A stretch of DNA of 64,000 bases from Amoebidium appalachense (lineage: Eukaryota; Protista; Ichthyosporea): assembly GCA_963693365.1 (NCBI GenBank), contig CAVNZM010000012.1, positions 4,888,409-4,952,408 on the forward strand, read 5' to 3'. Positions 1-64,000 of the stretch are shown one piece after another; positions within the stretch are counted from its first letter, which is position 1; each line of letters starts with the position of its first letter. Position numbers and translations under genes: made by a program. The notes beneath the pieces were generated by a model. That model saw only the letters and a program-made list of their open reading frames with translations, ran no database searches and was not told where the DNA came from.

Positions 1-135
1 TCGTATCGCAATATAAACGATAAAAACGAAAACCTTGGCGTGTGTGAACTGTGTGTGCAAGCACACACAGGACCGAAAATCACATGTACTCATGTATCAG
101 ATGTGTCTGTACACACCACTTGGTATAACTAGGAG

Positions 136-204
<69 letters not shown>

Positions 205-298
205 CATGGCTACATGAAGAGTATATCTAAACGTGTGCATGTCCATGCACGTACATTAACTCTTATGCCCAGGTTTGTGCTCCGTATACACATGCACA

Positions 299-330
<32 letters not shown>

Positions 331-1496
331 CCCCCCTGCCCTCTCCTCTTCCCAATCACACAAGCACATTCTCCCCCCTTCCTTCTCTCTCTCGTTCTCT
401 TTCTCCCCCTCCCCCCCCCCTCCTCTCCCCTCCCCCCTCTCCACCACCACATGTACGTACACACAAAACAACAGGGCATTCGCGTGCAGAATAGGGAAGT
501 GGGGAGGATGTGAGTGTGTGGGGAGGGGGGGGATGGGGGGGGGGGGGTTAGGAGGGATTGGAGTGGGGGGGGCTCGAGGAAAGAAAGGAAAACTGAAGAG
601 ATTCAATCCCCATACTACAGGCCCAATGGGCTTTTCGGTGCGCCCATTTAGATAAGGGCATTAAAAATTTCCGACCTTACTCCTCTCCCTCTCTCTCTTG
701 TCGTCCTACAATTGGCTACCCTCCTTTCTTGCTTAGCTGATTTTTCCCGGTACAGGCGAAGCCCCGCCTCCCCCTCCCCCCAAACAACAACATAAAAAAA
801 GGAAAGAAGTGAATAAAGAAAAAGGCACAAAAGAAAACCTAGACCCGCCCAAGAAAGAGGGTATGGGCGACATATGTTGAAAGTAGAAATTTTCTGTAAC
901 ATGTACAGCTAAAACCCGGTTGAACGGATGGCTCTAGGGGGACCACCAGCAGCTTCTTCCGGGTCTCCCCCCCCCCCCCCCCCCACAAAAAAAACGTACT
1001 GCCCCCCCCCCCCCCTCCCCCCCCCCCCCCCCACCCCCACTCCCTCCTAACCTCAATCCCCCTCCCCCTTTCCCCTCCTAACCTCAATCCCCTCTCTTCC
1101 CCCTCCTAAGCTCAATCCTCCCCTTCCCCCTCCCCCTCCCCCCCACGGAGCTCAACAACGTGCACACAGTTGACGGATAAACCGTGGTTGTACATTCCCA
1201 CCGATCAATGACTGGTGCCTGCCTTCCCTACTTATTACTGTTTGGTGCATGGCTTACGTCACCCAACTGATGTAGCCATAGCTATAAGTAGAGGCACGTA
1301 CCACTACTCATTCTCCTCCTCCTGCCCCCCTACCCCGTCCCCCCTGACCCCCCCCCCCCCCCCCCCCAGCCTTCCCCCTCTGAACCTCGGACACTAAGTG
1401 TTAGGCACTTGTCCATCCTCACAACAGCAGCTCAGCTCCCATAGATTTAATGTCTTAAAAATAGAAAGTCATTGCCTCATGTTGCCACATGGACCC

Positions 1497-1529
<33 letters not shown>

Positions 1530-1960
1530 TCCCCTTTCCCCCCCTTCTCATAAACACCCAAACGGCTTTACCTCCCACACACCACAACTTGGTACCGTAC
1601 CTAATTAGCACAATTCATGACCTGTTTATAGTTCAACAACTCGCCAAACATAGGCAAATCTGCTAGCGCCAACTCCTCAGAACATCAACCCCCTCCCCAC
1701 TCCCTCCCCTTCCCCCTCCCCCCCCCCCCCCCCACTCCCCCCCCCCCCCCCCCGGGCTTTCCCCGCCCCACCCCCCCCCCCCCCCCCAGCGGACAAAACC
1801 CACCCCACCTTTACAACCATATCCCCCCTTCCCCCCCCCCCCTCCCCCCCCCCCCCCCTCTCCCCTCCCCTCCCCAACTGATTCATAACTCTTTGTCATC
1901 GACAGTGTATCAATAAAAACTTCAGAAACCACCTCTCCCACGAAACATGCCAGATTTTGA

Positions 1961-2771
1961 TCACGTGACGTGCGAATCCTCCACCGTCTCCATCATTGAT
2001 TTGACCGCCGTCCTTTTCGACGCCGAAACCGAGATCCCGGATTCCGATTGGCTAATCGCAAATTTCTGCATGGGAACAGCCAATCCGGCGCCAGCACCAG
2101 ATCTCACGTCCATCGCAACGATTGAACTTTCACGATTGGTCTTTAGGGTGAGAGCGGGAGAAGGCAGGTGCGGGTAATGTGATTGGTTGACTGGATACTG
2201 GGAAAGGTGGGGAGGAGGAGGGTAAGGATTTTTCACGTGTCGGCTGTTATTTACGGCGTCCAATAGAATTTCGCGATGGTGTTGGTGGTGGTGGTGGTGG
2301 TGTGTTGGCTCGTGCACGTGTAGCAGGAGGTGGGTGCCGTAGGGTGTAGGGGGATCGATCGGGAGCATCCGATTGGGCGGGATGCATGACATTGTGTCTC
2401 CCGTGATCTCTGCGAGAATTTGGTCTCTCCAGTTGAGCAGGGACATGACGTCGTCTTTGAGTTCCTGGGGGGGAGGGGGAGGGGGGAGGGGGGTAGGGGG
2501 AGGGATTTGGGTGTGAGTTCCAAGCTATCAATAAACAGCGTTGGTGGTAACTGGTTCGCATGCCAGTGAATGTACTTTTCTGTATGTATAACATTACATA
2601 CATAGACGACTATATACTTACATATACATACACGCGCGCACGCATCCAAACACCTATATAACCCACCCACAGAAAGACACACATGCACCAGTATGCACGG
2701 GCACGCACATGTCTACACACACATGCGCACATGCACACACGTGCGCGCACACACACACACACACATACACA

Positions 2772-2823
<52 letters not shown>

Positions 2824-2856
2824 TGTCCTCTCACACACATCCACACATTGTGACAT

Positions 2857-2922
<66 letters not shown>

Positions 2923-3557
2923 CCACACCCCCACACCCACACACACACATACCTACCTCGTTGACTCTCACCAGTTCACTCACCCGCTGCTCCAGAGTCC
3001 TCATTTCATCCTGCACCCCTCCCAGCCATTAAAGGGGGTTTCGTTTACACCGCTTTATATGCCCCTTCGGGTCAGGCCAAGATGATGTTTGGTGTGCGTT
3101 CCACGAATCACAAAGCGTGAATCGCTTTCGGATCTGACCCGAACCGGGTCTGAAACGAAACACCTTTTATCCACATGCCACCCACTACAGGTTCAACGGG
3201 GGGGGAGGGGGGGGGGGGGGGGGGAGAGGGGGAGGGGGATAGGGTCACGGTCCTGAGAGGAAAGGCAGGAGGATCGGAAAGGGGTGAGTGAGCGTTTTTT
3301 TTTTTTTTTTTTTTTTGGGGGGGGGGGGGGGGGAGGGGAAGGGGGGCTTTTTGTTGTGTGTGTGTGTGGGGGGGGGGGGGGGGGGCTTGCAAGAGGATGA
3401 ACGAAAAATGTTGGGCTGGGGGAGAGGAGGGGGGGGGAGGGGTATATGCCCTTGGTCTCCTTTCAGTCATTCCTAGATAAGAAGAGCAGCAACTTGAAAA
3501 AGCATCAGAAACGGACACGCACACCTAAGCAAACGGACACACAACTAAACACACACA

Positions 3558-3594
<37 letters not shown>

Positions 3595-3957
3595 GCACAC
3601 AGACACACACCGAAACACGCACACACACACGCACACACTGTGAGGCACGCACATCTTTCTTTGCCCTGCACTTCCTTGCAGCCAGCCTGTTTCTTTCCCT
3701 CCTCCCAGTCCTGTAGTCGTATTCGAGGCTGGTGGTGGTGCTTGCTGACCGGTATGCACTCTCAGAACTCATTCCCACTGCAAGAAAAATCCAACAATTT
3801 GTTAGCAACGAATCGCACGGGAAGAGCGCTAGCTTTTGCCCCCCCCCCCCCCCCCCCCCTCCCTCCTCCCCAACCCTAATAACAATCGTATAAGCCATGG
3901 TTTTTGCGCCAGTCCTCCCATAGTAGACTTACTTGCGGTCAATTGCACGAATCTCAT
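1961..3957 (-). CDS. bZIP transcription factor (ATF/Jun/Fos-type basic region), ~235 aa, 4 coding exons
   Basis: Exons 3957-3933, 3777-3653, 3010-2957 and 2464-1961 join in phase at GT-AG sites. They give [16 protein letters not shown] followed by a heptad zipper [29 protein letters not shown] and a His-rich tract. An in-frame TGA directly precedes ATG 3957; ATG 3772 is an alternative start. Confidence 0.85.
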
Positions 3958-4327
3958 TCAAATTTGTGCACCCTGTAGGGCCACTGCCTAAACAAGGACA
4001 TTGCCATAAATAGGCAAAACCACTTATTGCAAATGCTGACACAGCGCAGGAAAAAAAAAGGCTTGCACTAGTGGATATTGATGTCGTCAGCGCTGGGAAT
4101 AAAGTCAAAGTCGTTGCGTACGCTGATTTCTCAGAATGGCCGGACCAAATATTGCTCTGGGGAAAGGAATGAAGCTGACACATGATAGTCACGATTAGTT
4201 ACACAACTGGGATTCCTGTTACCTTATCCCCCCCCCCCCCCCCCCCCACCCCCCCCCTCTCTCGTGGTTGGTGTTTGGTTAAAAAAAAAAAAGAAAAAGA
4301 AAAAAAGCCTTGACCAATGGGGACTCT

Positions 4328-4360
<33 letters not shown>

Positions 4361-4498
4361 GGGGGGGTCCTTGACCTGCCAGAGAGAATTCAAAAAGAAT
4401 GAAAAAAGAAGCTTTCAAGTCCACAGCAAGAAGGGTGATGTGAGTGTGTGTGTATGTGTGTGTGGGGGGGGGGGGAGGAGGGGAGGGAGGCCGGAGGA

Positions 4499-4529
<31 letters not shown>

Positions 4530-4791
4530 AGGGGCTGAAGGCAGTGTAGACATTGTTAAAGGCAATGCGAGTGCGAAAAAGCAAATAAGCGCGTCACGCT
4601 GGCTCATAAGAGCATGTGAGCATCCGAGAGTTAAATTCATATTAAAATGCCTGTATAAAAGGGTACACATACCTGCAATTTCACAGACGTGCAGCTAACC
4701 TGCGATTTAATATTAATGTTGTAAAAAACACCAATTTCAATACAAATATGAACTATAGCTAGGCCCTTGAATCTTGCTGTGAAAAACCAAC

Positions 4792-4824
<33 letters not shown>

Positions 4825-5376
4825 GAGAGACAGAGAAAGAGAGAAAGAGAAAAGAAAGAAACAACGGAGGCTATGGTGAACGGCCGAGTTAAAAGGGAGA
4901 ATGTTTACAATAACAGACAACAGGTAACTTAGTAAAACTCGGTTATGCTACCCGAAGGCTCTTATTCAGAGGCCGATTAAGTTGCTTTAAAGGAACGTTT
5001 TTATTTGCCTTTTCTTTTTCTCTCTCTTTATTCTTCTTTCTTTTTGTTTGTCTAGCTAACATTGTGTTTCGTCTGTCTGGTCTTCGTTTTGTGCTTTTTT
5101 TCCCTGCTACACAATTGTTTTTTGTGAAGGGAAAGGGGCAGTTTATGTGGAGTAATAAACCACCCGCCACACATCACGAAACAGTCGACACTCGACAGCC
5201 GTTAGGCCAACGTTTCCCAGTGCTTACGCCATAGTATTTTAGTTTATTGATTATGCGCACGCACGAAAACACATCAGCAAAAAAGCAGCATAGATATCCA
5301 TCTGTGGGCATGCTATTGCTTGTGCGCGTGCACGTGTCAGGTCACGCGTGCTTACGTGTACGTGCAACGGCGGTTT

Positions 5377-6071
5377 ATAAGTCGACCACCGATCTGAGCC
5401 ACTTTTGTGGCTCGAATGTGGGGTTTGCGTAAGTGCGCTATTTATAGCGCAACACGCACGAACACAAAAAACAAACATAGCAGGCGTGTTCCTCACTGAC
5501 GGTGGTCAAGTAGACACCAAGATTGTGTAGGGTTTTGGAAATTACCATGGCGCATTAGCGCTTGGAAAGTAGCGCACGTGACTGCAAAACGGATTTTTCT
5601 AGCATTTTCTCCATTAATATACACGGTACATGGACTAGAAGGTGCGCAGCACCCCCAAAGGCATATCGAAAACTCAAAGGAGATAGTGTTGGCATGCGAG
5701 TGAAAAAATTTCAAGGCTTTTTGTTGCGTTTTCATCGAGTTCACTATGTAGCGTTTTCAAGGGGTACATTCATCCTCTTCCGGCGGAATCCGGGCCGAAT
5801 TCGATCTGGAAAATGCGAAGAATGCGAAAAAACCACGATACCCCTTGTTGGTTGGTAAGTGCTGGCACCCTCTTTTATTATACCAATCACCTTGGTCCAG
5901 AGACAAAAAAGGCAGAAAACTTCAGCAGCTATTGGGCATGCCGAGAAAGCGCGCGCGACTCTCGACCAGTAAGCTGTAGGGCCCGGGTCACCGGGTGGTC
6001 GTCCGGAACGAGCCACTTTTGTGGCTATTTCGACTGAAATGAGCCACTTATGTGGCTCGCGGTCGACTTAT
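5377..6071. mobile_element. Candidate non-autonomous DNA transposon (MITE), ~700 bp
   Basis: Inverted ends ATAAGTCGACC (5377-5387) and GGTCGACTTAT (6061-6071), each next to a GAGCCAC-N4-GTGGCTC palindrome (5396-5413, 6041-6058), with a third imperfect copy at 6010-6026. The interior has no microsatellites. No clear TSD. Confidence 0.45.
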
Positions 6072-6624
6072 CATTATTGTCGGCGTCGCCTGTTCGTCAA
6101 AAGAAAAAAAAAAAAAAAGAAATTGCACGTGAGACAGTTCTGTATCTTGTGCCGGTAACAAGGTTTCCGTCCTGACTTACGCCTCAAAAAACCGGTTTTA
6201 CGAAAGGGAGCCCCTACGTCACCACGTGTGACTCCCGCCGGGATTTTCAAGGGGTTCGTGTTCGGTGGAATCGTGGCGTCCGGCCGTCAGCTTCGAATAG
6301 ATCTATTGTTTCTCATATATGGTTATTATAAACCCAAATAGATCTATTGCACTCCATATATGGTTATTCAACCATCACCTCCCATGGATGCCGGGCCCGC
6401 ACCCCGGTCCCGGCTGATGCCGGCAAACAAGTAAAGTATAGAGCCGGATTAAGAAAAGAAAGGAGGTCATAAAACAGATAAAGTGGAAGGCAATACCGTA
6501 TGTACATCAGTGGGCCATAGAAAAAACAACAACCAAAAAAAAAAAAGGGAGAAGAAAAAAGAAGAAAAGAAGAAAACCTTTAAAAATTAAAGGGAAAAAG
6601 AGGCCCGCAGCCTCCTCATCCCCT

Positions 6625-6681
<57 letters not shown>

Positions 6682-6912
6682 CCTCCCCGGGGATCCCCCT
6701 CCAACCCAACCCACACAACACACAATCAACAAAAAGGAAGGGACCGGTTTGCAAAGTTGCTCGGATTTTGTTTTTTTTGTTTTTTCTTTGGGGGGGGGGG
6801 GGGGGGGGGGGGGGGAGACACACACGTGGCACACACGGAGATCTCAAGACACACACACACACACACATACAGTGGCACACACACACACACACACACTTCA
6901 CTTTGTGTGTCA

Positions 6913-6945
<33 letters not shown>

Positions 6946-7548
6946 AGCAGACGAGAAATCAAAACATGAAAGCAGGAAGGGAAGGGGACACACATCACCG
7001 GCCAGAGCTGGCACGTACTGACTGTGCCTTAGGTAGGCCTATGTACGAATATATCGACGCTGTCTTTTTTTCAAGGGCAGGTGAGTCACGTGATTAGCCG
7101 CTGTCCGGGTCGCCCGCGTCGACCTTGAAAAATAGGAGCTACCTCAGAAGGTAGCAGCGGCCAGAGGCATTGCTTGCCTGATTGCTTTGTTCTTCGGTTG
7201 ACTGGCCATGGGGGGTTTTTTTTTTTGGGTGCATTTTTCAATTGGTGTGTTCGTGTGTTGGTGTGTTGGTGTGTGAGTGCGTGTGGTGGTGGTAGCGGCG
7301 GCAGCGGTGGGGTTGGTGGTGGTGGTGGTGGCGGCGGTGGTGGTGGTGGTGGGGGAGGAGGAGGGGGGGGGGTTCGTGCCGAGCGCAATTCACATTGTCA
7401 ATGAGTCAGGATCACACATTCTTAATACTTCACTTTTGTTTTGCATTCGAATAAGCAGGTAAATACATACTGGGCAGGCATATTTATCAACCGTTTTTCA
7501 ACACATTCAAAACGGGATATTCTCCCACCACATATCATATACCCATAT

Positions 7549-7605
<57 letters not shown>

Positions 7606-7647
7606 AACCCAAACCACCACCACCACCACCACCACCACCACCACACA

Positions 7648-7691
<44 letters not shown>

Positions 7692-8052
7692 TTCACTGCC
7701 GAATGAATTTCATTTACGCTGATTATAAAACCAAGACTTGACTAAAATCCATTGATATGCCAAAATGACATACGTTCCTGCTGTATACATGTGTGTGCCA
7801 CTGATATTTGTCATGTACGTGTGTGCAAGACTACATGTGCCTGCGTGTGCTAGTGTCTGGGTGTGTGTGAGTGAGTGTGGGATTGTGCGTGGTGGTGGTG
7901 GTGGTGGTGTTGGTGATGGTGGCGGCGGTGGTGTGTGTGTGGGTGTGTGTGTGGGTGGGTGTGTGGGTTAAGGTGGGGGGGATATGGGGGTGGGAAAGGA
8001 AGGAAGGGGGGGGGGAGGAACGGTGGGAATGGGGGTGAGAAAAGGGAGGGAA

Positions 8053-8086
<34 letters not shown>

Positions 8087-8109
8087 GCAGGCAGCTACAT
8101 GTGCTATGA

Positions 8110-9276
8110 CTATTTCTGCCGTTTGGCTAAAAGGGCTGCAAGCTCCTTCCTGGCCTCATCTTCCTTCTCCAGCTTCTCGAGCTGTGCGCGTCATGTCAGT
8201 GTAAGCCGATATTTCTTTCTTTCTTCCTTTTTCTGTTTTCGTTTCCTTTCTTCCTTCCTTTCTTTCTTTCTTTATTCTGCTTCTTTTTTGTTCTTTTTCT
8301 AGTAATATTTCTTTCTTTTCTTTCTTTCTTAATTTCCTTTTTTCTTTCTTTCCAGGGGGGGGGGGGGGGGGGGAGGGGGAGTCGCCTTTGTTCTTCTTGT
8401 TTCTTTTCCTTTTTTCTTTTTTCTTTTTCTTTTTTTCTTTTTTTTTTTTGGGGGGGGGGGGGGGGGGAGGGGGGGGGGGATGCTGATAAACCTCCCTAGG
8501 CACGGATCGCCATGCTAAGGTAGCTCATTGTCGATATCAAATCATTAATATTGACCCCAGCATTAGTACCAGCAATAAAACACAAGGGTGTGTGACAGCG
8601 CCCGATAAAAACGTATTTAAATTGATTCATCGTCGTGTTTCCATGCAATCGGAATATTTGCTCTATATACGAATACAATACGGCGGTCTACCATAATATT
8701 AATAGAAATGGCAGGTGGAGGGGGGTCCTAATGAAATTTCATTCCCACCTGGTTTTTCTCCAGAGGCTTGCCCTCCTTCTGTCTCACCTTCAAATCTTCA
8801 ATGCCCTTTACCCTCTTTTCCGCCTTTCTAATTTCCCTCTCAAGGGGGTCTGTCTCGGGTTTCGGTTCCGCTTTCACTGGGCAGGAAATAATGGTTTAGA
8901 TGGAATAAAAGTGGCGAGTCTCCCATTCATAAAATGTTAAGCAAAAGCATACCGTTCAAAAAAAAATGGCTTTACCAGTGAACAGATGTACACATGCCCC
9001 TCCGGCCCCACAGACACACAAATGATGTTTACTACTATTCGACCAACACATCCCCCCCACTCCCCCCCCCCCCTCCCCCCCCTCCCCCCCCCCCCCCCCC
9101 CCCTCCCCCTTTCCCCAACACAAAGCCATTCTTCATTACCACACAAACTAAGCAATTAACGAAACAGAATGGGAAAAAAAAGAGAGAGAGAAACCCTTAT
9201 GCAAGGCCAAAAACACAATACTGAAAAAACAATGCCCATACCTGCCCCGGCACATTCATCAACAGCTCCATCCCTC

Positions 9277-9349
<73 letters not shown>

Positions 9350-9788
9350 ACACGCAAACACACTGAAACCCCCCCCCCCCCCCCTCCGGCCTACCTTCTT
9401 GCTTTGTCTTTCCTGCCGGTGCCTCCTCTTTTATCAAATCTCCTGCACCCACCATGCCGTCATCTAACCAACACACCAACCATATACAGCAACACCCATA
9501 TTGGTATCCACCAAAAATAGAAACAATTATAATTGAGTACGCCTGCTATCAATCCATGCAATTATTTTTTTGAAGAAAAGAATTAAAATAAACCACTAGC
9601 ACGAATGATAATTGAAATAATGGCATTATAGAAAAACTCAGAGCGCAACTGGGTCATACCATGTCAGCCGTAGTGTGCCTACGTTAGTGCTGTTTCTTTT
9701 TCACCTACCTTAGTTGTGGGTGTTTGTGGGTGTGGGCGTGAGTGTGAGGGAGTGACATTCGTGTACGTGCGCGCATGTGTGTCTGTGT

Positions 9789-9831
<43 letters not shown>

Positions 9832-10248
9832 CGCGCGTGCGCGCGTGTGTGCGTGTATGTGTGTATGTGCGTGTGTGCGCGCGTTGTGTGTATGCACCTG
9901 CGTGCCTGTTGCAGGTTGCGGATGGTGGCGGGGGCGGTGTGTGTGTGTGTGTACCTGCATGTGCGCACGTGCGCACATTACATGTGTACGTGGAAATGCG
10001 GATGTGTGGGAAGGGGGCACAGCAAAGAATCCACTCACTTTGTGGGGTGCTAGCCGTCAGGACCTTAGCAAAGAATGCTGCAGGAATGAACCCATCATAT
10101 CCCTCCGTCAGGATGACGTTGTTTGCTGACCGGTAGAACACCATCCCGTCTGCATACAAACACACACCGAGTCAAGACCCTACAATCTCTAGAAGATATT
10201 TCCCTTCGATACCCCCCTCCCCCCCCCCCCCCCCCCCCCACGCGCGCC

Positions 10249-10280
<32 letters not shown>

Positions 10281-10878
10281 TTCCTGCCTCCTCCTCCCAC
10301 CCCCCTCCCCCCCTTCACGCACACAACCATACACACACACAAACATGAACAACAAGATTCGGCCTTTCCTCTTTCGTAAAAGAAGGAGATATTGACAACA
10401 ATAAGATGCACAATGGTGAGAAATCATTCCAGCCCCCTGCCTCCGCCATCCCCCCCTCTCCCAAAAATAAAATAAAAATAAAAATAAAGAAAGAGGGTAA
10501 TGAACAAGGCCGAGGACTCCCGGCCATATATATATATAACATACACAAATAACAAGATCCATGTACACATAATTACATCCCCTCCCCCCTCCCCCCCCCC
10601 CCCCCCCACACACACACACCCCACCCCCCCCCCCCCCCCCAAAAAAAAACAAACACACACAAAAAAAGACGGAAATGAGAAAAACACAACCACACCCAAA
10701 CACCCACACCATCACACCCACCCACCTACACCTACCCACCGCCCCACCATCCCAATCAACACACCCACAGGAACGATTGTGTACCAACCAACCCCCCCCC
10801 CCCCCCCCCCCCCCCCCCTTCCTCCTCCTCTCCCCCTCCACATACACACACCAAAAAATATGCCAAAAAATACCCCCG

Positions 10879-10918
<40 letters not shown>

Positions 10919-11482
10919 AAGAAGAAGAAGCAAAAGGAGAACAGGGAAAAAAACAAGAACAAAAAAAAAGAAGTAAAAAAATAAAAACGAACAGTAACCG
11001 AAACAGGCGCCCACAGCAACACGACAACCACCATCTCTAATCTCGATCAACCCCATGTGGATCTCATATCAGTCAACCCAATACAATCTCGACCAAACCA
11101 GCAGCACACCCACCCACCAGCCATTGCTTTCTCCACGTCCACGTACACATACAGCTCCGAGCTTTTTCTCATGCCGCTAATCACACCGTCCTTTCCGGGT
11201 AGATCCGGGGCCAAATGTATGTGCTGGCGGTTCATTTTTGACAATCCCTTGGATTTGATTGACCCCCACACGTCCAGGTATGTGCCGTGGATCGCCTGTG
11301 GGATCTCTGCGGAGGATTTGACGACATCCATCTCTACTTCGACGTCCTGTGTGCAGGGTGTAGGTGTAGGTGTGTGTTGTGTGTGTGTGTGTGGGGGGGG
11401 GGGAGGCGTGTATGTGTGTGTGTGTGTGGGGGGGGGGGGGGGGCGTATGTGTGTGTGTGTGGGGGGGGGGGTATGTGTGTGC

Positions 11483-11526
<44 letters not shown>

Positions 11527-11929
11527 TGAGTGGGGGTACAGGGTGGTTTCAAGTGGAATACACTTGATACATCCCCTATAGTGAGGCGTTTAGAACATGC
11601 CCAATCGGTAAACTCAGCTAAAGCTACTCTCAGAATGCACACACACACACACACACTAACCCACACACACATCATACCTCCTTTATTAAATCTTTGCGTA
11701 CACATAAAGAACCTAACACTACTTCAAAGAGAGAGACACAATCATCCTCCAACCCCCCCCCCCCCCCCCCTCCCCCATTTTTTGCGCCCTCCCACTCCCC
11801 CTATTCAAATGCGACATAAACACACATCTTCCGCCACACTAGTATTCCTCCCCCTCCCACCTCCCCCCACCCTCTCCACCCATCCACACATCCCCCCCCC
11901 ACCCCCCCCTTCCCCTCCTTCCCTCCCCC

Positions 11930-11960
<31 letters not shown>

Positions 11961-12451
11961 AAACACACACCTTCCCCCCCGTGTACCCACAACTTACAGC
12001 ACACCTATCCACACACACCTTTAACGAGTGGCCCTGGTTGGCCCGTATCCACAGCTGGCCCTCCTCCTCCCTCAGCAGATATCTCTTCTTGTCGTTGTTT
12101 TCCACCACCGCCTTTAACTCATCAAGGGTGAACCCACGGTACTCACGGTGTGACAGAATGGTAGACACGAGACAGAATCCATCTGCTCTCATGGGGATGT
12201 CTGTGAAAAGAAAAGACGCGGCGGCGATGGTGAGTGAGGTTGAGAGGGTGGCGGTGGTGGTGGGTGGGTGGTGGGGATAAGAGAGAGAGAGAGGGGGGGG
12301 GGGGAGGGAGGGAGGGAGGGAGAGAGAGGGAGAGGGAGAGGGAGAGAGAGAGAAAGTGATTGTGTTTGTGTGTGTATTTGTGTTGGTGTGTGTGTGTGTG
12401 TGTGCGTGTGTGTGTGCCTTTGTTCCTTTGTGTCTTGTGGTTGTGTTAGTG

Positions 12452-12509
<58 letters not shown>

Positions 12510-13343
12510 CGCGCGTGTGCGTGTGTGTGTGCGTCTGTTCCTGTGTATGTGTGTGTGTCTCCCTCCCCCTCCCCCCCCCCCCCCTTTCCCCCCCCTCTCT
12601 GTGTGTTCTGGTGATGGTGGTAGGTACGCTTTACTGTTGTTGTTTTGTGGGGAAACGGTAGAAGGAGAGAGAGGAAGAACATAACAGGAGAGGGGGCATA
12701 ATAAATAGGAAGAGAAAAAAAGGACGCTCAGTAAATAAAGAAGAGCATGAGAAGGAGACTCCCCTCGGGTGAAGGACAACAGCATAGGCCGGTCGGGGGG
12801 GGGTGGGTGGGTGGCGGGTTGGAGGAGGGGGGGGGGGAGAGGGGGTGGAGGGAAGAGGGGTGGGCAGAGCAGGAAGGGAGAAGGGGGGAGAATGACGGGG
12901 GGGGGGTGGCGTGGGGGCGCCCGAGGGGGGGGGGGGGGGAGGGTAAGGATTTGGTCAACGGTGCAGATCTCTAATATAGCCAAGCAAGATTAACGCAAGG
13001 AGGTGCGTTACACACTAAACGGTGGCGCTCACAAGCTCGAGTGCGCTCGTATTCCATAACATCTTGAAGCACACTACGAGCAATGCATAGGTTTGCATGC
13101 TCTCCTACCCCCTTGTCCTCATACATGCACGCCTTGATGCGTGCGTCATCCGCCGCCTGGAAAGGCGAGTACACTATTTGCATGTTTACCAGTGCATGTG
13201 CACGACGCTGTGTGTGTAAGCGTGCGTGTACACTAACCCCCCCTCCCCCCCCTATCCTCCTCCCACCCATCCTCGCCTCCCTCCCATCCCCCATGCATCC
13301 CCCTTCCCCTCCCCACTCCCCCACCTTCCCACTCCCACCCTAA

Positions 13344-13374
<31 letters not shown>

Positions 13375-13378
13375 CACG

Positions 13379-13450
<72 letters not shown>

Positions 13451-13635
13451 TGCACACACACACACAAACACATACACGCAAACACAACCCCCCGCCCACA
13501 TCCACATCCACACACACACGCAGACACACACACACACATACTCTGCTTTGCCGCCGCGTGTCTGAGGGTATATGACAGCTTCTTCGACAGCTGCACGCTG
13601 CGGTCGACGGGACGAGAGGCACCGCGGTAGGCCAT
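8110..13635 (-). CDS. TPT1: tRNA 2'-phosphotransferase (Tpt1/TRPT1/KptA family) with C-terminal coiled-coil extension, ~287 aa, 7 exons
   Basis: Exons 13635-13542, 12200-12019, 11346-11118, 10149-10039, 9442-9395, 8876-8749 and 8181-8110, all phase-compatible GT-AG. Family motifs: [48 protein letters not shown]. The core is certain; the last three exons are inferred. Confidence 0.93.
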
Positions 13636-14103
13636 GTTGCAGTGTAGTGTGGGTGCAAGAGATGGTGTTGAGGGGAAGTGTTACGTGATTCTTGTGCTTA
13701 TGAAGTGGGTGAATCCGCTTGCTACTTAATGTTGGTATACTTCGAACGGAGTGGCGGGTGTGTTCGTTTCGTTTGCGGCAGCTCTGCCGCTGCGTTTTTG
13801 ATTCTGAACAGTTCTTGTTGCGTAATCCATTGCGTAATGCAGATGGACCAATAGCCGGATAATTTTGGTAGCCTTTATGCTTGAACGGTTTGCACTGTAC
13901 AAACACTCACACCCCCTTGGCGGGAAAAGTCTCGGGCTGTGTTTTGGAGTCGAGGCAAGAAGAGGGTTTTGCTTCCTTACCACCATAAATGATACCACAT
14001 TGATATCACGATGATATCATTATGTGCTAGGGAGAGCATGTATAACTGGATGGAGAGAGTTAAGACAGAAAAATTGACAGGGAGGGAAGATCTGTAGGCA
14101 AGC
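13636..14103. promoter_or_regulatory. Putative bidirectional promoter between TPT1 (-) and the BNR-repeat gene (+)
   Basis: 468 bp between divergent ATGs, free of simple repeats. Contains TTGCGTAAT twice (13818, 13830), CCAAT (13848) and an E2F-like TTGGCGGGAAAA (13917-13928). Confidence 0.55.
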
Positions 14104-14307
14104 ATGGCCTTATCTTCACTCGGCGTATCGTGTGCGCGCTACATAGAGCACACGGACACACACACGCATCAGAGTTGGGGTTTGTGGATAGTGTGTGGGA
14201 GTGCAGGCGCACATACGTACATGTTGAGATCAGTGGACGGACAGGTGTGGGCGGTTGCTGACGCGCAGCAATTGGGCTTTATGGCGCATGATGGGACCAG
14301 ATTGGAG

Positions 14308-14382
<75 letters not shown>

Positions 14383-14805
14383 CGTGCGTGTGTGTGTGTG
14401 TGTGTGTTTGTTTGGTTGTGTGTGTGTGTGTGTGTGTGCGTGCGCGCGTGCGCGTGTGTGTGCGCGCGTGCGTGTCTGTTCGTGTGTGTTTGTGTGTTTG
14501 TCTGTGTGTGTGTGTGTGTACGCTTGTGCGTTTATGTGTGTTGTCTGTACATCGTGTGTGACTGACTGATGGCACACGCGTGTGTGACATGAAAACACGT
14601 GCGTGCGCATGCACGCACACACACACACACTGAGGGGGAGAGGATTGCGTGGGGACGGAAAGGGGGGGACGTGAGTGGTGGGGGAGGCGGAGAGAGTGGA
14701 GAGAGGGGGGGAGAGAGAGAGAGAGAGCGAGCGAGAGAGAGAGAGAGAGGGAGAGAGAGCGAGAGAGGGAGAAAGAGAGAGAGACACAGTGAGAGAGAGG
14801 GAGAG

Positions 14806-14857
<52 letters not shown>

Positions 14858-15151
14858 AAGACAGAGAGGGAGGGAGGGCGGGAGGGAGGGAGCGAAAAGA
14901 GGAGTATGTGTGTGAGAAAGAGAGAGGGAGGAGGTAGAGAGTTCATTAATGGATTTGGTTGAAGATAAAAGACTGAAATAGACCGTTGCAGAGAAATGAA
15001 TGTTAGCTCCCCCAAAGCCTCCTCTTTGAACAAGAATAATAATCATCCTTTCTCTCTCTCACTTTCTACAACATGCCGATAAGCTACACACGACCACACC
15101 GACCCACCTGTGGGCACTGGCACGCGCCGCACACGCACCCACAACACACGT

Positions 15152-15190
<39 letters not shown>

Positions 15191-15194
15191 AACA

Positions 15195-15250
<56 letters not shown>

Positions 15251-16726
15251 AACCCCCCTCCCCCCTCCCCCCCCCCCCCCTTCCCCCCCACACACACACA
15301 CACACACCTCTAAAACAGGTAGCCATCAACACAATCGACCCCCTCCCGGGTGGGGAGCTTTTCGCGGGCGGGAGGTACCTGAGGAACTATGCGCCAATCA
15401 AACAGGGGGATGGGTTTGTGGGGATATCACGTGATATGGGGGTCACGTGGACGTGGATGGGTCTGCCCAGGGGCATGTCTCCGGTTAGCCAGGTGGCATC
15501 CCTGGGCAGAAATAAGGTAGGGTGTTATTCATTTTCCTTTATTTTTCTTTATTTCTTTCTTTCTTTTTGTGTGTGTGTGTGTGTGTGTGTGCTGTGCTGT
15601 GTGTGTGTGCAGGGGGGTGGGTGGGTGGGGGGGGGGGGGGTTGGCCTTTTTCTTACCCTTACTTGTGTGTGCAAGCCCACGTGTGTGTGTGTGGGTGGAT
15701 GTGTGTATGGCAGGTTTGTCTTTGTGTTTTTGGGACCCGGCAGTAGGGGGGAAGGATTGGAGTTCTTGTGTGGGTGTGTTGTCAGGAGGAGGCCGAGGAA
15801 AGGGGGGGCAGCAGGGGAATGGGGGAGACGGGAGTTAACAGTTTAAAATATGAATGTTTTTGTTAAAGGAGCCAGAGCATGTTGCCGCATCTATGGAATG
15901 TTTTTTTGGCGTTATGAGAGTGTGGTACGATGTGTGGGAAGGCGGTGTGCTTTAAATGTCTTAACCAATATAATTTTCACCCATTGCAGCTTGGAGCCGC
16001 CACGTCCAACGGCCTATACGTGTCACGTGACATGGGCCTCACGTGGACCGAATGCACCAATCGCATCGCGCGGCATCAGGTGTTCACTTCCATATATGGC
16101 GTCGGGAATTCCGCGGACCCTTCCGCCCCCCTCAGCGCCGTCGCCGTGGGCGTGACTTTGGGACGTGCGCTGATCTTATACACGGACGACGGGGGGGAGA
16201 CATGGAAGGAGGGAAGATGTAAAGGGGTTAAAGGGTTGAATTCCGTCGTGTACGTACCCTATTCAAACGGAGAGGGTGGTGGGCGTCTGGAAGGAAAAGA
16301 AGGGAGAATGAGAGCGAGGGGAGAAGAAGGGGGAGGTGCATTTAAGGGGAGTGAGGGGAAGGAGGGTGGGTGGGTGGCGGTTGGGGACGGTGGTGTGATG
16401 GTGAGTTCGTGGGATGGGGGGGCTGAGTGGGCAAGGGAGACTACAAATACGGAGGCTGCATTGAAGAGCGTCACCGTCACAAAGGTTTGACACTTTGTCT
16501 CATTCGTTGAGGTTGTTTCTTGTGTATGAGAGCCATGATACTTGGTCCTTATATTGCGGGGTTGTTTCTGGTGAATGAAGGTTCTCTTCTTTCCCCCCTC
16601 CCTTCTCCCCCCCTCCCTTTACCATGCACGTGCGCACCCACACCCACAAGTGCACACAACCACATGCTCGCGCGCACAGACACACACACAAGCACAAACA
16701 CACACACGCACAAACACACATACACA

Positions 16727-16763
<37 letters not shown>

Positions 16764-17098
16764 CCCTGAAAACAAGCACCCACGCAGGCACAGACACTTC
16801 CACGTAGGCACATAACTCCACTTCCATGATTCCAACCCTTTGTTGCATACATCCCCCCCCCCCCCCCCCCCCCTCATAGCATAGCTTTCCGTTCGAAGAC
16901 GATAAAGTTCTGCCCTAGTAAGCGTGTTACTACCCTGCGGCGTGGGTCAAATCTCATATGTTCCCCTCTGATTGCGAATTATGCGGCCTTCGGGACTTAA
17001 TTCTTTTCAGCTGGTGTAGTATGTTAGTTCAAACACCCCCCCCCCTCCCCCCCCCCCCCCCTTTCTTCGTGCACACACGGGCAGGCGCGCACGCGCGG

Positions 17099-17168
<70 letters not shown>

Positions 17169-18627
17169 GCACACTCCCACTCACTCACTCACTCACTCAC
17201 TCACTCATAACCCCCCCCCTCCCCCCCCCCCCTTCCCCCCCCCCCCCCTTCCCCCCCCCTCCTCCCCAACACACACACAGTCAACCCCCCTCCCTCGAGC
17301 CCATGTCCACACACACACACACACACATACACAACACACGCACACACGCACACACACACACGCACACACACACAGGACGAAGACGGCGCACCGGTGATCT
17401 ATGCCAGCGGGTTCCATGGTATTCTATTGAGGGGAGGTGTGGTACCGGGTGTGCCCGTCCCGCTCATCAACTGTTTCGCACTACTGGGTGGCGGATGGGA
17501 GCAAGAGATCGGCCCACATATCTTCGAGTAGGTTCCACAACTCGCTGTGTGCATGTGTGCAAGTCACTGTGTGCATGGCCTACATACGTGATTGTAATAA
17601 TACGTGATGCACATTTGTTTTGTGTTTTGCAAATTACTGTGCGCGGTTTTGTGATTGAAAACCACTGTGTACAGTTTTGTGAGTATGTGCCACTTTGCTC
17701 TTTTTAGGGTAAGGGTTCCTTTGGTCATTTTTGGTCAGCTTGAAAAATGCCATGATATTATCTTTTGAAAATCGAAATCCTTGCTTGAAAAACACCGTGG
17801 GATTTTCTTTTAAAAATCGAAATCCTTGGAGCACTGACCGTCATTTCCAATGGTTGCTGACACTAATTAACAATCCACTCATGCACAGGGCTCTTGCCGC
17901 AAATGGGAACGCAATAATGGCGTTTGGTGCTTGCCAAGCCACGGGTGGCACGCTTTTGGGGAGTTTACAGCACGGTATGGCCATGTCTGAAAACGGCGGG
18001 TTCACGTTTCAGTATCGTGACGTCATGGTTTTCACCGACCAGTTTTACGGCCCTTACGGGCTGAGGTTTTCTTCGGTACACCAGCGTCCTGAGAGGATCC
18101 CCTACCATCTTCTTCCTGAGATTCTTTTAACACCTCCGGTCGTGGTGAAAGAGGAAATGGGAGGAGAGAGCGAAAATATTGTGAATGTGCCGTTTTCTAC
18201 TGCACACGCAGACATTTTGAATGGGGCACCCGCTAAGGGAAATGTTGATACGCGCGCGGGAGAACAAACAAGAGGTATAGGAGGTGGCGGGGAAAATGGA
18301 GGTGTCGAAACGACAGATGCGAAAGATTTGACTAAAAGGGTTAGTGAAACAGGCACCAAGGGAGAAAATGCAAAGGAGAGGGTGGGGAATGGGGATGCGA
18401 GTAGCTCAAGTGTGCATGCGTCGGTGCATGGGGGGACTCAGAGAAGGTTGGCGTGGAAAGATATGGAAAGTGAGGATGGGTCGTTGGCGTCAAAGTGCCT
18501 TAAATGGGGGGCGCATGCGATGGCGGGAATCAACGGACTGAGTGCGAAAGTAAGGGAATTGCAGAGAGCAAACGAAGTTGTGGTCAACAGTTTTCCTCCG
18601 GAAGTTGCGGTTAGGCGAGAGGCCTGA
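14104..18627 (+). CDS. Asp-box/BNR-repeat beta-propeller protein (Ycf48/sialidase-fold-like), 5 exons
   Basis: Exons 14104-~14313 (donor ambiguous inside a GT repeat), 15319-15516, 15990-16484, 17376-17527 and 17889-18627. Repeated SxDxGxTW motifs: [48 protein letters not shown]. Also WVAVGDGG. Low-complexity C-terminus. Confidence 0.75.
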
Positions 18628-19515
18628 TGTGTGTTGGGAGTTTTTACATATTATTTATATAGATGTTGTTTTATCCCGTTTCAGCTCACAGAGGCTACCG
18701 TCTTTGATTTGTCTTGTTTTGAAGCCCTACAAATTTAAACCCCCAGGCAGGATGTGGGTGTGTGTGTATTGGGATAATATTTGTGTGCTTCACTTGAGGT
18801 GTGTACGCCCATGTGCATGTGCAAGTGTGTGTAGTGGCACATGTATGCTCATTTGCCATGTCACGAAGTTTTGTCATCGCCATGTTTTCAGAAGCCAAAC
18901 CACTAGCATCGTACACCTGATGTTTCACGAAACGTAGATAGCCGTATGAATGTGCACGATTGAGTAAAGTGAACCTGATATTTCACCTAGTCTTTGTATG
19001 AATGTTGACACTCTGTAATCCTATGAAGGTAGGACGCAAACACCTTCAATAAATTAAGATTCTGAACTGGAATTGATTGATGGTTAACATTGAAACTGTC
19101 CTATGATGCACATGCCGGAAACAAACTTAGAATACAGGCATAAAGTGACACCTGTTATAATGGTCTTAAAAACTCTTTGCTAGGGTCTGATTATTCTCAG
19201 TAGGTGCTGCGCTAGCCCTAAAAAATAATTATACTTAGTCTATAGAATGTATACGTATCTGTTCATAGCACCGTTGGTTTTTTCGTATCATTATCGGGGC
19301 TGCTTTGAGACTCGTCTGGTGGCAATAATGCAAATGAAATAAATGATGAGAAATGCCGACCCTGTGTATATATAAGGTGCTTGCCAATGGGCAGTCAACC
19401 GTCTTGGGGATTTTTGAATTCGAAATGGGGGGGGGGGGGAGAGTAATAAATATCAACGTCCCCCCTGGTGGTACCCCCCTCCCCCCTCCCTCCCAAAGTA
19501 GCCGCTGGGGTGGGT

Positions 19516-19552
<37 letters not shown>

Positions 19553-19832
19553 GGTGGGGAGGGACACACCTGCCGAGTGGGGTGGTGGGTCCCCCCCCCC
19601 CCCATCCCCCCCCCCCATCCCCCCACCCACCCACCTACCCACACATACACATACATATGTGCGTGTGATCATGGCATGAAAGAGTCTCTTTTCCACCCAC
19701 CAAAGACGGTATTCAATACTTCTTTTTTTTTTTTTTGCCCCTCAGTTGGAGCAATTGCCTCCGTTTTGGCCACTGATACATATCCCTCTCCAGAGGCTCC
19801 CCCCCCCCCCCCCCCCCCCACACGCACACACA

Positions 19833-19875
<43 letters not shown>

Positions 19876-20206
19876 ACACACACAGCGCACGCGCGCCCAT
19901 ACACACTCATACACATGCGCGTGCACCCCCGTGCACGCACACACACACACACACGCACACCGTGGCACAGTGTCACCCAGTGTCACATGCGCGCAAGCGC
20001 GCTTACGCCCCCTTGCCATGGCATACACGCACACGCGCACGCGCACCCCCATACACGCGCACATGAGCGCGCGCGCGCGCCTGTACACGCACACATACTG
20101 ACCAATACACACACACCGTGAAACACACACACACACACACATGCGCACGCACACGCACACACATGCGCGCATACACACACACAGTGTCACACACGCACAC
20201 ACAGTG

Positions 20207-20266
<60 letters not shown>

Positions 20267-20596
20267 TTGCACACACACACACACACACACACCCATCCAC
20301 ACACACACACACACACACACGTGGCACACACACAAACACACACACACACTCACACACACACTCACACACACACACACTTCCCACCCGCTTGTGCCGGGGG
20401 GGAGGGGGGAGGGGGGTGGGGGGTGGGGGGGGAGTAAAACTGTACGGCATAGCCTGAGTTTCAGGTGATCAAGGAATCCTGTTAGTTACCTCAATGTTTA
20501 CGTTTTGGCTTTGTATGTAAATCACTGCTGATTATAGTATTATATAGTCACATCAGTGGCCATTGGGATGGCAGCCTATGGGGTGGGTGGCTGGCT

Positions 20597-20638
<42 letters not shown>

Positions 20639-21346
20639 GGCCACCCTACCCCCCCCAAAGTTACTACTACCCCCCTCCCCGTTTCAAAACCAAGAATCCC
20701 TTCAATGAGGGTGCGTACGTGACTTCATTAACAAGTGATCATATCATCGACGTCGTAATTGCTGTGTTGTTCGTGTACTTGTAAGGTCAGTGATCCTCAC
20801 GTGAGGTTTGTTGTGGACCGGTGCACGCAGACACGCACACGCGGATCGAAGTGTGCGTCTTGTCTGTGGTAACTTGCTCGAATGTGTCTTCTCTGTGTGT
20901 ATCCAACGCTTGGATAGTGTTGTATACGTACGTGCGCGCGCGTGTGTGTGTGTGCGAGCATGCGTGCGTGTATGTACGTGTGCGCGCGTCTGTGTGCACG
21001 CCTGTGGCGTGTGTGTTTGTGTGTGTGTGCATTTGTGCGCGCGTGTCTGTCTGTGTGTGTTTGTGTCTGTGTGTTGGTGTGTGTGTGTGTTGGCGCGCGC
21101 GCGCGCGCGCGCGTGTGTCACAGTGTGTGTGGGTGTGTGTGGGTGTGCATGCGTGCGCATGTGTGCGTGTGTGCGCGTGTGCGTACGGTACCAGGTCGGG
21201 GTGTGTGCACGTGTGTACCAACTTGAATTGCGTGTGCGTGACACTAGAACCATCCTGTGTGTTTGTGGGTGTTTGTGTGTGTGCCAGGCTGCAGGTGCTT
21301 GTGCTGAGGTTGTTGGTTGTGTGATCATATGAATTGCAGAAGATGC

Positions 21347-21413
<67 letters not shown>

Positions 21414-21449
21414 CGTGTGTGTTGTGCGTGTGTGTGTGTGCATATGCGT

Positions 21450-21494
<45 letters not shown>

Positions 21495-21496
21495 CG

Positions 21497-21535
<39 letters not shown>

Positions 21536-23160
21536 TGTTTCTGTGTGCGTGCGTGCATGTGTTCCTGCGTGCATGATACCTTTAAACATGTAATATTAGT
21601 TGTGCAATACTGTGCTCGTGCATAATGTTAGGCTGTTACATGTGCACTCACAGCAATTGGTCGCCTCACGGGTACCGGTATCACCTAAAGTGAAAATAAA
21701 AAAGTGATGCCATTTTAATATTTGGGTTAGAATTTGGGTTGCGATGCGACTGCTATCCGGTCCGCCGGAACGCTCCTGTTTAAATTTACCCACACACTGG
21801 GCCCCCTAGCTGAACAGTATTTTTGTGCTCCACATCCCATTACTTGTGTCAGATAGAGAGTCAGATAGTGGCAGTCACCAGGTGGGGTGCGGGACTTGCC
21901 ATATATGGGTTCCCTAACTGCAGAAATAGCCAATAGGAGAAAGCCTGAACAAGTGGGCCAATCACGTCACGGATAGTGAAACCATGCAACATAAACCCCC
22001 TACCCAGCAACCGCAATTTCTGTGCTGGAAACAGTTTGTGTGCATACTACACTAGCACAGGTGCACAGCCACCACCCTAACGCAACATATATATTTATAA
22101 AAACATTAAGTAACGCTTAAACACTATTGATTAGCTGATAAAGCTTATTAATATCTGCGGCATTAGTCTAAACTTTAAAAGAACAAATGAGAAGCTGAAT
22201 ATTTGCTGTTGCAATTAGTGTATGGAGATTCTATTGGATCCTCAGTACCTGAAGAGTACGGGTCATTCATCCCAGCACAGAGCTTCCAAAACCGTAAACA
22301 CGCAAATAAAAGGTAAAAAAACCTCCTTAAGCCATTTTTATTTGTTTTTGGCGGCAAATATAGTGAGCTGATATGCCTTGCTTCTCATTGATACTTGTGG
22401 TTTGAACAGTTTGTTCGACGTCAATGAATAGATCTAACTGATCACGGAGCGATAAGCATTTCTCCAATCACATGAAGCCGGCGCAGCTCCCCATACCTCC
22501 TGGGGCCCGGCCCCCCAACATGGCAGACTCGCAGTACGGCAACTAGTAGGTACGCCAACACTTCAAGCGCACTCACACGAAGGGAAGTTTTGTGTTGGGC
22601 GGGGTAGGCATGCTAAAAGACACCCTAAAAAGAGAGAACTTATAATATTTAGGACTCAAGTTATAACGCTAAAAGCCCCTTAACTCGTAATCTGCTCCCA
22701 ACCCAACCTTTTGTAGTGGGAAGATCCCCTTGATGGGCACATCGACAAACAATCCAGTTGCCCACGTTTTGCAGCATCACCACACTGCATCAACCTAAGG
22801 GGTGTTTTTTTTTTTTTGGTGTGTGCTTCAGCACGCGTCCATAAGCTCTCTATATTTACAGGAACAGTAATTGATGTAGTCATGGTGTATAAACTAAGAA
22901 GCACCTGATGTGGTCATTCGCTGTCCGATGGTAGCCCACATGCGCACACGCACTCCCGTCGGGATTTGAGCCCACACAAGCCAACTATATCCTAAGACAT
23001 AACGGGTATTCAACGAGACCTCATCTGCAGCAAAAAAAGCCCTTAAAATTTTTTTCAAAGTCACCTGTGGCGTGGGTAGGAATATAGTGACCTTCTGAAG
23101 TTTTCTCACATTGCATCAGCAAGCTGGAAGGTGGAAATAGCTCTGGTGTCAACGCGTACG

Positions 23161-29511
<6,351 letters not shown>

Positions 29512-29605
29512 GGCACTATTAAGCTGTGTGTGAAATGTGTGTGCGTGGGTGCGCGTGTTCGCGCGTGGGGTATGTGCATGTGCACGTGCACGTGCTCGTG
29601 TGTGC

Positions 29606-29670
<65 letters not shown>

Positions 29671-29793
29671 CGTGTGTGTGTGTGTATAAGTGTGTGTGTG
29701 TGCGTTCGTGTGTGTGTGTGTGTATAAGTGTGTGTGTGTTCGTGTGCGTGTGTGTATAAGTGTATGTGTGTGTTCGTGTGTGTGTGTGTGTAT

Positions 29794-29838
<45 letters not shown>

Positions 29839-30402
29839 TGTGTGAGTGTGTGTGTGTGTGCGTACGTGTGTGTGTGTGTGCGTGTATAAAGGGAAACATC
29901 TGTCCACAGCATGAAATACCGTCACCTGCACCGGGGCCGGGTCACGTGTACTTCCATATTTAGAGATTATAAACTTCTACGTGACTATATGTACATAATC
30001 TGATGTACAGATATGCTCGTTTCCTTTTCTTTACGCTGTTTAAGAAGTATGATTGGTATTCAGGTTGTGTGAACACGAGTTGCTTAGTGGTGTTGCAGTA
30101 AAAGTTGATAGTTCATTCTCTCTACCTCTATTTTTGAAGTATAAAAGAAGGTGTCCACAGCTACATATGTCTGCATCAGACAGGCCCCAGAAATGACCGC
30201 CGAAACCGTACATAAGGGCAGATACACCATCCCCCCCCCTCCCCCCTCCCCCCCCCCCCTCCCCCCCCCCTCCCTCCCCCCCCCCCCCCCCCCCCCCCCC
30301 CCTCTCCCCCCCCCCCCCGGGACCAACAGGAAAAAAAACAAGGGTTTAAAAAAGGAAAAGAAAAACTAGAGCACAATAAAAGATCTCAACTACCCAATTA
30401 TG

Positions 30403-30444
<42 letters not shown>

Positions 30445-30503
30445 AAAAAAATAAAAAAAATAAAAAAAGGGAAAGAAACGATTGATACACAAGATTTCCC
30501 CGT

Positions 30504-30820
30504 TTACTTGAGCTCCAGCTCTCCCTTCCACAGGGCCGGGAACCAATAGGTGGGCTCAGCCCCATCCTGCCTGTCCACCCACGCCATTCCCTCCTTCACC
30601 AAATACTCCTGCGGGAAAAAGAAATTTCATTCAGCAAATGTGCAAAACACTTTTGGCTTGGGGAAGGCGGGGGATGCTGTGTGCACATGCATGGTTGGAA
30701 GGGTGGGGCGGGGCGGGGGGGCGGGGGAAAGGGGGGGGGGGGGGGGGGGGGGGGGGGGAAGGGGGCAATAAGTGTATGCCCTTTCTGAAAATATCCCCCC
30801 CCCCCCCCCCCCCCCCCCAC

Positions 30821-30857
<37 letters not shown>

Positions 30858-31190
30858 CAAACAACACGTAAGAACAAAGACTGCAAACCACACCGAAAAA
30901 TAGCCAATAATACGTACTGGACTACATACTCGGCCACGCGCGGCTATCAACCACTCAAAAAGTGACAAGCCTACTACAATACAAAAAAAAAAAAAAAAGA
31001 AGTGGAGGTGCGGGGTATCGATCCCCGTGCCTCTCGCATGCTAAGCGAGCGCTCTACCATCTGAGCTACACCCCCTTCATGGTGACATAGCCGACATTAG
31101 CCACATAACCCCTCAGTAACCTTACCACATAGCATGTGTATGCGAGTGTGGGGGGAGAGGAAATAACCCCACCACTCGCACGAGTTGGGG

Positions 31191-31241
<51 letters not shown>

Positions 31242-31853
31242 TGTATGCGTTAGAGGGTTGGAAATATGGAGGAGACAACAAAGAGCAACAACAAAAACGT
31301 CCAAAAATGAGAAGCGCGCAGGCAGAAGACACTTGAACTGCAGAGCCAATCATCCGGGGGGGAGGGGCGGGGGATTATGCGCGCGCGGGCGCACGTGTGT
31401 GCGTGTGATGGTGGTGGTGGTGGCAGTGGTCGTGGTTGGGAAGGGGAGGAAGGGGGAGGGGGGGAGAAAGGGGGGGATGTCGACGGGAGGAGGCACTCCG
31501 AGAGTTAGCGAGCGTGTGTGTGTGTGCCCGCGCGCATGTGTGCGTGTGCGCGCACGCGCGCGCGTGTGTTTGTGTGTTTGTGTGTGTGTGAGGAGCAAGA
31601 GAGATGGGGAGGGGAGAGGGGGGGAGGGGGGTTGTTCGTACCAACACTGCGTCTGCGCGTTCTTTGGCCCAAGCCAACTCTATTTGCAGTTGCGCACACT
31701 TCAGACATGCCGTGTCCTGGCATACGCACCAAAAGGAAAACATCAGCCACTCAACAAAACACAACCTTCGGGCGCAACGACCAGTAAAACATTTGTCCTA
31801 ACTACCATTCAGCCCACCACATCACCCGCTGCTTTCTTTGATTTACAGCAAAT

Positions 31854-31886
<33 letters not shown>

Positions 31887-31967
31887 CGGCGGCGCTGCGT
31901 CCTCCAGCCCTTCCCCTTGCCCGTGCAGCCCGCCCCTTCTCTTTCCCCCCTTGCATTCATTCCTCCA

Positions 31968-32033
<66 letters not shown>

Positions 32034-33018
32034 AAAGAAAAGAAAAAACACCAGTCTCCCCTTCCCTCACCCAGCAGGTACCCACCTATTCATGCTTAAT
32101 GTATCCCCGAGGTTCTTAAACACTCTAAACAGGTGACCTACCGCGGCCATAGTCAGGGCAGTGGAGTGGTCCTGGTTGAGTTCTGTGGGCACAGACTGCA
32201 CCAGCTTACGCGATCCAATTTGAACAACGTCAAAGCCCTTGCCTAGCACCTGGGTGCGTGGAGGAAAAACGGTTAAACATGTATGTATGTGTGAGAATAG
32301 TGCGTGTAGGAAGGTAGGTATGTAGGAAGGGAGGGTAGGTAAAAGGTGTACTGTGGGTAGGTGGGTTACAGTATCGGGTAAAGTGTGAGTAGGTTGGGTA
32401 TAGTATCGGGTAAAGTGTAGGTAGGTTGGGTCTAGTATCGGGTAAAGTGGGTGGGTTGGGTATAGTATCTTGTATATTGTGGGTGGGTTGGGTATAGTAT
32501 CTTGTATATTGTGGGTGGGTTGGGTATAGTATCGGGGTAAAGTGTGGGTGGGTTGGGTATAGTATCGGGTATATTGTGGGTGGGTTGGGTATAGTATCGG
32601 GTAAAGTGTAGGTAGGTTGGGTCTAGTATCGGGTAAAGTGGGTGGGTTGGGTATAGTATCTTGTATATTGTGGGTGGGTTGGGTATAGTATCTTGTATAT
32701 TGTGGGTGGGTTGGGTATAGTATCGGGTAAAGTGTGGGTGGGTTGGGTATAGTATCGGGTATATTGTGGGTGGGTTGGGTATAGTATCGGGTAAAGTGTG
32801 GGTGGGTTGGGTATAGTATCGGGTATATTGTGGGTAGGGTGCATGGAGGCAAAACTATGCCAGTTCAAATCCCTACCCAGCACCTGGGTTTAGGTTTTGG
32901 ATTCCTGGGCCGGGGGGGGGGAGGGGGGGGGGGGGGGGAGGAAGGGAGAGGACGGGAGGAGGGGAGGAGGGGAGGGGGAGAAGGGGAAGGGGAGGGGGAG
33001 AGCCAGACAGGGGGGCAA

Positions 33019-33049
<31 letters not shown>

Positions 33050-33456
33050 TAAGGGGGGTATGGTGCTGTCTCACCTTCAGCTTTTTGATGGCTCTCTCAC
33101 AATCATCTCTGTTACAACAAAACACGTTAGCCCCCGAAACCCCCCCAACCCCACCTCCACCCAAGCAACCCACCATCTACCATACATAGAGAAGGGGGCG
33201 GGAAAAGAGGGACTATTTCTGGACTGTTTTTGGAAGTTGTTTCACACTGCAGCTAAAGCAAGAAACACACACACACAAACACACACACACACACACACAT
33301 CCAAGTCTCCCCCCCCCTCCCTCCCTCCCCCCCCCCCCCCCCCCGCCGCTGTAGGTGCATGTGTGTATGCCTTTCTCTCTCTTGCTGCGCACGCCTGAGT
33401 GTGAGTGCACGTGCATGCAAGTCTCTGTCCCCCCCGCCGCCCGTGTGTGTGCGTGT

Positions 33457-33500
<44 letters not shown>

Positions 33501-33623
33501 GCCTGCACGCCGACATGTGCTTGTGTGTACGTGTGTTTGCGTGTGTTGATGTGACGAATGCAGCAGACGACAGGATTTCTGGGGTGTGAGTGTGTATGTG
33601 TGAGTGGGTGGGGAGTGGGGGGG

Positions 33624-33665
<42 letters not shown>

Positions 33666-33805
33666 GCATGTGCTCGTGCATGCCCGCGCGTACATACTTG
33701 GGTGCCTCCCTGCATGCACCCATGTGTGTATGTGGGTGCGCATGTAAACGTGACTGGTGCCACAGACGAGGAGGGCTATTCGGGGGACGGAAAGGGCGGG
33801 CGGGG

Positions 33806-33847
<42 letters not shown>

Positions 33848-34074
33848 GAATGCGGGAGGGGAGGGGCGGGGTGGGGGGGAGATTATGCACACATACATTG
33901 AGGGCTGCTGTGCGTGCTTTGGGCGTATCCTCAGGACCTGTTTCATGACGTCATCCAGGTCCATCAGCCCCCCGTTTCTTGGCCGGGCAGCCAGGCACAC
34001 CTCCACTATCTGCACACCAAGCTGCACACAAACACCCACCCAGTCAGACATGCACATTGCTAACTCCCCCCCAC

Positions 34075-34108
<34 letters not shown>

Positions 34109-34157
34109 ACAGTTTTCTGGCCCCCTCACTCTCTATGGCGGGGGGAGAGAGAGAGAG

Positions 34158-34194
<37 letters not shown>

Positions 34195-34289
34195 ATAGGA
34201 AACAAAGAAGAAGTGTGTACGTCCATGGTTGTGTGTGCATGTGTGTGTGTGTGTGTGTGCGTGCACGTGTGTGTGTGTATGTGTGTAAC

Positions 34290-34320
<31 letters not shown>

Positions 34321-34432
34321 AGCCACCTGCATGCAATTCCAGTGAAAAGCCTAGCTCCTGTAGGACAGGGGTTGCGAATTATCGAATATAATCTTGTGTG
34401 TGCATGCGTGTGTGTGTGCGTGTGCATGTGTG

Positions 34433-34467
<35 letters not shown>

Positions 34468-36573
34468 ACATGATGGCATGTGGGATGGGAGAGACCCACC
34501 TCAAAGTAGAAGTCACCGACCCCAAGCAGCTCAGACCAGAAACCCTTGCGTGCTGGGCGGAGGTCACAGTAGGTGAGAATTACATGCCTTTGTGACAACA
34601 TTTAATCATCCGTCTACACCCCTCCTCCCCCCCCCCCCCCCCCCCCTCCCCCCCCCCCCCACACACACACGTGCATCAGCCCCCATCACCTCCCCCCTCT
34701 TTCCTTCTTCCCCCCCCCCCCCCCCCCCCCTTCCCCCCAACAACACAACACACACACACACACACTTGGCTACCCCCCTCCCCCCCCCCCCCCAAAAAAG
34801 AACAGAAAAGAAAGGGGGAAAAAAAAAGCCCTTCCCCACCATCAAATAATGACGTTCCTGTCTCTAAATGCTTGCACACTACACCATCAATCCCTCCCCC
34901 TCCCCCTCCCCCCCCCCCCCCCCCCTCCTTCCCGCTGCCCCCACCCTTCATTCCTACCCTTGGTTTATCTGTGCGTGAATGGACTAATACGACCACGTTT
35001 AGGCAGGCAGGGGAGAGAGTGTTTCTGTGCGTGTGCATGACGGATGGAGAACGGAGAGTGTTAGAGTGTTATCAAAAAAATGTGGCGTGGGTAGTCTATA
35101 CCTGCCTGCCCTCCATTTACAGTGTAATGAATATGCCAGTCATCAAACTACACGGGGGAGGAGGAGGAGGAGGAAGGGGGGGGGGGGGGGGGGGGGGGGA
35201 GGAGACGGAGAAAGGGGAAGAGAGGATGGGGTTGGGGGGGGGGGGGGGGGGGGCAGGGAGGGAGCTGGAAAAGAAGATCAACCAACTGAAAGCCAGCCGG
35301 TAAAGGAGAAAGAGAGAAAAGAAATGAGGTGCTACTATTGAAAGGCTCATGTATGGTAAGACCCGTTACCAGGGGATGTGGGACCCGAAACAAGGGAAAA
35401 AGGAAGAAAAGGGGGGAGGGGGGGGGGGGGGGGGGGGGGGGAGGGGGACAAACAAAAAAGAAAGAAAGAAAGAAAGAAAGAAAGAAGGAAAAAAACGGTG
35501 GTTAGCTTACAAGCTAACGGATCCACTCCAACCTGGGCGCACATCTTCTGGAAGTGTGTGCGGAAAACCGGGTTCTTGGCAATGTCCTTCTTGTGTTTTC
35601 TGTTGTCGGGTACATACAAAAAGAATTTATTTTCGGTCTTGACACGTTTCTGTTGAGAGAGGCGGACTCAAGCCATGCACATTTCATGAGTAGAAGATGC
35701 AAATGCATGCTGTTACCTCCAATATCGCCGTAAGCAACCAAGTTTAAACCCTCCCCCCTCCCCCTCCCTCCCCTCCCCCCCCCCCCCCTCCCTACCCCAT
35801 CCCCCCCCTCCTCCCCCTCCCCCCGGGGGCCTCTTTCCTTCCTCCCTGGCCCCTTTCCTCTCTCCATCTTCTACACTGCCCAAACGGCGTTGATAAACGC
35901 ACAGGCTTGCCTTCAACCATTGAACACAACCGGAAGTATGGTTTCTAACACAGTACGCACACGGCACGCACATGCACATGCATTCACACACACACACAAA
36001 TACTATCTAGTGAGTTGGTACGTTCCCCCCCCCCCCCCCCCTCCCCCCTTCCCCCCCCCCTCCCCCCCTCTCCCCCCCCGAGTCTCCGGGCGCCACCGCC
36101 AGCTTTCACACACTTCTCCAACCCTCCGTACTCAAACCCTTATCTACCTTCCTTCCCTTCCACCTCCACTTGCCAAAGTTGACCATGGCTAATTTCTACC
36201 ACCAATGTTTCACAAGCAGTTGTTACACCCACAACAAAACATATGGAAACACAAGTGCTCATGTCAACAGGCACCGAGAGTATACATGAATTGTGAGCAC
36301 TTACAAGGCAAAATTTTCCAGCTGTGTCTTGAATACCTCCATTTGTTCAGTCATCTGCCCGTCTCAACATGTTAGTCAAAATGTCCACTAGAAAACACTG
36401 CTCTACACAGACCCTAAAAAACCGGAGATTTTACAGTCAGCACATAAGATTGCAGGTGGTCGGGTTGTCAATAAAGGCAAGAGAGCTGGATTTGGATAAT
36501 TGACGCGAGCAAAAAGGGACGGGCAGGGAGATGACTGTGTTGTTGTTTGGGAGGAGAGGCGAAGAACGGGGGG

Positions 36574-36607
<34 letters not shown>

Positions 36608-37332
36608 AGTGGAGGACGTGTAAAGAAAAGGAGTGGAGGTGGCAGAGACAGCTAGAGAGGACGATGGAGTGGAACCGTCTGTTTGTGCATGAAAGAATCG
36701 TAGGGAGATGGCAGGTGTGCAAATGGGGAGAGCATCGTAGTGAGATGGCAGGTGTGCAAATGTGTATCTGGCTGTGCACCTGCCTTTAATACATGATGAG
36801 GAATAGCCGTGACGACAAAGCTTAGCTTAGAAAGACGGGGAAAGAGCTTAGAGAACAAGAAAGGGACACCCACCGTTTTCATTTCGGCTTCTTCCATTTG
36901 CTCACCGACCTGCCTAGCTATTTGCTGCCAAAGGAAAGAAATCGTCAAAAGAAGAAACAACCGCATGGGAAACTGGTGTAGCAACACAAACAAGGACCGA
37001 TGTCATTTTTCTACGAGGAGCCTACCTTTCGAATCATGCGTACTTTATGGGTTCAAGATTTGTTTTGCTCCTAGGCACCCACCCGAACCTGTCAACAGGC
37101 AGCAGGAGACAGCCCATGAAAATTATAGAATAGGTGTGTGACTCAGTGAAAAAAATTCCAGTCAAAAATTCCTATCAAACCAAAGTCCTCTGAAACTATT
37201 CTCTTGAGCAACATCTTGAGTGAGCTCACTTGTGCGTAAAAGTTCTTGAGACCATGTATGTGTTGAGCGACCACAACACACCTTGGTCGCCTGCTGGCGC
37301 TGAATGCCAGCTATTCCCGGACCCCGCCTCAT
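30504..37332 (-). CDS. SNF8: ESCRT-II subunit Snf8/EAP30/Vps22, 246 aa, 10 exons
   Basis: Exons 37332-37282, 36924-36874, 36354-36305, 35599-35511, 34552-34500, 34021-33897, 33108-33075, 32249-32142, 31716-31642 and 30608-30504. Motifs: [88 protein letters not shown], YWFP. Confidence 0.96.
30983..31001 (-). terminator. Pol III oligo-T terminator of the tRNA-Ala gene
   Basis: A-run on the + strand, i.e. a T-run starting a few nt 3' of the tRNA on the - strand. Confidence 0.75.
31003..31075 (-). tRNA. trnA-AGC: tRNA-Ala (anticodon AGC), intronless, inside SNF8 intron 9
   Basis: Reverse complement GGGGGTGTAGCTCAGATGGTAGAGCGCTCGCTTAGCATGCGAGAGGCACGGGGATCGATACCCCGCACCTCCA folds into a 73-nt cloverleaf with the G3:U70 Ala identity pair and the eukaryotic Ala ATCG T-loop. 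Confidence 0.97.
32352..32836. repeat. ~32-bp G-rich minisatellite (~15 copies) in SNF8 intron 7
   Basis: Unit GTGGGTGGGTTGGGTATAGTATC(GGGTAAAGT/TTGTATATT). The variant pattern recurs at 191 bp spacing (32415 and 32606). Confidence 0.92.
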
Positions 37333-37955
37333 TCTCGCTTCTTGGTGTCGGCACTACGTATATTCCTGGTGAAATCTTCTAGTGTGGCTCCCCAGCTGTC
37401 GGCTGCAAATTTAAAAGTCACTAGCTATGTAGTAGGAGGGTCTACTAGGCTGTTCAAAAAAAAAAAAAGCCCACTCCTGACTGAGCCAGGTGTTTGCGTA
37501 ATCATGCTTTGAATCATATTTATTAGCCATATAACGTTAAACAAGAACGTTTGTTATTGGGGAAATACTGAAAGCCAATGAAACCGCGTATGCTGCATTT
37601 TGGCGCCAACTCAACCCCTGAGCGGCGCCTGGACCAAGGCCTGCTACATACAACCTGGACTCGACACCTTGCGCGCTGTTCATGACCAAAACTCGACTCG
37701 GTCTGAGGCTCCGCCGACCACTTTAAAATACAGTACTGTACATACGGTGGCACAACGGTTACCAGGAAAGGCTCAGAGTTTCTAGCTTTGACACCAGTTT
37801 AACGAAAAACAACAGGTCTTATTAGTTTTCATTCGTAGCACAACCATACAATCTGCGCTTAATAGTCCTTTTTGGTGACAAGTCCGAACATGGTGAAAAT
37901 GGTGGCTCATCTTTTATGATTGAACAGAGTTAATATTACATGGTAGTGGTTGAGA
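37333..37955. promoter_or_regulatory. Putative bidirectional promoter SNF8 (-) / FANCD2 (+)
   Basis: 623 bp between divergent ATGs, without CA/GT or C/G tracts. Contains TTGCGTAAT (37494), TTTGAA (37508), CCAAT (37575) and an E2F-like TTTTGGCGCCAA (37598-37609). Confidence 0.55.
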
Positions 37956-62899
<24,944 letters not shown>

Positions 62900-63122
62900 G
62901 TATCCATAGTGCCCGTGTCAGTTTTGAGATCTCCGCGCTCTCCTCCCCCCCCCCTTCCAGCCCTCCCCCCTCACCCTTCCCGCCAAACATATATACATAT
63001 AATAATAATGATGATAATAATAATAATAATAATATCACCAAATATGTATGCACACATGCAGGCAGGCAGGCAGGCAGTCAGGCCGGCAGGCACACATACA
63101 TTCATGCACACACACACACACA

Positions 63123-63277
<155 letters not shown>

Positions 63278-63763
63278 ACACTCACTCACACATACTAACA
63301 CACACACATGCATGTGCACGCACACAATTCCAATAAATGCAAGGGCAGTCACCTTTTGTGCATGCAACCCCCCCCCCCCCCCCCCCCCCCCCTCCCCCAT
63401 CTCCGCCCTTCCCCCGGTTTTTCCCAGTTTTTCACAATAAATGGTGTGAAAGAGAAATGTCCCACAACGGAACGTGAGCGAAGAGTCGAAAGGAGCGGGT
63501 TTTGGATTGAGTTTTGGCTTGTGAGCCCCACCCATTCCCCCACCCAACCCCAACCCTTTCTGAGGGAAGAGGAGGAGGGGGAGGGGATGCTTCAAATCAT
63601 AATATTCACCCATATTCTCACACACATTCTCTCTCTCTCTTTCTCTTCCCCCCCCTCCCCCCCCCCCCCCCCCCCGCCCCCACCCACGCACACACACCCC
63701 TTTCTTTGTCCTCATTCTCTCCCCTTCGCTCTCCTTGCAACCCCTGTCACTCTCTACTATTCC

Positions 63764-63856
<93 letters not shown>

Positions 63857-63891
63857 CACACACACACATGTACACACACACACACACACAT

Positions 63892-63936
<45 letters not shown>

Positions 63937-64000
63937 CACACACATGTACACACACATGTACACACATATGTACACACACATGTACACACACATGTACACA

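What the first reader, a model, noticed from the sequence alone, without database searches (positions are those of the whole stretch)
8110..9442. Tpt1 fused to an eIF2A/PYM-like C-terminal helical motif
SEEN: three extra exons absent from the ORF track as a unit (9442-9395, 8876-8749, 8181-8110) splice in phase onto the Tpt1 core. They encode [87 protein letters not shown]: this closely resembles the eIF2A C-terminus (...KKIKNLKKKLKAIEQLK...GKQLEKNQLEKIQKE...) and the related motif in PYM/WIBG, whose C-terminal region associates with the small ribosomal subunit. Tpt1 removes RNA 2'-phosphates using NAD+, and some members ADP-ribosylate nucleic-acid ends; its substrate in RtcB-using lineages is unclear. 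INFERENCE: a ribosome-tethered Tpt1 acting in RNA repair or quality control at translating ribosomes. I do not recall this fusion in yeast or human Tpt1.
Basis: partly seen in the sequence, partly recalled or inferred. Interest (0 to 1): 0.72.

Follow-up and report, generated by a model that had tools for sequence, protein, structure and literature searches.

The report
Tpt1 enzyme with eIF2A-like helical tail
A spliced gene encodes an RNA-repair enzyme (Tpt1) carrying a small helical tail also found in the translation factor eIF2A and the RNA-granule protein Caprin-2; the same fusion recurs in algae and a fungus, and the tail likely parks the enzyme on ribosome- or mRNA-bound RNA.

Summary
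Observation confirmed. Seven GT-AG exons splice in frame to a 287-aa protein identical to a transcript-derived database protein, and one run contig (RNA by the tool's guess) carries all seven exons. Residues 11-200 are an intact Tpt1 with all four catalytic residues. After a 30-residue flexible linker, residues 232-287 form a predicted helical hairpin. A profile built only from Tpt1 tails finds the human eIF2A C-terminus (E 1.8e-13), and the model's best structural match is the Caprin-2 HR1 N-lobe (0.5 A over 51 residues). The invariant K267 matches eIF2A K567, which is needed for IRES-RNA binding. The fusion is not unique: 16 of the top 150 Tpt1 relatives carry it, including a haptophyte, dinoflagellates and a fungus, and they do not form one clade (AU p=0.0006). 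Human, mouse and yeast Tpt1 lack it. I found no paper describing it. A docking role on mRNA/40S is plausible but untested: fly PYM does not bind ribosomes, the role of PYM's domain is called unclear, and PYM similarity could not be tested directly. A second contig keeps intron 6 and would lose K267. Verdict: real, apparently undescribed variant.

The parts
13542..13635 (-). Exon 1: start codon, residues 1-31, with catalytic R25 and H26
   Evidence: (contigs cover 13549-13762)
12019..12200 (-). Exon 2: Tpt1 RNA lobe, residues 32-92, with R71
   Evidence: (PF01885 E 3.4e-16)
11118..11346 (-). Exon 3: NAD+ lobe, residues 93-168, with the HGT motif, R132 and the S-G-M-R loop
   Evidence: (PF01885 E 8.6e-22)
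10039..10149 (-). Exon 4: end of the Tpt1 core, residues 169-205
9395..9442 (-). Exon 5 (48 nt, phase 1-1): low-confidence linker, residues 206-221
   Evidence: pLDDT under 50 at 213-221
8749..8876 (-). Exon 6: end of linker and long helix 1 of the eIF2A/Caprin-type hairpin, residues 222-264
8110..8181 (-). Exon 7 coding part: residues 265-287 with invariant K267, helices 2-3 and the stop codon
   Evidence: (joint 8181/8749 in X2)
8586..8748 (-). 5' part of intron 6 kept in run X1's contig; gives six new residues and a stop at 8730-8728 (270-aa form without K267)
   Evidence: one contig of one run
7700..7851 (-). Downstream stretch covered by separate contigs in X1 and X2; likely 3' UTR
   Evidence: not bridged to exon 7 because repeats lie between

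Best explanation
This gene encodes an intact-looking Tpt1 joined by a flexible linker to an eIF2A/Caprin-type helical hairpin, which likely acts as a docking arm that holds the enzyme on structured RNA of mRNA/40S complexes. Shown: the gene structure, splicing, intact catalytic residues, homology of the hairpin, and recurrence of the fusion. Predicted: the fold and the independence of the two parts. Inferred: the hairpin binds through K267 as eIF2A does through K567, and the tethered core then uses NAD+ either to strip 2'-phosphates from ligated or broken RNA or to ADP-ribosylate phosphorylated RNA ends near ribosomes. The tail would set where the enzyme works, not its chemistry.
For: Core: PF01885 at 212.8 bits against a cut-off of 26. 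R25, H26, R71 and R132 align with Runella R16, H17, R64 and R119, which are essential in vivo (PMC6097658), and are invariant in 19 of 19 aligned rows. Tail: the profile of 11 Tpt1 tails finds human eIF2A at E 1.8e-13 and Caprin-2 at E 0.01 among 177,635 PDB sequences; the next hit is at 0.75. hhalign against eIF2A-family P0198 gives 96.5%. The model has helices 232-255, 262-269 and 271-286 at pLDDT above 90, matching Caprin-2 120-183 (Foldseek rmsd 0.5 A over 51 columns; VIA Z 9.5, rmsd 1.5, 58 aligned, the only chain at Z 8 or more of 48,161). K267 is one of two invariant columns in 11 tails and aligns with chain residue K585 of 8DYS, which is K567 counted from the C-terminus. Purified eIF2A 502-585 is sufficient to bind HCV IRES RNA and K567A abolishes binding (PMC6208778 section 14). 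The human PYM C-terminus is needed for ribosome co-sedimentation (cited in PMC4072592). eIF2A sits near the 40S mRNA entry channel with CAPRIN1 and PYM1 among its proximity partners. Other eukaryotic Tpt1s carry RNA-handling partners at the same place or nearby: RNase_T in 8 of 75 scanned, plus RRM, CCHC, PARG and NADAR.
Against: No binding was tested here. Drosophila PYM does not bind ribosomes. A 2025 preprint finds that PYM1's C-terminal ribosome contact is unlikely to direct it to translating ribosomes and calls the domain's role unclear. The eIF2A preprint found no C-terminus-specific interactors. In Caprin-2 the basic cluster tied to RNA and PI4P binding (K196-R201) lies outside the matched 120-183 stretch. 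The hairpins are only weakly basic (+1 to +5) and are acidic (-4) in two dinoflagellates. Z 9.5 for a helical hairpin is below the tool's caution line of about 13 for helical models. Most Tpt1s lack the tail (134 of the top 150), so it is not needed for core function.
Confidence: 0.45

Rival explanations
1. The hairpin is a substrate-holding arm: it raises the enzyme's grip on its ordinary substrate (spliced tRNA or other structured RNA) with no link to ribosomes.
For: The only direct binding result I read for the module is to a structured RNA with purified protein. The 18-72 residue linkers could reach a bound substrate. Tpt1 is often fused to other RNA-binding or RNA-processing domains.
Against: The best-known carriers (eIF2A, PYM, Caprin) are translation or mRNP factors. 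The eIF2A C domain was not needed for tRNA binding. Net charge is low.
Confidence: 0.2
2. The hairpin is a protein-partner or self-regulation module (recruitment to RNA granules, oligomerisation, or damping of the enzyme), not an RNA or ribosome binder.
For: The fly PYM C-terminus modulates PYM's own partner binding. The Caprin-2 authors suggest that the flexible N-lobe takes protein partners. Conserved positions are a mix of hydrophobic and charged residues, and net charge is near neutral.
Against: K567A abolishes RNA pull-down for eIF2A. The model gives a low-confidence linker and pTM 0.67, with no sign of a fixed position against the core.
Confidence: 0.22
3. The tail is a near-neutral passenger picked up by domain shuffling at a permissive C-terminus and matters little to the enzyme.
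For: Eukaryotic Tpt1 C-termini carry many unrelated domains. Close relatives of tail-bearers have FHA, PARG, NADAR or nothing. One contig encodes a form without the key lysine.
Against: The same module sits at the same place in lineages whose cores do not form one clade, with invariant residues kept, and it is retained across many dinoflagellate proteins.
Confidence: 0.13

Closest known systems
Human/mouse TRPT1 and yeast Tpt1 (PDB 7YW3, 7YW2, 7YW4)
   Same: Two-lobed core (E 5.8e-51 by sequence; Foldseek E 1.1e-22), the catalytic Arg-His-Arg-Arg set and the S-G-x-R loop (PMC10415124).
   Different: Their short C-termini are disordered in the human and mouse crystals and are not hit by the hairpin profile.
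eIF2A C domain (human 502-585; PDB 8DYS sequence)
   Same: About 50-residue motif, 46% identical to eIF2A-family P0198, at the extreme C-terminus after a flexible linker, with the K567-equivalent lysine.
   Different: No WD40 propeller and no M domain: this is a shared module, not an eIF2A.
Caprin-1/2 HR1 N-lobe (PDB 8K9C)
   Same: Long helix, short helix, helix arrangement, superposed at 0.5 A over 51 residues with 37% identity.
   Different: Lacks the dimerising C-lobe and the K196-R201 basic cluster. The Caprin-2 paper treats HR1 as Caprin-specific and does not mention eIF2A (0 occurrences).
PYM1/WIBG C-terminal eIF2A-like domain
   Same: Described in papers as homologous to the eIF2A C-terminus, so likely the same module.
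   Different: Not compared directly here; no Mago-binding N-terminus in this protein.
Other eukaryotic Tpt1 fusions (RNase_T, NADAR, PARG, FHA, RRM, CCHC)
   Same: Tpt1 core plus an accessory domain.
   Different: Most of those partners are enzymes or named Pfam domains; this tail has no Pfam model.

Membership tests
Tpt1/KptA RNA 2'-phosphotransferase | PF01885 above the gathering score over the whole model | tested here: met
   212.8 bits vs 26, profile 1-177 of 177
Tpt1/KptA RNA 2'-phosphotransferase | Arg-His-Arg-Arg catalytic set and eukaryotic S-G-x-R loop | tested here: met
   R25, H26, R71, R132; S149-G150-M151-R152 (definitions)
Tpt1/KptA RNA 2'-phosphotransferase | Two-lobed fold | tested here: met
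   Predicted model matches 7YW3 and 7YW2, target TM 0.86-0.91
Tpt1/KptA RNA 2'-phosphotransferase | NAD+-dependent 2'-phosphate transfer | not testable with these tools
   needs an assay or tpt1 complementation
eIF2A C-domain-type hairpin module | Profile similarity to the eIF2A C-terminus beyond coiled-coil chance | tested here: met
   E 1.8e-13 in PDB sequences; hhalign 96.5%; shuffle controls
eIF2A C-domain-type hairpin module | Lysine equivalent to eIF2A K567 | tested here: met
   K267, invariant in 11 of 11 tails; numbering inferred from the C-terminus of the 603-residue 8DYS chain
eIF2A C-domain-type hairpin module | Binds structured RNA or 40S | not testable with these tools
   literature on other carriers only
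PYM/WIBG C-terminal domain | Direct similarity to a PYM C-terminus | tested here: inconclusive
   no PYM sequence was returned; these searches are word- or cluster-limited
eIF2A (whole protein) | WD40 beta-propeller (PF08662) | tested here: not met
   absent from P0001; present in P0198
Caprin (whole HR1) | N-lobe hairpin | tested here: met
Caprin (whole HR1) | C-lobe dimerisation domain and K196-R201 basic cluster | tested here: not met
   the protein ends at the position of Caprin-2 residue 183

The most novel reading that the evidence does not exclude
eIF2A, PYM and Caprin share one unrecognised hairpin that docks at a common site on the 40S or its mRNA, and Tpt1 has carried or captured it repeatedly across eukaryotes. 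Tpt1 would then work on ribosome-bound RNA (cleaning 2'-phosphates or ADP-ribose-capping broken mRNA ends at stalled ribosomes), with retention of intron 6 switching the tether off.
Probability: 0.2. Interest if true: 0.8.

Novelty: new variant of a known kind. Interest (0 to 1): 0.53.

Why it matters
A 2023 review calls the wide presence of Tpt1 in organisms that seem not to need it a major unanswered question (PMC10275265). A naturally attached targeting module gives a handle: pull-downs with and without the tail would show where this Tpt1 works and on which RNA. The fusion also isolates a 55-residue module whose role in PYM1 is called unclear, and it ties the eIF2A C-terminus to the Caprin HR1 N-lobe, a link I did not find in print. 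The value is tempered because Tpt1 fuses with many domains in microbial eukaryotes and no function was tested.

Tried and rejected
No genome is held, so paralogues, RtcB and Trl1 were not checked and the lineage was not determined. Pfam has no model for the tail. A single-sequence tail search among 157-503-aa proteins found only the protein itself among 124 candidates, which is a sensitivity limit since searches found relatives. ESM Atlas gave no usable hit for the P0001 tail or named clusters, and only unnamed clusters under 0.9 for the P0077 tail. The locus scan with the tail alignment could not run, because no stretch was conserved enough. No phage match for exon 6. The AU test on all 156 cores did not finish in two runs; the reported tests use 42 of the 156 rows (12 of the 16 tail-bearers, the dinoflagellate family cut to two, plus 30 hand-picked others). 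The grouping of P0001 with the dinoflagellate family (SH-aLRT 94) did not hold in the smaller tree. A tree of the hairpins alone is unresolved (1 starred branch of 12). A homodimer prediction never ran because the queue was full, so it gives no verdict. Runs X4 and X23 gave nothing usable (repeat matches only; none laid). Rejected: separate transcript for the tail exons (one contig spans all exons); chance coiled coil (controls); a neighbouring eIF2A gene as donor (P0198 has no tblastn hit in the window). No earlier findings of this scan matched.

Full report
Observation. The region is a microsatellite-rich, intron-rich eukaryotic locus; no genome is held and the lineage was not determined. 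Seven minus-strand exons (13635-13542, 12200-12019, 11346-11118, 10149-10039, 9442-9395, 8876-8749, 8181-8110) with six GT-AG introns give 864 nt, 287 residues and a stop. A search with exon 3 returned P0001, a 287-aa protein with a transcript-assembly name that is identical to this translation. In run X2 one 1013-nt contig lies on all seven exons. Three joints are tabulated, and the 9395/8876 joint follows from record coordinates. These runs are one sample and one study, labelled RNA only by guess, though exact skipping of GT-AG introns fits spliced RNA.

A second form. In run X1 the contig shares exons 1-6 but continues through the 8749 donor to 8586. That reads six more residues and a stop, a 270-aa protein without residues 265-287. 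Contigs give no ratio, and this may be unspliced pre-mRNA. It is worth noting because the lost part is close to the eIF2A segment (561-585) whose deletion removed IRES binding.

The core. Pfam PF01885 covers residues 11-185 at 212.8 bits. R25, H26, R71 and R132 align with Runella R16, H17, R64 and R119, essential in vivo per PMC6097658 (passages), and they are invariant in 19 of 19 aligned proteins. The S-G-x-R loop of eukaryotic TRPT1 (PMC10415124, passages) is present. The model matches human and mouse TRPT1. Activity is inferred, not shown.

The tail. Alone it hits human eIF2A at E 2.8e-4. A profile of 11 Tpt1 tails, with no eIF2A in it, hits eIF2A chain residues 550-601 at E 1.8e-13 and Caprin-2 at 0.01, of 177,635 PDB sequences; the next hit is at E 0.75, and human, mouse and yeast Tpt1 are not hit. 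hhalign against an eIF2A-family protein gives 96.5%. Leave-out scores are 20.5-57 bits against shuffle maxima of 7.5-13, with 0 of 1000 shuffles reaching the real score in each of 11 cases. AlphaFold2 gives helices 232-255, 262-269 and 271-286 at high confidence behind a low-confidence linker. The best structural match is the Caprin-2 HR1 N-lobe: rmsd 0.5 A over 51 columns by Foldseek (E only 0.18-0.25) and Z 9.5, the single chain at Z 8 or more of 48,161. That Z is modest for a helical model, but sequence agrees, and the paper's helix boundaries show the same long-short-long layout (PMC11480233, section 4). The invariant columns are I247 and K267. K267 aligns with K585 of the 603-residue 8DYS chain, which is K567 of the 585-residue protein when counted from the C-terminus (my inference). 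PYM likeness was not tested directly because no PYM sequence came back.

Distribution. Of 5,637 relatives at E 0.001 among 50%-identity representatives, only the best 150 were listed. 16 of these 150, counting the query, carry the hairpin at 26.8 bits or more, and the next best scores about 3. Eleven of the 16 were in the profile, and the ranking favours tail-bearers, so the true share is lower. Of 64 rows with 55 or more residues after the core, 16 have it. Named carriers are Scyphosphaera apsteinii, Sorochytrium milnesiophthora, Symbiodinium natans, Effrenium voratum and Cladocopium goreaui; their placement as haptophyte, blastoclad fungus and dinoflagellates is from my recall. Named relatives without it include Paraphysoderma, Umbelopsis, Auricularia, Cymbomonas and Guillardia. 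A profile search returned 37 proteins: 33 with PF01885, one eIF2A, one annelid ICE1-like protein, one protein with three copies of the motif and one with no Pfam family; only the 7,986 candidates sharing most words were scored. On a core-only tree the label needs 8 changes among 156 rows. In a 42-row subset one clade of tail-bearers is rejected (p-AU 0.0006 with LG+G4; also with the mixture model). This cannot tell repeated gain from an old fusion with many losses. Several tails are as close to eIF2A's hairpin (45-51%) as to each other. Among 75 longer relatives picked from the 150, 8 carry RNase_T and single ones carry PARG, NADAR, FHA, RRM or CCHC, so Tpt1 fuses readily.

Mechanism. Best reading (0.45): the hairpin is a docking arm that holds active Tpt1 on RNA of mRNA/40S complexes, where it removes 2'-phosphates or ADP-ribosylates RNA ends; both chemistries are known for the family (PMC10275265, passages). 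For: purified eIF2A 502-585 is sufficient to bind HCV IRES RNA and K567A abolishes binding (PMC6208778, passages and section 14); human PYM's C-terminus is needed for ribosome co-sedimentation (cited in PMC4072592, passages); eIF2A maps near the 40S mRNA entry with CAPRIN1 and PYM1 nearby (bioRxiv 2025.05.22.655611, abstract and passages). Against: fly PYM does not bind ribosomes; the PYM1 domain's role is called unclear (bioRxiv 2025.03.13.643037, passages); no C-terminus-specific eIF2A interactors were seen; Caprin-2's basic cluster lies outside the match; the tails are weakly basic or acidic. Rivals: protein-partner or self-regulation module (0.22), substrate-holding arm (0.20), passenger (0.13).

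Novelty. Ten full-text searches were run. Seven bear on the fusion or the module: Tpt1+eIF2A, KptA+Tpt1+domain architecture+fused (24), Caprin+eIF2A+PYM (33), TRPT1/Tpt1/ribosome/RtcB/C-terminal extension (42), Caprin+HR1+basic helix (62), eIF2A/PYM1/helical hairpin (73) and Tpt1 with protist terms (85). From listings and the passages read, none describes it. PMC9503650 (passages) mentions a viral KptA-Nudix fusion, not this one. Limits: subscription journals are not searched; a 2016 RNA-repair survey that I recall covers KptA architectures was not held; Diem 2007 was seen only as cited; no supplements were read, and the PYM-eIF2A alignment in Fig. S2 of PMC4072592 was seen only as a legend. 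Verdict: a real, spliced, recurrent and apparently undescribed domain fusion. It is a new variant of a known kind, with an untested but sharply testable targeting role. Interest 0.53.

Noticed in passing
window 38488-38688 and 46512-46652 (+): Two exon-sized pieces match Pfam FancD2 (E 3.6e-7 and 1.4e-4): a FANCD2-like gene spread over many kb.
   Followed up: no
window 33845-34069 (-): Exon matching EAP30/Vps36, an ESCRT-II subunit family.
   Followed up: no
window 15918-16487 (+): Open frame with BNR/Asp-box repeats and a weak Sortilin-Vps10 match.
   Followed up: no
window 40222-40345 and 49253-49390: Short tandem duplications: 62 nt at 89% and 65 nt at 97% identity.
   Followed up: partly
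window 8719: Run X1's contig has one extra G here, in intron 6 behind the stop of the retained form.
   Followed up: no
P0201 (257 aa, unnamed run assembly): Protein made of three spaced copies of the same hairpin motif and little else; a good probe for the module's own function.
   Followed up: partly
P0200 (Lamellibrachia satsuma, 1315 aa): ICE1-like protein ending in an eIF2A-type hairpin (50.4 bits); may be a gene-model merge.
   Followed up: no
P0041, P0071, P0096, P0105, P0108, P0129, P0151, P0161: Tpt1 fused to an RNase_T exonuclease, on either side, in 8 of 75 scanned relatives; also NADAR (P0145), PARG (P0047), FHA (P0037) and potato inhibitor I (P0005, P0154) fusions.
   Followed up: no
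P0015, P0016, P0022, P0027: Proteins with two or more Tpt1 domain stretches in tandem.
   Followed up: no
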